This document shows, piece by piece, positions 1 through 64,000 of a stretch of DNA of 64,000 nucleotides. Each line of letters begins with the position of its first letter. Positions within the stretch are counted from its first letter, which is position 1. Source of the stretch: an uncultured Methanosarcinaceae archaeon. GTDB lineage: Archaea > Halobacteriota > Methanosarcinia > Methanosarcinales > Methanosarcinaceae. The notes under the pieces were generated by a model. The model ran no database searches, was not told the DNA's origin, and saw only the letters and a list, made by a program, of their open reading frames with translations. The stretch lies in assembly GCA_963721455.1 (NCBI GenBank), contig CAVRJG010000019.1, forward strand, positions 32,001 to 96,000, given 5' to 3'. A program made the position numbers and the translations under genes.

Positions 1-282
1 GTTGTGGACCTTGGAAGAGATGTTCCGATCAAGACCTTTGTTGAAAAGGCAAAGGAACTCAAACCCCAGGTTATCGCATCCTCCGCCCTCATGACCACCA
101 CCATGGTCAACCAGATCCAGATTGAGGAGCAGCTGAAAGAAGCAGGCATTCGCGACCAGGTAAAGACCATGGTCGGAGGCGCTCCTGTCACCCAGGACTG
201 GGCAGACAAGATCGGCGCAGACATCTACGGTGAAAGCGCAAACGATGCCGTCAGCAAGGTAAAGGCAGCCCTGAAGCGCTGA
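1..282 (+). CDS. mttC: Methylamine methyltransferase corrinoid protein, C-terminal part (5' truncated by window)
   Basis: B12-binding motifs DLGRDVP, SALMTTTM, VGGAPV; lies directly upstream of an MttP-like permease. Confidence 0.8.
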   Translation, partial: VVDLGRDVPIKTFVEKAKELKPQVIASSALMTTTMVNQIQIEEQLKEAGIRDQVKTMVGGAPVTQDWADKIGADIYGESANDAVSKVKAALKR

Positions 283-381
283 TAATCGGAAGAGCAGGCA
301 GTTCCGGGAATCCCAGGCAGGTTATACAGGTTGGGCTCCCGGCACACCTGCCCAATAACTCTAAAAAAAGGAGGGGTGGGC

Positions 382-1428
382 ATGGATCTGAAAGCTTTGA
401 AAGCGCAGGAAAGCAAAAGAAAAATCAGTAAAGGGTACATGTGGGCCCTTTTTTGTGCTGTATTCTGGGGCATCTGGTACCTGCCGGGCACTGTTGTGTG
501 GGTACTCAACCCGTTTGATGAAATGTATGGGGTTATTGCCGGGACCAGTGGAGATGCAGTGTCCCTGGTTGTAACAGCGGCCTTGATTACAGCATTTAAT
601 GCACTTACAGTTATGCTGGCTCTCATGATCTGGAATGGGGTGCTTGGAAAATTCGGAGAACTGGGCCGGACACTTAAGGAATTTCACCCTTGTTCCAAGT
701 GGTTCTTCCTGGCCTCGATCTTCGGGGGACCAATAGCAATTCTCGGCTCCTTTATGGCCATGGGCTTCATCGGAGGGGCGTTCGCAGCCGTTGCTGCTCT
801 TCTCTATCCTGTGATCGGCTCGATGCTTGCTTATTACTGGTATGGGGAAAAGATCAGCAAGAGGGCAGCAATCGGAATTATAATTATTATTCTCGGTGGA
901 ATCACAATCTTTGGCGGCGGGGTTATAACTGAGCTTGCTGCAGGGAACGTCCCCTGGATCGGATACCTGGGCGGGTTGATGGCTGCTGCAGGTTGGGGGA
1001 TTGAAGGCGCAATTGCAGGCAAAGGGCTTGACATTTCCGAGCCTGATGTGGGGCTTACCCTCAGGTTCCTTGGAGAAAACATCATCTGGTGGATCATTAT
1101 CGTGCCGATTCTGGCACTGGTTGGCTACCCGATGTACTCCTTTGCGTTCCAGGCCTTTGAACCTCTGACACTGCTGGTCCTGATCTTCGCAGGAGTTACC
1201 TTTGGTTTCTGTTATGTCTGCTGGTACAAGTCTTTCCCGCTCATTGGGGTTGGAAGAGGCCAGGGTATCGGAAACCTCTATGGATTGTGTGCAATTATCT
1301 TCATTTTCCTCTTCTTCGGAGATGTCCCGAAATGGACTATCCTTGTCGGAGGCACTCTCTGTGTTATTGGCAGTTTCGTCATGTTTACGGAAGAAACAAG
1401 TGCACTTGAAACTCTGAGAGGTGAATGA
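382..1428 (+). CDS. mttP: DMT-superfamily trimethylamine permease (MttP type)
   Basis: About 10 hydrophobic helices; GGAGG before ATG 382; follows the corrinoid gene as in Methanosarcina mtt operons. Confidence 0.8.
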   Translation: MDLKALKAQESKRKISKGYMWALFCAVFWGIWYLPGTVVWVLNPFDEMYGVIAGTSGDAVSLVVTAALITAFNALTVMLALMIWNGVLGKFGELGRTLKEFHPCSKWFFLASIFGGPIAILGSFMAMGFIGGAFAAVAALLYPVIGSMLAYYWYGEKISKRAAIGIIIIILGGITIFGGGVITELAAGNVPWIGYLGGLMAAAGWGIEGAIAGKGLDISEPDVGLTLRFLGENIIWWIIIVPILALVGYPMYSFAFQAFEPLTLLVLIFAGVTFGFCYVCWYKSFPLIGVGRGQGIGNLYGLCAIIFIFLFFGDVPKWTILVGGTLCVIGSFVMFTEETSALETLRGE

Positions 1429-1726
1429 AGTGGGTGGAAACCGCCCCATAAAGTTCAGGATCCTGGAACTGTTCCTGGATGAAAAAGAACACTGGAACTA
1501 CGAAATAGTTTCAAAAATCCAGGAAGAGTACAATATGCAGGGAAATTATGGCAGGGACAGCATCAATTTTGACATCATCGAACTGGCGTCAGGAGGGATG
1601 CTGAAGGACGTGGAACAGAAAGTTGACGAGGAGGGGATCTACAAAAAAGGGTTTCTTCTGCACAAGTACGTAATCACCGCCTTCGGAAAGGTCCGGGGCT
1701 CGGATGCCTGTGTCAGGTATGTCTAA
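1421..1726 (+). CDS. Conserved small protein of mtt operons, possibly winged-helix-like
   Basis: 101-aa ORF overlapping the mttP stop, GTG start. Confidence 0.7.
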   Translation: MNEVGGNRPIKFRILELFLDEKEHWNYEIVSKIQEEYNMQGNYGRDSINFDIIELASGGMLKDVEQKVDEEGIYKKGFLLHKYVITAFGKVRGSDACVRYV

Positions 1727-1745
1727 AAGGAAAGGAGGGAATAAT

Positions 1746-1895
1746 ATGGTACAAACGGCAGCCGCTATGGAAGCTTACAATGCATACTGGGAAAATTCCT
1801 TTATCCCGAGAGCAGACATCATGTGGATGGTGCTGATCCTTATCCTGGCAGTCATTGCCCTCTGGCAGGCAAGGACCTTTGTCTCGAAGTTCTGA
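1746..1895 (+). CDS. 49-aa single-TM small protein
   Basis: Strong AAGGAGG before ATG 1746; hydrophobic segment IMWMVLILILAVIALW. Confidence 0.7.
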   Translation: MVQTAAAMEAYNAYWENSFIPRADIMWMVLILILAVIALWQARTFVSKF

Positions 1896-2074
1896 GCTTT
1901 CGAAAAGGAAAAACGCCTGTCTGCCTTTCAGGCATGATAAAACACCGGTAAGACCTGCAATACAAGAAAAGATGACGTTCCTTCTGCGGATAGGAGCTTA
2001 TGTCCCATCAGAGGTGAACACTTTCAAAGGTAAAAGGTCTGAAGTCATGTGGCTCCGAAAGCTCGCAGGCAACC

Positions 2075-2758
2075 TTAAAGGAGATACCAGTCCGTGTCAT
2101 CGACCGATAGGTCTTCTTTGAGACCGACTTTTCTCCTGGGAAGTTTAAGAGCATCGGTAATCGCATCGGAAAAATCCTGCAGGTACTCTTTAGAGGAGAG
2201 GCTGTTATAGATGAAAGGCTTATTGGGCTGGAGCATACTCTGAATTGTAGACTCTCCTGGGACTATGTCCACTTTTATGTCAACCATTTCCACGGCTTTT
2301 TCCATCGCAGTCCGGAAATCTCCAATACAGTAAGCTATCCTGTGTTTGTAATTATCCCTGGTCTTTTCAAGATAAGCGGCAAGCCTTTCGCTTTCCATTT
2401 TTATGAAATCTCTCTTGATCTTTGCCACATTACATTTGCCCATCATGAAACTGTAGTGCATGAAAGGATATTGGGTATCAAGTTCTCTGGGAGTAATCCC
2501 GCAGGTTCCGAAGGTTACTATATGCACATCCTCAGGTTTTGCAATCCCGAAGATCACACGGTCGAATTTTTTATGAGAGGGGCTTTCATGATAGGGTTTT
2601 CTTTTGGCACAGGGAACGAAAATACAGAGATCCCTAAAGGGGGCTTCATACTCGCTCAGGATCCATTCATTGGCCCTTATCATATCAGGATGATAGATTA
2701 TCTTATCAGTATCAAGGGGTTCTTGAGAACGTTCATCTTCAGGAATAATGGGTATCAT
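2075..2758 (-). CDS. DUF5591-like protein (related to a domain of archaeosine synthase/TGT)
   Basis: Motif IFVPCAKRKPYHESPSHKKF ... GITPRELDTQYPF; start placed at MIPIIPE. Confidence 0.65.
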   Translation of the reverse strand: MIPIIPEDERSQEPLDTDKIIYHPDMIRANEWILSEYEAPFRDLCIFVPCAKRKPYHESPSHKKFDRVIFGIAKPEDVHIVTFGTCGITPRELDTQYPFMHYSFMMGKCNVAKIKRDFIKMESERLAAYLEKTRDNYKHRIAYCIGDFRTAMEKAVEMVDIKVDIVPGESTIQSMLQPNKPFIYNSLSSKEYLQDFSDAITDALKLPRRKVGLKEDLSVDDTDWYLL

Positions 2759-2902
2759 AAACGTCAAAGCTAATTGAGTCGGGAGATTATATATATAATT
2801 AACTAACTTCAGCCAGCCGCAGGATTTATGAGCTTGAAAAAAGATCCTCAAAACCCGAATAAAACACAAACAAAATAAGGCAAACCATACCATAGTAGTC
2901 TT

Positions 2903-3316
2903 ATGGCAAATTCTATTCACGAGATGATCAGAGCAAGCTTCAGATGCGAAGACGTGATAAAATGCGTGCTCGGTTTGAAGTCTCTTGATGTTGAAGCATA
3001 CAAAGCCCTGCTCATGCATGGCTCCCTGACGGCCGAAAAGCTGGGGGAAATTCTTAACAGAGAAAGAAGTACTGCATACCGTTCTCTACAGAACCTCATA
3101 GCTTGCGGAATTGTTTACAGAGAAACGCAATCCATCGAAGGCGGAGGATACTACTATGAATATGTAGCCATCAAACCGCAGGAAATGAAGCAGCTGGTAA
3201 AGAAAAATGTTGACGAATGGTACAATCAGATGAACGAGCTAATTGAAAATATGGATGATAAAGTAAGTGCCCCCGTCCTGAGAATGGACGATGAGGAAAA
3301 CCAAATGCAAAAATAA
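2903..3316 (+). CDS. TrmB-type HTH transcriptional regulator
   Basis: wHTH pattern LTAEKLGEILNRERSTAYRSLQNL ... GGYYYEY. Confidence 0.8.
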   Translation: MANSIHEMIRASFRCEDVIKCVLGLKSLDVEAYKALLMHGSLTAEKLGEILNRERSTAYRSLQNLIACGIVYRETQSIEGGGYYYEYVAIKPQEMKQLVKKNVDEWYNQMNELIENMDDKVSAPVLRMDDEENQMQK

Positions 3317-3363
3317 ATTTTAATGAAAATTTTGAAAGGAGACCGGAAAAGATTCGGCTGAAT

Positions 3364-4545
3364 TCACTGTTTTAATCCGTCTACAAAGTCTCCCATTCTC
3401 TCTACTGCTTTTCTAATATCATCTATGGATGCTGCATAGGCGCAGCGCAGGAAACCTTCACCTGCATCTCCAAAGACGTCTCCGGGAATTGTAACAACTT
3501 TCTTTTCGTCCAGAAGGCGTTCTGCAAACTCGGAGGAAGAGAGACCTGTATTCCCTATGTGGGGGAAGGCGTAAAATGCCCCTTTAGGGTTGCAGCACTC
3601 AAGCCCTATTCTGTTAAAGCCCCTGACAATAAGGTGCCTTCGCCGGTCATATTCCCGGACCATCCGTTCCATTTCCTCTTTACCGTTGCGGAGTGCCTCA
3701 ATTGCTCCAATTTGAGCGGTTATGGGAGCGCAAAGCATGGAGTACTGGTGAATCATCATCATCGAATGTATAATCTCAGGCGCACCCATTGCAAAACCGA
3801 GCCTGAGCCCTGTCATTGCATAAGCCTTGGAAAATCCGTTCAGCATGACAGTCCGCTCTTTCATACCGTCGAGGGAAGAGAACGGGACATGCTTGCCTCC
3901 ATAGGTCAGGCACTCGTAAACTTCGTCTGAGATGACAAACAGATTATTCTCCACGACAAGGTCGGCAATACTCTCAAGCCCTTCCTGTGTCATGATCGCT
4001 CCTGTAGGGTTGTTAGGGAAGTTGAGAATTATTGCCTTTGTCTTATTCGTAATTGCAGGTTTGAGGGCTTCTGCAGTCAGGCTAAAATCGTCTTCCATGT
4101 GGGTGGAAACGATAACAGGTTTACCTCCTGCAAGAACGACAGAAGGCACATATGCCACATAAGAGGGCTGGACTACAATAACCTCGTCGCCAGGGTTGAC
4201 AACTGCCCTGATTGCTATATCCAGAGCTTCACTCACGCCTGTTGTGACCAGTATCTCGGACGAAGGGTCATAGTCCAGACCATAACGCCTGTAATAAGTC
4301 CTGGTAAGTTCGTCTCTGAGTTCCGGAAGTCCGTAATTTGAGGTGTATGAAGTTTGCCCTTTTTCAAGAGAATGGATGCACATTTCACGGATGTGCCAGG
4401 GAGTAATGAAATCAGGCTCACCTACACCAAGAGAGATTATATCCTCAAGTCCGGAAACCAGATCAAAAAAACGGCGTATTCCTGAAGGTGGAATGTTTTT
4501 CACAGATTCCGCAACAAATTTAGAAGGATCGCATGGAGGTCTCAA
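3364..4545 (-). CDS. Class I/II PLP-dependent aminotransferase
   Basis: LGVGEPDF, NFPNNPTG, SDEVY, GFSKAYAMTGLRLG. Confidence 0.92.
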   Translation of the reverse strand: MRPPCDPSKFVAESVKNIPPSGIRRFFDLVSGLEDIISLGVGEPDFITPWHIREMCIHSLEKGQTSYTSNYGLPELRDELTRTYYRRYGLDYDPSSEILVTTGVSEALDIAIRAVVNPGDEVIVVQPSYVAYVPSVVLAGGKPVIVSTHMEDDFSLTAEALKPAITNKTKAIILNFPNNPTGAIMTQEGLESIADLVVENNLFVISDEVYECLTYGGKHVPFSSLDGMKERTVMLNGFSKAYAMTGLRLGFAMGAPEIIHSMMMIHQYSMLCAPITAQIGAIEALRNGKEEMERMVREYDRRRHLIVRGFNRIGLECCNPKGAFYAFPHIGNTGLSSSEFAERLLDEKKVVTIPGDVFGDAGEGFLRCAYAASIDDIRKAVERMGDFVDGLKQ

Positions 4546-4627
4546 GCAAAACGCCCCTGGGAAAAACTGTATGAGTATTATAAAACGTAAAATTGGATAG
4601 GGGAATCAGGCTTTAAGCCAGTTCGTA

Positions 4628-5119
4628 TTAAAACGATACTGGTAGCCTTTTAATCGCCTCGGGTTCATGGAGGATAACCCCATCTTCTTTATAGGTTTTC
4701 AGTACGAAATGGGTTGACGTACTCTGTACCTGATCAAGGGTTGCAATTTTCTCTGCTACGAAAAAGGCTACATCCTTCATCGACTTTCCCCGGACGGTAA
4801 GGGAGATGTCATAGTTCCCGGATAAGAGCCTGACTGACCTGACTTCCGGGAATTTGTAGATTCTTTCTGCAATTGCCTGATAGCCCTGATTGCGCTCCAG
4901 AGTAACCTTCAGCTCAATCACGGCATAAACATAGTTTTCCCCAACCAGGTCCCAATCGACTATGGTTTTGTAGTGCCGAATAACCCCGGTCTCTTCAAGT
5001 TTTGCGATCGTCTGGGAAATCTCCTGTGCAGACATATCTGTAAGGGATGCAATTTCTTCCGGACTTGCCCGGGCGTCATTTTCAAGAATTTCCAGTATAT
5101 GTCGAATCTGTTCGTCCAT
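4628..5119 (-). CDS. Lrp/AsnC family regulator
   Basis: N-terminal HTH (ILEILENDARAS) and RAM domain (LLSGNYD). Confidence 0.9.
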   Translation of the reverse strand: MDEQIRHILEILENDARASPEEIASLTDMSAQEISQTIAKLEETGVIRHYKTIVDWDLVGENYVYAVIELKVTLERNQGYQAIAERIYKFPEVRSVRLLSGNYDISLTVRGKSMKDVAFFVAEKIATLDQVQSTSTHFVLKTYKEDGVILHEPEAIKRLPVSF

Positions 5120-5193
5120 GGTGGTCACCGGCACAAAGGTGAGGAAAAATTTGGCAAAGAATCCCCGTCTTAGGGATTAAAGTCTTATTCAAA

Positions 5194-5580
<387 letters not shown>

Positions 5581-6078
5581 TCATACGTCTATTGAAATTA
5601 TAATCAACGTTTATCTTTAATGATTATGCTGTACTTTCCGATTGTAAATATACCTGTAATCCTGATGATCCTGATCTGGTGATCTTGTCAGGGCAAAAGC
5701 GCACTTATCAGCAGCTTAATTGCCCTGATTATATATTAATTATAGTAACAGGAGTACTTTAATTAGCATATTTGCTATGGACTAATCAATACAAATAGAG
5801 TCGTATAAGAACTTTGCGATCAGGAAGCCAGAGAAAAACTCAATTTTGTACCCAGCCCGCATACATATACCTGTGTCTGCGGAAAAAGCATTACAATGTC
5901 GCAAATACAGATATGAAAAAGAGTCCACAAACGCAGGTGACGGAGAAAAGTATATGCTTAAAAATTATATAAAATGGTGTAAATAGATCAATTTTCAGGT
6001 TTAAAGCTAGATAGTAATTTTTAATTTAATCTTTTTGGCCCCGAAACATGAGATATAGCACATCAGGAGAGAGAAATA

Positions 6079-6405
6079 ATGGTCACGGAAATTTCATTGA
6101 ACACCCTATGCGGACATATCACAACGATCATTGCCACAAAAGAAGGGAAGAACACGCATGTGCATATTAAGACTACATGCGAGAAACTCAGAAAGTGGGG
6201 CACACATTTTGATATGGAAATGAAAGACCTTATGGGGGGGCCCGAAACCGTACTTGGCCAGAAGATGGTTGAAGCACCCCTTACACCCACCTGCCTCGTC
6301 CCGGCAGCAGTAATGAACGCTTGCTGGCTTGAAAACGGCATGATTTCGAAGAATCTTGCTCGAGGAATGGGAAAGATGGAAATCATTTTTGACAAACTGG
6401 AGTGA
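6079..6405 (+). CDS. Conserved hypothetical Cys-containing protein (DUF6951-like)
   Basis: CGH...C...CLVP...ACWLE pattern; GGAGAG upstream. Confidence 0.65.
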   Translation: MVTEISLNTLCGHITTIIATKEGKNTHVHIKTTCEKLRKWGTHFDMEMKDLMGGPETVLGQKMVEAPLTPTCLVPAAVMNACWLENGMISKNLARGMGKMEIIFDKLE

Positions 6406-6634
6406 ACTCCCCCACAACCCCCTCATTTCCTTTTGGAAGATTAATTGTACTGAAGAAAAAGGACAGATGGAGCAGTACTGTGAAAAATCCCCTGTATATA
6501 TATAAACTCGGAAATGTTTATATTAAATCTGGTTGTGTATAATCTACCCAAAACTGAACAAAACTGATTTAAAAATATTAAAATGACATTGCTATTTCAG
6601 GGTCAATAAAATTTTCAAAACCGGAGTTGAAAAT

Positions 6635-7324
6635 ATGGATGTAAAAGAAATAAACATATACGGACAGGAACTTGTAGAATGCCTGAAACTCAAGACATCT
6701 CCTGTTGCAGTAAAATTGATTCCGAAAGGAGGAGAAGTCCCGAAGGGAATAGAAAAAGTAGACGAGGCTATGAGGCACTGCCAGCTGGTTGACAGAGTGA
6801 GAAGAACTGGCGAGGAATTCTATACCCTGGGCGAAGACCAGATGTGTAAAGGTGGAGCTGGTGCAATGGGCCTTGGTGAAATGCCTGCGAAAGTAGCCAG
6901 CGGGGAATTCTATTATAAAGGACTCAAACAGTTCAGCACGCAGGGTGCCGCACGGCGTACCATTGATATGGTTCCTAAGCTTCCCCCGAACTCAACAGAA
7001 GCTGTCCTGTACGCCCCTCTGGAAAAAACCTCATTTACTCCGGATGTCGTTGTGGTTATCTGCAACCCCAGGCAAATTATGCTGCTTACACAGGCTTTCA
7101 TGTACAAGACCGGAGGCAGGCTTGAAGCCAGTTTCGCAGGAAAGCAGAGCTTATGCTCTGACGGTGTTGTAAAGGCATATAAGGAAGGAAAAATCGGAGT
7201 TACAGTCGGTTGCAGCGGCAGCAGGAATTACACCAAGATTGCAGATGAAGAAATGATAATGGGAATTCCTATTGAACTTCTGGCTGATGTAGCCGCCGGC
7301 CTTAAGGAAATCTGCCCGAAATAA
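6635..7324 (+). CDS. DUF169 family protein
   Basis: SPVAVK, RHCQ, CKGG, SLCSD, GCSGSR motifs. Confidence 0.85.
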   Translation: MDVKEINIYGQELVECLKLKTSPVAVKLIPKGGEVPKGIEKVDEAMRHCQLVDRVRRTGEEFYTLGEDQMCKGGAGAMGLGEMPAKVASGEFYYKGLKQFSTQGAARRTIDMVPKLPPNSTEAVLYAPLEKTSFTPDVVVVICNPRQIMLLTQAFMYKTGGRLEASFAGKQSLCSDGVVKAYKEGKIGVTVGCSGSRNYTKIADEEMIMGIPIELLADVAAGLKEICPK

Positions 7325-7530
7325 ACATAAAATCTGCATTTTTACTTCACAAGTAAAATCCTTCATGTTTAAGCCCTTTTACAAGGTTTCCAAAATAAGG
7401 AACCCAATGAAAGGGCTTATCAAATGCAAATTCACACACTTGAGCATTCAAGATTCGATTTGGAAAAATTCCAGCCTGCGCATTTAAATAACCATTTTTA
7501 TAAAAATGCCCCTTGCTAAATAGACATATA

Positions 7531-7660
7531 ACTTTAACACTAACTTTAACTTTAATAAAACTTTAACTTTAACTTTAACTTTAACTTTAACTTTAACTTC
7601 AACTTTAACTTTAACTTTAACTTTAACTTTAACTTTAACTTTAACTTTAACTTTAACTTT
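7531..7660. repeat. Hexamer microsatellite (CTTTAA)n
   Basis: About 17 near-perfect units at 7560-7660, with degenerate units upstream. Confidence 0.95.
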
Positions 7661-7780
7661 TTTTAATGGATTCCGATCACCACATCCAGGTTAGATTATC
7701 CTGTTCTTACATCACTATGCGAATCAAATAAGTTTTGAAAGTAAATCTTAGACTTGATTCACTCAAGACTCTATAAAGAA

Positions 7781-7917
7781 GAGCACGGAAAAAAGCTGTG
7801 CCTTTGTTTCACATATGCGATGTTCTCCGTGGTTCGTAGCATCTGTATTACAAGTTAGTCTGCTTGAGCGAGCGAAGCGAGTGAAACAGACCCCGTGCTC
7901 CCGAAGCGGAACTCGGG
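7781..7917. repeat. Dispersed palindromic intergenic element (MITE/REP-like)
   Basis: GAGCACGG 7781/CCGTGCTC 7893 and TGTTTCAC 7805/GTGAAACA 7881; core motif recurs inverted at 54938-54968. Confidence 0.55.
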
Positions 7918-7974
7918 CTGGAAAGGCCAGTGGATTACAATGGATTATATAGTAAAAGAGAAAAGAGAAGAAAA

Positions 7975-8475
7975 ATGACCTGTTACATAACAGACTCAGC
8001 GGTTTTTATAATGGGAAACTGTAACCTGGACAGTTCCCTGATGATTACCGTCCCTTCGGTTGCGGATGAGTTGAAAAGCAGGGACGCTGTGCTTCGTTTT
8101 GACCTTGCAAAAGAAGGAGGGTTACGTGTGGAATGGCCAGAACCTGAAATGGTAAAAGAGGTTCGGAAAATGGCTGAGTATACCCGGGACTCGGAAGAGC
8201 TCTCAAAGACGGACCTGGAAATCCTTGCAAAAGCTCTTGAGCACAGGGACAGGTGCATACTGCTTACGGATGATTATGCAGTCCAGAATGTTGCCGTGCA
8301 GCTTGGGATTCAGGTTAAGCCCATTGCCCAGAAAAAAATTAAAGATATCATTATCTGGCAAAAGCAATGTACGGGCTGCAGAAAAACTTTTGACAAAGGA
8401 GATGTCTGCCCTATCTGCGGCTCGCCCCTTAAGAAAAAGAGAAAAAAAAGTAGAAAAGAAAAGAGTCACCCTTAA
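7975..8475 (+). CDS. nob1: Nob1-family PIN endonuclease with zinc ribbon
   Basis: ITDSAVF, LSKTDLEILA, TDDYAVQN, CTGC...CPICG. Confidence 0.9.
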   Translation: MTCYITDSAVFIMGNCNLDSSLMITVPSVADELKSRDAVLRFDLAKEGGLRVEWPEPEMVKEVRKMAEYTRDSEELSKTDLEILAKALEHRDRCILLTDDYAVQNVAVQLGIQVKPIAQKKIKDIIIWQKQCTGCRKTFDKGDVCPICGSPLKKKRKKSRKEKSHP

Positions 8476-8641
8476 GCTGAAGAAAAAGATATAACGCTTG
8501 ATAATGTAATAGTGTCTTTAATTGAAAGGATATACATTTGAATATAGTTTTTCAGGCAGTATTCCAGGCAGTATTCGTAAATAAGCTGTAAAATGTGCCG
8601 GAAAATACAGCCCGATAAAAATTACAGGTGGGAATGGAGGC

Positions 8642-9256
8642 ATGAAGAATATAGAAGATTTGATCCAGAAAGCTGTGGAACTGCAGAGCAACGGGCTTGT
8701 AACCGGCCAGATTGCCGATGAACTCAATGTTTCAAGGGAAACGGTTACCTGGCTTTTAACCCGTTCAAAAAAAGGAGTATCAGCCCCCGCTCCAAAAGAT
8801 ATTTCTGTAAACTGGAGCAGTATAGGGAAAAGTGCTACGCGGCTCCACTATATCTCGCTTGCACTCTGCGACATGGTGCTTGAGACCCTGGAAAAAACAA
8901 ATACTGAGGTGGACGTGGTCGTTGGCGTTGCCGCAAGTGGTATTCCCCTGGCAAGCATGATGGCAAATGAAATGGGAGCGGATTTTGCCCTTTACCATTC
9001 CCGTAAAGGACAGGATGTAGTCCAGCCGGGCCATAAAGGGACTATAAGCAGAAATTTCGGAACCGTTGCCGGCAAAAACTGTGTGATTGTGGACGACGTT
9101 ATTACCACCGGCTCCACCACCATGGAAGTTATTGAGCAGCTTCGGGAAATGGATGCAAAGCCGATAGTTGTAGTAGTTCTCGTGGACAAAAAAGGTGCAG
9201 ATGCAATCGCTAATGTCCCGATCCAGTCTCTTGTGAGGATTGTGCGCGTGGACTGA
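8642..9256 (+). CDS. Orotate phosphoribosyltransferase-like protein with N-terminal HTH (GfcR type)
   Basis: [15 protein letters not shown] plus PRPP motif [12 protein letters not shown]. Confidence 0.85.
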
Positions 9257-9432
9257 AAATAAATAAAGGCAAAAAGTAAGAGTAATTCATTTAAATAGAA
9301 AGTTTTTCCACGGGAAAGGTGATGGAAAGGCAAGTCTTTTTAAGGCTTCATTTCCTTTTCTTTTTATGACAAATGAGTTAAATTATTGGGTAGAGTATTT
9401 TGAAAAGTCTGATATGCTACCAGAGAATAAAA

Positions 9433-10299
9433 GGTTCCGTTGCAAAAAATTCAAAATAAGCATATAAATCTATGAATAATGAATTAAAAGCAAAAGATCC
9501 AAGGGAAAGATCCAAGGGAAATGTACAAAAATTACAAAACTATACCAAATAATTGATTAATATATTTGACTTCATTAAGAACAGAGTAATTTAAATTATT
9601 GACTTGTCTTTTTTAACCATATTCATAGCTTCAATTCCTTTTAAAGTCTTACTAGCAGAGCGAAAAGACTGAAAACCTGGCATTGGAACAATTATTCTCT
9701 TTATAGACCTGTGATCTTGTTCAACAACGTTATTCAAATATTTGACTTATCTAATTTCAACATTTTTAGACAACTTCTTTCATTTTTCAGTTCATTTATG
9801 GCTATCGGATAAGCTGCATTTTTATCAACGGTTAGTACTCTCGGCATTTGATTATGATTAGAACTCAAAGCTTTCTTAAAGAATCTCTTTGCTGCTTTTC
9901 TATCTCGTTTTGAACTTAACATGAAATCAATTGTGTCTCCATCTGAGTCAACTGCTCGGTAAAGATATTTCCATTTACCTTTTACTTTGATATAGGTTTC
10001 ATCAACTCTCCACGAATCATTTGTTGGTCTTAAATGTCTTCTTATCTTCTTTTCTATCTCAGGTGAATATTGATGTACCCATCTCATGATTGTTGTATGG
10101 TCGACTTTTATTTCTCTTTCTGCCATCATTTCCTTTAAATTTCTATAGCTCAATGGATATTTTAAGTACCATCTTACTGTTTGCAGAATGATTTCTCCTA
10201 CAAAGTGTTTCCATTTAAAGGCATTTACTGGCTTATTATATACTCTTAAATTCCTATTTATTTCATAGTATCGATCTCATATTTTTTTGCAACGGAACC
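9433..10299 (-). mobile_element. IS6-family element with inactivated transposase
   Basis: 17-bp IRs GGTTCCGTTGCAAAAAA; FKWKHF...WRVDETYIKVKGKWKYLYRAVD...LNNVVEQDHR; frameshift and stop near 9750-9780. Confidence 0.92.
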
Positions 10300-10740
10300 A
10301 AAAATCCTCTATGCGTTGAGTGCCCCCACTTGTATTCTTTGTCTTCCAGGCTTTTATTGGTAATCCTTTTTGCATGCCAGTTAAGGTTGAGATTTATGTC
10401 GGTACTGTCAATAATAATGCCTCTTGATCCACTTTTTACTTTAGGGCATAATTCGTTCAATAATTCAAAAACAATATCAGTAAACTGTTCTGATTAATAC
10501 TTACTAAGAAGACCGTAAATCTCATTTTCAGTTAGTACTGAACTGACTTTTAAGAAATTTCTCAGGCTTTCCCTTTCTTCCAATTTCCTGATAGCATAGG
10601 AAATTTCACAGGAAAAAACATACTCAGAAGGATAGTTTTTATAGCTGGCACTGATTTCTGAAGGGGCAGAATGCCCTTCCTTGTGAGAATTTGTCAAGAT
10701 CTCAATCAAAAAAGCTTAATATTTAGGATACAATTCCCAT
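10300..10740 (-). pseudogene. DDE (IS4/IS5-like) transposase N-terminal remnant, cut by the IS6
   Basis: IIIDSTDINLNLNW...YKWGHSTHRGF ends at the IS6 IR; stops and frameshifts present. Confidence 0.7.
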
Positions 10741-10801
10741 TTTTATACTTTTATGAGAATTTATCAATCTTAATACTCATCTATTAACATGGAGTTTTAA
10801 A

Positions 10802-11809
10802 ATGGACGAAATTGAAGTCAGGGAATTAGTGCCGTCTGAATACAAAGAATGGGACCTGCTTGTTGAAAAAGCTTCACAGGGCACATTCTTTCATACAAGT
10901 GATTTGCTGGAAATTTTCAGGGATGTCCTTTCAAAGGACTTCAGGATTTATGGTTGTTTCAGAAATGGTGAGCTTGTGGGAGGATGTCCCCTTTTTGTTA
11001 GGAACTTCAAAGGCATCCTGAAAATAGGGTCTTCTACCTCTAATATGACTCACTACAGCGGCCCCCTTATAATGGAAAGCGCAAGCTCCAAAGAGAGTAA
11101 ACGCGTTCAGGATACCCATGAAACCCTTAATGCCTTGAGGGAATTCCTCTGCAAGCAGGGATTTGACAGCATTCGTCTCATATTTTCTCCGGGTTTTGAG
11201 GATATCAGGCCGTTTACCTGGAACGGTTGGGACTCAAGTGTGCGTTATACCCATCACCTGAACCTCAAAGAAAATATCGATAATAGCATTTCAAGGAAGA
11301 TCCGCAGGGAGCTTAAAACCGCAGAAGAGGCAGGGCTTAAAACGAGGGTCATAAACGATCCTGAAACATATTATCGCCTGTTTTCCTTGGTCTACGAAAA
11401 ACAGAATCTGGAACCTCCGGTCCCAAGGGAGTTTTTCGAAAGGGTGTTCAAACTAATCAAGGAGAAAGACGTTGGTTACATGTTTGTTTCAGAGACTCCT
11501 GAAGGAGAGGCTGTTGCAGCTCATTTAAACATCTATGGTAAAAAATGCACTGTCACTTGGTCTTCAGTCCTGAATCCGGCTTTTGGCAGAATGGGCGCAA
11601 ATGCCCTTCTCTATTATAATGAGTTTCTTGATCTGAAGTCCAAAAATTTTGAATATATGAATGTTATGGCAGCAAATGTCCCCAGATTTGCGGATTTTAT
11701 TATGGGCTTTTCCCCGAAGCTTGTGCCTTATTACACTGCGAGCCATTACAGCAAAAAATACTTCTTAATGAGAACTTTATACAATATCGTACATGAGGAA
11801 ACTGAATAA
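10802..11809 (+). CDS. GNAT/FemAB-like acyltransferase of glycan clusters
   Basis: EWDLLVEK..GTFFHT, YSGP, IRRELKTA; glycan-island context. Confidence 0.8.
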   Translation: MDEIEVRELVPSEYKEWDLLVEKASQGTFFHTSDLLEIFRDVLSKDFRIYGCFRNGELVGGCPLFVRNFKGILKIGSSTSNMTHYSGPLIMESASSKESKRVQDTHETLNALREFLCKQGFDSIRLIFSPGFEDIRPFTWNGWDSSVRYTHHLNLKENIDNSISRKIRRELKTAEEAGLKTRVINDPETYYRLFSLVYEKQNLEPPVPREFFERVFKLIKEKDVGYMFVSETPEGEAVAAHLNIYGKKCTVTWSSVLNPAFGRMGANALLYYNEFLDLKSKNFEYMNVMAANVPRFADFIMGFSPKLVPYYTASHYSKKYFLMRTLYNIVHEETE

Positions 11810-11915
11810 CCTGAAATTGCCCCGGATAAAGCCGAAATCTGGATTTTTTTGAAATCAAGAGTTTTTGGTTGCCAATTTGTATTCGGTTAGTATTATATCT
11901 CAGGTAGGTGTGAAG

Positions 11916-12977
11916 ATGGAAAATTATGATCTTAAGAACTGTTGCAATCGATTGGCGGGAAATATTGAAAAAATTAAACAAAGAGAAGACCTCTGGGATC
12001 TTTACACCAGAAAAGAAGAATACAATTCCCCATTTACCGACAAGTACGACCGATTCTCTTATTACCTTAGCAAGTACAGGAATGTTTTTGAGCCAACTGT
12101 TTCCCAATTTTTGATATCTAATAGCTTTGATCTGGAGTATCCTGAAAATAAAAACTTTGCGGTATGTCTTACCCATGACATTGATGTTGTTTACCCTGGA
12201 AGGATAGTGCCGTCTGCAAAAGCTATGATAGAGAGAAAGTTCACTGATGCCTTTAAAATGCCTTTTTCCAGAATTTACAAGCCCTGGAATCCATGCTGGA
12301 ACTTTAAGCAAATAATGGAGCTGGAAGCAAAATATGGGGCAAAATCCAGTTTCTATTTTCTTGCCCTGACCTCTGAAGAAACGGACTTCAATTACAATAT
12401 TAAAGATCTTGAGTCCGAACTGGGTATTATATCCGACAGCGGATGGGAAGTCGGCCTGCACGGAGGGCACGAGTCTTACAACAACCTTGAAGATATCCAG
12501 GAAAAAAAGCGCAGGCTCGAAAAAGTCCTAGGAAAAGAAGTAATCGGATACCGAAACCATTTCTTGAAGTTCAGGGTCCCAAACACTTGGGAATTTTTGA
12601 GTACGGCTGGCTTCAAATACGACAGCACATTTGGATACTCCGACTGCCCCGGGTTCAGAAACGGCATGTGTCACCCCTTCAGGCCTTATAACTTTGAAAC
12701 AGGAAAAGAAATCGGCATTCTTGAAATTCCTCTAACAATCATGGACCGCACTCTCTTGGGGAGTTACATGAAGCTTGATCTTGAAAAAGCCTGGGGGCTT
12801 ACAAAGCGACTCATCGATATAGTGGAAAAGTGTAAAGGAGTGATAACAATTCTCTGGCATAACACACAAATGCAGGGAGAAAATCTGAAATTCTATGAAA
12901 ATGTGCTTAAATACTGCTCTGAGAAGAATGCTTGGTTAACAAGTGGAGAAAATATCTACAATTTCTGGGAGTCGTAA
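11916..12977 (+). CDS. Polysaccharide deacetylase family protein
   Basis: CLTHDID, EVGLHG, GYRNHFL, YDST, ILWH. Confidence 0.9.
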   Translation: MENYDLKNCCNRLAGNIEKIKQREDLWDLYTRKEEYNSPFTDKYDRFSYYLSKYRNVFEPTVSQFLISNSFDLEYPENKNFAVCLTHDIDVVYPGRIVPSAKAMIERKFTDAFKMPFSRIYKPWNPCWNFKQIMELEAKYGAKSSFYFLALTSEETDFNYNIKDLESELGIISDSGWEVGLHGGHESYNNLEDIQEKKRRLEKVLGKEVIGYRNHFLKFRVPNTWEFLSTAGFKYDSTFGYSDCPGFRNGMCHPFRPYNFETGKEIGILEIPLTIMDRTLLGSYMKLDLEKAWGLTKRLIDIVEKCKGVITILWHNTQMQGENLKFYENVLKYCSEKNAWLTSGENIYNFWES

Positions 12978-13410
12978 GTCCATGGTTGAGGTTTTTGTGA
13001 AATAAATGCACTGTGCTCTGATTCTTGGAGACTCCTTCAAAATATATCCGATAATTCCGGAGCTTTGTGAGAAAAATGTTAAAGAAATTATCCTTCTTAA
13101 TGATGCCAGAAGACCGGCTTCGTTCAGCAACAAAATTAAAAATTAAAATGACTCCTACATTGCCGTTCATGCCATGATTTCCAAAAACGAAGAGACTTTC
13201 CTAACTTTCTACTGATGAAATCTGGTTGAACCCCTAAAAAGAAAGATTTGGAGAAAATAAGCCTTCCTTAAAGGTGTTCTCCTTAACGGAGAGACCCTAA
13301 GGAATTCTCATACTTCTATCCCTGGCTAAACTAGAGGAGAGATTTTCCTAATCTTTCGGCACAGAAATTAATTCTACGAGCAGAAGACTCCGGAATACCT
13401 CCAGGGAATA

Positions 13411-16400
13411 TCAAGTTGTATATACTAGATCCAGCTTTGGCTTCTGGCTTTCGACTCCACAGTCACTACTGTAGAAAGCAATATAGTTATCACTTTCATT
13501 GCTGGCCTTTATCAGGAAACCGGTATTTGTGTACTTGCCGCTGACATATTCTTTTACAAGGTCAGTTACATTGAGCTCACAGTACCTGTTATCTGGCAAG
13601 TTACTGGCTTTCAGGGTTAATGTAGCATATGGAGTGCTTCCCTGAAGGACGCCGTTCTTGTCATACCAGTCCCCTCCGGGGCTATTCCAGGAAGTGCCTT
13701 TGTCTTTTTTATTCCAGCTCACATAATTGGAGTTCCAGGCAGAAGCAGGCCTGTAAATCTCAATAACAGTATCCTTCGGGCGTGAATTGGGAGGATAATA
13801 CCAGAAAAGGGAAAGAGTTGCATTGTTCACCTGCGTATTACTTTTGTATCCACTCAGGTTAAATGACAGAATGTCCCTGTACCTGCCAACATCACGCATT
13901 CCTCCAACATCGAGAAATGATTTATCCGAAAAGACATCCTCAGGAGAAGCTTCACGAAGGCGGTTATCTTTTGCGCCAGTAATAGTCGCATTTACGGTTA
14001 CTCTTTTCGTAACAGTAAGCTTAGGTACACGGCTCACGTTTCCACACTCGGAACTGTAGAAAGCAATATAATTGTTATTCTCGTTGCGGGCTTTTATAAG
14101 GAAACCCGTGTTTGTGTACTTGCCGCTTACATAATCTTTTACAAGGTCAGTTACATTGAGCTCATAGTACCTGTTATCTGGTAAACTGCTGGCTTTCAGG
14201 GTTAATGTAGCATATGGAGTGCTGCCCTGCAAGACACCGTTCTTGTCATACCAGTTTCCTCCGGAATTAGTCCAGGCAATGCCTTTATTCTTTTTATTCC
14301 AGCTCACATAATCCGGGTTCCAGGCAACAGGCCTGTAGACCTCAATAACAGTATTATTTGGCCGTGAACTGGTCGGATAATACCAGAAGAGGGAAAGGGT
14401 TACACTGCTGATTTCAGTAGCATTGGTGTATTCGCTCACGTTAAACCATATAACATCCCTGTACCTGCCGCCGTTGCTCATTCCTCCAACATCGAGAAAC
14501 GATTTATCCCGAAAGACATCTTCAGGAGAACCTTCACGAAGGCGGTTATCGTACATCTTTCCAGAGAAATTCCAGGGGAGTTCATTTTCGATTACACTTA
14601 TTTTTGCAGTCTCAGAATCATTGAGCTTACCATCGCTTACCTCAAAAAAAACATTGTATGACCCATCCTGCCCACCTTCAGGAGTCCAGTTGAAAAGACC
14701 GGACTTCCCGTTGAAGGCTGCACCTGCAGGAAGGCCTGAGGCTGAGTATGTAAGGCTGTCTCCATCCACATCAGAAGCTTCCACCATAAAGTTCAGATTT
14801 TCTCCGATCTCAACCGTAGAACTGGGAATGGAGTCCATTACAGGAGGGTGATTCGAGTTTTCTGAAAGAGATGCATAGATTGTGTTTCCATACCTTCCTA
14901 TATTGATTCTGTTTCCGTTATCTTCGGGTTCGTTAGAATATTCCGAGGAGAGACAACCAGCGTCAATGCAGGGAGAACTTATACGGTCCTTTACCCATGT
15001 TTTTCCATTCCGCCTCCCAGCCGAAGACTTCAGGTGGTAATCATGGTTTTTCTGGTCTGCAAAAAGCGGATCAACATGAATATCTGAAGCAGATGAAAGG
15101 GTGTTCTTGTAATCTCCACCAGTGTTGTTGTAGAAACAATTGTTTTCCAGTATAAAGGAATGGGTTCCAGTCAGGTAATTAACCACTCCATTGCCAGTTC
15201 CGGCAGGCTGATATTTTCGTTGTTTAGTGTTTGAAATTATATTATTACGTACAATTGTCGTGTATCCTGTACCTGGGGGTTTAAGATTTAAAGCAGCCTG
15301 GAGCGCCACTGCTGTGTGATAATTTCCATCAAAAACATTGTTTTCTATAAGGGTATCATAAAACCCGCTTGTTTCAATACCACATACCCAGTTGTAGGTT
15401 GGATGCGTGCCACAACCATAGAATGTGTTGTGGTGTATGTAGACGTTCTTAGCTTCATCCTTTGAGTAAGCTTGACCGTATGCTATGAGCCAGATACCAG
15501 GACCATACGTGTCATAAATAGTATTGTTATATACCTCTATATCATTCATTGGGAATGGGGTATCTTCTCGGATATATTGAATCTGAATTCCTGGACCCCC
15601 CGCGTCTGGCTCAAACACTGTATATATAACGTTATCATGCAGTTTTACACGGTTTGAGTTGTAAATTCTCAGTGCAGAGTTCGTCTTGCATCTTACTAAG
15701 TTATTCCAGGCTTCTACATTCTGACATTTGATTGCATAAAGACCGTCATGACCGAGCATGTAAATCCGGTTGTCGTGGAATTTTACGTTTTGACTGTATT
15801 TTACTTTAAGACCATCACCGAGACTATCATGCAGATACATGTTACATACTTCAATATCATCATAATATAACATCATGAGATTATCGTAACCGTCCCCTCT
15901 CATTTCTGTTCCAGGTTTAGTATTTCCATCAGCATTACCATCAATCTCGAATCCTCTAATGATAATATATCCTTTTGTAGACTCTTTAGCTAATTTCTGT
16001 TTTATTAATGGTTTTTCTGGGGGCCAGTATGCTTTGTCTTTAAGCTTGATTACTGCAGTATCGTCTCCTTCAAGGATGGTATTGCTACCTATAAGGAGAG
16101 AATCACCTATAACATATGTGAATGGGCCTTTAAGGTGGACAGTCGTGCCTGGATGTTTTGCTGCATAATCAAGAGCCTGGTTAATCTGCACATGGTCATC
16201 TTTCCCGTCACAGTTGAAGTCTCCGCTTCCATCTCCTGAAACGTAAACAATGGACGATGGACTAACGCATAAGGCGGTAGGAACGCTTGTAAGGATAAGA
16301 CATCCAAGCAGAAAGAGTATTCCGAATCTTCGTTTTAACCTTGCTATCACAAGGAGCTGAACATTATGTGTATTTTTGCAGTAATTAGTGTGCAACGAAA

Positions 16401-16527
16401 CCAGGTTTTCTACACAAAACTCAATAAAAAAATTAACACTTTCAATCGCACATCTGCATAAATATTTTGCACAGTATATAATCCAAACAATTAAATTTTT
16501 CAAAGAGTTCCACTCCCGAACAATCAT
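13411..16527 (-). CDS. Disaggregatase-related cell-surface protein: beta-helix, Ig/cadherin-like domain, two DNRLRE domains (true start may lie downstream)
   Basis: VYVSGDGSGDFNCDG, parallel beta-helix repeats, SDVDGDSLTYSA, two DNRLRE motifs. Confidence 0.88.
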   Translation of the reverse strand: MIVREWNSLKNLIVWIIYCAKYLCRCAIESVNFFIEFCVENLVSLHTNYCKNTHNVQLLVIARLKRRFGILFLLGCLILTSVPTALCVSPSSIVYVSGDGSGDFNCDGKDDHVQINQALDYAAKHPGTTVHLKGPFTYVIGDSLLIGSNTILEGDDTAVIKLKDKAYWPPEKPLIKQKLAKESTKGYIIIRGFEIDGNADGNTKPGTEMRGDGYDNLMMLYYDDIEVCNMYLHDSLGDGLKVKYSQNVKFHDNRIYMLGHDGLYAIKCQNVEAWNNLVRCKTNSALRIYNSNRVKLHDNVIYTVFEPDAGGPGIQIQYIREDTPFPMNDIEVYNNTIYDTYGPGIWLIAYGQAYSKDEAKNVYIHHNTFYGCGTHPTYNWVCGIETSGFYDTLIENNVFDGNYHTAVALQAALNLKPPGTGYTTIVRNNIISNTKQRKYQPAGTGNGVVNYLTGTHSFILENNCFYNNTGGDYKNTLSSASDIHVDPLFADQKNHDYHLKSSAGRRNGKTWVKDRISSPCIDAGCLSSEYSNEPEDNGNRINIGRYGNTIYASLSENSNHPPVMDSIPSSTVEIGENLNFMVEASDVDGDSLTYSASGLPAGAAFNGKSGLFNWTPEGGQDGSYNVFFEVSDGKLNDSETAKISVIENELPWNFSGKMYDNRLREGSPEDVFRDKSFLDVGGMSNGGRYRDVIWFNVSEYTNATEISSVTLSLFWYYPTSSRPNNTVIEVYRPVAWNPDYVSWNKKNKGIAWTNSGGNWYDKNGVLQGSTPYATLTLKASSLPDNRYYELNVTDLVKDYVSGKYTNTGFLIKARNENNNYIAFYSSECGNVSRVPKLTVTKRVTVNATITGAKDNRLREASPEDVFSDKSFLDVGGMRDVGRYRDILSFNLSGYKSNTQVNNATLSLFWYYPPNSRPKDTVIEIYRPASAWNSNYVSWNKKDKGTSWNSPGGDWYDKNGVLQGSTPYATLTLKASNLPDNRYCELNVTDLVKEYVSGKYTNTGFLIKASNESDNYIAFYSSDCGVESQKPKLDLVYTT

Positions 16528-17764
16528 TCTTTATAACGAGCCCTGGGAAAATATACAGGTCAATTAGTTAGTTATTTAGTTTAATTGAGGAGAAATACTG
16601 GAGTATGAATTGTTTTTCTTATTTGGACAGTATCTCCAATGTAATAAATTCCCTCTGTTAACTATCGAAATAAATTAAGTTATACTACATAACTTAATTT
16701 TAATTGTCCCCTATGTAGGATAGAACGTCTGACTATAAAAGGGCACAGGACCGTGTTTAAAAATATTTAGTAAGTTCTGTAGGAAATATTTTGATGGGTT
16801 TAAACCCAAAAAAGACAACGAAACAGAAGCAGAAGAGAGGCATTAGAATTTATGATAAAAGACGGAAGTGACCCACATTATGATAAAAACAGGACCCAAA
16901 AACCGCCGGAATAGGCATTATATAACCCTAATTTGACAGAAGCATATATTTCATAATGAATAAATGGGCTTCATGCTTCTGTTTTCTTCATACAACTAAA
17001 AGTTATTTCATACGCTTTTTGATTTTTGACATTTTTCATTTTTCCTAAAAGTACTGTGCCGATGCAACGCGTTTTTTGTGTGAAAATGCTATACTAATTA
17101 GTAGAATCTGTCAATAATATAAATGGTTTTTTATACTCCACTTTTTAATCAAGAATCTGAAAAACTGAAGCTTCCTGAAATATAAGTTAGAAGCTTTCAA
17201 TGAAGGTACAAGATTGAAAAGTGTAAGACATTTCAAAAAAACATGTTTGAATAAGCAGGGCAATTTTCAGAAAAACGATAGCAGAAAAAATTGTGAAAAT
17301 TAAACCCATCTTAGAGCCTGTCTTAAAATAATCTATGCAGCTTCCTTTTTTTTAGATTTGAATGTGTAGTTCCACTCTCCATGAAACTCACCACGAACAG
17401 TTCCCATTCTTCAACTTCCTTTTGTGTATTTTAATCCCTTTGACCTTTTATCCTGGAGGGGGGTTATTTCGGGCCGACGATGCCGATGATACTGCTGCTC
17501 TTATAGGAATGTTTATAGTGTTTATAGTGTTTATGGGAATCATATTATATTGGTAGTCCACCCTTAGTTGGTTGATATTATTCAAAAATGATCGAAATAC
17601 AGTTTCCAGCTCTTTGTTTTCCCATATTTTTGAAGCTATGGGACCAGCCTGCTGTATAAGCATATAAACATAGGCAAAAGCCATTTTGGAAATAATGTAA
17701 TGAAAACATCAGTCATGTATTAGTTGATGACCATTATATTCGATGGAGAAGTTAATCAGGTAGA

Positions 17765-17860
17765 GTGAACTACCCTCGACTGAAGTCGAAGGCTTCTTGG
17801 TTCATCCCTGAGACTAATGTCAGCCAGTCCCCAAGCCCTACCCTACATTCCGTAGGTAGA
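17765..17860. mobile_element. IS200/IS605-type end remnant
   Basis: GTGAACTACCC-TCGAC-TGAA-GTCGA-AGGCTTC subterminal hairpin; no transposase nearby. Confidence 0.5.
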
Positions 17861-17973
17861 AAATTATGTGAACAGTTTAATGTTCCTTAATATGCCCTGT
17901 TATCCAACTTGCTTTCGCATTGTAGTGACAGCATTTCAAGTATATATTAATTAGTTTATAAGTATTTAATTTG

Positions 17974-18106
17974 TATTCGGTTAAGGAATCTGTTAACCTA
18001 AAAGTGGCTACTCAAATCAACAGAACACATCGATTTTCAAATTTTAGGTTTACGTAAATCACTACAAAAATAACATATTATTTGCATTTCGTATCTTAAC
18101 CGAATA
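17974..18106. mobile_element. MITE, about 133 bp
   Basis: Perfect 12-bp IR TATTCGGTTAAG/CTTAACCGAATA; related copy at 45681-45798. Confidence 0.65.
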
Positions 18107-18258
18107 AAAAAGATAAGTATTTATATATATTCGGAATTAATAAAAGTTGACAGTTTAGAAGTTGACGGTCTGTATCCCCCCATTGAAATGAGGTGAATTA
18201 GACCTTAGACGATCTTTAAAAAAGTGAATTGGGATTCAGTTAAAAAGAGGTCTTTTTC

Positions 18259-19362
18259 TTGAAAATATTGCGCGTTGCACCTAATATATATCCTTATACA
18301 GTTGGCGGCGTGTGCATCCACGCCCATGAAATGTCTAAAGAGCAGATGAGAATGGGGCACGATGTAACTATTTATACCGCCTCTGGGGGTGCCAAATCTC
18401 CATATGAAGCTCCTGAAGGCTATTATGTCCGGAATTTCAAACCATTTGCACAAATACTTGGGAATTCCATCGCACCGAATATGTTTGTCGATCTGGTTAA
18501 AAACCAGTCAAAGTATGATGTAGTTCATGCTCATTCCCATCTTTTCTTTTCAACTAACCTCAGTGCAGTTGCAAGACATCTGGGCTCAACCCCGCTTGTC
18601 ATAACCAACCACGGCCTGAATTCACAGACTGCTCCCAAGTGGTTCCAGGACATTTATACTGTCTCCGGTGCCAGGCTTACGTTTGCAGCAGCAGACAAAA
18701 TAATCTGTTACACTGAAACAGAGAAAAAGGAACTCATTGATATCGGAATTAAATCCCGAAAAATCAAAGTGATACACAACGGCGTCGATACTGACCTGTT
18801 TGTCCCTGCAAAGGAAACTTCTTTTGACAAAAAGAACTTGCTCTGGGTCGGCAGGTATGCAAAAGGAAAAGGGCCCGATTACCTTATTGATGCTTTCAAT
18901 AAGGTAAAATTCAGGCACCCTGATGCTACCCTTACAATGGTCGGCAAAGGTCCCTATAAAGACCAGATTGTTCAAAAAATACACAACCTGAAACTGGACA
19001 ACAGTATTATAATGAAGGACTTTGTCGCGAACTCCGAACTCGTAAACCTGTATCAAAATTCAAGTGTTTTTGTGCTTCCAAGCCTTGAGGAAGGCGTCCC
19101 AAGAACAATTCTGGAGGCAATGTCATGTGGAATCCCCGTAGTTTGTTCCCGACTGCCACAGCTTGTCAATATTGTCAATGGCGGCGGAATACTCGTTCCC
19201 GTAAAAGATCCTCAAACCCTAGCAGACAGCATCTCAGAAGTACTCTCAGATTCTTCCCTTGCAGCAAAATTCAGGGAAAACGGAAGAGGAAACGTTGTTG
19301 AAAACTATTCCTGGAAAGACACCGTAAATAAAACCGTCCAACTTTATGAGGAGTTGATTTAA
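18259..19362 (+). CDS. Glycosyltransferase family 4
   Basis: VIHNGVD, VLPSLEEGVPRTILEAMSCG; TTG start. Confidence 0.93.
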   Translation: MKILRVAPNIYPYTVGGVCIHAHEMSKEQMRMGHDVTIYTASGGAKSPYEAPEGYYVRNFKPFAQILGNSIAPNMFVDLVKNQSKYDVVHAHSHLFFSTNLSAVARHLGSTPLVITNHGLNSQTAPKWFQDIYTVSGARLTFAAADKIICYTETEKKELIDIGIKSRKIKVIHNGVDTDLFVPAKETSFDKKNLLWVGRYAKGKGPDYLIDAFNKVKFRHPDATLTMVGKGPYKDQIVQKIHNLKLDNSIIMKDFVANSELVNLYQNSSVFVLPSLEEGVPRTILEAMSCGIPVVCSRLPQLVNIVNGGGILVPVKDPQTLADSISEVLSDSSLAAKFRENGRGNVVENYSWKDTVNKTVQLYEELI

Positions 19363-19363
19363 A

Positions 19364-20332
19364 GTGTCTAAAATAGTTATTACAGGCGGTGCAGGTTTTA
19401 TCGGGTCACATATTGCAGAAAGCCTTGCAAAAGATGGTCATGAAATTGTTATTGTTGATAATCTTGATCCTTATTATTCTATTGACCTTAAAAAAAGAAA
19501 CCTAGATATAGTTCTTGAAAGCGGGGATGCAACTTTCATTAATGCCGATGTTACAGATCTCTATAAAATAAAGGAGATCATTGACAGCACGGTTGATTAT
19601 GTTTATCACGAAGCTGCCCAGGCTGGAGTTCGAATTTCAGTTGAAGATCCTTTTAAGCCTAATAATGTAAACGTGCTGGGTACTCTGAATGTGCTTAAAG
19701 CATCTCTGGATGCTAATATTAAAAAAGTCATTAATGCTTCCTCATCATCTGTTTATGGTAAAGTTAGGTATCTGCCATTCGATGAACAACATCCCACAGA
19801 GCCTGTATCCCCATACGGCGTTAGTAAATTAGCTGCAGAACACTATTGCAGGGTATTTTATGAGGTATATGGGCTCCCCACAACTTCATTGCGCTACTTT
19901 ACAGTATATGGTCCAAGGATGAGACCTGACCTTGCAATTTCAATCTTTACTAGGAAAATGCTTGCAAATGAACCTATTACCGTTTTTGGTGATGGAGAGC
20001 AGACAAGAGATTTCACTTACATCGAAGACATTGTGGAAGCTAACAAAAGGCTCCTTAACAACAAAGTAACAAATGGAAAGGTTTTGAATATCGGTGGTGG
20101 AAACCGGATCAGTGTAAATGACCTGATTGAAAACTTAAGGTCCATTACTGGTTCAACATCTGAATCAATAAATATCGTTAAGCAAACAGGAGATACCGAG
20201 GATACGCTTGCAAATATTGATTTGGGAAATAAACTGATCGGATACAAACCATTATTCAATATCAACAAAGGTCTGAATAAATTCGTAGACGGGTTAAAAA
20301 ATGAGGGAGATATTCTTGGGTTCAATAAATAA
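19364..20332 (+). CDS. NAD-dependent NDP-sugar epimerase/dehydratase
   Basis: TGGAGFIG, YGVSK, RYFTVYGPRMRPD. Confidence 0.93.
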   Translation: MSKIVITGGAGFIGSHIAESLAKDGHEIVIVDNLDPYYSIDLKKRNLDIVLESGDATFINADVTDLYKIKEIIDSTVDYVYHEAAQAGVRISVEDPFKPNNVNVLGTLNVLKASLDANIKKVINASSSSVYGKVRYLPFDEQHPTEPVSPYGVSKLAAEHYCRVFYEVYGLPTTSLRYFTVYGPRMRPDLAISIFTRKMLANEPITVFGDGEQTRDFTYIEDIVEANKRLLNNKVTNGKVLNIGGGNRISVNDLIENLRSITGSTSESINIVKQTGDTEDTLANIDLGNKLIGYKPLFNINKGLNKFVDGLKNEGDILGFNK

Positions 20333-21593
20333 GTTGATGTTACTTCATCAAGTTCGCAAAAATCAATGGCTTAAACCTTCTGAGCTTGAAGAGTTACAGA
20401 ATAAAAAACTTCGCTCAATGGTTAAGCATGCTTATGAAAATACTGAATTTTATCATAATAAATTTAAAAATGCAGGAATTCATCCTGATGATATCAGGAC
20501 ATTAAACGACTTAAAAAGGATTCCTTTTACAACAAAAGAAGAGGTTAGAGAGCACAGTTTAGGCTCAATATTAGCTAAAGGAGTTAACCTCGATAGTTGT
20601 CGAGTCATCCCTACGAGCGGTTCCACAGGCAAACCTCTGAAAGCCGTGTACGATGCCGTTGCAGATGACTATAGCAGAGTTGTGAATTTAAGATCTATGA
20701 TGGAAAACGGTTTAAAAATAAGAGATAAGTGGGTAAACATAGGGGATACAAGAACAGCTACAAGTTCTAAGTGGTTCCAAAAGCTTGGATTTTTCAATAT
20801 AAGTACATTAAATCTTTTTGATAATGTTAAAGATCAAGTTGATTTTTTAATCAATGTAAAGCCAGATACGATTATTGGCTATCCTTCTCAATTAAGTCTG
20901 ATTGCTAGATACATAAAAAATAATTCTATTGAGGGAGTTAATCCAAAAAATGTCTTTACCACAGCAGAACTTCTTGATCCCCCCGCAAGAAAACTTATTA
21001 ATTCAGCTTTTGATGTTGAATTAGTAGATTTATTTGGATGTATAGAAGTCAACAGAACTGCATGGGAATGTTCTGAACACTGTGGATATCATCTTGATGT
21101 TGATAGTGTAATTTCGGAGTTTATTCAAGATGGAGAAAATGTGGCTACAGGTGAAAGAGGTGAAATTATATACACTTGTTTGTATAATTATGCAATGCCT
21201 TTGATCAGATATGAAGTTGGAGATATAGGGATTCCAACTGATGAATTATGTTCATGTGGAAGAGGACTTCCTCTTATGAAATCAGTAGAAGGGAGGAGCG
21301 ATGATTTCATAATTTTACCAAGTGGAAAGATGATATCTCCGATTATTTTAGCACTTGTAATGAAGCATTCTCATGGAGTTTTAGAGTATCAGATTGTACA
21401 AGAAAAACTTGATCATGTTACTGTATATGCTGTGATTTCCGAAAGTATTGATGAAAAAGATCTGGATGTTGTTTACAGAAGTATTATCGAGTTCTTGAAT
21501 AATGAAGTGTCAGTGAATATAAAAATAGTTGATAAACTTAAAAAAGGTTCTACGGGAAAAATCAGATCTGTAATTTCTAAGGTAACATTTTAA
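20301..21593 (+). CDS. Phenylacetate-CoA ligase-like (CapK-type) adenylating enzyme
   Basis: TSGSTGKP, GYPS, MPLIRYEVGD, EGRSDD. Confidence 0.88.
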   Translation: MREIFLGSINKLMLLHQVRKNQWLKPSELEELQNKKLRSMVKHAYENTEFYHNKFKNAGIHPDDIRTLNDLKRIPFTTKEEVREHSLGSILAKGVNLDSCRVIPTSGSTGKPLKAVYDAVADDYSRVVNLRSMMENGLKIRDKWVNIGDTRTATSSKWFQKLGFFNISTLNLFDNVKDQVDFLINVKPDTIIGYPSQLSLIARYIKNNSIEGVNPKNVFTTAELLDPPARKLINSAFDVELVDLFGCIEVNRTAWECSEHCGYHLDVDSVISEFIQDGENVATGERGEIIYTCLYNYAMPLIRYEVGDIGIPTDELCSCGRGLPLMKSVEGRSDDFIILPSGKMISPIILALVMKHSHGVLEYQIVQEKLDHVTVYAVISESIDEKDLDVVYRSIIEFLNNEVSVNIKIVDKLKKGSTGKIRSVISKVTF

Positions 21594-21623
21594 TATTTCA
21601 CATTATTTATTGTTGGGGTCTGT

Positions 21624-23099
21624 ATGAAAAATAATAATTATGTAGCTATTGATGTTTCTGAATGCTGTGGGTATCCAGTTCAACCGTATAATCCCCCTAA
21701 AGAATACCCTGAACTTTGCTCTTCAAGATTAATTGACCATGTAGATGTTAACAATCAAGTATATGATAAAGTAAGAAATATACTAAAGGATCTGAAGTTA
21801 GATAAGAGTAACATTAATACTGATACATGGAATCCATTCTCTGAATTTATTAGTGAAAATGATCATATTGTAATAAAGCCTAATTTGGTGGTAGATCATC
21901 ATCCATTAGGAGATGAAGGTATATTATGCACAATTACAAATGCCTCATTAATTAGACCAGTTATAGATTACATTCTTCTTGCAACAAAAGGAAAGTGTAA
22001 AATTACAATTTGTGATGCTCCCGTTCAAAGTGCCAATTGGGATAATTTAATTAATAAATCTGGATTAAGTTCATTGGTAAATTATTATTCTCAAAAGGGG
22101 ATAAACATTAATTTACTAGATTTAAGAATTGATATTTCTGTTTTAGAGGATGAAATTATTTCAAAACGAGTCTCTAAGGAGACCGATCCCTTAGGATATG
22201 CTTTTGTCGATTTGGGCATAAAAAGCGAACTTATGCCTGTAATCCAGTATCATAGAAAATTTAGGATAACAGACTACAAAAAAGAGGCGGTGTCAAAACA
22301 TCACAATCCTTCTAAAAATGAGTATTATATCTCAAAAACAGTATTAGATGCAGATGTTTTTATCAACCTTCCAAAAATTAAAACCCATCGAAAGGCTGGT
22401 ATTACATGTTCTCTTAAAAATTTAGTTGGTATTAATGGTGATAAAAAAGGAATTGCTCATCATAGAGCGGGTTGCATTAGCCATGGAGGAGATGAATATC
22501 CTAAATTTAAATTATTTTTGTGGTTAAAATGGAATGTGTGGAACACTCTTAAAAATCATAAATTGCTACTTCCTTTTGCCAAACTTACAAAGAAGATATA
22601 TTTGTCTTTACTGGGTAAATCATCATTAGCCGAATATTCATTAACAAGCAATGATCTAATGGAAGGGTCATGGCACGGAAATGATACGATTTGGAGATGT
22701 GTTCTAGACATTAATAAAATATTGCTCTACGCTGATAAAAACGGTGTAATGAATTCAAGCATTCAGAGAAATTACTTTTGTTTAGTGGATGGTATTATTT
22801 CTGCAGAAAATGAAGGACCTATGCAAGGATCCCCCAAGAAAACAGATATAATAATAGCTGGTTTTAATCCGGTTGCGATTGATAAAATTTGTTCTGATAT
22901 CATGGGATTTGATTACATGAAAATACCTCTAATAAGAGAAGGATTTAAGAATAGGACTTGGAATTTAGTCAATTTTCCCCCAAATGAAATAGAACAAAAT
23001 TTAAAACATCTCCCTAATTTTCATTTTCATCCTAGCAAAGGTTGGTATGGACACATTGAAAAAGATGAAGTAATTATTCGAGGCAATTCTAAAACTTAA
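21624..23099 (+). CDS. DUF362 domain protein
   Basis: IVIKPNLV, INLPKIKTHRKAGITCSLKNLVG, DGIISAENEGP, PVAID. Confidence 0.85.
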   Translation: MKNNNYVAIDVSECCGYPVQPYNPPKEYPELCSSRLIDHVDVNNQVYDKVRNILKDLKLDKSNINTDTWNPFSEFISENDHIVIKPNLVVDHHPLGDEGILCTITNASLIRPVIDYILLATKGKCKITICDAPVQSANWDNLINKSGLSSLVNYYSQKGININLLDLRIDISVLEDEIISKRVSKETDPLGYAFVDLGIKSELMPVIQYHRKFRITDYKKEAVSKHHNPSKNEYYISKTVLDADVFINLPKIKTHRKAGITCSLKNLVGINGDKKGIAHHRAGCISHGGDEYPKFKLFLWLKWNVWNTLKNHKLLLPFAKLTKKIYLSLLGKSSLAEYSLTSNDLMEGSWHGNDTIWRCVLDINKILLYADKNGVMNSSIQRNYFCLVDGIISAENEGPMQGSPKKTDIIIAGFNPVAIDKICSDIMGFDYMKIPLIREGFKNRTWNLVNFPPNEIEQNLKHLPNFHFHPSKGWYGHIEKDEVIIRGNSKT

Positions 23100-23225
23100 C
23101 TCTTGTCAACAGTAGTTAAGAATTCCCCATTTTCGGCAGTTTAAAATATCCCAATCCCAATCCTTGAGAAAAATTCGAGGATTGTGAATAATGCTGAAAA
23201 TGGAGGAATGTTTATTGATACGAGA
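23100..23225. repeat. Long imperfect palindrome (MITE-like)
   Basis: ATTCCCCATTTTCGGCA/TGCTGAAAATGGAGGAAT and CAATCCTTGA/TCGAGGATTG arms. Confidence 0.6.
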
Positions 23226-23314
23226 TGGACTTTTCATTTAAGTGTTTCAAAACATCAATCATATAACACTGGACGACCAAATCTTATGTATTATAAAAAA
23301 TGAATGGGTTGATT

Positions 23315-24508
23315 ATGAAGATTGGTTATTTTGTTTCAACTTTTCCGTATAGAAATCCCCTCACAGGTGAAAGCTTAATTAGTGAAGTTCAAAAAGATGG
23401 AGGGGTAGAAAAAGGGACATATAATTTAGCAATTAACATGGCTAAAAGAGGACATGAAGTTTTTATATTTACGACTTCTATTGATTCAACGAATTCTATT
23501 ATATCTTATGGGAATATCACAATATTTAGGTACAAAAAGAGCTTTATAATAGGTCAAGCCCCAATTTCTATTGATTTGATTTATAAACCACTATTTTCCA
23601 ATATTATCTTGGATATTGTACATGCTCGCATGGGGAATTTACCTGCGCCTCTCACTGCACTTTTATATGCTAAAAAAATGAAAAAAAAATTGATTGTTTC
23701 ATATCATGGTGACGGGGTAGGGGGCTTTGGAGGAATTAAACGAAGGATTGGTGTATTTTTGTTTAATAAGTGTCTTTGTGATGTATTACTTGATGCAGCG
23801 GATTCAGTGATTTCTCTATCTAAAAACCATGTAACAGAATCACGATTTCTGAAAAAATATTCAAAAAAATTAGTTTATATACCTAACGGAGTTAATTTTG
23901 GAGAATTTGACATTCCTTATTCCAAAGAAGAATGTCGTAATACATTAGGATTACCTGTTGATAGTAAAATTATCCTTTTTGTGGGTAGCCTAATTTCAAG
24001 GAAGGCTCCTGATGTTTTGCTAAAATCAATGAAAGAAGTACTGATTGATCGTTCAGATGCTCACCTTGTCTTTGTAGGAGATGGCCCATTAAGGAATGAA
24101 CTTGAAGATATAGCTGTAAACTTACAAATTCAGGATAATATTAAATTTGCAGGATACATTTCCGACTCAACTACAAAGGCACTATATTATAAAGCTGCAG
24201 ATTTATTTGTACTTCCTTCACTGGAAGGCGAGGCATTTCCAAACGTACTTTTAGAAGCATCTGTATGTGGTTTGCCTCTAGTAGTTAGTGGTTGTGAGTG
24301 CTTTAAAGCTATAGTTAAGGATGGATGTAATGGTTTATTGACAAAAACCGGTGATAAAAATGACCTTGCTGAGAAAGTTATTTTTTTATTGAATGATGAA
24401 AAAAGGCTGAGTAAAATGGGTTATAATGCATTTGATTTAGTAAAAAATCTTTCTTGGGAAAAGATAGCTCAAGATACTGAACAGTTTTATATTACTCTAA
24501 TTCGATAA
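23315..24508 (+). CDS. Glycosyltransferase family 4
   Basis: YIPNGVN, FVGSL..RK, LPSLEGEAFPNVLLEA. Confidence 0.92.
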   Translation: MKIGYFVSTFPYRNPLTGESLISEVQKDGGVEKGTYNLAINMAKRGHEVFIFTTSIDSTNSIISYGNITIFRYKKSFIIGQAPISIDLIYKPLFSNIILDIVHARMGNLPAPLTALLYAKKMKKKLIVSYHGDGVGGFGGIKRRIGVFLFNKCLCDVLLDAADSVISLSKNHVTESRFLKKYSKKLVYIPNGVNFGEFDIPYSKEECRNTLGLPVDSKIILFVGSLISRKAPDVLLKSMKEVLIDRSDAHLVFVGDGPLRNELEDIAVNLQIQDNIKFAGYISDSTTKALYYKAADLFVLPSLEGEAFPNVLLEASVCGLPLVVSGCECFKAIVKDGCNGLLTKTGDKNDLAEKVIFLLNDEKRLSKMGYNAFDLVKNLSWEKIAQDTEQFYITLIR

Positions 24509-24546
24509 CTTTTTATTGAAATTATATTATTATCAATGTGGTTTTT

Positions 24547-25719
24547 ATGAAGATGTTATATATTTCTTTTCCAGATATTAATGGTTCCACTGGTTCTTGT
24601 ACTCATGTGAGGGAAATATTGAGAAATTTATCCGTAAATAACTCTATAACTGTTGTTTCTCCTACAAAGTATCCTCCAAAGTTTGGGAATAATATAACTT
24701 TTAAGAGATGTGGATATATTGATATTGAATTTTTGAGGGCATTTACTTTTTCTATAAATGCTTTTTTTATTTGTTCTTTTTATTTACTTAGGAATAAGTG
24801 TGACCTTATTTATGAAAGAGATCATGCTTTTGGGACTGGTTGTAACCTCACTTTATTATTTGGAACTCCTGTAATTATGGAGGTAAACGGGATCTCTAAT
24901 GAAACTGGTCTTTTACCCAAGCCTATTGCTAAAATCATAAATTTGGTTTTACTTAACAGATACTCGATTGCAACACATATTATAACAGTTACACCTAAAC
25001 TAAAAGAATTCTTACAATTGAATTACAATTTACCGCCCGATAAAGTTTCGGTGGTTGAAAACGGTGCTAATATCGACCTTTTTAAGCCAATGGATAAAGA
25101 AAATGCATTGAAAAAATTGAATCTAGATTCTGAATTTAAATACGTTTGCTTTGTTGGGCATTTAGCTCCCTGGCAGGGGGTTGAGTATTTAATAAAATCG
25201 AGTCCATTTATATTGAGTAAATGCCCTAATACAAAATTTATAATTGTCGGAGACGGTCAGAAACTGGATGAATTAAAAAAACTTGTAGATACTTTGAACA
25301 TTTCCAGCAATTACTTGTTTACAGGATATGTCGATTACGAAACAGTCCCAGTTTATATCAATGCCAGTAATATTTGTGTCGCACCTTTTATTATTGAAAG
25401 AAATGACAGAATAGGTTTATCTGCGTTAAAAATATATGAATATCTCGCTTGCGGTAAACCTGTCGTTGCAAGTAAAATAAAAGGTATAGAAGAATTACTC
25501 TCTACTTCAAAAGGGGGTATTTCTGTAATTCCTGAGGATGTATGTGATTTAGGTAAAAATATAGTAAGATTATTACAAGACGACTCAGTGTGTAAACAAA
25601 TGGGAACTTACGGCTATAAATTTATTAGAGCTCATCATAGTTGGAAAATTGCTGCGGCAAATGTTGAACAGATTTCTTGTAAAGTTGTTAACAATTCCAA
25701 TAAAAATACCAGCTCGTAA
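24547..25719 (+). CDS. Glycosyltransferase family 4
   Basis: VENGANIDLF, LKIYEYLACGKPVVAS. Confidence 0.92.
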   Translation: MKMLYISFPDINGSTGSCTHVREILRNLSVNNSITVVSPTKYPPKFGNNITFKRCGYIDIEFLRAFTFSINAFFICSFYLLRNKCDLIYERDHAFGTGCNLTLLFGTPVIMEVNGISNETGLLPKPIAKIINLVLLNRYSIATHIITVTPKLKEFLQLNYNLPPDKVSVVENGANIDLFKPMDKENALKKLNLDSEFKYVCFVGHLAPWQGVEYLIKSSPFILSKCPNTKFIIVGDGQKLDELKKLVDTLNISSNYLFTGYVDYETVPVYINASNICVAPFIIERNDRIGLSALKIYEYLACGKPVVASKIKGIEELLSTSKGGISVIPEDVCDLGKNIVRLLQDDSVCKQMGTYGYKFIRAHHSWKIAAANVEQISCKVVNNSNKNTSS

Positions 25720-25749
25720 TTTTTATTATCAAATCGGGATTTGATTTAT

Positions 25750-27694
25750 ATGAGCGACAATTCTTACATTGAACGTTTTTTTAGGACATATCCTATTTTT
25801 CTTCTGCTAATCGTTCTTGGGGCACTTTCCCTGGTTTTCTTAATGAAGTTGCAAAGCATCTATTATTATACAATTATTTTATCAATTGTAGTAACAATCT
25901 CTGCTCTATTTGTTTTTTTTACAAAAAACTTGCCTATTAAATTAGATGAGATTCATATCCCTACATTAAATAAAAGTCTTTTAATAAAACTTTATTTTAT
26001 TATTTTCATCTGGTCAGTTTTATATTTAGTTTTAACTAGTGATAGATCTGAAATTTACATTTCGTTACTTTTATTATTATATCTAATTATGTTTGTTCAA
26101 ATATTTTCTCGCAATATATCTTCTTCAATAATACTCATCGAAATCGCCGCATCAATGCTCAATTTTATATATGGTGTTACTTTTGTATACCCTCTCTATT
26201 TTGGTAATACTGATATATTGCCTCATATTCGTCTTGCTGAAATTATTGCTGAATCTGGAAGATTACTTCCCGAATCAATGTTTCTCTATAGTAAATTTCC
26301 TCTGTATCACGTTTTAGTTGCCATAAGTGCTCATATTACTAATATGGATTTAATTGATTCTCTTTTTCTGGTTACTGCTCCTGTTTTTGTCATTGTGCTA
26401 TTGTTTGTATATATGCTATTTTATCTTGTTACAAACAATAAACAAATAAGCCTTTTAAGTTGTTTAGTTTACTCATGGAGTTCTGTGATCCTTTTCCACG
26501 GCACATATATGGTCACAAGAGTATTAGCGTTTGTATTTTTTATGATTTTATTTTACTTGTATTATAGGGTCAATAGCACTCATAGTGCTACCAAGTATAT
26601 ATTTCAAGTTCTTTATACTGCTATGTGTGCTTTCAATCGTATTATCTCATCAAGTATCATCTGCACAAATCTCTATTCTCCTTATTCTGTTCCTACTATG
26701 CGAATATTTAGGTCAAGACCTTGGGTATGTATCAGTTACATCTGTTTTATATTTCAATGTTTTTTTTATTAGTTACTGGATTTTTGAAGCTTATGACTTT
26801 ACATCACAAGTAATAGGTCCACGTTTAAGAAGTCTCATGACAACTGACCTTATTGTACAATATAATGCAAATTCTTTTTTTCAAAATGAAAACTTACTTT
26901 ATCTTTTACTTTCAAATTTAGATGTTTATATTTCTTTCATTTTTGCATTAATTGGAGTTAAATATCTGATATTAGATCAAAGAAGCAAATCTAAGGCTGC
27001 TTTTGGCCTCTTCTCTTTCGTATGTTTTATATTTTATTTCCCTTCACCTCTAAAGTTATTATGGAACACTATGAATTTGCTGCAGTTCGACAGGTTAACT
27101 TTATTTGTAGTTCCATTTATATCTCTATCTGTAGGTATAGGAATTTATATAGTTATCAAATATCTCTTTACCAATAGGTCAAAAAAATTATGTTACCTGG
27201 CTATTTTCTTAATTCCTTTACTTTTTAGTTTTTTTTCAATTACTAATAGCAATACAAATTCCAATTTTATGTCTGATGATGGTCCAAGAAGCTACTTTAT
27301 TCAACCAGAGATTTATGGATTTAATTATTTAGACACATATGCCTCTTCCGAATCTTATGTTTTCTCTGATTATTTTTCACAAAGATATCTTCGATCACTT
27401 ACTTCTAAGAACTATTTATGTTTTAATCATTTGAACTCTTCTGAAATTGACTCTACAAATTATAGTCGTAGTTATTTTTATATTAGGGATGAAGCTTTTG
27501 AAAAGGATGGTCTGTATTTTGGAATACCAAATACGAAAGAAATTTACAATTCCCATCAATCTGATTATCAGAATAATTCTCTGAATAATAACATGTTTAC
27601 AAAAAACAAAATATATTCTAACTCATATGCTAATTTATACCTTAACTTCAACGATTCAGACTACAAAGATCAGTCGATTGACATTCGATTCTGA
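25750..27694 (+). pseudogene. Polytopic membrane protein (Wzy/GT-C-like) split by a frameshift near 26600
   Basis: Two overlapping hydrophobic ORFs (25741-26772, 26585-27694); the TM pattern continues in the +1 frame. Confidence 0.7.
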
Positions 27695-28312
27695 CGAAAC
27701 AGAGACTTATGATGATGAGTTGTTTTAATTTTTATGGATTTCTTCAATTTTGAAAAAAATCATGAGAGTTCCATTTGAGAATAATCAGACAGAAAGAGAT
27801 ATCATATGATGAAACTACAACAGAAAACATCGGGAACTTTCAGAACAATTCAAGGAGCGGAAGCTTTCTGCAGAATTAGAGCATACATTTAACAATTAGA
27901 AAGAATAGTTTGCCTGTTATAGAGGGTATTCGAGCAACGTTCAAAGGAGCGCCGCTAACTATGCACTGAATGATAGTTTCTTTATCTTATCCCCAACTAC
28001 CGGGTTTTCAGGGATAAGTTCTCAGTTGTTAGTTGAGGCATTTCCAGGAATGGGGTCAGAAATAAAAGTACAGGAAGCCAGAGCAGCAGTTTCAGCTTTT
28101 TTCTATTTCTCCGGTTCTGGATGAAAGTGAAAGCGACTTTCAAGAAAATAAGCTCCTCAGAAAGCAAAATCCTGAATCTCCTTTTTCGATATTTTTGTCT
28201 GTTTCTCATCAGGTGTTGTTTCTCATGAGGCTTACGCTTTTCCCGGAGATTTGAATTCACCTATTATCTCTTTCATCTGTTTATCCGATTTCAGTATATA
28301 CAGATAATAGAT

Positions 28313-28589
28313 CCTACTTTCGGCAGGTCGACGTTTAATTTTTGATAATTTTACTGATGGCGATTTTGAAATAATGCTCCTTACTTGTGTGTAATTGATA
28401 GGTTTACATATGACCAATTATTAATTTCTCATACTAAACTTTAATGAAAAAATGATTTAGTATTTATATATGCTGTGGGAGTTGAGCCACCTGTTAACCA
28501 GCTTTAAACCTAATCTATAGTTAGTGAATGTTCAAAAACGGCATCAAGAAAAATATTCTAATTTTTAATGTCGACCTGCCGAAAGTAGG
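28313..28589. mobile_element. 277-bp MITE with a 15-bp target-site duplication
   Basis: IRs CCTACTTTCGGCAGGTCGAC/GTCGACCTGCCGAAAGTAGG; ATACAGATAATAGAT at 28298-28312 and 28590-28604. Confidence 0.88.
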
Positions 28590-28834
28590 ATACAGATAAT
28601 AGATGCAGATACCTACATTCGGCAGGTCGACATTAGATTTTGAGAATTTTTACTGATTGCGTTTTTCAAACATTATGTAAATATGTAGTGGGTTTGAAAC
28701 TGGTTAACATTTGACCCAAATCTCACTACATATATAAACAATGAACCATTTTTGCAATAATGTTCAGTATAAAGGATAATGTGTTTTCCAGCAAAAACGC
28801 TATCAATAAAAATATTACGAAAAAAACAAGTTAC

Positions 28835-30977
28835 GTCAAATAAGAAAGAGCGATTACTCGCTCTCCCTCTTCTAAGAACCGGACGTGCGCCTTTCGACGC
28901 ATCCGGCTCAAGCATTCTATAACCTTTTCTGTATCAGGCAGCAGTCTTTTTTTTTTCAAATAATTAATCAAATGGATTGACTTTTCCGGAAACTTAATTT
29001 ATTTGAACGTTCGTGAAAATAATCCGGATCAAGAAATGGATTCATTTGCAGCTTTAAAGGAATGTGTCTGTAGATTCTGGTTTTTGAAAGAAGCAGTAAC
29101 CCATTTCTCTCGGTTCTGAAATTCCATCTTCTTGAGGTGCTTCTTTTCCAATATTTGTTGACAATCCAATCTTTGGATTTGTTCGGATGTCTTCTTTTAG
29201 CCCATATCCATAGCAGCTCCCAGATTCTATGATCAAGGATCTGGAATACGTCCGAGGAGACCACTGAATTGTGATAATTGGTCCAACCTCTTATTATGGG
29301 GTTTAATTTGGTAATTAAGACTTCCTGAGACCATGCCATTCCTTTCGTTATGGTTTGACTGATTGTTTCAGTAAACCTTTTAATGGACTTCTTGGAAGGC
29401 TTGATCAGAAGCTTACCATTGTACTTGCGGAAATTCCAGCCGAGAAAATCAAAGCCCTCATTAATATTTGTGATCAGGGTTTTGTCATCAGATAGTTCAA
29501 GACCTCGTTCTTTGAGAAAAGCAGTAATTATGTCCCTAATTTCTCTGGCAGATTCTTCTGAATTAGCAGTGACTATGAAATCATCAGCATAACGGATGAA
29601 GTTAACCTTGGGAGACTTACTACCTCTTTTTGGGTATTTAGCCATAAGTAACTTCTCGATGCCGTCCAATGTCATATTTGCCAAAATGGGGGAGATTATC
29701 CCACCTTGTGGCGTACCTGCTTTTGTTGGATTCAGATGATGTTTGTAAATGAAACCTGCTTTAAGAAATTGAGTCAGTACTGATTTTTCTATAGGAATGT
29801 TAGTCAACAACCACTGATGATTTATATTATCGAAACATCCTTTGATATCGCCTTCTAAGATCCATTGGGCCGAGTTCTTCTTGCTTAAACACAAAAAGAT
29901 TTGCTGACATGCATCTTTGGTACTTCGGTGCTTTCGAAATCCAAAAGACCTCAGGTCAGACATTGTTTCAGCTATGGGTTCGAGAGCTAATGCATATAAA
30001 GATTGAATAGCTCTGTCATACATTGTAGGGATACCTAAGGGACGTTTCTTCTTCTTACCAGGCTTATTAATGAAGACTCGTTTCAGGGGTTTAGCTTTGT
30101 ATCTTTTACCAGTAGGACTAAGGACAGCTTTCATTTTGGAGCTTGAAGTTAGCCATTTTTCACCATCAATTCCAGATGTCCTTTTTCCTTTGTTTTGAGT
30201 AACTCTTCTTACTGCCAAGAGTTTGGCGAAATAGGAATGAGTTAGGAGATACTGCAATCTCTTGACATGGTTCCATTTGTTTTGCATTACTGCTTTTGTA
30301 ATTCGGGTTTGCAACTTATTAACACTCTTCTCTACTTGATTCCAGTCAATAGTTTTCCATCTCTGGAAGAGGGAAGCGTCTGTAAGCTTCTTATCCTGAG
30401 AGGATATCGTTGAAATACTTACATTCAGAAGTTTGCCTCCTTTCATACAATAGAACACCAAATAAGCAAGTCTGCACCCTTTCAGGCTAGGGCAAAGTTT
30501 GAACCCCTATCCATTCCATTACAGAATGACATTCGCTTTTTGCTTGAATCCTCTACCCTCTATGCAATTAATTCCCTTCACAGGGTCTCTACCTTTTTTT
30601 TTTAAAGGAGCATATAGGGTTTACCAAGTTCCATACCATGAATAATATGAATACCTTAGAAGCCATCTGTAAACCGAGAACCATTTGTCCATTTGCCATA
30701 ATGTCGGCAGATCCATTATGACCTGATTCTATACCTTTTGGTTTGAGCGTGTCAACCTGTTTTCGCTCATTCTGCTTCACGATTTTTACGATGGTTCACT
30801 TTACGTTCTTCATAGTATTCTTATCCTAACCAATTATCAAAGTCAGGCTCCTTGATTTCTTGATATTGTCTTGTGAGCTTCACACACAAACGTTGCCATT
30901 TATGCATGTCACAGTAGGATTACCTCAAATGGAAGAGGTAGCGTTTCCGCAATTCATAGCATAGCTTCTTGTCGCAC
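28835..30977 (-). mobile_element. Complete group II intron, about 2143 nt
   Basis: 5' GTGCG at 30977; domain V GAGCCGGATGCGTCGAAAGGCGCACGTCCGGTTC at 28876-28909; domain VI ending TTTGAC; RT ORF; EBS1 hairpin. Confidence 0.93.
28968..30446 (-). CDS. ltrA: Group II intron reverse transcriptase/maturase, no HNH domain (start uncertain)
   Basis: RPLGIPT, EGDIKGCFDNI, GTPQGGIISP, RYADD, FDFLG, NPIIRGWTNY. Confidence 0.95.
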   Translation of the reverse strand: MKGGKLLNVSISTISSQDKKLTDASLFQRWKTIDWNQVEKSVNKLQTRITKAVMQNKWNHVKRLQYLLTHSYFAKLLAVRRVTQNKGKRTSGIDGEKWLTSSSKMKAVLSPTGKRYKAKPLKRVFINKPGKKKKRPLGIPTMYDRAIQSLYALALEPIAETMSDLRSFGFRKHRSTKDACQQIFLCLSKKNSAQWILEGDIKGCFDNINHQWLLTNIPIEKSVLTQFLKAGFIYKHHLNPTKAGTPQGGIISPILANMTLDGIEKLLMAKYPKRGSKSPKVNFIRYADDFIVTANSEESAREIRDIITAFLKERGLELSDDKTLITNINEGFDFLGWNFRKYNGKLLIKPSKKSIKRFTETISQTITKGMAWSQEVLITKLNPIIRGWTNYHNSVVSSDVFQILDHRIWELLWIWAKRRHPNKSKDWIVNKYWKRSTSRRWNFRTERNGLLLLSKTRIYRHIPLKLQMNPFLDPDYFHERSNKLSFRKSQSI

Positions 30978-31136
30978 CTGCCGAAAGCAGGTTATAAGTG
31001 TTCCACTAACGTTTAGAAAGTGACTATAAATTACCCACTTAAAATAGCAAGGAGCCCTTTTCCATACGCCACTCTCGGCTTGAGCCCGCCTGTTTACCGG
31101 ATAAAAACGAAATCATCAGCCGCACTGGAAATTAAA

Positions 31137-32603
31137 TCATTCTCTGATTCTCTTTTTCACGCCAACTAGAAAGCTCGAAACTATTTTTCTAAACATGGGG
31201 TCTTCATGAAAGGTTATTCCGTAATAGATCGGCGTTATGATCGCTACCACCAAGAGCATGATGTAAAAGTTTGAGGTGAATATTTCCAGCAGAATTAACG
31301 GAGCTGCAACAACCAGGCCGATTGCCATATACCTTACAAGGATTCCAAAGCTTTCTTTCTTGTCAATCCCTATGAGGTTCAGCAAATATGCATTGTTCCA
31401 GAGCCAGAATACAACCCCGGTAAGGCTAAAAAAGCCCAGAGCGAACTCCGGCCCCCCGTAAGTCCCTCCTATGAACAGTGCTACTACCCTTGAGATTAAG
31501 AGAATTATACTGAAGGTAAGCCAGACCGACTGTTTGTCGTATATGCTGTAGAGGGTTGAAATAGGTGAGGACAGGAAGACTAGGAATATCCAGGGCAAAA
31601 GGATCCTCACATATATGCCGGAGACAGACCAGCTTTCACCGAAGGCAAATGTGAACACCGGTTCTCCTATGATCATCAGGAGTATCATCGGGAATATCCC
31701 GATTGATATCAGTTTTTTGTAAACCTCTTCCACAACAGCCTTCACGTCCCCATCCACATTTCCGTTTTTGACCTCACTGACCTTCTGGAAGAAGACCTGT
31801 CCAATGGCGTTGCCTACAATCACCATGGGCATGTTAACCACCTGATATGCAAGTGAATAGTGCCCTACGACTGTTGGACCGTAAAAAAGTGCAAGCAAAA
31901 AGGTAGGTACCTGTGGGGAAATCGTATTTGCAATTGTGGACCAAGAACTGAATAATGGGAAGTTTTTATGCTGAATAGCTACCTCTTTCATTCTTTTTAT
32001 TGACACCTTTTTGAAAACCGGGATATCTTTTTTTATGCCCTTGAGCATGAAAAGGTCTGCAAATACATATCCTGCAATGAGCCCGACAAACAGGCTCACG
32101 GGAGATACAATCCATTTTGCCAGCCCTATCTGAAACACCTTTCCTAATAAGGTATTTGAAACTCTGGCTCCGGCTATGACTCCAAAACGGATCCGTCTTG
32201 AAAGCCAGTAGTTCTGCACGAAAAACAGGCCATTAAGGAAGACTATTATCGGAAGATAAATTAAATATCTTGAAGCTCCCGGCGCATTCAGGATAGAATC
32301 AATATTTTCAGGAAGGAATAATATCCCGATGCCTGTAAGTAAAGATGTAAGAGTCACAAGTATGACACAGAGAACTACAATATTTACCGAATCTTCATCT
32401 TCTTTTGGAAGTATAATTGAGAACTGGTATGAAAAAGTAGAAACTATTGCAAGAATGCCTGATATTGAGAGAATCAGTTGAAAAATCCCAAAATCATTTG
32501 GGCTATAAATCCTGGTGATTATGGGGATGAGGAGCACACCCAGGGCCTGTGCAATCACGCTTCCTGATACCATTTTTAGTACATTGGTGACAAAGTTAGA
32601 CAT
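31137..32603 (-). CDS. Wzx-type polysaccharide flippase
   Basis: PIITRIYSPNDFG and a multi-TM pattern. Confidence 0.88.
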   Translation of the reverse strand: MSNFVTNVLKMVSGSVIAQALGVLLIPIITRIYSPNDFGIFQLILSISGILAIVSTFSYQFSIILPKEDEDSVNIVVLCVILVTLTSLLTGIGILFLPENIDSILNAPGASRYLIYLPIIVFLNGLFFVQNYWLSRRIRFGVIAGARVSNTLLGKVFQIGLAKWIVSPVSLFVGLIAGYVFADLFMLKGIKKDIPVFKKVSIKRMKEVAIQHKNFPLFSSWSTIANTISPQVPTFLLALFYGPTVVGHYSLAYQVVNMPMVIVGNAIGQVFFQKVSEVKNGNVDGDVKAVVEEVYKKLISIGIFPMILLMIIGEPVFTFAFGESWSVSGIYVRILLPWIFLVFLSSPISTLYSIYDKQSVWLTFSIILLISRVVALFIGGTYGGPEFALGFFSLTGVVFWLWNNAYLLNLIGIDKKESFGILVRYMAIGLVVAAPLILLEIFTSNFYIMLLVVAIITPIYYGITFHEDPMFRKIVSSFLVGVKKRIRE

Positions 32604-33010
32604 ACTTTTTCCACTTTCAAATTTAAGGATTTGTAACGAAATAACTTAGGCAAGAGACAATTTAGTTGAATTAAATCAGCTATCTTGCTCGTGAAAGTTA
32701 TTTAATATATTCTTAAAAACTGCCTATGTTATTTCGCGGTGGGTCCTAAGCAAACGCCGGACAGTGGGTTATGTACGGATTTTTTATAAGATTATTATGT
32801 AATATGAAAATTTTCTGTGACTTTTATTTTTTAGTTTCTTTTCCTTCTTTAATATAGCAAAAACCTTTCCATCGTCATACACATGAGCCTATCCAGGAGC
32901 CTCGAACTTCTAGAAGAACTCTATCGGAAGTGGCTGGATGTTTACTCCGTAGCGTTTCGGATTAAAGATCTGCTAAAAATTAAATCTGAGGATAGTCTTA
33001 AGGTAGAATT

Positions 33011-34735
33011 TTAAGGCAATATCAAAAAGAATGCCCTCAGTGTTATCCTGAACGTTTTCCATGCAGGTGAAACCACCTGATTCCACAGGAATTTGTATTC
33101 GGGAATTATCTCGGAAATTGTCTCGGATATTGTCCTGAACGTTTTCCATGCAGGTGAAACCACCTGATTCCACAGGAATTTGTATTCGGGAATTATCTCG
33201 GACATCGTCTCGGACATTGAGGCGTATTCAGTGTTTCCGTATCTTCCTATATTGATTCGATTTCCATTGTTTTCAGGTTCTTTAGAGTAATCCGAGGAGG
33301 GATATCCTGCATCAATGCAAGGAGAGCTCACTTTGTCTTTAACCCAGGTTTTTCCATTCCACCTCCCAGCCGAAGATTTCAGGTGGTAATCATGGTTAGC
33401 CTGATCTGCAAAAAGCGGATCAACATGAATATCTGAAGCAGATGAACGGGTGTTCTTGTAATCTCCGCCAGTGTTGTTGTAGAAACAATTGTTTTCCAGT
33501 ATAAAGGAATGGGTTCCAGTCAGGTAATTAACCACTCCATTGCCAGTTCCTGCAGGCTGATATTTTCGTTGTTTAGTGTTTGAAATTATATTATTACGTA
33601 CAATTGTCGTGTATCCTGTACCTGGGGGTTTAAGATCTAAAGCAGCTTGGAGCGCCACTGCTGTGTGATAATTTCCATCAAAAACATTGTTTTCTATGAG
33701 GGTATCATAAAATCCGCTTGTTACTATACCGCCCAACCAATCATAAGTTGGATGCGTGCCACAACCATAGAATGTGTTGTGGTGTATGTAGACGTTCTTA
33801 GCTTCATCCTTTGAGTAAGCTTGACCATATGCTATGAGCCAGATACCAGGACCATACGTATCATAAATAGTATTGTTATATACCTCTATATCATCCATGA
33901 CGTATGGGCTCGACTCCCCAATATACTGGATCTGAATTCCTGGACCTCCCGCGTCTGGCTCAAATACTGTATATATAATGTTATCATGGAGTTTTACATG
34001 GTTTGAGTTGTAAATTCTCAGTGCAGAGTTCGTCTTGCATCTTACTACGTTGCCCCACGCTTCTACATTCTGACATTCGATTGCATAAAGACCGTCATGA
34101 CCAAGCTTGTAAATCCGATTGTCGTGGAATTTTACGTTTTCGCTGTGTTTTATCCTCAGCCCGTCTCCGTGGCTGTCATGCATGTACATATCATAAACCT
34201 GTATGTTATCACAGTTAAAGAAATTGATCAGGTTATAGTATCCGTCTCCTCTCATTTTTTCAGTGTTTCCGTCGTAGTTTCCGTTGATCTCAAAGCCCCT
34301 TATAGTAATATTCTGGTTTCCAGAACTACTCATCTGAGTTATTAGTGGCTTTTCCTGCGGCCAGTTTGCTTTGTCTTTAAGCTTGATTACGGCTGTGGGG
34401 TCCCCTTGCAGGGTCGTATCGTTCCCGATGAAAATATTGTCTGAGATAACGTATGTGTTGGGACCTTTCAAATGAACGGTAGTGAATTCCGGATTTTCTG
34501 CAACATATTCGAGAGCTTGATTTATCTCTACCTGATCATCACTCCCATCACAGGTGAAGTTTCCACTTCCATCGCCAGCTACATACACAGTCTTATTTGA
34601 TGGCTTAAGGAAAAAGTTGGAATCTATAGTATGGAAAATGAATACTCCCAGTGTGATCAAGAAAATGAAAATTACAATGAAAACTCCTATTTTTTTCCTG
34701 TTTTGCCGTACGTACCTAAGATATTTTTCGTTCAT
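33011..34735 (-). CDS. Membrane-anchored beta-helix protein, paralog of 13411-16527 without DNRLRE domains
   Basis: N-terminal TM, VYVAGDGSGNFTCDG, near-identical core; 29-aa C-terminal duplication. Confidence 0.88.
   Translation of the reverse strand: MNEKYLRYVRQNRKKIGVFIVIFIFLITLGVFIFHTIDSNFFLKPSNKTVYVAGDGSGNFTCDGSDDQVEINQALEYVAENPEFTTVHLKGPNTYVISDNIFIGNDTTLQGDPTAVIKLKDKANWPQEKPLITQMSSSGNQNITIRGFEINGNYDGNTEKMRGDGYYNLINFFNCDNIQVYDMYMHDSHGDGLRIKHSENVKFHDNRIYKLGHDGLYAIECQNVEAWGNVVRCKTNSALRIYNSNHVKLHDNIIYTVFEPDAGGPGIQIQYIGESSPYVMDDIEVYNNTIYDTYGPGIWLIAYGQAYSKDEAKNVYIHHNTFYGCGTHPTYDWLGGIVTSGFYDTLIENNVFDGNYHTAVALQAALDLKPPGTGYTTIVRNNIISNTKQRKYQPAGTGNGVVNYLTGTHSFILENNCFYNNTGGDYKNTRSSASDIHVDPLFADQANHDYHLKSSAGRWNGKTWVKDKVSSPCIDAGYPSSDYSKEPENNGNRINIGRYGNTEYASMSETMSEIIPEYKFLWNQVVSPAWKTFRTISETISEIIPEYKFLWNQVVSPAWKTFRITLRAFFLILP
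33046..33215. repeat. 87-bp tandem duplication in the CDS 3' end
   Basis: TCCTGAACGTTTTCCATGCAGG... at 33046 and 33133. Confidence 0.92.
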
Positions 34736-35157
34736 TTAGTATCCCTGTACCTTTGGATATTAACCCCTACAACTTGAAAAAAGTTATTCTCAGGAAGATA
34801 TTATCAGTAAAATTTCATGAGTATATTAATATATTTACATATCATTCACGGGTTTAATCTTTATTACAGATTTATTACATTTTACCTGCTTTTTAGTTTT
34901 TCTAAATTCATCCTCTGTACAACACGTAGATGATATGCATTGATTGCGGCTGGTACAAAAAGCTTACGTTCTTAAAGTTCCTTCAATTGTATTAGGGAGA
35001 AAATACTACACTGGCTAGGACTGCCGAAACTGCAAGGGACTTATTGATGAGAATAAATAAAAAATAAGTCCTGAATAAGGTAAAACTATCTGATTTTCGG
35101 ATGGCAGTACGAGGAATACATCTGGAAATAAATCCTTATATAATTAATTTCATGCGT

Positions 35158-35692
35158 CATCGGTTAAGCGTTAGATAATCACTTCTGTATGTGTTTTTAT
35201 ATCAATTATCTAAATATTAGTGCATCTATGTCTCCTCATCCCCCACCTACACTTGAAGACTCTCTTAGGGAAATATTTCCCGAAGAGTGGTTAAGGCAAA
35301 CTGCTAAAGAAACTGGTCTTATAGTACGTGAGCGTAAAATTGACCCTGTCATCATCTTTTGGGTTTTAACTCTCGGTTTTGGTGTACGCTTGCAGCGTAC
35401 ACTTGCCAGTTTGAAAAGAGAATATGAAACCGAGTCCAGTAAAACCATAAGCGACAGCAGCTGGTACTATAGATTCACTCCAGAACTTGTGGAGTTTCTT
35501 CATCAGTGTGTTATTCATGACATAGAAGAACTTGCAAAAGAACCTGGGAGGACACTTAGTAAAAAACTTGAAAACTTCCAGGATTTTCTAATTCAGGACA
35601 GCACAATTGTTCGTCTCCGCTCCTCTTTAGCAAACAAGTTTCCGGCAGCAAGAGCAAGAATCCCTTTGTTACTCAGTTTTTCAGGGTGTTAA
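35158..35692 (+). mobile_element. Truncated IS4-family (ISH8-like) element: left IR plus N-terminal transposase
   Basis: CATCGGTTAAG end; AKETGLIVRERKIDP...IQDSTIVRL, then abrupt loss of similarity. Confidence 0.8.
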
Positions 35693-35934
35693 GATCAGGT
35701 TGGTATAATTCATCCTATAGAGATACTTACATCCGTCCGACTAAACAAAAACTCAGTGGTATATAACGAAAAAGGGGTTTCAAGGTATGCTGTGGATAGG
35801 ATGAATATCACATATTTACATAAACCACATAAAACATCAAGTGATTAATATATAAATCAAGTTTGAAGATTGGTACTTTATCCGGTAAAGATATTTATTA
35901 ACACGGGCTTAAAGGAACTTTGAAACATTACAGC

Positions 35935-36545
35935 AACACACACCGATTACGAGGGAACATTTACGGTAACGTATGTGACCACGCAGACAGACGCCAACTT
36001 TTAGTTTGTCGCACCCTAACAATCTCCATAGTACTATTTTTCGTTGCCCCTGCCTCTTAATTGGAAAAAATCGGCAGTATACTTACATTTGATTAGACGC
36101 GCGTCTGTGTGAACAAGATGACAGACAGAATTCAGCAATGCTGCTATAATATCAGGCGACGACAAAGCGACATGAAAACAAACATATCCAGCTAACACGA
36201 CAAAACATCGTTATAAAACGCAAAACGTCAAAATTGTGGCTAGTCCCTATAAGTTAGCTATAGAGGACGAGTCGGTTTATGTCGTCGTCGCTTTACAGAT
36301 AAATCGAAATCTAACAAATAGAAAAACGATAGTTAGAAAACATATAGTTATATTTCAAACTATCGACTTTAGACAAGTAGGGCTGTCGTTTTATTGCTGT
36401 TCTGTGTCGTTGTGGCGATCACAAATAATAGGAGAGGTTAAGTGCATAATCAGTGTATGAAAATGTATATACAGAAATCTTTGTGCCGCAAAACGGGCGT
36501 GGACGGAAGCCATAATGATAAAGCAGGGTATGGCATTTCCCGCAC
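35935..36545 (+). ncRNA. Candidate large structured non-coding RNA of unknown family
   Basis: No credible ORF; at least 8 complementary segment pairs, nested long-range helices, GUAA tetraloop, possible pseudoknot (see findings); strand and ends uncertain. Confidence 0.5.
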
Positions 36546-36929
36546 TCAACTAACCTGACGCATATAAAAACACCTCTCCCGCGTCGAGACGTCTTCCTTT
36601 ACTCACCATTCCTTTTTCTTTTCTGGTAGTATCCAAAGAGGATTTGTTGCCTACATAATTATTTAGGAAGTTCCAGAAAGTTATCTATACTCTTTTCTGT
36701 TATTCGATTGTGAAAGGCTTTGCTCTCTATTCCACTTCCACAGGAAAAGCTTTCCTAAAAACGTACTACTTTTAAAAATATAACCAGGTGAAGTATTTTA
36801 AAGTGCTATTTTTATCCTTTACGGTAAACGTTTTTAAGATTACCCGGGGTTTGTATAAAAGTAGACAAGTCCCGTAATCTGTCCGGGCACATAAAGGGAG
36901 TGAAGGAAAAAGAGGCTTATTAAAGCCTT

Positions 36930-39062
36930 TTAATACTCAACTTCCGTGGATGCAATCTTCTCGGCAAGCCTCGACAATACCTCGGTCCTCATTCCTTCTA
37001 CAAACTTGATGCTGCCCACGACGAGATGCCCTCCTCCGCTGACACCTGCACCTTTCATTTCCTCCCTGAGCTCCCTGACAATCCTCGGAATATTCATAAG
37101 AACGCCTTTGGAACGGATGACAGCAAAGTCAGGACCGTAGCCGATGGTGACCACGGGTTTGCCCGGGTTCCTTTTGGTAAGCACATCGTGAACTTCTCCG
37201 GAGGTCTTTCCAGGTGGCGGGAAGGTGAATTTCTGGGCGTAGTTTTCAACGTCTATAACGTTCATGATAGTACCATTTACCAGTTTCTGAGACTTGACAT
37301 TAAAGAGGCAGACCTCAAGCTGCTCCTTTATCATGGTATTTGCCTGTTCGCAGAGCAGGGAAACCAGTTTTTTGTGTATATCGTGGTCACCCAGATCCAG
37401 GATATCGTCGATAATGCCCTTTCCACTGCTAAATCTCAGCCAGAACTGTTCATAATCCAGAGCCAGAGCCATCTCTTTCAGTTCTTCAAGAGTATAGCGG
37501 TCCGAGACCAGAGAGATGTACCTTCCAGCTTCCGGAGCCTCTGAACGGTCCCCTACTGCCGAAACCGCAGGGAGATGTTTTATTGTATCGCTGATGCCGG
37601 GATTGATCATACGAGCGACTTCAGCACAGAGCATTCCGGCAGTAACCCCGAAATCTCCTCCCACATGTGCAGGATTTGCGTGCCCTATCAGGTACTGGTC
37701 AACGATCTCGTCCGGGTGGTGATGGTCAATAACAAGCATGTTGATTCCATAAACTCTGGCCTGCCGCATGGAAGGGACATCCTCTTCGGTTGACCCGTTG
37801 TCCACAAGGATCACAAGCGGCATTTTCTGCCCGTGTCTGGAGGAGTCTTCAAGCGCAAAAGAAATGTCCCTTGTAACGTCTGCAAGCTCATAAAAAGGAG
37901 CTTTGGAAGGGGCACGCTTGTAGAAATAATATTCTGCATCCGCTCCACCGATTTCCGTAATAAGAGGCAGGATTGCCCTTTCAATTGCAATTGCCGAGGT
38001 TATTCCGTCGGCATCGGCATGATGCCTGAGAACGATTGGCGTTGAATGGAAAATCGCTTTCTTTATTTCTTTGGCGACATGGAGCATCCTGGGTTTGAGC
38101 TTTTCCATAATATCGCTTTCGACGAGGAAGGGAATATCAGCAGGAGTTGCCTTTTCCTCAATTACCTTCTCAACTCTGTCCCTGACCATTTCCTCCTTCT
38201 CTCCGGTCAGCAATTTCATGCTCATGACTTCGATCTGAATCTGCTCATCCCGCAGAGTCACTTCTCCAGTGATCGAAACAATCATCCCTACATCAATATG
38301 TGGGTAGGATCTTTTCCCGGCAATTTCAAAGGCTGCACAGGGGACAAAGCCCCCTTCGTCGCTAATAGTAAAAATAGTGGGCCCGCTTGTCTGCTTTACC
38401 TGGATGACTTCTCCTTCGATTCTGATTAGTCTGCCCTTCATACCCGGGTCTATTTCGGCTGAGTTTTTAAGTGGAAGCTCCTTTTCAAGTTCGATGGTTT
38501 CGTACTTTGTCAGGGTCTTCGGAATCAGGTCCAGCTTCCCTCCGACTTTGATGCTTTTTACCAGCACGATCACGGCATCCCTCACTTCAGGAGAGACCCC
38601 AACATTACTGGAGTGCATGAGCCCTCTTACATGGGGGTTAAGGTCTACAAAGACCCCGAAAGAGGCTTTGCTGCTCACTATACCGTGGTAAAGTTTTCCT
38701 GCCTCCACGTCCTTAAGGTCGCAGGATTCATCAAGGGCATAAACATACTGAGAACGGGAACAGGAATCGCATACTTCTTCCTCCGGATCCGCAGGTTCCT
38801 GAATACGCCCTCCACAAACCTTGCATGTATATATCTTTCCGAGCCCTTCGCAGGTTTCACAGGGAGTAGTTATTTCAAGAGTCCCAGTGCCCTTACATTT
38901 CTCACATGCAGCGCCACTTTTCAAGAGACTGTCAATATCTTTCTCAGAGATTTTCATGAAGTCAATAGATTTTGACTTGCCTTTTCCCTTACATTGAGGG
39001 CAGATATCAGTTGAAATAATTTCATAGCCACGCCCGTGGCAGTCTGGACATTCCTTACTCAT
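36930..39062 (-). CDS. Archaeal RecJ-like DHH phosphoesterase with DnaJ-type Zn finger, S1 and OB domains
   Basis: CxxCxGxG repeats, RHHADADG, DNGS, DHHH, GGGH. Confidence 0.9.
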   Translation of the reverse strand: MSKECPDCHGRGYEIISTDICPQCKGKGKSKSIDFMKISEKDIDSLLKSGAACEKCKGTGTLEITTPCETCEGLGKIYTCKVCGGRIQEPADPEEEVCDSCSRSQYVYALDESCDLKDVEAGKLYHGIVSSKASFGVFVDLNPHVRGLMHSSNVGVSPEVRDAVIVLVKSIKVGGKLDLIPKTLTKYETIELEKELPLKNSAEIDPGMKGRLIRIEGEVIQVKQTSGPTIFTISDEGGFVPCAAFEIAGKRSYPHIDVGMIVSITGEVTLRDEQIQIEVMSMKLLTGEKEEMVRDRVEKVIEEKATPADIPFLVESDIMEKLKPRMLHVAKEIKKAIFHSTPIVLRHHADADGITSAIAIERAILPLITEIGGADAEYYFYKRAPSKAPFYELADVTRDISFALEDSSRHGQKMPLVILVDNGSTEEDVPSMRQARVYGINMLVIDHHHPDEIVDQYLIGHANPAHVGGDFGVTAGMLCAEVARMINPGISDTIKHLPAVSAVGDRSEAPEAGRYISLVSDRYTLEELKEMALALDYEQFWLRFSSGKGIIDDILDLGDHDIHKKLVSLLCEQANTMIKEQLEVCLFNVKSQKLVNGTIMNVIDVENYAQKFTFPPPGKTSGEVHDVLTKRNPGKPVVTIGYGPDFAVIRSKGVLMNIPRIVRELREEMKGAGVSGGGHLVVGSIKFVEGMRTEVLSRLAEKIASTEVEY

Positions 39063-39577
39063 TAATATCAACACCGGTGGTTCTTCAGAACCTACGTTTT
39101 CTTATCTACTTTTTATGGCTCAGAATAAGCTTTTGAACCTGAAAGCATTTATTGTTCTCTTTATCGGCCCTATTCAGCCCGAAAATCGATACCTTCCCAA
39201 TCTTTTCTTTCCCTGTCAATCCAATTTTTCCCTGTTTCGTATTTTCGTATTTAAGATATAAGTGTTTTCAGATGCAGTCATTTGTCAGAATCGGTCTGCA
39301 ACAGTACCTTTATATGTCCGCAACAACCAGACACCTGCATGTCTGATATTTAATCCTTCCTGAGATAGCTCCAAAAAACCTGAAAAACTGCAGTCCATGT
39401 AAAATCTGAACGTGAAAGAAATTATATAGTTTTTCAGATATTTAGAGAGAGGCAGAATGCAAAACTTTTAAATAATGAACACTCACATTAAAGATATTTT
39501 TTAGTGTGATCTCTGAGAGATTGCTTAATTATTATTGAGTTCAATTTAATATTAATGGAACACGAGGTCATAAAAGT

Positions 39578-40360
39578 ATGGTCGATTTCACCAGTCAATT
39601 ATTGTTTCCTGTATTAATAGTTATATTTTTAATACTTTCACAATCCATAAAAATGGTTAATGAATATGAAAGAGTAGTCATTTTCAGGCTAGGTCGCCTT
39701 AGCGGAGTGAAAGGACCTGGAATATTCCTGATTATCCCCATTATTGATAAAGCTATGAAAATAGATCTTAGAATTGTTGCAATCGATGTCCCTAAACAGG
39801 CAGTTATCACCAAGGATAACGTCACAGTTGAAGTGGATGCTGTTGTCTATTACAAGGTAGTGGAACCTGGAGCTGCTATTACACAGGTTGAAAATTATAT
39901 GTTTGCAACTTCTACTCTTTCACAGACCACACTCAGGGACGTGCTGGGTCAGATGGAACTTGACGAACTGCTTTCGGAGAGAGAGAGTATTAACAAGCAG
40001 ATACAGGAACTTCTGGATGCATATACTGACCCGTGGGGGATCAAAGTTACAGGGGTCACGATCAGGGACGTAGCCCTGCCTGAAAATATGAAGAGAGCAA
40101 TTGCTAAACAGGCTGAAGCTGAAAGGGAGAAGCGTGCCAGGATTATCCTTGCGGAAGGAGAATCTCAGGCTGCCCAGAAAATGGTGGAAGCTGCCACTCT
40201 CTATCAGGGAGCACCTACAGCAATCAAACTGAGGGAACTGCAGACTCTTGCCGAGATTGCCAGGGAAAAGAACCTCATAGTGGTTACGCAATCCCAACCT
40301 CTTGAAACCGGGAATATAGCGGCTTTATCTCAGGCAATTTCAAGAAAGAAAGAACAATAA
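39578..40360 (+). CDS. SPFH/band 7 (stomatin-like) protein
   Basis: YERVVIFRLGR, ITKDNV, QAEAEREKRA. Confidence 0.93.
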   Translation: MVDFTSQLLFPVLIVIFLILSQSIKMVNEYERVVIFRLGRLSGVKGPGIFLIIPIIDKAMKIDLRIVAIDVPKQAVITKDNVTVEVDAVVYYKVVEPGAAITQVENYMFATSTLSQTTLRDVLGQMELDELLSERESINKQIQELLDAYTDPWGIKVTGVTIRDVALPENMKRAIAKQAEAEREKRARIILAEGESQAAQKMVEAATLYQGAPTAIKLRELQTLAEIAREKNLIVVTQSQPLETGNIAALSQAISRKKEQ

Positions 40361-40412
40361 AGCCGAAAAAAAAATCTGAAGGAAAGTGATAAGCAGCAAA
40401 GGACCGATAAAC

Positions 40413-41717
40413 ATGGTTGCGGAAAGGGCTCCACATTTCCTATCTATTTTTTTTCTGTGCATCATCCTCACAGCTTTTTTTGCACCCGTTGCTGGTGCAG
40501 GGCCTGACAATAAGGTGCTTGTGCTTGAAATTTCCGAAGCCATCACCCCGGCTTCAGATGATATTGTAGCGGATGCGATAGAAAAAGCTGAAAACGAAAA
40601 CTTTGAGGCTCTCGTAATCAGCCTGGATACCCCAGGGGGAGGGCTGGAGGAGACCCAGATCATCATAAAGGACATTGAGAACACGAGCGTGCCTGTTATC
40701 GGATATGTACCGGAGAGTGGGAAAGCGTGGTCAGCCGGTACTCTCATTCTTATGGGAACCGATATTGCTGCAATGGCCCCTTTCACGGTTATAGGTTCAG
40801 CCCAGCCCGTGCAGATATCCGCAGAAGGGATAAAACCCATAAAAGATGAAAAAATAATAAACGCCCTTGTCAAGTTTTCGGTTGCAACAGCCAGCAAGCA
40901 TGGGAGAAACGAGACATTTGCAGAAGAGGTCATAACGAAAAACAAAAACCTTGACGCCCAGGAAGCCCTGGAAACAGGCGTAATAGAATATATAGCTCCT
41001 TCTATCCCGAATCTGCTGGCCCGGACTGACGGGCAGCATGTAAAAGAAAGAACCCTGCAAACCGAAAATGCGAGCACGGAAGATTATGAACCTCCCCTAT
41101 CTCTTTCCATTCTAAGGCTCGTTTCAAACCCCATGATCTCATCCCTTCTTTTGACCATCGGCCTCTATGGGATCATTTTTGGGATTTCAAGTCCCGGAGC
41201 CGGAGCAGAATTGTTCGGGATTATTGCAATCATACTCGGACTGATAGGCACAGGATTTGATATCAATATCGGGGCATTCTTCCTCATTATTTTAGGGATA
41301 GCACTTCTGTTTCTTGAAATTAAGATGCCCGGATTCGGCATCTTCGGGCTTGCCGGCCTTATTAGCCTGATAATAGGTAGTATATTTCTTTTACCTATGG
41401 GAGGTGAAAACATTTACAGTCCCGAATTCAGAAGGCTTCTAACCCTGACCGTTGTCGCCCCTACGATTGTCTTCGGGCTGTTCCTGGTTTTTGCAGTCTA
41501 CAAAGTAACCGAGATAAGGAAGAAAAAGCCGGTTATAGGGGAGATCATAGGGGATACTGCTCAAACAATAGATCCTGTAGGGCCTGGAAAAACGGGATTC
41601 GTCCGCTATAAAGGAGAGTATTGGAAAGCCCGTTCGGAAGAAGAAATCGAACCGAAGGTAGAAGTCGAAATAACTGGAAAAGTAAGGGAAGTGCTCTTAG
41701 TGAAAAGAAAAATGTAA
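40413..41717 (+). CDS. nfeD: NfeD membrane-bound serine protease
   Basis: LDTPGG, AWSAG, IGSAQP, C-terminal OB domain GEYWKA; paired with the SPFH gene. Confidence 0.9.
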   Translation: MVAERAPHFLSIFFLCIILTAFFAPVAGAGPDNKVLVLEISEAITPASDDIVADAIEKAENENFEALVISLDTPGGGLEETQIIIKDIENTSVPVIGYVPESGKAWSAGTLILMGTDIAAMAPFTVIGSAQPVQISAEGIKPIKDEKIINALVKFSVATASKHGRNETFAEEVITKNKNLDAQEALETGVIEYIAPSIPNLLARTDGQHVKERTLQTENASTEDYEPPLSLSILRLVSNPMISSLLLTIGLYGIIFGISSPGAGAELFGIIAIILGLIGTGFDINIGAFFLIILGIALLFLEIKMPGFGIFGLAGLISLIIGSIFLLPMGGENIYSPEFRRLLTLTVVAPTIVFGLFLVFAVYKVTEIRKKKPVIGEIIGDTAQTIDPVGPGKTGFVRYKGEYWKARSEEEIEPKVEVEITGKVREVLLVKRKM

Positions 41718-41874
41718 CTCTTCCCTCGTTTCCGGCTCAATCTCTTTTTTGATTTTTACTTTAGTTTACTGATTCATTTATTCCAGGGCTCAAACTGTTA
41801 GAACTTAACCTGATTTAAGACCTGCCCGGGTTGGTATTTAACCTGGTTTAAGGTTTACCTGGTGTTATTTTGGA

Positions 41875-43200
41875 TTATTTTTTTCTTATTTTTTCAAGGA
41901 CTTTTTGTTTCTTCTCAATAGCTTCAAGGGCTGCCTTATCAATTGCTGCTCTCATTTCTTCAAAGTCCCTGGGGTTTTCTTCCCCGTGGACTTTTTTCAC
42001 AGGGGTATAGGCTGATTCTCTGAACCTCGGTGTAAAGTCCCTGCATTCGCCATTTACGAAAATCTCAGCCCCATTTCCCTCCTCAACGCGCCCTATAACA
42101 TCAATTTTAATGCCTGCAGATCTGACAGCATCAAGGATTTCATTAACGTACGCCGGGGGGATGATTACAAGCAGGGCATCAAGGGATACTCCAAGGTAAT
42201 CGATTTTCAGGAGCTCAAGCATTGAAAGCACCTTTGGGTTCACGAGAGCCCTTATCTTTTCCTCTTCAAAGACAAGTTTTACATCTGCAGTCTTTGAGAT
42301 TTCTTTGGCATCGCCCCGGATTCCACCATTGGTAACATCAGTCATTGAATGGACCTTTCTGTACAGCTCGGACTGCAGCAGAACCTCACAGGCTTCCAGA
42401 AAACGGATATTAATAGTCTCTTCAACGACATCATGCATTCCATAATAAAGTGCAGTTGTAGAAATCGTACCTCCGCCTGCTCCTTCGGTCATGAGGATAA
42501 GGTCTCCTACCTTTGTCCGATTCCGGGAGGTAAGAGAAGAAGTCACACCTACAGCGCCAACGCCGCCTGTCATGCGTTCGCCTATAACCATATCCCCGCC
42601 GATTCGAAGAGTGCTTCCGGTAATAAGGGGTATTCCAGTCAGTTCCGAAACCGTGGTTATTCCTGCAATATGGTCAAATATCTTTGCGACATCCCCATCA
42701 TCTGCTATATGAATGTCGGAAAGCATTGCCAGTGGGCGGGCTCCCATGGAATACACATCACGCAGAGCTGCCCTGGCTACATGAAAGCCTGAAAGAAAAG
42801 GAAAGTCGCTCAGACGAGAATGGATGCCGTCAACCGTGACCACTAGGTAGTCGTCACCGATTTTGACAACACCTGAGTCGTCAAGCTGGGAACTGTCTAC
42901 AACTGCACCTGTCTGACCTATAACTTCCCCGAGCTTGGAGTGAACATAAAAGTCTCCTGTGCCCCTGGAGCCTACCCCGAATTCCCCCATGGAAACTCCT
43001 GAGTGGGTAGAATTTAACACATCTCCTTCCACATTAAGTGTTGCTTTTGCCTCACAAACGACCGCAACCGCGATCTCATGAGCTCTTTCCTGGCTTATAT
43101 TCTTAATTTCAAGAATTCTTGAAGCCAGCTGTACCTCAAGCCCTGCTTCGTTTGAAGGGTCCTTCCTGAGAGCCCGTTTTGCATAACCTTCTATATCCAT
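41875..43200 (-). CDS. AIR synthase/HypE-related protein
   Basis: GEFGVGSRG, DGIHSRLS, DVYSMGA, MTDVTNGG. Confidence 0.85.
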   Translation of the reverse strand: MDIEGYAKRALRKDPSNEAGLEVQLASRILEIKNISQERAHEIAVAVVCEAKATLNVEGDVLNSTHSGVSMGEFGVGSRGTGDFYVHSKLGEVIGQTGAVVDSSQLDDSGVVKIGDDYLVVTVDGIHSRLSDFPFLSGFHVARAALRDVYSMGARPLAMLSDIHIADDGDVAKIFDHIAGITTVSELTGIPLITGSTLRIGGDMVIGERMTGGVGAVGVTSSLTSRNRTKVGDLILMTEGAGGGTISTTALYYGMHDVVEETINIRFLEACEVLLQSELYRKVHSMTDVTNGGIRGDAKEISKTADVKLVFEEEKIRALVNPKVLSMLELLKIDYLGVSLDALLVIIPPAYVNEILDAVRSAGIKIDVIGRVEEGNGAEIFVNGECRDFTPRFRESAYTPVKKVHGEENPRDFEEMRAAIDKAALEAIEKKQKVLEKIRKK

Positions 43201-43389
43201 AGTAACCATCTCACAGACGTTTCTGCCCTAACAGGTGCAGGGCAGGATAATTTAGTGTTCAAGTATTAACCTGTTGATACCAGATACTTCAGTATAAAAT
43301 GCTCAGGAGTCAGAATTTAATCACCTGGACAAAAATGAAAAATAAAGTTCAATATTTAATGCGAAAGCAAATTTCCTGGATACCCCATT

Positions 43390-43998
43390 TCAACACATTT
43401 CTACGAAGTTTTTCAGGATCTTCAACCCGGTCGTTCCGCTTTTCTCAGGGTGAAACTGGGTACCCATTACATTGCCTTTCGAGTTTACGACAGAAGCTGA
43501 AAACTCCAGCCCATAGTTACAGACTGCAAGGGTGTTTTCAGGAGCCGTGTCCACGTAATAGGAATGCACGAAATATACGAAAGAGTTATCAGGAATACCT
43601 TCAAACAGAGGGTGATCCTGCTTGATTTTGAGATTGTTCCAGCCAATGTGGGGTACTTTTAATTCAGATTTCGGAAAACGCAGCACTTTGCCAGAAATAA
43701 GGTTAAGCCCATCAGTCAGCTTCCCTTCTTCAGAAGAGCTCATGAGAACCTGCTGTCCGAGGCAGATCCCGAGCATCGGCTTTCCTGATCGTGCATACTC
43801 TTCTATAATCCCTTTGATGGGGGCAAGGCACTTCATCGCATCCACGAAAGCGCCGACGCCAGGGAGAATTACACCGTCTGCGGCAAGAATCTCCTCAGGG
43901 ACTCCGGAGATTGCGGGACTGGATCCGACGTGTTCGAGCCCCTTTTGAACACTGCGGAGATTTCCAAGCCCGTAATCGAGAATCACGATTCTTTTCAT
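43390..43998 (-). CDS. hisH: Imidazole glycerol phosphate synthase subunit HisH
   Basis: DYGLGNLRSV, PGVGAF, GICLG, QFHPEKS. Confidence 0.97.
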   Translation of the reverse strand: MKRIVILDYGLGNLRSVQKGLEHVGSSPAISGVPEEILAADGVILPGVGAFVDAMKCLAPIKGIIEEYARSGKPMLGICLGQQVLMSSSEEGKLTDGLNLISGKVLRFPKSELKVPHIGWNNLKIKQDHPLFEGIPDNSFVYFVHSYYVDTAPENTLAVCNYGLEFSASVVNSKGNVMGTQFHPEKSGTTGLKILKNFVEMC

Positions 43999-44118
43999 AG
44001 CTCTAACAAATAAAGTTAAAATAGATTAAGCTTACGACAAAGAAAATAACAGCAGAAACGTTATTAAAAGAGATAAGAAGTAAGAAAAAATTAAAGGAAT
44101 TTATAAGTCCTTTGCAGG

Positions 44119-44334
44119 TCAATATCTGCCAGCAGAAAGCCTGTAAGATCGATTCTCCCTTTCAAAAATCACCTTGTATTTGCCACAACGTATGCATTCA
44201 TAGCGTTTTTCGAGCACTGTTGGCAAACAGCACAATGCCCCGCTTTTTCGCTTCCATTTATGCAGTCCGAAAAAACACAAGAAACTATGGTCACGGTCCG
44301 ATTCGCTTGAGTCATCAGAACATTCTTGAGTCAA
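44119..44334 (-). CDS. Small Cys/His-rich protein, possible zinc ribbon
   Basis: CFFGLHKW...CC...CIRCG. Confidence 0.5.
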   Translation of the reverse strand: MTQECSDDSSESDRDHSFLCFFGLHKWKRKSGALCCLPTVLEKRYECIRCGKYKVIFERENRSYRLSAGRY

Positions 44335-44558
44335 AAAACTGTTTCCCCTCGTTCTTAATTGTTAAGGTTGTTCTACGACAGTAAGGAGAGTATGGGTAAA
44401 AGAACTATATAAATATATAGTTATAATGAAGAAATATAAAGAATTTATTCTATATAAAATTGACTTGGGCTAATAATGAACAAACTATAAATAGAATGTC
44501 TGAATATTGATAAAATTGTGTGTAAATTAATTTTAAGAGTTGGAATTGGGGAAAAAAT

Positions 44559-45044
44559 ATGGGAAAATTCAGATTGATCAGACATGATGAGAAAGCCATG
44601 GAGCTCCCGATAAATATTGTGGTTATGCTTGTTGTCGGGATGGTCGCCCTTGCAACGCTCATTTCGATCATGCCGACTCCGACAAAGGAGATGTCGGTAT
44701 TTGTGGAAAGCACAGCCCTTGAAGGAAGTAACCTTGAGAAAGGGAACTCAATAATAGTGGATTCCCAGACCGCAGAAAACCCTTTTGCCATAACCGTAGT
44801 GGTAAAGGCAACTGACAAGGACGGAAACCCGGTACGGAATGCAAATGTTATTCTGAGAGGGCTTGGCGGGGCAGCATCTAATACTACGGGCGCTGACGGG
44901 ACCACTTTCCTGACAACCGCGGAAAATGCACGTGTCAGGCTTGACCCTAACCAGAATGAAGGGGCAATGGATCTGAAAATCCTGGCCGACGGCTTTTATG
45001 ATTACGAGAAAAAAGACGCAGTCATGATTATCAAGACTCGTTAA
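44559..45044 (+). CDS. Class III signal peptide (pilin-like) protein with Ig-like domain
   Basis: RHDEKA/MELPINIVVMLVVG; DKDGNPV. Confidence 0.75.
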   Translation: MGKFRLIRHDEKAMELPINIVVMLVVGMVALATLISIMPTPTKEMSVFVESTALEGSNLEKGNSIIVDSQTAENPFAITVVVKATDKDGNPVRNANVILRGLGGAASNTTGADGTTFLTTAENARVRLDPNQNEGAMDLKILADGFYDYEKKDAVMIIKTR

Positions 45045-45096
45045 TTACATATTTTCCAGGGATTTCCAGGGATAAAACTATAGAGAGGAGGTGTAG

Positions 45097-45621
45097 ATGC
45101 TGCCTGAAAAATTCAAACGAGATGAAGCAGGAACTATCGGGCTCCCAATAAGGATCGTAGTCCTTTCGGTTGTGGGCCTCGTAGGATTTTATGCAATCCT
45201 CTCAGCCCTCAGCAATGCCCCTACTCCTCCAGAAACCATGTATGCAACAGCAAACATAAGCGCATTTTCTTTACCTTCATCTGATGCAGGGCTAGAAAAG
45301 GAAACCAATCTGAGCCTGCTTGTAAAAGTGCTTGACAGGAATAACCGCGGGATAGGGGAAGCAAATGTGATTGTCTGGAGCCCTGATAGGAAAAAAGCGT
45401 ATTCAGGCGTCACCGACCCTAACGGAAATGCAACGATAAGGATTTCTAAACCTGAGTTGCCTTCCGGAAAAGCTGAAGGATATATATGCCATAAAAGTGA
45501 TGAGAACCGGATACAGAGACTTTACCAGCGACTATTTTTTGAAGGTAATTCGGAGCTAAATGCTCCTAATATTTCCGACTTTTTCGAAAAAAACAGGAAA
45601 AACCGTATATTGAGATTCTGA
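45097..45621 (+). CDS. Second pilin-like protein, apparently frameshifted near 45485
   Basis: KRDEAG/TIGLPIRIVV; +1 frame gives AIKVMRTGYRDFTSDYFLKVIRS*, resembling the paralog C-terminus. Confidence 0.7.
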   Translation: MLPEKFKRDEAGTIGLPIRIVVLSVVGLVGFYAILSALSNAPTPPETMYATANISAFSLPSSDAGLEKETNLSLLVKVLDRNNRGIGEANVIVWSPDRKKAYSGVTDPNGNATIRISKPELPSGKAEGYICHKSDENRIQRLYQRLFFEGNSELNAPNISDFFEKNRKNRILRF

Positions 45622-45680
45622 AAAACCAGTATTTATTGATTTAGATTATAAATTCAGATTATAGATTTAGATTATTGGTC

Positions 45681-45798
45681 ATCGGTTAACGAATTTTATG
45701 CACAACTTCGAATACCACGTGTAGCGATTTTCCAACATAATTCTTAGATATATTACATAAAAAATAACACTTTTTAACGTTTTGCACCTTAACCGAAT
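45681..45798. mobile_element. Degenerate MITE of the same family as 17974-18106
   Basis: ATCGGTTAA...CTTAACCGAAT ends; shared internal CGATTTTC and AAAAATAACA. Confidence 0.55.
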
Positions 45799-45831
45799 CC
45801 ACATGAATTTAGATTATATTTATTCATAAAT

Positions 45832-46527
45832 TCAGATCATTGCAGCGATACTACTGTTATTTATCATGAACCACATGCCGAAAAACGCCATAAATCCACC
45901 ACATAAGTATACCATTATTTCATGTGTATGCTGTGATAGAATTTTATTTCCTTGTGAAAAAGATGAGGATACTGCTACAAGGAACCCAAGATCTGCCATC
46001 CAGTGGCCGAGAATAAAAGCGATTACTGCAGAGATACCTATCAGGTATTCCTGAAGGACGATTGCACTGCCTGCTGTCAGCCACCATATAACGAAAAAAG
46101 GATTCAATGCAGAAGTTATAATTCCTGCAGATACCGGACCTGAGAAAGGATTCAGTGCAGAAGTTATAATTCCTGAAGGGGCGGGGTCCGACGATGAGTT
46201 CAGGCTACGGGCCGAAATGGAAATATCCATCGTAGAAGCCTCTTTTGCACCTTTGATCATTACCAGCCCGGAAATTAACATAACCAAACCACCTATTATA
46301 GCCAGATATGAAATGGTTGTTTTTCCGAGAAAAGACGATGCACCTATCAGGACAATCACAAAAATGGCCAGCTCTACCAGGGCATGCCCTATAAAGATTG
46401 AAGGCCCTGCTCTCCAGCCGTTCTTAATAGATGCCGCAATCGCTGCGAACATCATGGGCCCTGGAATAATGGCTGCAGATATGCCTACTGTAAAACCCAG
46501 AATAAGAGCTTTGGTCAGTTCTATCAT
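45832..46527 (-). CDS. LysE family translocator
   Basis: AIIPGP, GHALVE, SALNPFFVIWW, GHWMAD. Confidence 0.88.
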   Translation of the reverse strand: MIELTKALILGFTVGISAAIIPGPMMFAAIAASIKNGWRAGPSIFIGHALVELAIFVIVLIGASSFLGKTTISYLAIIGGLVMLISGLVMIKGAKEASTMDISISARSLNSSSDPAPSGIITSALNPFSGPVSAGIITSALNPFFVIWWLTAGSAIVLQEYLIGISAVIAFILGHWMADLGFLVAVSSSFSQGNKILSQHTHEIMVYLCGGFMAFFGMWFMINNSSIAAMI

Positions 46528-46660
46528 AAGACTACATAAATGAAAGAAGTAATTATATAAATATTTATGGAGACTGACCATCTAACAGCATTTGCGACCG
46601 TATCAAGAAAATAAGCATTTTCCAGTTTATATTAAATACGAAGATTTTTCTTTTTCTGTT

Positions 46661-47518
46661 TCATACATTATCTGTTAACGACTTCTTTTTGCGGTTTACC
46701 AGATAAAACTTCATTAAGACGGCTCCTGCCATCAGCACGGCAAGCCCGGTAGAGAAATAAGGAGACCTTATGACATCCCACCTGCCAGACCAGACAAGGA
46801 ATCCGGTAAGGAAAAGAACTGAAGATCCGGCAACTCCTGAAACCTCAAAGGGAATCTTCATTGAGCCGAGGGTTAACCTGTTCTGGTTCTCAATGATTTC
46901 GATACGGGATTCAAGCTCTTTTATATATGCGTTTTTTGTGTTTTCCTGAGCCTTGAGATTCCGGATTTCCAGATTCAGTTTTTCGATTTCAGATTCCAGG
47001 TTGTTATGAGCAAAATTCGACAGTTCGGATACTGCAACCTGAAGAGAACGCAGACTTTCGGAAATACTGGAAAAAACGTCATTTATACTCCTGATTTTAT
47101 AGCCGGTGCCGGAAACTTCGGAAGAATTGTCCACAGAAGTCATAGAAAGATTCGAGGTTTCGCCAGAAGGAAGTACCGCACTGAGCGCAAAACTCGAAAT
47201 ATCCCCCTCTGAAATTGACGGAACTAAATCAGAAAGGAAAGAATTTCCAGGAACGGAAGATTCAGGAGAAACCGAAGACCTCTGTGGAAAAACTGATGAA
47301 CCGGCAGCAACACTCCCTGCGTTTTCCTCCGGGAAGGGACCGGAGAAATTTCCGGAAAAAACTCTCCCGGCCTGCAGTGCAGGGGGAGTTTCCAGAGAAA
47401 GGCGCCTCTCGACTGCCCTGAGCCTTTTTTCGAAACTCCTGACGCTCTGATCAAAAACTTCAATTCTTCCCTGTAAATCCTCCCTGATTTCTGGCTCTGC
47501 CTGATGTAACTTATTCAA
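46661..47518 (-). CDS. Hypothetical coiled-coil protein with two C-terminal TM helices
   Basis: EKRLRAVERRL, Ser-rich linker, hydrophobic C-terminus. Confidence 0.7.
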   Translation of the reverse strand: MNKLHQAEPEIREDLQGRIEVFDQSVRSFEKRLRAVERRLSLETPPALQAGRVFSGNFSGPFPEENAGSVAAGSSVFPQRSSVSPESSVPGNSFLSDLVPSISEGDISSFALSAVLPSGETSNLSMTSVDNSSEVSGTGYKIRSINDVFSSISESLRSLQVAVSELSNFAHNNLESEIEKLNLEIRNLKAQENTKNAYIKELESRIEIIENQNRLTLGSMKIPFEVSGVAGSSVLFLTGFLVWSGRWDVIRSPYFSTGLAVLMAGAVLMKFYLVNRKKKSLTDNV

Positions 47519-47693
47519 TTAAACCATTACCCCTAAAAGTTTATTACAATGAATCGTGCCCAACACTATATAAAAATTTTGAAAATTAGAAATAATATTA
47601 AAAGTAAAAAAATAAAAGAAAAGAAGAATTAAAAGTAAAAAATAAGTAAAAGAAGGAAAGCAGCGTGAAAAAATGAAATTGGGAAAAATCGGA

Positions 47694-49616
47694 TCAGATC
47701 AGCCGGACTTCGATCAGTCCCCCTCTATCCTGAGCCTCCATAATATCGGATGCAAGGTCTGAGTTTACTCTGAGTTTCACCTCTCCGTGTCGGCTTACCG
47801 TTGCACTGAAAAGGTATTCGTCTTCAAGGAATATTTCCACATCCTTTCCCGCGAGCTCTGGAGCGCCAAGGATAAGGTGCTTCTTATTCCTTTCGATGAG
47901 GGGATGAACAGAAGAGGCAGTAGCTCCCCTCTCGATACCAGATGGCTTTGTTTTCTCCGGAGGAGATCTACTTTGGGCTCCGTACTTTCGGCCTTTTGCA
48001 GCCCCTGGAGCCTCGCCCTGCATCTCCCTGACATCAACATGGAGCCCCAGAATATTTTCTATCCGGTCAATAACGCTTCCACCTTTACCAATGACTTTTC
48101 GCATCTCTTCGTCCCGGACCTTTACGATTGCACTGTCGTCTGAGATCATTTCCACTTCAACCGGGCCAGATGCGTACCTGCCAACAACATTCTTTATTTC
48201 TTCTTCCGCAAGCTTCCACGCAGGTTTCCTGCCTTCAGTAGAAGGACCTATTGGCATAACAACAACCTGCTCTCCATACGTATAAATCTCGTATTCGACT
48301 TTTCCGGTCTCAAAATCTGCAATAGTAATTACGGGCCTTGCAAGATCCTGCTCGACCATCCCATGAGGAACCTTAACTGTAAATGCAAGCACCAGAACCT
48401 TTGCAACTTCTCCTTTATCAATAAAAATAACAGTATCCACTACCTGGGGAATTACACCCAGTTCAACCCTTCCGATAAGGCGTTGAATGGCATCCACTGC
48501 CCTTGTTGAATGCACTACCCCGATCATGCCCACGCCTGCAAGGCGCATATCTGCAAAAATCAGGAAATCGCCGGTCTTCCGGACTTCGTCATATATAGTA
48601 TAATCCGGCCTGACCAGAAGCAAAAGATCCGCAGTATCTTCCATCCTCCCATTCAGAGGCGAGTACTGGGTGATCTCAGGAGGCACCTGCAGGTCTCTTG
48701 GAGATTCCATAGTTTTGACCACCTGCTCGTGGTCATTAAGGTAGCGGGCAACCCCGGCAGCAAAAGTAGATTTTCCGGCTCCAGGAGGCCCGGCAATAAG
48801 AATGCCGCGCTGGCTTACGATACGTTCTTTGAGTTTATCGCTAAGGCGGTAATGCTCAAGATCCACAACCACAGTTGGCCTGACAGTAGTAATTTCCATA
48901 TCGTCGGAAAAAGGCGGGCGAGCAATAGCAATTCGCATGTTCCGGATCTGCAGGACAGTAGCCCCACTTGAAGACATCTCGATGAAAGATTCCGGGTCCA
49001 GCCTCGCCCTCTCAATAAGTTCTTTCGAGATACTGGAAAGTTCCGACGAAGTAGCAGGTTCTTCGCGGATCCTCACATAACGAACGTTCCCCACAGGACC
49101 TTTCTTGGCCATAGGGGAGACACCATTTTTAAGGTGGACAGACATCGTATCGTCAGTGAAAAAATGCTCTATTTTGAGAGGCCCAAACTCTGATGGGTCC
49201 AGAGTTTTTGGATGCATGTACTCAACATCGAGCCCCTTTGCTTTAGCTATAAGAGACTGTACCCGGTCTTCGCTTAAAAACAGCCCTCCGACCTCGATAG
49301 CCGTACTTCGGATAAGGGCATCCATCCTGCCCTCTTTAGATAGCCTGATTTCCTCAAAAGTGGGCTGAACCCCTCTGAATTGAAGGAGAATCTCCCCCCT
49401 GTCTGCCAGCTTGCGAAGTTCCGAAAGCTCTTCAAGCCCTTTGAAACCTATTTCTCTGCCCCTGTTTGCCTGAGCTTCAAGTTCCGATACCACAGCTTCA
49501 GGAATGACAATCTCAGCACCCCTGAACTCACCGCTTTTAACGCGGGATGAAAGCCTCCCGTCAATAATTATGCTTGTATCCGGAACGATCCTCCGTATCT
49601 GCTTCTCTTCAGCCAT
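47694..49616 (-). CDS. PIN-domain ATPase with KH domain (PINA-type)
   Basis: VPDTSIIIDG, GPPGAGKST, YDEVR, VIGKGG. Confidence 0.9.
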   Translation of the reverse strand: MAEEKQIRRIVPDTSIIIDGRLSSRVKSGEFRGAEIVIPEAVVSELEAQANRGREIGFKGLEELSELRKLADRGEILLQFRGVQPTFEEIRLSKEGRMDALIRSTAIEVGGLFLSEDRVQSLIAKAKGLDVEYMHPKTLDPSEFGPLKIEHFFTDDTMSVHLKNGVSPMAKKGPVGNVRYVRIREEPATSSELSSISKELIERARLDPESFIEMSSSGATVLQIRNMRIAIARPPFSDDMEITTVRPTVVVDLEHYRLSDKLKERIVSQRGILIAGPPGAGKSTFAAGVARYLNDHEQVVKTMESPRDLQVPPEITQYSPLNGRMEDTADLLLLVRPDYTIYDEVRKTGDFLIFADMRLAGVGMIGVVHSTRAVDAIQRLIGRVELGVIPQVVDTVIFIDKGEVAKVLVLAFTVKVPHGMVEQDLARPVITIADFETGKVEYEIYTYGEQVVVMPIGPSTEGRKPAWKLAEEEIKNVVGRYASGPVEVEMISDDSAIVKVRDEEMRKVIGKGGSVIDRIENILGLHVDVREMQGEAPGAAKGRKYGAQSRSPPEKTKPSGIERGATASSVHPLIERNKKHLILGAPELAGKDVEIFLEDEYLFSATVSRHGEVKLRVNSDLASDIMEAQDRGGLIEVRLI

Positions 49617-49834
49617 ATAAGGGGATATAGAGCTGGAAAGTATATAATAAAACCTCTGGTAATTTTTTTTAGAAGAAGAGAGCCAAAAAACAGAGTTGAG
49701 GGAAAACGAAGTTTTTAAAAACCTGAGAAATCAAAAAGCTCGAAGCAAAAGCAAACGTAGATAAAAATTTAGAAAAAGACAAAAATGAAGAAAAATAGAA
49801 GTGAAATAATTAAAAGTTTATTAAATTTCTAAAA

Positions 49835-50197
49835 TTAATAAACATCATCAGGCTCGAAGACCTTCTCACCTATGATTTTCCCCTCGATATCCCGGTAGAA
49901 GCAGGACCTGTACCCCATATGGCAGGCTCCCCCGGCCTGCTCCACTAGCAGGAGAATAGAATCCATATCGCAATCTATCCTGATTTCCTTTACTTTTTGC
50001 AGATGCCCGGAAGTCTCCCCTTTCTTCCAGAGATTCTGCCGGCTTCGGCTCCAGAAATGTGCAATTCCTGTCTCTACAGTCTTTTCAAGGGCTTCCCGAT
50101 TCATATAGGCGCACATCAGCACCTCCCTGCTGATCCGGTCCTGAACAACAGCAAGGATCAGACCGTTTTCATATTTCAAGGTATCAAAATCGATCAT
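49835..50197 (-). CDS. hisI: Phosphoribosyl-AMP cyclohydrolase
   Basis: [27 protein letters not shown]. Confidence 0.97.
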
Positions 50198-50389
50198 GGA
50201 GGATAGATTGCGAAACTAGTATAAAAAAGAGAGGGGATGAAATCTTAAGGAGATGCTGGAGAGAAACAGGACTGGTTCACATCCATCAAAAAGAAGCTGC
50301 AGTAGCTGGTATTATACATTAAACCAGCTCAGGAAAAAGTATAAAAGAAATAAATTAATCCAGTAAAGGCATTAAACCGGACTCCTTTT

Positions 50390-52369
50390 TCAAGGCTTGG
50401 TTCCCAGTACATCCTCTACATACGCCCTGAAAATTTCAGCAACGCTCCAGGCCTGAGAAATGCAGCCACCCGGAGAGTAAGGATAGTCACCATCAAATAC
50501 TTCGGAAATAGTTCCGACACCTGCCGTTTCAAGGTGCATATCAAAGCCCTGCAGAAGGGCCCGCATATCTTCAAGACTTTGTTTTGAATTATTATGGACC
50601 TTCCGGTAAGCTTTCACATAGGCTCCGAGGAGCCAGGGCCAAACGGTCCCGTTGTGGTAGGCTGTATCTCTGGCTACAGCGTCTCCATGATAATGCCCTA
50701 CATAAGAAGGATGATCACTCGAGAGAGTTCTAAGCCCAAAGGGTGTCAGAAGATCTTTTTCAACTCTGTCCACAATTGCTTTTTCTTTATCAGGGGAAAG
50801 CATAGTATAAGGGAGAGACACTGCGAAGATCTGATTGGGGCGGATTGCAGGATCTTTAACCTGGTTTCCTGCCTCGTCCTGATATACGAGGTCAAAGAGA
50901 CAGTTAGTCCCCGGGTTCCAAAAAACAGTCTCAAAATTTGAAACTACTCCGGCTGCAAGAGTCTCATATGAAGAAATATCTTTTCCGAGAAGAGTAGCCA
51001 GATTGGAGGCAGTTTTCAGGGCGTTATACCAGAGGGCGTTGATCTCACAGGCTTTGCCTGCTCTTGGGGTAACTGCCCATTCCCCGATTTTAGCATCCAT
51101 CCAGGTTAGTTGAGGCCCTTGCCGGATAAGATAATCGGAGTCCATGCCGATTCCAAAGTCTGTGCCTTTACGGTAATTATCTATGATGCTGTCTACGGCA
51201 TCCCAGACATCCGAGAGAAACAGCAAGTCCTTCGTATATGCAAAATAGCGGCTCAGAGTATGGATAAACCAGAGAGAAGCGTCCACTGTATTGTAGACCG
51301 GTTCTCCTCCGAGAGCCAGGAAAGTGTTCGGAATCAAGCCTCTCCGACAATGAATGGCGAAATTTTTGAGAATGGACCTGGCCTCCTCGAAGCGGTGGGG
51401 GATTAAAAGCAGACCAGGCAGAGAGACCATCGTATCCCGCCCCCAGTCATCGTACCAGTGATATCCTGCGATCACCGTATTCTCACCTGAGGAAGGACTT
51501 TTCACTACAAAAGAGTCTGCTGCCCTGAGAAGTTTAAGGGCGAAGGGCTCCGTAAGCCTTGAATTGAAAGCAAGGAGATTTTGTCTGTATACTTCCCTCG
51601 TATAGAGTTCCTCTACCTGCTCGAGAGTAAGGGAAGAAATATCGTCTGTTGAAGCGGCAATGAAAAAACGGGAAGTTCCCAGTTTAAGTTTGCTTTCGAA
51701 ATAGCCGGGATTGAAGTTATCCTCCTGGAAATTACATCCCCGTTGCCTCTCAGTATCATACTCAAAATTGTGGTACCAGACGGGATCAGAATGGTACTGG
51801 AGATTGGATGAAAGCGAGAAAACAAAACCATTAGAACTTTCCAGTTTTACTCCTGTAGAATCGGCTTTCTGGGAAAAGGAAAGATCTCCTGAGTGAGTAG
51901 TGTAATGAAAATTTCTGGAGTTTACCAGAGGGAAAATTCTTAACAAAGCCCCCTCTCTCCGGGATCTGATATCATAGAGAATACAGGTTGTGTTATTACC
52001 ATGAACCGTAAAGACCTTTTTCTTTACGGTAAAAACACCGGGCTGGTAAACCCAGAGAGGAAAGGGGGCAAGAATGAATTTGGAAAGATAATTGAAGCCA
52101 GTAGGAGAAATAGTGTCCGGATATTTGTGAGTTGCAAGTCGATAAATCTCTTCATTGATGGAAATTTCCTCATCAATGGAGGAAAGCAGTACAAACCTTC
52201 CTGGAGAATTTTCTGGAGCTGCCACAAGCAGTCCGTGGTAAGTCCTTGTTCCGGCCCCGATGATTGTAGATGAGGAGTATCCCCCGAGTCCGTTTCCTAC
52301 GATCCACTCTTTCTTTATTCCTTCTTCATATGTGGAAAAGGAATCTGCTCCAAGCCTGATTCCACTCAT
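50390..52369 (-). CDS. Glycogen debranching enzyme (amylo-alpha-1,6-glucosidase)
   Basis: NGLGGY, AGYHWYDDWGRD, LTWMD, YHNGTVWPW, QAWSVAE. Confidence 0.93.
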   Translation of the reverse strand: MSGIRLGADSFSTYEEGIKKEWIVGNGLGGYSSSTIIGAGTRTYHGLLVAAPENSPGRFVLLSSIDEEISINEEIYRLATHKYPDTISPTGFNYLSKFILAPFPLWVYQPGVFTVKKKVFTVHGNNTTCILYDIRSRREGALLRIFPLVNSRNFHYTTHSGDLSFSQKADSTGVKLESSNGFVFSLSSNLQYHSDPVWYHNFEYDTERQRGCNFQEDNFNPGYFESKLKLGTSRFFIAASTDDISSLTLEQVEELYTREVYRQNLLAFNSRLTEPFALKLLRAADSFVVKSPSSGENTVIAGYHWYDDWGRDTMVSLPGLLLIPHRFEEARSILKNFAIHCRRGLIPNTFLALGGEPVYNTVDASLWFIHTLSRYFAYTKDLLFLSDVWDAVDSIIDNYRKGTDFGIGMDSDYLIRQGPQLTWMDAKIGEWAVTPRAGKACEINALWYNALKTASNLATLLGKDISSYETLAAGVVSNFETVFWNPGTNCLFDLVYQDEAGNQVKDPAIRPNQIFAVSLPYTMLSPDKEKAIVDRVEKDLLTPFGLRTLSSDHPSYVGHYHGDAVARDTAYHNGTVWPWLLGAYVKAYRKVHNNSKQSLEDMRALLQGFDMHLETAGVGTISEVFDGDYPYSPGGCISQAWSVAEIFRAYVEDVLGTKP

Positions 52370-52540
52370 AAGTACCTTATTAGTATTTGATTTATTAAAT
52401 AGCTGTACGTTTGGAAAAAAGCGTAAAAAAGTATTAAAAAGAGAGAAAAACTCAGCTTGTAATAAGGGGTATAAAATTATTATATTTTAAGTGTAAACAT
52501 AAACTATTTTAGCTGTGCAGGACATAAGAAAGTGAGAATC

Positions 52541-53692
52541 ATGAAGCAAGACCTTTTAGAAATCCTTGTTGATATCTTCAAATCATCCGGATACAATGTC
52601 ATAATATCGAGCCAGTTTGACATTCTTGTGGAGAAAAACGGGCATCAGGCTTATGTCAGGTGTGCCCTGCAGCCAGATTACGGGGAAATAAAAGCCTTTT
52701 CCGAAAAGATAGAGGAGTGTACAGGAATCTATGTAATGACCCAGAAAACATCTGGAGAATTAATTGATTATGCAGCTGAACTTGGGATTTATATCTGGGA
52801 TAGAGATGAACTGGCCCTTCAGATAGGAAGAGCGGTACTTGTAAACATAGAACTGAAGGCAAAAGATTCTTGTTCTGAGCCAGAAATCTCACCAACAAAT
52901 GATAAACGAGATTCACTCAGGGAACAAACTTTTGAAATGCCCGTCGAAAGCTGGAAAGCTGAGGAGGTCAGGCAGGAACCTTACGTTGACAGAGAACTTT
53001 TACCACTTCAGAGCCAGCCAGCAGAGAGAGAAAAAATCTCTTTCGAAACCAGATCCCTGCCGCGGATTTATAATGAGAGAAAAAATTCAAAGAAACTCGA
53101 ACAGGCTGAGATTACTAAATCCGACTCTTATGAAATGCTTAATATACAGTCAGTAGAGCCAAGGATTTCTAAAGATCAGGCGATTATCATTGCAAAACCC
53201 TATCTCAGCAACCCTAAGGATGCAATTTTGAAGTTTGTGCCTTTCTGGAAATACAGATATAATGTTGAGTCTGAAAAACGCTTCAGGTCGAAAGTTCTGA
53301 GTATTGCCGGAAAGGGAAAAGGTTTTCTTAACGCGCTAAATAAGTCAAGGGAAGAGATGGAAATCGAAGGTCTTGGCGCACCTACAAGAATTCCGTCTGT
53401 GCAGTATGAATTGAAAAGGCCGAATGTGGATAGAAAACAGGCAGAAAAGATCCTTCTAGGTTTAATTATAGAGGAGAATACACGCGAGATACGCTCTAAC
53501 AATATGGAAGGACAGGCAATTATATATGAACAAAGGAGTATCAGCCCAAGACCTGAAGAAATAGAACTCGACATGGAGTTTGTTTACATTCCTTTCTGGG
53601 AAGTAAAGGGGAAACGTAATTCTCTGGAGATTAATGCTTATAATGCAAAAATTTTGGAAGAGCCTATAGATGAGGATGCCGAATTCCTGTAA
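52541..53692 (+). CDS. Conserved hypothetical protein with N-terminal restriction-endonuclease-like fold
   Basis: SGYNV..FDILVEK...GIYIWDRDEL; two FVPFW/YIPFW motifs. Confidence 0.6.
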   Translation: MKQDLLEILVDIFKSSGYNVIISSQFDILVEKNGHQAYVRCALQPDYGEIKAFSEKIEECTGIYVMTQKTSGELIDYAAELGIYIWDRDELALQIGRAVLVNIELKAKDSCSEPEISPTNDKRDSLREQTFEMPVESWKAEEVRQEPYVDRELLPLQSQPAEREKISFETRSLPRIYNERKNSKKLEQAEITKSDSYEMLNIQSVEPRISKDQAIIIAKPYLSNPKDAILKFVPFWKYRYNVESEKRFRSKVLSIAGKGKGFLNALNKSREEMEIEGLGAPTRIPSVQYELKRPNVDRKQAEKILLGLIIEENTREIRSNNMEGQAIIYEQRSISPRPEEIELDMEFVYIPFWEVKGKRNSLEINAYNAKILEEPIDEDAEFL

Positions 53693-53990
53693 ATTGAAAG
53701 TCTGCAAAAAAGAATTAGAAGAAAAATATATAAAATAGAAAATATATTTACGTATTAGCAGAATATTAGGATTTCTTAGAAAGGAGTCCACATCCTGCTC
53801 TCCCAGAAATTCCTGCGGAAAAGTATTTTTCAGGGGAATAAAGCGCAAATTCTACATAAACGTTATATGCGTCAGATGGAAGAGTATATAACGTTTGGAA
53901 ATTATCTGTAAGCTGTAACGGATGGCATCTTGTAGAACATAAGTACGGAAATGTTTTAGAAGTATTGAAAGTAAAAAAAGAGGTGCATAA

Positions 53991-54311
53991 ATGATCGAAG
54001 TAACAGAAAAAGCTGCTTCAGAACTGAAGACACTGCTCGAACAGGAAGAGAAGCCTGAACTTGCCCTCAGAATCTTTGTTGCAGGGGTTGCCTGCAGCGG
54101 AGTTCAGTATGGACTTGCCTTTGATGATGAACTGAAGGAAGACGATGTAACGATGGAAAGCAACGGAATCAAACTCATTATGAATAAAGATATCGAAAGA
54201 AGCTTTTCTGATGGCGTCATTGATTTTGTTGAAGACGAGAATGGGAAAGGATTCCTTATCCGCAACCCCACAGCCGGTGGATGCGGTACCTGTGGCGGCG
54301 GATGCCATTAA
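53991..54311 (+). CDS. HesB/IscA Fe-S assembly accessory protein
   Basis: IEVTEKAA, CSGVQYGL, IDFVE..GF..RNP..GC..C..GC. Confidence 0.9.
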   Translation: MIEVTEKAASELKTLLEQEEKPELALRIFVAGVACSGVQYGLAFDDELKEDDVTMESNGIKLIMNKDIERSFSDGVIDFVEDENGKGFLIRNPTAGGCGTCGGGCH

Positions 54312-54395
54312 AGATAAAGTAAAACCGCGCTGAGGGTATTAAAAACCCGAACCTGAAGATGCAAACGAAAACAAAAACAAAGGAGAAGTGAGTAT

Positions 54396-54758
54396 ATGTT
54401 TCCAGGAATGGGAGGCGTGGGAGGCCGGGGAATGAACCCGGCTAAAATGAAGCAGATGATGAAGCAGATGGGAATTGATGTCAAAGAGCTCAAGGATGTT
54501 CAGGAAGTAATTATAAAGACTGCGGACTCTAATATCATTATAGAGAATGCAAATGTCAGTATAATGACAGTCCAGGGTTCGGAAACATACCAGATTGTAG
54601 GTGACGCAAAAGAAGTTCCGAAAGAACTGGAAATTCCCGTAGACGATATAAAACTTGTAATGGAGCAAACAGGTGTTTCTGAAGACGAAGCCATGAAAGC
54701 CCTGAAAAGCTCAAACGGAGATCTGGCAGAGGCCATTGTGGCACTTTCCTCTGCCTGA
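54396..54758 (+). CDS. nac: Nascent polypeptide-associated complex protein
   Basis: MNPAKMKQMMKQMGI; UBA domain DIKLVMEQTGVS...GDLAEAI. Confidence 0.95.
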   Translation: MFPGMGGVGGRGMNPAKMKQMMKQMGIDVKELKDVQEVIIKTADSNIIIENANVSIMTVQGSETYQIVGDAKEVPKELEIPVDDIKLVMEQTGVSEDEAMKALKSSNGDLAEAIVALSSA

Positions 54759-55245
54759 TTTTTTTATTTATAATTTTGTAATTATTTTGTGACTTAATAT
54801 CTAACTTTGAATATTTGTTCGAAAATATCTCATTTTAGGATCTGATTCTCTTATTCTGAGTCTTGCTTTAATTTTAGTTTTCACAGCTGTCTTTATAATA
54901 TTTGAAAAAATAGACAGTTGTGACTCTGCAGCGAGCAGTCCATTTTCACTAACTTCGCTCTCTCAAGCATAAAAAAGACGAGAAGAGATAAGAGAAATGT
55001 TGGCTCTTCGCTATTCGAGTAGGTAATTTAGAATCACGTTCTAAATTTGACACAACACATATAACATTTAAAAAGATTTATCATGGAAAATCACATTCAA
55101 AATCGATGATTATCTATTTTGTGTAGTTACTTTTCAACTGAAAATTATTTTCAATCCACACGAAACAGCGAAGAACCGAAATGTTTTACAATTTGATAGT
55201 AAAAGAAGCGGCTAACAAGAATAATAATAGTTTTCAAAAAATCAA

Positions 55246-55391
55246 TGAAAAACAGTATCAAAATAGAAAGTAAAAAGTGATTTAAAAGATTGCAATAGAG
55301 CAGTAAAAATAATATCAAAATAGAAAGTAAAAAGTGATTTAAAAGATTGCAATAGAGCAGTAAAAACAATATCAAAACAAAAAGTAAAAAA
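55246..55391. repeat. 57-bp tandem repeat, about 2.5 copies
   Basis: ATCAAAA at 55257, 55314 and 55371, with a near-identical intervening unit. Confidence 0.9.
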
Positions 55392-55423
55392 CAATTTTAG
55401 AATAGATTTAAAGTAGTATAGGG

Positions 55424-55552
55424 TGAGCATGGCAGCGATCCAGAGTTCCCGAAGACTCGCGTACTTCAGTACAGTAAGGAACGTGGACAGGCTTATCTTC
55501 TGTGTTCGGGATGGGTACAGGAGTTGCCCTGCCGCTATGGCCGCCAGACTCT
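55424..55552 (-). rRNA. rrf: 5S rRNA
   Basis: GGCGGCCATAGCGG...CCCATCCCGAACAC...GATCGCTGCC. Confidence 0.96.
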
Positions 55553-55577
55553 ACCTATAAATGGGATTGGGGAAAAT

Positions 55578-55627
55578 GATGAAGTCATGTATAGGTGTGC
55601 TGCATATTGAATTTCGCCTGGACCTGA
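55578..55627 (-). other. 3' arm of the pre-23S processing stem (pairs with ~58541-58589)
   Basis: ATGAAGTCATGTATAGGTG...CTGGACCTG is the inverted repeat of 58541-58589. Confidence 0.8.
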
Positions 55628-55635
55628 TATGGTGA

Positions 55636-58527
<2,892 letters not shown>

Positions 58528-58715
58528 TCCTGTTACACCTAACCAGGTCCAGTTAGCGTTCAATATACAGCACCTATACATGACTTCATGTACCTGAGTT
58601 TCCACACAGGCAATCCGTCCTTCCCCGAAAATTTACTTTCCGGGTGCATTAGAGAATGAAATGGTTTGAGGATTTGTCGGTTTATCGGCATCTGGGCGGT
58701 GGGTTTTTTATGCTT

Positions 58716-60193
<1,478 letters not shown>

Positions 60194-60300
60194 TGTTATA
60201 GCACACTTGCTTGAAATTAAAGGTCTTGGTCGCAGAAACTTGCACTAACAACTATCAATTCAGTTATTCTAAGTTTCGCGATGATGTGTTTTTGTAAAAA

Positions 60301-60346
60301 ACTCTCACCGCCCAGAATTAACCGAACCGACAAAATCCTCGTCAGA
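60301..60346 (-). other. 5' arm of the pre-16S processing (BHB) stem (pairs with ~58663-58705)
   Basis: Inverted complement of GAGGATTTGTCGGTTTATCGGCATCTGGGCGGTG, with 3-nt bulges. Confidence 0.8.
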
Positions 60347-60425
60347 CAGGAAATAACTCCTGGCTCCATTAAATGAGTAGTATTTGCTGCATTTATGATG
60401 CAGGAAATTATAGTTACGCACGCAT

Positions 60426-60450
60426 AGTATATAAAGGTAGTTATTCGCCC
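60426..60450 (-). promoter_or_regulatory. Probable rRNA operon promoter (BRE/TATA)
   Basis: Minus strand GCGAATAACTACCTTTATATAC upstream of the processing stem. Confidence 0.6.
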
Positions 60451-60944
60451 TTAAACAAAGGAGAATTATCAACCAGATAACTATGAGAGAACCTTCCAGC
60501 AAATTTGATGCCCATGCTGGAACGGGAAACATATATACATCAGTTGTAGTATATAAGTCTTTTCATTCAGGAGACATTGTGAAAAAAAACAAACTTAACA
60601 AATGAGAAAAACTTGTTTTATTTAGCCCCTGAATCCCACCCATGAATTAGAAATTCAAGAGCGACGCGCACTTGTTTTGTGCGTAGGACATACAAAGACA
60701 CATCTGATATAAATACCCATCGCCTATGCAAATACTTTGAAAAAAATAACAATCGAAAGGGAATGAGAAAAAATAAGAAGACGGCAGAAAAGCGCAGGAT
60801 TAAAATAATATTAAAATAATAATAGAAAGTTAAAAGCTGCAGAACGAATAACCTTAAAGCCAGAAAAAAGACATATAAGAGCACTTAAAGGCATAAAAAG
60901 CACAATAATAATTAATTACAAACTACAGGTAATGAGGTATCACA

Positions 60945-61274
60945 CTGGCAGACTTAAAGAAACCTACATCCAAAGTCAAGCCCGAAACGGAAGAGACAGT
61001 TACAAGAATACGCACGCCGCGAAGGGATAATAACGAGATCCTGGCAACTGTAGAGAGTCTTCTTGGCGCAAACCGCCTGAGGCTCCGTTGCATGGATGGG
61101 GTCGTTCGTATGGGAAGAATCCCCGGTTCAATGAAGAAAAAAACCTGGATTCGAGAAGGAGACGTAGTCATTGTCGTGCCATGGGAATTCCAGAACGAAA
61201 AAGCAGATGTGGTCTGGAAGTACACGAGGCCACAGGTAGACTGGCTTGAAAGGAAAGGGTACCTGAAAGGATAA
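60945..61274 (+). CDS. eif1a: Translation initiation factor aIF-1A, apparent CTG start
   Basis: [25 protein letters not shown]; coding similarity extends upstream of ATG 61092; GAGGT precedes CTG 60945. Confidence 0.9.
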
Positions 61275-61281
61275 CATAGGA

Positions 61282-62058
61282 ATGGACCAGGAAGAGAAAA
61301 TAAGGCGCATTGACAGCGCTAAAGATAAGTCGCGTGCCAGGGAGAAAGACTCCGAGCGGCTGAGGGTAGAAGAAAACGTATTCGATGTCTCCACCCTTAA
61401 ACTCCTTTACACTATCTCCAATAAGGGCATAATAAAGGCGCTGGGTGGATCTATCAGTACTGGAAAAGAAGCGAATGTATTCTATGCGGAAGGCCCGGAA
61501 AAGGAGCTGGCAGTAAAAATATATCGAATTACCAGCAGCACTTTCGCGGCTATGGACGTCTACATCATGAAGGACCCTCGCTTCACAAACATCCGAAATA
61601 ACAAGCGAGATATAATTTTTGCATGGACACGCAAGGAATTCCAGAACCTGAAACGTGCAAAAAGTGCAGGAGTCAGGGTCCCGGAGCCAGTGCTCGCCGA
61701 GAAAAATATTCTTATCATGGAATTTATGGGGGAAAAAGGGGTACCATACCCCCTACTAAAGAATACGCCTCTTGAAGGGGATGAGGTAAAACTTGTTTAT
61801 GACACAATCGTCGAATACATGCGCCTCCTTTATAAAGAAGCGAAGCTTGTACATGCCGATCTGAGCGAATATAACATCCTGATTGACCCAAACGACGTGA
61901 CTCCCATATTTATTGACATGGGGCAATCCGTGACCCTGGAACATCCTAACGCCCGAGAATTCCTCTACAGGGACGTGCAAAATATACTCAGGTTCTTCAG
62001 CCGCTACGGGATCAGGGACAAACCTGAAGAACTGCTTACAAAAATACAGGCGGAATAA
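61282..62058 (+). CDS. rio1: RIO1 serine/threonine kinase
   Basis: ISTGKEANVF, HADLSEYNIL, IDMGQSV. Confidence 0.95.
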   Translation: MDQEEKIRRIDSAKDKSRAREKDSERLRVEENVFDVSTLKLLYTISNKGIIKALGGSISTGKEANVFYAEGPEKELAVKIYRITSSTFAAMDVYIMKDPRFTNIRNNKRDIIFAWTRKEFQNLKRAKSAGVRVPEPVLAEKNILIMEFMGEKGVPYPLLKNTPLEGDEVKLVYDTIVEYMRLLYKEAKLVHADLSEYNILIDPNDVTPIFIDMGQSVTLEHPNAREFLYRDVQNILRFFSRYGIRDKPEELLTKIQAE

Positions 62059-62060
62059 CA

Positions 62061-62609
62061 ATGACTCAGTATGTCAAAATCCCCAAAGAAAGAGTAGGAG
62101 TAATCATAGGTCCGAAAGGAGAAACAAAAAAGTTTATTGAGGACAAAACCGCGTGTCAACTGGACATTGACAGCGAAAGTGGAAAAATAGATGTCACCTG
62201 TGAAGGAGATCCGTTAAAAGAATACAGAATTCTTGAAACCCTCAAAGCGATAGGAAGAGGCTTCAGCCCCGAAAAAGCCCTTGAACTTCTAGAAGACGAA
62301 ATGCTTATGCTTGAGGTCATTGACCTATCAGATGTTGCTACTACCCCAAAAGAGCTCCAGAGAATAAAAGGCAGGATCATAGGAAGAAATGGAAGAACCA
62401 GAGAGCTTGCAGAAACCCTGATAAACGTCAAGATTTCAGTATACGGAAAAACCGTATGCATACTTGGACACCCTGAACAGAACACTGTAGTACGGACAGC
62501 CATAAAGATGCTACTCGACGGGGCCACCCACGGTGCAGTCTACAAATTTCTGGAAAAAAAGCATCAGGAACTTATGCAGTCCCGCCTAGACTCGATTGAC
62601 TTTTATTAA
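62061..62609 (+). CDS. KH-domain rRNA processing protein (Dim2/Pno1)
   Basis: VIIGPKG, AIGRGFSP, RIIGRNG, GATHGAVY. Confidence 0.92.
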   Translation: MTQYVKIPKERVGVIIGPKGETKKFIEDKTACQLDIDSESGKIDVTCEGDPLKEYRILETLKAIGRGFSPEKALELLEDEMLMLEVIDLSDVATTPKELQRIKGRIIGRNGRTRELAETLINVKISVYGKTVCILGHPEQNTVVRTAIKMLLDGATHGAVYKFLEKKHQELMQSRLDSIDFY

Positions 62610-62855
62610 AAACGAAGAAAAGCCAATCTCCAGGAATTATAAACATTATTTAACTCTCCTGGAGACTGACTTTATTTAGTATATAAATTTATATTGAATC
62701 CAATAGTCACTTCAAGCTACTTTCGGCGAACAACTCCCCCTAAATTCTTCGCCTTACGGCTCAGTATTATGAAGAAGAGGACTTCCCGCCTTATTGTCAA
62801 ACAATTTTCATTTTTTGCTTAACCTTCTCGGGACCCTTTTCTTCAGTCCTGTGTT

Positions 62856-64000
62856 TCACTCAGCCTCTTCAGAGTTTTCTTCGTCATCCTCCGATAGTTT
62901 TCCTATTCCTTTCAGGAAACTGCCCCTTCCAGGTTTTGCATTGATCGATTCTTCAATCCAGATTACTTCGCCCCTAGAGAGAGTATACCGGGGGAAAACC
63001 CCATCCATACCCTCAAAGGGAGTCCAGCCCGCTTTACTGTGCAATAACTCGGCCCTTATAGGTCGAAGCTCGCGGGGATTTACAATAATCAGATCGGCAT
63101 CAAACCCCACCTCAAGCCTGCCTTTGGATTGGCGGTCCAGTCTGAAGGCTTTTGCCGGATTCCAGCTTGTAAGCATGATCATCCGTGAAAGCGGCAGGAT
63201 ATTTTTTCGGACTGCAGCAAGCATGAGAGGCATAAGGGTCTCAACCCCGGGCACCCCCGACGGAGCAAATTTTATATCAACGTCCTTTTCGGATTCAAGA
63301 TGTGGGGCATGATCCGAAGCCACCATATCAATAGTTCCGTCATTTATCCCATTTACAAGGGCTTTGATACTGTGGCTTCCCCGGAGAGGCGGATTCATTT
63401 TGCCAAAAGACCTGAGCCTTTCCCAGTCCCGTGTAGAGAGAAAAAGGTGATGAGGAGTAACTTCACAGGTAAAAAGAGGCTCTCTGTCCTCCCGTCTTGC
63501 AAGATATTTCTCTTTTCTTATCATGCCTGTAGCTTCAAGAGTACTGATATGGCAGAAATGCGCCCTTACTTTCAGTTCGGAAATAAGCTCCAGGGCTTTT
63601 TGAACAGCAGCCGCTTCACATGCGTTGGGACGCACTCTTGAATGGTACTCACAGGAAATATCCCCTTTTAACAGCTCTTCCAGCTCCAGGCGCATCTTAT
63701 CGTCTTCGGCATGTATTGTCGCAAGGGCCCCAAGACTTTTGATCTCGACAAGGGCTTCTTCAAAGGTTTCTTCATTGATATTTAGCCCTCCTGTAGACTC
63801 GGCCATGAAGATTTCCCCAAAAGCAGTAACCCCCAGTTTCCAGAGTTCTTCTAATTTCTCTATATTGCCCGTTACCCCACCATTGATCCCGAAGTCGACA
63901 ATAGACTTTCCGCTGGCAAGTTTAAGTTTTTGTTCGAAAGACCGCCTCTCGGTTGTGGGAGGGACTGTATTGGGCTGATCGATGACAGTAGTAATTCCTC
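62856..64000 (-). CDS. pyrC: Dihydroorotase (5' end outside window)
   Basis: GITTVIDQPNT, HAED, CEVTPHHL, KMNPPLR, SDHAPH, GWTPFEG. Confidence 0.93.
   Translation of the reverse strand, partial: GITTVIDQPNTVPPTTERRSFEQKLKLASGKSIVDFGINGGVTGNIEKLEELWKLGVTAFGEIFMAESTGGLNINEETFEEALVEIKSLGALATIHAEDDKMRLELEELLKGDISCEYHSRVRPNACEAAAVQKALELISELKVRAHFCHISTLEATGMIRKEKYLARREDREPLFTCEVTPHHLFLSTRDWERLRSFGKMNPPLRGSHSIKALVNGINDGTIDMVASDHAPHLESEKDVDIKFAPSGVPGVETLMPLMLAAVRKNILPLSRMIMLTSWNPAKAFRLDRQSKGRLEVGFDADLIIVNPRELRPIRAELLHSKAGWTPFEGMDGVFPRYTLSRGEVIWIEESINAKPGRGSFLKGIGKLSEDDEENSEEAE

What the first reader, a model, noticed from the sequence alone, without database searches (positions are those of the whole stretch)
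28835..30991. Group II intron that targets the terminal inverted repeat of a MITE
Seen: the 5' exon (minus strand) ends CCTGCTTTCGGCAG|GTGCG, which is the MITE IR. The intron loop CTGCCGA (30704-30710), closed by stem CATAATG/CATTATG, is complementary to exon positions -7..-1 (EBS1/IBS1). AAGCAG (30772-30777) is complementary to CTGCTT at -13..-8 (candidate EBS2/IBS2). Three neighbouring unoccupied IRs carry CCTAC, a mismatch in IBS2. The RT lacks an HNH domain, and domain V has an AGC triad, so this is not IIC. Established: introns homing into IS ORFs or other introns are known. Inference: a retroelement specialised on a multicopy transposon end, gaining safe sites while immobilising the host MITE.
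Basis: partly seen in the sequence, partly recalled or inferred. Interest (0 to 1): 0.72.

Follow-up and report, generated by a model that had tools for sequence, protein, structure and literature searches.

The report
Archaeal intron homing into transposon ends
A self-splicing, mobile group II intron in this methanogen sits 14 bases inside the terminal repeat of a miniature transposon, and its whole lineage is aimed by base pairing at that transposon end, a habit already known from one bacterial intron.

Summary
Window 30977..28835 (minus strand) is an intact 2143-nt group II intron. It has Rfam D1 and DV/DVI hits and an RT/maturase ORF with no HNH domain. It lies exactly 14 nt inside the terminal inverted repeat (TIR) of a 237-bp MITE.

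The MITE belongs to a family of 28 copies, mostly with 6-bp target duplications. They share their TIR with a 1.7-kb IS1634-family insertion sequence in the same genome. Empty paralogous MITEs fix both intron boundaries.

I add EBS3 (window 30669), which pairs with exon +1.

The genome holds 3 near-identical RT-encoding copies and 12 ORF-less derivatives. All sit after the same TIR position. In other genomes of the family, 26 of 33 introns with at least 80% D1 identity sit after the same motif, against 1 of 28 more distant ones.

So the lineage is specialised on this transposon end. That it immobilises the MITE is untested.

The concept has a published bacterial precedent: RmInt2 in the inverted repeats of ISRm17. 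This is therefore a new archaeal, MITE-borne member of a known kind. No splicing evidence was obtained.

The parts
28835..30977 (-). Group II intron, 2143 nt (GTGCG...TTTGAC)
   Evidence: Rfam RF02012 and RF00029. Both boundaries are fixed by empty paralogous MITE sites reading CCTGCTTTCGGCAG|GTAACTTG. The two other copies in the genome are 99.7-99.9% identical.
30978..30991 (-). 5' exon, which is the outer 14 nt of the MITE left TIR. IBS1 is 30984..30978 (TCGGCAG) and IBS2 is 30990..30985 (CTGCTT).
   Evidence: Sequence upstream of these 14 nt is unique at every copy.
30704..30710 (-). EBS1 (CTGCCGA, intron nt 268-274), the terminal loop of the CATAATGG/CATTATG hairpin
   Evidence: 7 of 7 Watson-Crick pairs with exon -7..-1 in 33 of 47 introns compared, through 6 different EBS1/IBS1 sequence pairs. 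Predicted as a terminal loop in the consensus fold.
30772..30777 (-). EBS2 (AAGCAG, intron nt 201-206)
   Evidence: Covaries with exon -13..-8 through 5 different perfect pairs: AAGCAG/CTGCTT, AAGTGG/CCACTT, AAGTCA/TGACTT, AAAACC/GGTTTT and AAGTTT/AAACTT. Unpaired in the consensus fold.
30669..30669 (-). EBS3 (C, intron nt 309), which pairs with the first 3'-exon base, G at 28834
   Evidence: This is the alignment column most complementary to exon +1: 29 of 31 introns, with C opposite G in 6 of 6. It lies in the internal loop next to the D1d stem.
28968..30461 (-). Intron-encoded reverse transcriptase/maturase. The probable ATG start is at 30446. There is no endonuclease domain.
   Evidence: Pfam RVT_N, RVT_1 and GIIM. 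NCBIfam TIGR04416, E 1e-105. The nearest solved chain, 6ME0_C, aligns over its residues 22-479 of 562. The frame is open in all 3 copies.
28835..28911 (-). Domains V and VI. DV starts G-AGC. DVI has a bulged A, and the intron ends GAC.
   Evidence: RF00029, 56.8 bits. The triad and the bulge are read directly from the sequence.
28612..28834 (-). 3' exon, the remaining 223 bp of the MITE. The right TIR is at 28612-28631.
   Evidence: 86-90% identical over 216-236 bp to 10 intron-free copies elsewhere in the genome (3 further related copies: 95.6% over 159 bp, 78% and 76%). The inverted 14-mer CTGCCGAATGTAGG lies 209 nt downstream of the intron.
28313..28589 (.). Neighbouring unoccupied 277-bp MITE of the same TIR family, with CCTAC at both ends

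Best explanation
This is a mobile group II intron with IIB architecture. Its reverse transcriptase resembles the chloroplast-like/IIB1 type and lacks an endonuclease domain.

The intron retrohomes by RNA-DNA base pairing into one fixed position, 14 nt in from the outer tip of the terminal inverted repeat. That repeat is shared by an IS1634-family insertion sequence and its MITE derivatives. EBS2 (6 nt), EBS1 (7 nt) and EBS3 (1 nt) read TIR positions 2-15.

Because the target is the transposon end, every new transposition creates fresh homing sites in dispensable DNA. The intron always points into the element.

The RT-encoding intron (3 copies) is the likely protein source for a 749-nt ORF-less derivative (10 copies, 8 of them identical). 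That derivative's EBS1, EBS2 and EBS3 have changed to match a sister TIR variant, CCCACTTTCCGCAG|A.

Shown here: the anatomy, the boundaries, the guide-sequence covariation, the multicopy near-identity with empty sites, and the same target across the family.

Inferred: priming from replication-fork DNA, as in other endonuclease-less introns; mobilisation of the ORF-less copies in trans; and loss of MITE mobility after insertion.
For: Intron identity.

Boundaries and mobility:
- The three copies are 99.7-99.9% identical but sit in two different MITE subfamilies, with 3' exons GTAACTTG... and GTCGACATAAAA....
- Empty paralogues have the exact junction.
- One intron-bearing MITE keeps its 6-bp TSD, TTTTAT.

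Target is a TIR:
- The genome has 33 paired-TIR elements. 28 are MITEs, 3 are IS-sized and 2 are MITE::intron. 24 have a 6-bp TSD.
- A 1719-bp element with the same TIR encodes an IS1634-family transposase (NF033559, E 1.5e-116).

Guide sequences: EBS1, EBS2 and EBS3 covary with the exons and lie in IIB positions.

Selectivity:
- 3 of 14 perfect sites (CCTGCTTTCGGCAGG) are occupied, against 0 of 35 with the A variant. The hypergeometric probability is 0.02.
- ORF-less introns occupy 6 of 8 CCACTTTCCGCAG sites.
- 8 ORF-less copies are 100% identical yet have 8 different 3' exons.

Conservation:
- 26 of 33 introns with at least 80% D1 identity in other genomes follow the TIR motif, against 1 of 28 below 80%.
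- In four other genomes the intron sits in a MITE of 142-251 bp with an intact 6-bp TSD.
- The clade occurs in three genera of the family.

RT supply: the genome has only 4 intact group II RT genes, and 3 of them are this one.
Against: - No RNA evidence of splicing and no direct evidence of mobility. The only public runs holding the stretch are metagenome contigs.
- The window copy's MITE has no TSD.
- 11 perfect target sites remain empty, so homing is inefficient, recent or restricted.
- The two C15 copies share a 3' exon that is 98.3% identical over 176 bp, while other copies of that MITE are about 88% identical. They may therefore not be independent homing events. If so, the 3-of-14 against 0-of-35 contrast is weaker.
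- 7 of 33 close relatives miss the motif at 3 mismatches or fewer. Two have the motif displaced by one base, one has 4 mismatches, one is an internal duplication, and three have unrelated exons, two of which are short fragments.
- The RT class was not placed by phylogeny.
Confidence: 0.85

Rival explanations
1. Passive hitch-hiking. The intron entered a MITE once, and its copies spread because the intron-bearing MITE was transposed or duplicated as DNA, not by retrohoming.
For: - The two C15 copies share a 3' exon 98.3% identical over 176 bp, against about 88% to other copies of that MITE.
- The intron starts GT, so TIR positions 15-16 are recreated at the junction.
Against: - Near-identical introns sit in MITE subfamilies with unrelated interiors.
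- 8 identical ORF-less copies have 8 different 3' exons.
- The guide sequences match each lineage's own TIR variant.
- Empty sites are common.
Confidence: 0.07
2. No specialisation. The intron retrotransposes loosely, and TIRs are merely the most abundant near-matches in the genome.
For: - Some occupied sites have one or two EBS2 mismatches. Examples are CGACCT and CTGCAT.
- RmInt2 is reported to tolerate only 4 EBS2 pairs (PMC4615759).
Against: - All 15 own-genome copies of the clade sit at the TIR position, as do 26 of 33 close relatives elsewhere.
- EBS1 pairing is 7 of 7 in every own-genome TIR copy.
- The octamers TTCGGCAG and TTCCGCAG occur about 255 times each in the genome, but introns follow them only at TIR tips.
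Confidence: 0.05
3. Structure-directed targeting, as in IIC introns. The TIR tip CCTGC-TTTCG-GCAGG can form a small hairpin, and the intron recognises that hairpin in single-stranded DNA.
For: The G variant of the tip is a perfect 5-bp palindrome and the A variant is not. Only the G variant is occupied by this intron.
Against: - An EBS2 is present and covaries, and DV carries AGC.
- The sister TIR CCCACTTTCCGCAG|A is not palindromic, yet 6 of 8 of its sites are occupied.
- The insertion point is inside the would-be stem, not after it.
Confidence: 0.03

Closest known systems
RmInt2 in the inverted repeats of ISRm17, Sinorhizobium meliloti (PMC4615759; passages read)
   Same: - All copies lie within the inverted repeats of an insertion sequence, which gives two oppositely oriented sites per element.
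- The authors describe IS inverted repeats as the DNA target.
- The IBS region spans -14 to +1, as it does here.
- The encoded protein lacks the DNA-binding/endonuclease domains, which that paper states for RmInt1.
   Different: - It is bacterial and related to RmInt1; that it belongs to class D is recalled, not tested here.
- The passages read mention no MITE hosts, no ORF-less derivative family and no spread across genera.
- The intron here is archaeal. Its RT is closest to a solved chloroplast-like/IIB1-type RT, and the host transposon is of the IS1634 family.
Thermosynechococcus elongatus TeI3/TeI4 intron family (PMC2882425; abstract and passages read)
   Same: - ORF-less derivatives of an RT-encoding intron proliferate, presumably mobilised in trans.
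- Guide sequences have diverged into families with new targets.
- Insertion into other mobile elements is preferred.
- The nearest solved relative of this RT is 6ME0 chain C. That this chain is the T. elongatus TeI4h protein is my recollection, not a tool result.
   Different: - Its targets are introns, IS elements and intergenic sites, not one conserved TIR position.
- The paper refers to an En domain in those proteins. The RT here stops about 80 residues short of it.
Nested group II introns of Methanosarcina acetivorans (Dai and Zimmerly 2003; seen only as summarised in PMC4424553; the paper itself is not held)
   Same: Same genus. [quoted passage not shown]
   Different: The review describes the target as other introns' sequences. 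Targeting of a transposon TIR is not mentioned in what I could read. One complete congener genome (G001) has a nested intron cluster whose outermost 5' exon is CTGACTTTCCGCAG, a TIR-like motif.
RmInt1 in ISRm2011-2 (named as its abundant DNA target in PMC4615759)
   Same: An endonuclease-less intron with an insertion sequence as its natural homing site.
   Different: The ISRm2011-2 DNA target is presented as distinct from the IS inverted-repeat target of RmInt2. Its exact position within the IS is recalled, not read.

Membership tests
Group II intron (ribozyme plus RT retroelement) | Conserved 5' GUGYG, domain V and domain VI, and a matching domain I | tested here: met
   GTGCG at 30977. RF00029 scores 56.8 bits against a gathering score of 40. 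RF02012 scores 69.8 against 34.
Group II intron (ribozyme plus RT retroelement) | Intron-encoded RT with a maturase (X) domain in domain IV | tested here: met
   RVT_N, RVT_1 and GIIM. TIGR04416, E 1e-105. The YADD motif is read in the sequence.
Group II intron (ribozyme plus RT retroelement) | Splicing, meaning ligated exons in RNA | not testable with these tools
   Only metagenome contigs hold the stretch, and no exon-exon joint was seen.
Subgroup IIB (not IIA or IIC) | EBS1 and EBS2 both present and pairing with exon -1..-13 | tested here: met
   Covariation through 6 EBS1 pairs and 5 EBS2 pairs.
Subgroup IIB (not IIA or IIC) | EBS3 in an internal loop of D1d, pairing with exon +1 | tested here: met
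   Intron nt 309 is complementary to +1 in 29 of 31 introns. It lies in an internal loop in the consensus fold of 25 distinct sequences.
Subgroup IIB (not IIA or IIC) | RT falls in a IIB-associated protein class (chloroplast-like or another) by phylogeny | not tested
   Only the nearest solved chain is known: 6ME0_C, E 9e-152. No tree with class references was built.
Subgroup IIC (terminator or attC targeting) | No EBS2; insertion after a DNA hairpin | tested here: not met
   EBS2 is present and covaries. The sister TIR is not palindromic yet is occupied.
MITE of an IS1634-family transposon | Short, non-coding, multicopy, with terminal inverted repeats | tested here: met
   237 bp without the intron. 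The genome holds 28 paired-TIR copies of 230-278 bp. 10 intron-free copies are 86-90% identical over 216-236 bp; 3 more related copies are 95.6% (159 bp), 78% and 76% identical.
MITE of an IS1634-family transposon | Target-site duplication | tested here: inconclusive
   At family level, 24 of 33 elements have a 6-bp TSD. The window copy has none, while the other intron-bearing copy has TTTTAT.
MITE of an IS1634-family transposon | An autonomous element with the same TIR that encodes the transposase | tested here: met
   G000:C30:7276-8994 is 1719 bp and encodes a 542-aa protein matching NF033559 (IS1634 family) at E 1.5e-116, with DUF4277 and DDE_Tnp_1.
Introns that home into IS inverted repeats (RmInt2-like behaviour) | Copies lie consistently within the inverted repeat of one transposon family | tested here: met
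   15 of 15 own-genome copies of the clade. 26 of 33 close relatives in other genomes.
Introns that home into IS inverted repeats (RmInt2-like behaviour) | Experimentally shown retrohoming into the repeat | not testable with these tools
   Needs a donor/recipient assay.

The most novel reading that the evidence does not exclude
The intron lineage and the IS1634-family transposon lineage are locked in a long-running parasite-on-parasite contest across Methanosarcinaceae.

TIR-tip variants at positions 3-4, position 10 and +1 would be escape alleles. The intron's EBS2, EBS1 and EBS3 follow them by compensatory change. Insertion caps the transposon end and silences that copy, so the intron acts as a natural brake on IS and MITE spread. 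The near-saturation of one TIR variant by ORF-less copies (6 of 8 sites) would be such a sweep.

A bolder side-reading: the intron's own first bases, GT, recreate TIR positions 15-16. The intron-bearing MITE might then still be cut by the transposase, which would give the intron a second, DNA-level route of spread.
Probability: 0.2. Interest if true: 0.65.

Novelty: new member of a known kind. Interest (0 to 1): 0.45.

Why it matters
It is a clean natural example of one selfish element living on another. An RNA-guided retroelement has a 14-base address that is the end of a DNA transposon, so its supply of safe landing sites is renewed by the transposon's own activity.

The case extends a behaviour shown for one rhizobial intron to Archaea, to MITEs, and to a different intron class. 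The matched intron and TIR variants form a natural series of guide/target pairs, which could be used to test targeting rules of endonuclease-less IIB introns.

It also matters for annotation. These 0.75-2.1 kb insertions split MITE and IS ends and would otherwise be read as truncated elements.

Tried and rejected
RNA evidence for splicing. The look-up of sequencing runs returned only metagenome runs. The best holder has 0.55 of the sampled words, and the RNA runs have 0.10 or less. Read laying on X1, X2, X3 and X15 gave contigs only and no exon-exon joint across the intron. The small joints listed there lie inside the intron and come from diverged relatives. Contigs whose match stops exactly at 28834 and continues into CTGCCGAAAGCAGG or CTGCTGAAAGTAGG are intron-free MITE copies. 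X1 may be the sample the genome came from, so these are not independent support. Nothing can be said about expression.

Literature. Dai and Zimmerly 2003 and Simon et al. 2008 are not held, so I cannot exclude that they noted the repeat nature of the exons. Figure S1 of PMC4615759, which maps RmInt2 in ISRm17, was not seen. No held paper describes an archaeal intron in a MITE or IS TIR. The searches were 2 papers, neither relevant; passages read; listings only.

Extra intron copies at contig ends. Two MITE copies end at contig edges (C1 and C24). I rejected this as evidence for more introns, because the break lies in the shared TIR and no intron sequence is present.

Opposite TIR for the ORF-less hosts. 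A partner repeat was found within 4 kb for only 2 of the 10 ORF-less hosts (C71 and C52:170705). Their 3' exons nevertheless start repeat families with intron-free paralogues bearing the same tip. I therefore kept them as TIR or solo-TIR sites, but their full elements are undefined.

RT class by phylogeny. Not done, because no class reference sequences were available from the tools.

Strand bias relative to replication. Not done, because the genome is in contigs and archaea have multiple origins.
Full report
WHAT IS THERE

On the minus strand the window carries a complete group II intron from 30977 (GTGCG...) to 28835 (...TTTGAC), 2143 nt long. Rfam finds a domain I family (RF02012, 69.8 bits, gathering score 34) at 30830-30940. 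It finds the domain V/VI family (RF00029, 56.8 bits, gathering score 40) at 28835-28911.

Domain IV holds an open frame at 28968-30461, with a probable ATG at 30446. It carries Pfam RVT_N, RVT_1 and GIIM and nothing else, and it matches NCBIfam TIGR04416 at E 1e-105. Its nearest solved relative is 6ME0 chain C (E 9e-152). That chain is matched over residues 22-479 of 562, so the protein here lacks that chain's C-terminal part. DV begins G-AGC. DVI has a bulged A seven bases from the 3' end. Both are read directly.

THE TARGET IS A TRANSPOSON END

The 14 nt before the intron, CCTGCTTTCGGCAG, recur in the genome as the outer tip of a terminal inverted repeat.

- A search for that 14-mer with up to 2 mismatches gave 114 hits.
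- Pairing inward-facing ends gave 33 elements: 28 of 230-278 bp, 3 of IS size (1719, 1940 and 3045 bp), and 2 that are MITEs carrying this intron.
- 24 of the 33 have an exact 6-bp target duplication. Two have 5 bp, one has 7, one has 15 and five have none.
- The 1719-bp element encodes a 542-aa protein that matches the IS1634-family transposase model at E 1.5e-116, with DUF4277 and DDE_Tnp_1.

With the intron removed, the window element is 237 bp (30991-30978 plus 28834-28612). Its right repeat is at 28612-28631. It is 86-90% identical over 216-236 bp to 10 intron-free copies, with 3 further related copies at 95.6% over 159 bp, 78% and 76%. Three of these copies read CCTGCTTTCGGCAG|GTAACTTG across the empty site, which fixes both intron boundaries. 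This copy has no target duplication.

COPIES IN THE GENOME

The genome has 18 domain V hits.

- Three are this intron: the window copy and two on contig C15. They are 99.7-99.9% identical, each with an open RT frame.
- All three follow CCTGCTTTCGGCAG, and the sequence upstream of the 14 nt is unique at each.
- The window copy sits in one MITE subfamily (3' exon GTAACTTG...). The C15 copies sit in another (GTCGACATAAAA...). One of those is a 260-bp MITE with an intact TTTTAT duplication.
- Ten further copies are a 749-756-nt ORF-less derivative. It is about 83% identical to nt 1-600 of the RT intron. Eight of the ten are 100% identical to each other. They follow CCCACTTTCCGCAG or close variants.
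- Two more ORF-less copies (C25 and C12) start ATTCG and sit in the right end of an IS-like sequence.
- Two unrelated intron lineages (C49 and C35) have other, also repeated, targets.

HOW THE TARGET IS READ

I aligned domain I of the 17 own-genome introns and 30 introns from congeners.

- The loop closed by CATAATGG/CATTATG is fully complementary (7 of 7 Watson-Crick pairs) to exon -7..-1 in 33 of 47 introns. This holds through six different sequence pairs: CTGCCGA/TCGGCAG, CTGCGGA/TCCGCAG, TACAGAA/TTCTGTA, TTACAGA/TCTGTAA, CGATATA/TATATCG and TGTAATA/TATTACA.
- The hexamer at intron nt 201-206 matches exon -13..-8 through five different perfect pairs. More distant introns from other genera extend the same pattern, often with a one-base register shift in EBS2.
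- I also looked for the column most complementary to the first 3'-exon base. Intron nt 309 (window 30669) fits in 29 of 31 introns. It is C opposite G in 6 of 6, and T opposite A in the ORF-less family.
- A consensus fold of 25 distinct sequences puts EBS1 in a terminal loop. EBS2 is unpaired just 5' of a small hairpin. Nt 309 lies in the internal loop next to the basal D1d stem. This is the IIB arrangement.

The intron therefore reads TIR positions 2-15.

SELECTIVITY

The exact 15-mer CCTGCTTTCGGCAGG occurs 14 times in the genome, and 3 of those sites are occupied. The A variant CCTACTTTCGGCAGG occurs 35 times and none is occupied. The chance that all three fall among the 14 is 0.02. This figure is weaker if the two C15 copies are not independent.

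The three unoccupied ends beside the intron in the window are all of the A type. The ORF-less intron has EBS2 AAGTGG, EBS1 CTGCGGA and EBS3 T. It occupies 6 of 8 CCACTTTCCGCAG sites.

OTHER GENOMES

A DNA search found relatives in 45 of 59 genomes of the genus, counting the window's own. It found relatives in 65 of 177 genomes of the family, in 10 of 16 genera. I fetched 60 loci.

- Of 33 intron 5' ends with at least 80% identity to the first 330 nt, 26 follow a 14-mer within 3 mismatches of CCYRCWTTCSGCAG.
- Of 28 below 80%, 1 does.
- The 7 misses break down as follows. Two have the motif displaced by one base. One has 4 mismatches. One is an internal duplication of the intron start. Three have unrelated exons, and two of those three are short fragments.
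- In four other genomes the intron sits in a MITE of 142-251 bp with an intact 6-bp duplication. These are two RT-encoding and two ORF-less introns. In one genome it sits in an IS-type end.
- The clade also occurs in two other genera of the family. One fragment there is 98% identical over 300 nt.
- Named records with RTs at least 85% identical come from Methanosarcina, Methanosarcinaceae and Methanomethylovorans assemblies. The nearest bacterial RTs are about 59% identical.

MECHANISM

Shown: a structurally complete intron; exact boundaries; guide/target pairing; recent multiplication into different hosts while empty sites remain; and conservation of the target across species.

Inferred from established knowledge of endonuclease-less introns such as RmInt1 (recalled): reverse splicing into the DNA strand that carries the TIR tip, followed by priming from nascent DNA at a replication fork. 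A TIR offers the same address on both strands, once at each end of the element. The RmInt2 authors argued this guarantees one site on the lagging strand (PMC4615759). Here, however, the two ends of most MITE copies differ in IBS2, so often only one end is a good site.

The ORF-less copies have no RT of their own. The genome has only four intact group II RT genes, three of them this one. Mobilisation in trans by this protein is the simplest reading, as shown experimentally for T. elongatus (PMC2882425).

Whether the split TIR still works for the transposase is unknown.

COMPARISON WITH WHAT IS KNOWN

The nearest precedent is RmInt2 of Sinorhizobium meliloti. All its copies lie in the inverted repeats of ISRm17, and its authors explicitly describe IS inverted repeats as the DNA target (PMC4615759, passages).

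The T. elongatus family is the precedent for ORF-less derivatives, guide divergence and insertion into mobile DNA.

In Methanosarcina, published work as summarised in a review describes homing into other introns, with non-coding flanking exons (PMC4424553). The primary paper is not held.

My searches of the held library found no description of an archaeal intron in an IS or MITE TIR.

I therefore file this as a new member of a known kind. It is archaeal, has a different intron class and a different IS family, has MITEs as its main hosts, and shows matched intron and TIR variants across a family of organisms.

VERDICT

Interest is moderate.

Noticed in passing
window 28298-28604: The neighbouring 277-bp MITE is flanked by an exact 15-bp direct repeat, ATACAGATAATAGAT. 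Elsewhere in the genome, 24 of 33 elements of this TIR family have 6-bp duplications. The MITE lies 22 bp from the intron-bearing MITE.
   Followed up: partly
G000:C17:41760-42028: This copy of the MITE subfamily that hosts the C15 introns lacks exactly the outer 14 nt. It begins at the base where the intron would insert, directly after the end of a coding region. No intron remnant was found upstream.
   Followed up: partly
G000:C25:9190-9940 and G000:C12:49124-48373: Two ORF-less intron copies start ATTCG instead of GTGCG, so the 5' splice site is mutated. They share identical flanks and sit in the GTTAAC end of an IS-like sequence that is not followed by a transposase gene. Their EBS2 (AAGTAG) would fit the common CCTACTT tip better than the site they occupy.
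   Followed up: partly
G000:C59:1454-2600: Tandem duplication of about 384 bp. The TIR tip plus intron nt 1-165 is followed by the same flank, the tip again, and a full ORF-less intron.
   Followed up: no
G000:C49:3888-4646 and G000:C35:15037-17147: Two other intron lineages sit in different repeated targets. One is ORF-less, after TCAAAAGTTCTGTA, with the upstream GGCAGTGTA also conserved at empty sites. The other is RT-encoding (57% identical RT), after TTATCAACGGTTAT, inside a repeat that has 7 intron-free paralogues.
   Followed up: partly
L039 (G011:C1:511276-516323): A related intron measures 4248 nt between its ends. Query nt 1-377 and 414-2143 are separated by about 2.1 kb, so it probably contains another inserted element.
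   Followed up: no
L047 (G071:C1:3208500-3209700): A 300-nt intron 5' fragment in a different genus is 98% identical to this intron, has the same EBS1 and EBS2, and follows CTTGCTTTCGGCAG. This suggests recent transfer between genera.
   Followed up: no
window 30976-30991: The G variant of the TIR tip is itself a small palindrome, CCTGC-TTTCG-GCAGG. The intron's first two bases, GT, recreate TIR positions 15-16 at the 5' junction.
   Followed up: no
window 31137-32603 (-): The gene ending about 145 nt upstream of the intron, on the same strand, is a polysaccharide biosynthesis (flippase-type) protein. Read-through from it could supply the intron transcript.
   Followed up: no
window 55427-60193 (-): A complete archaeal rRNA operon (16S, 23S and 5S) lies in the window.
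   Followed up: no
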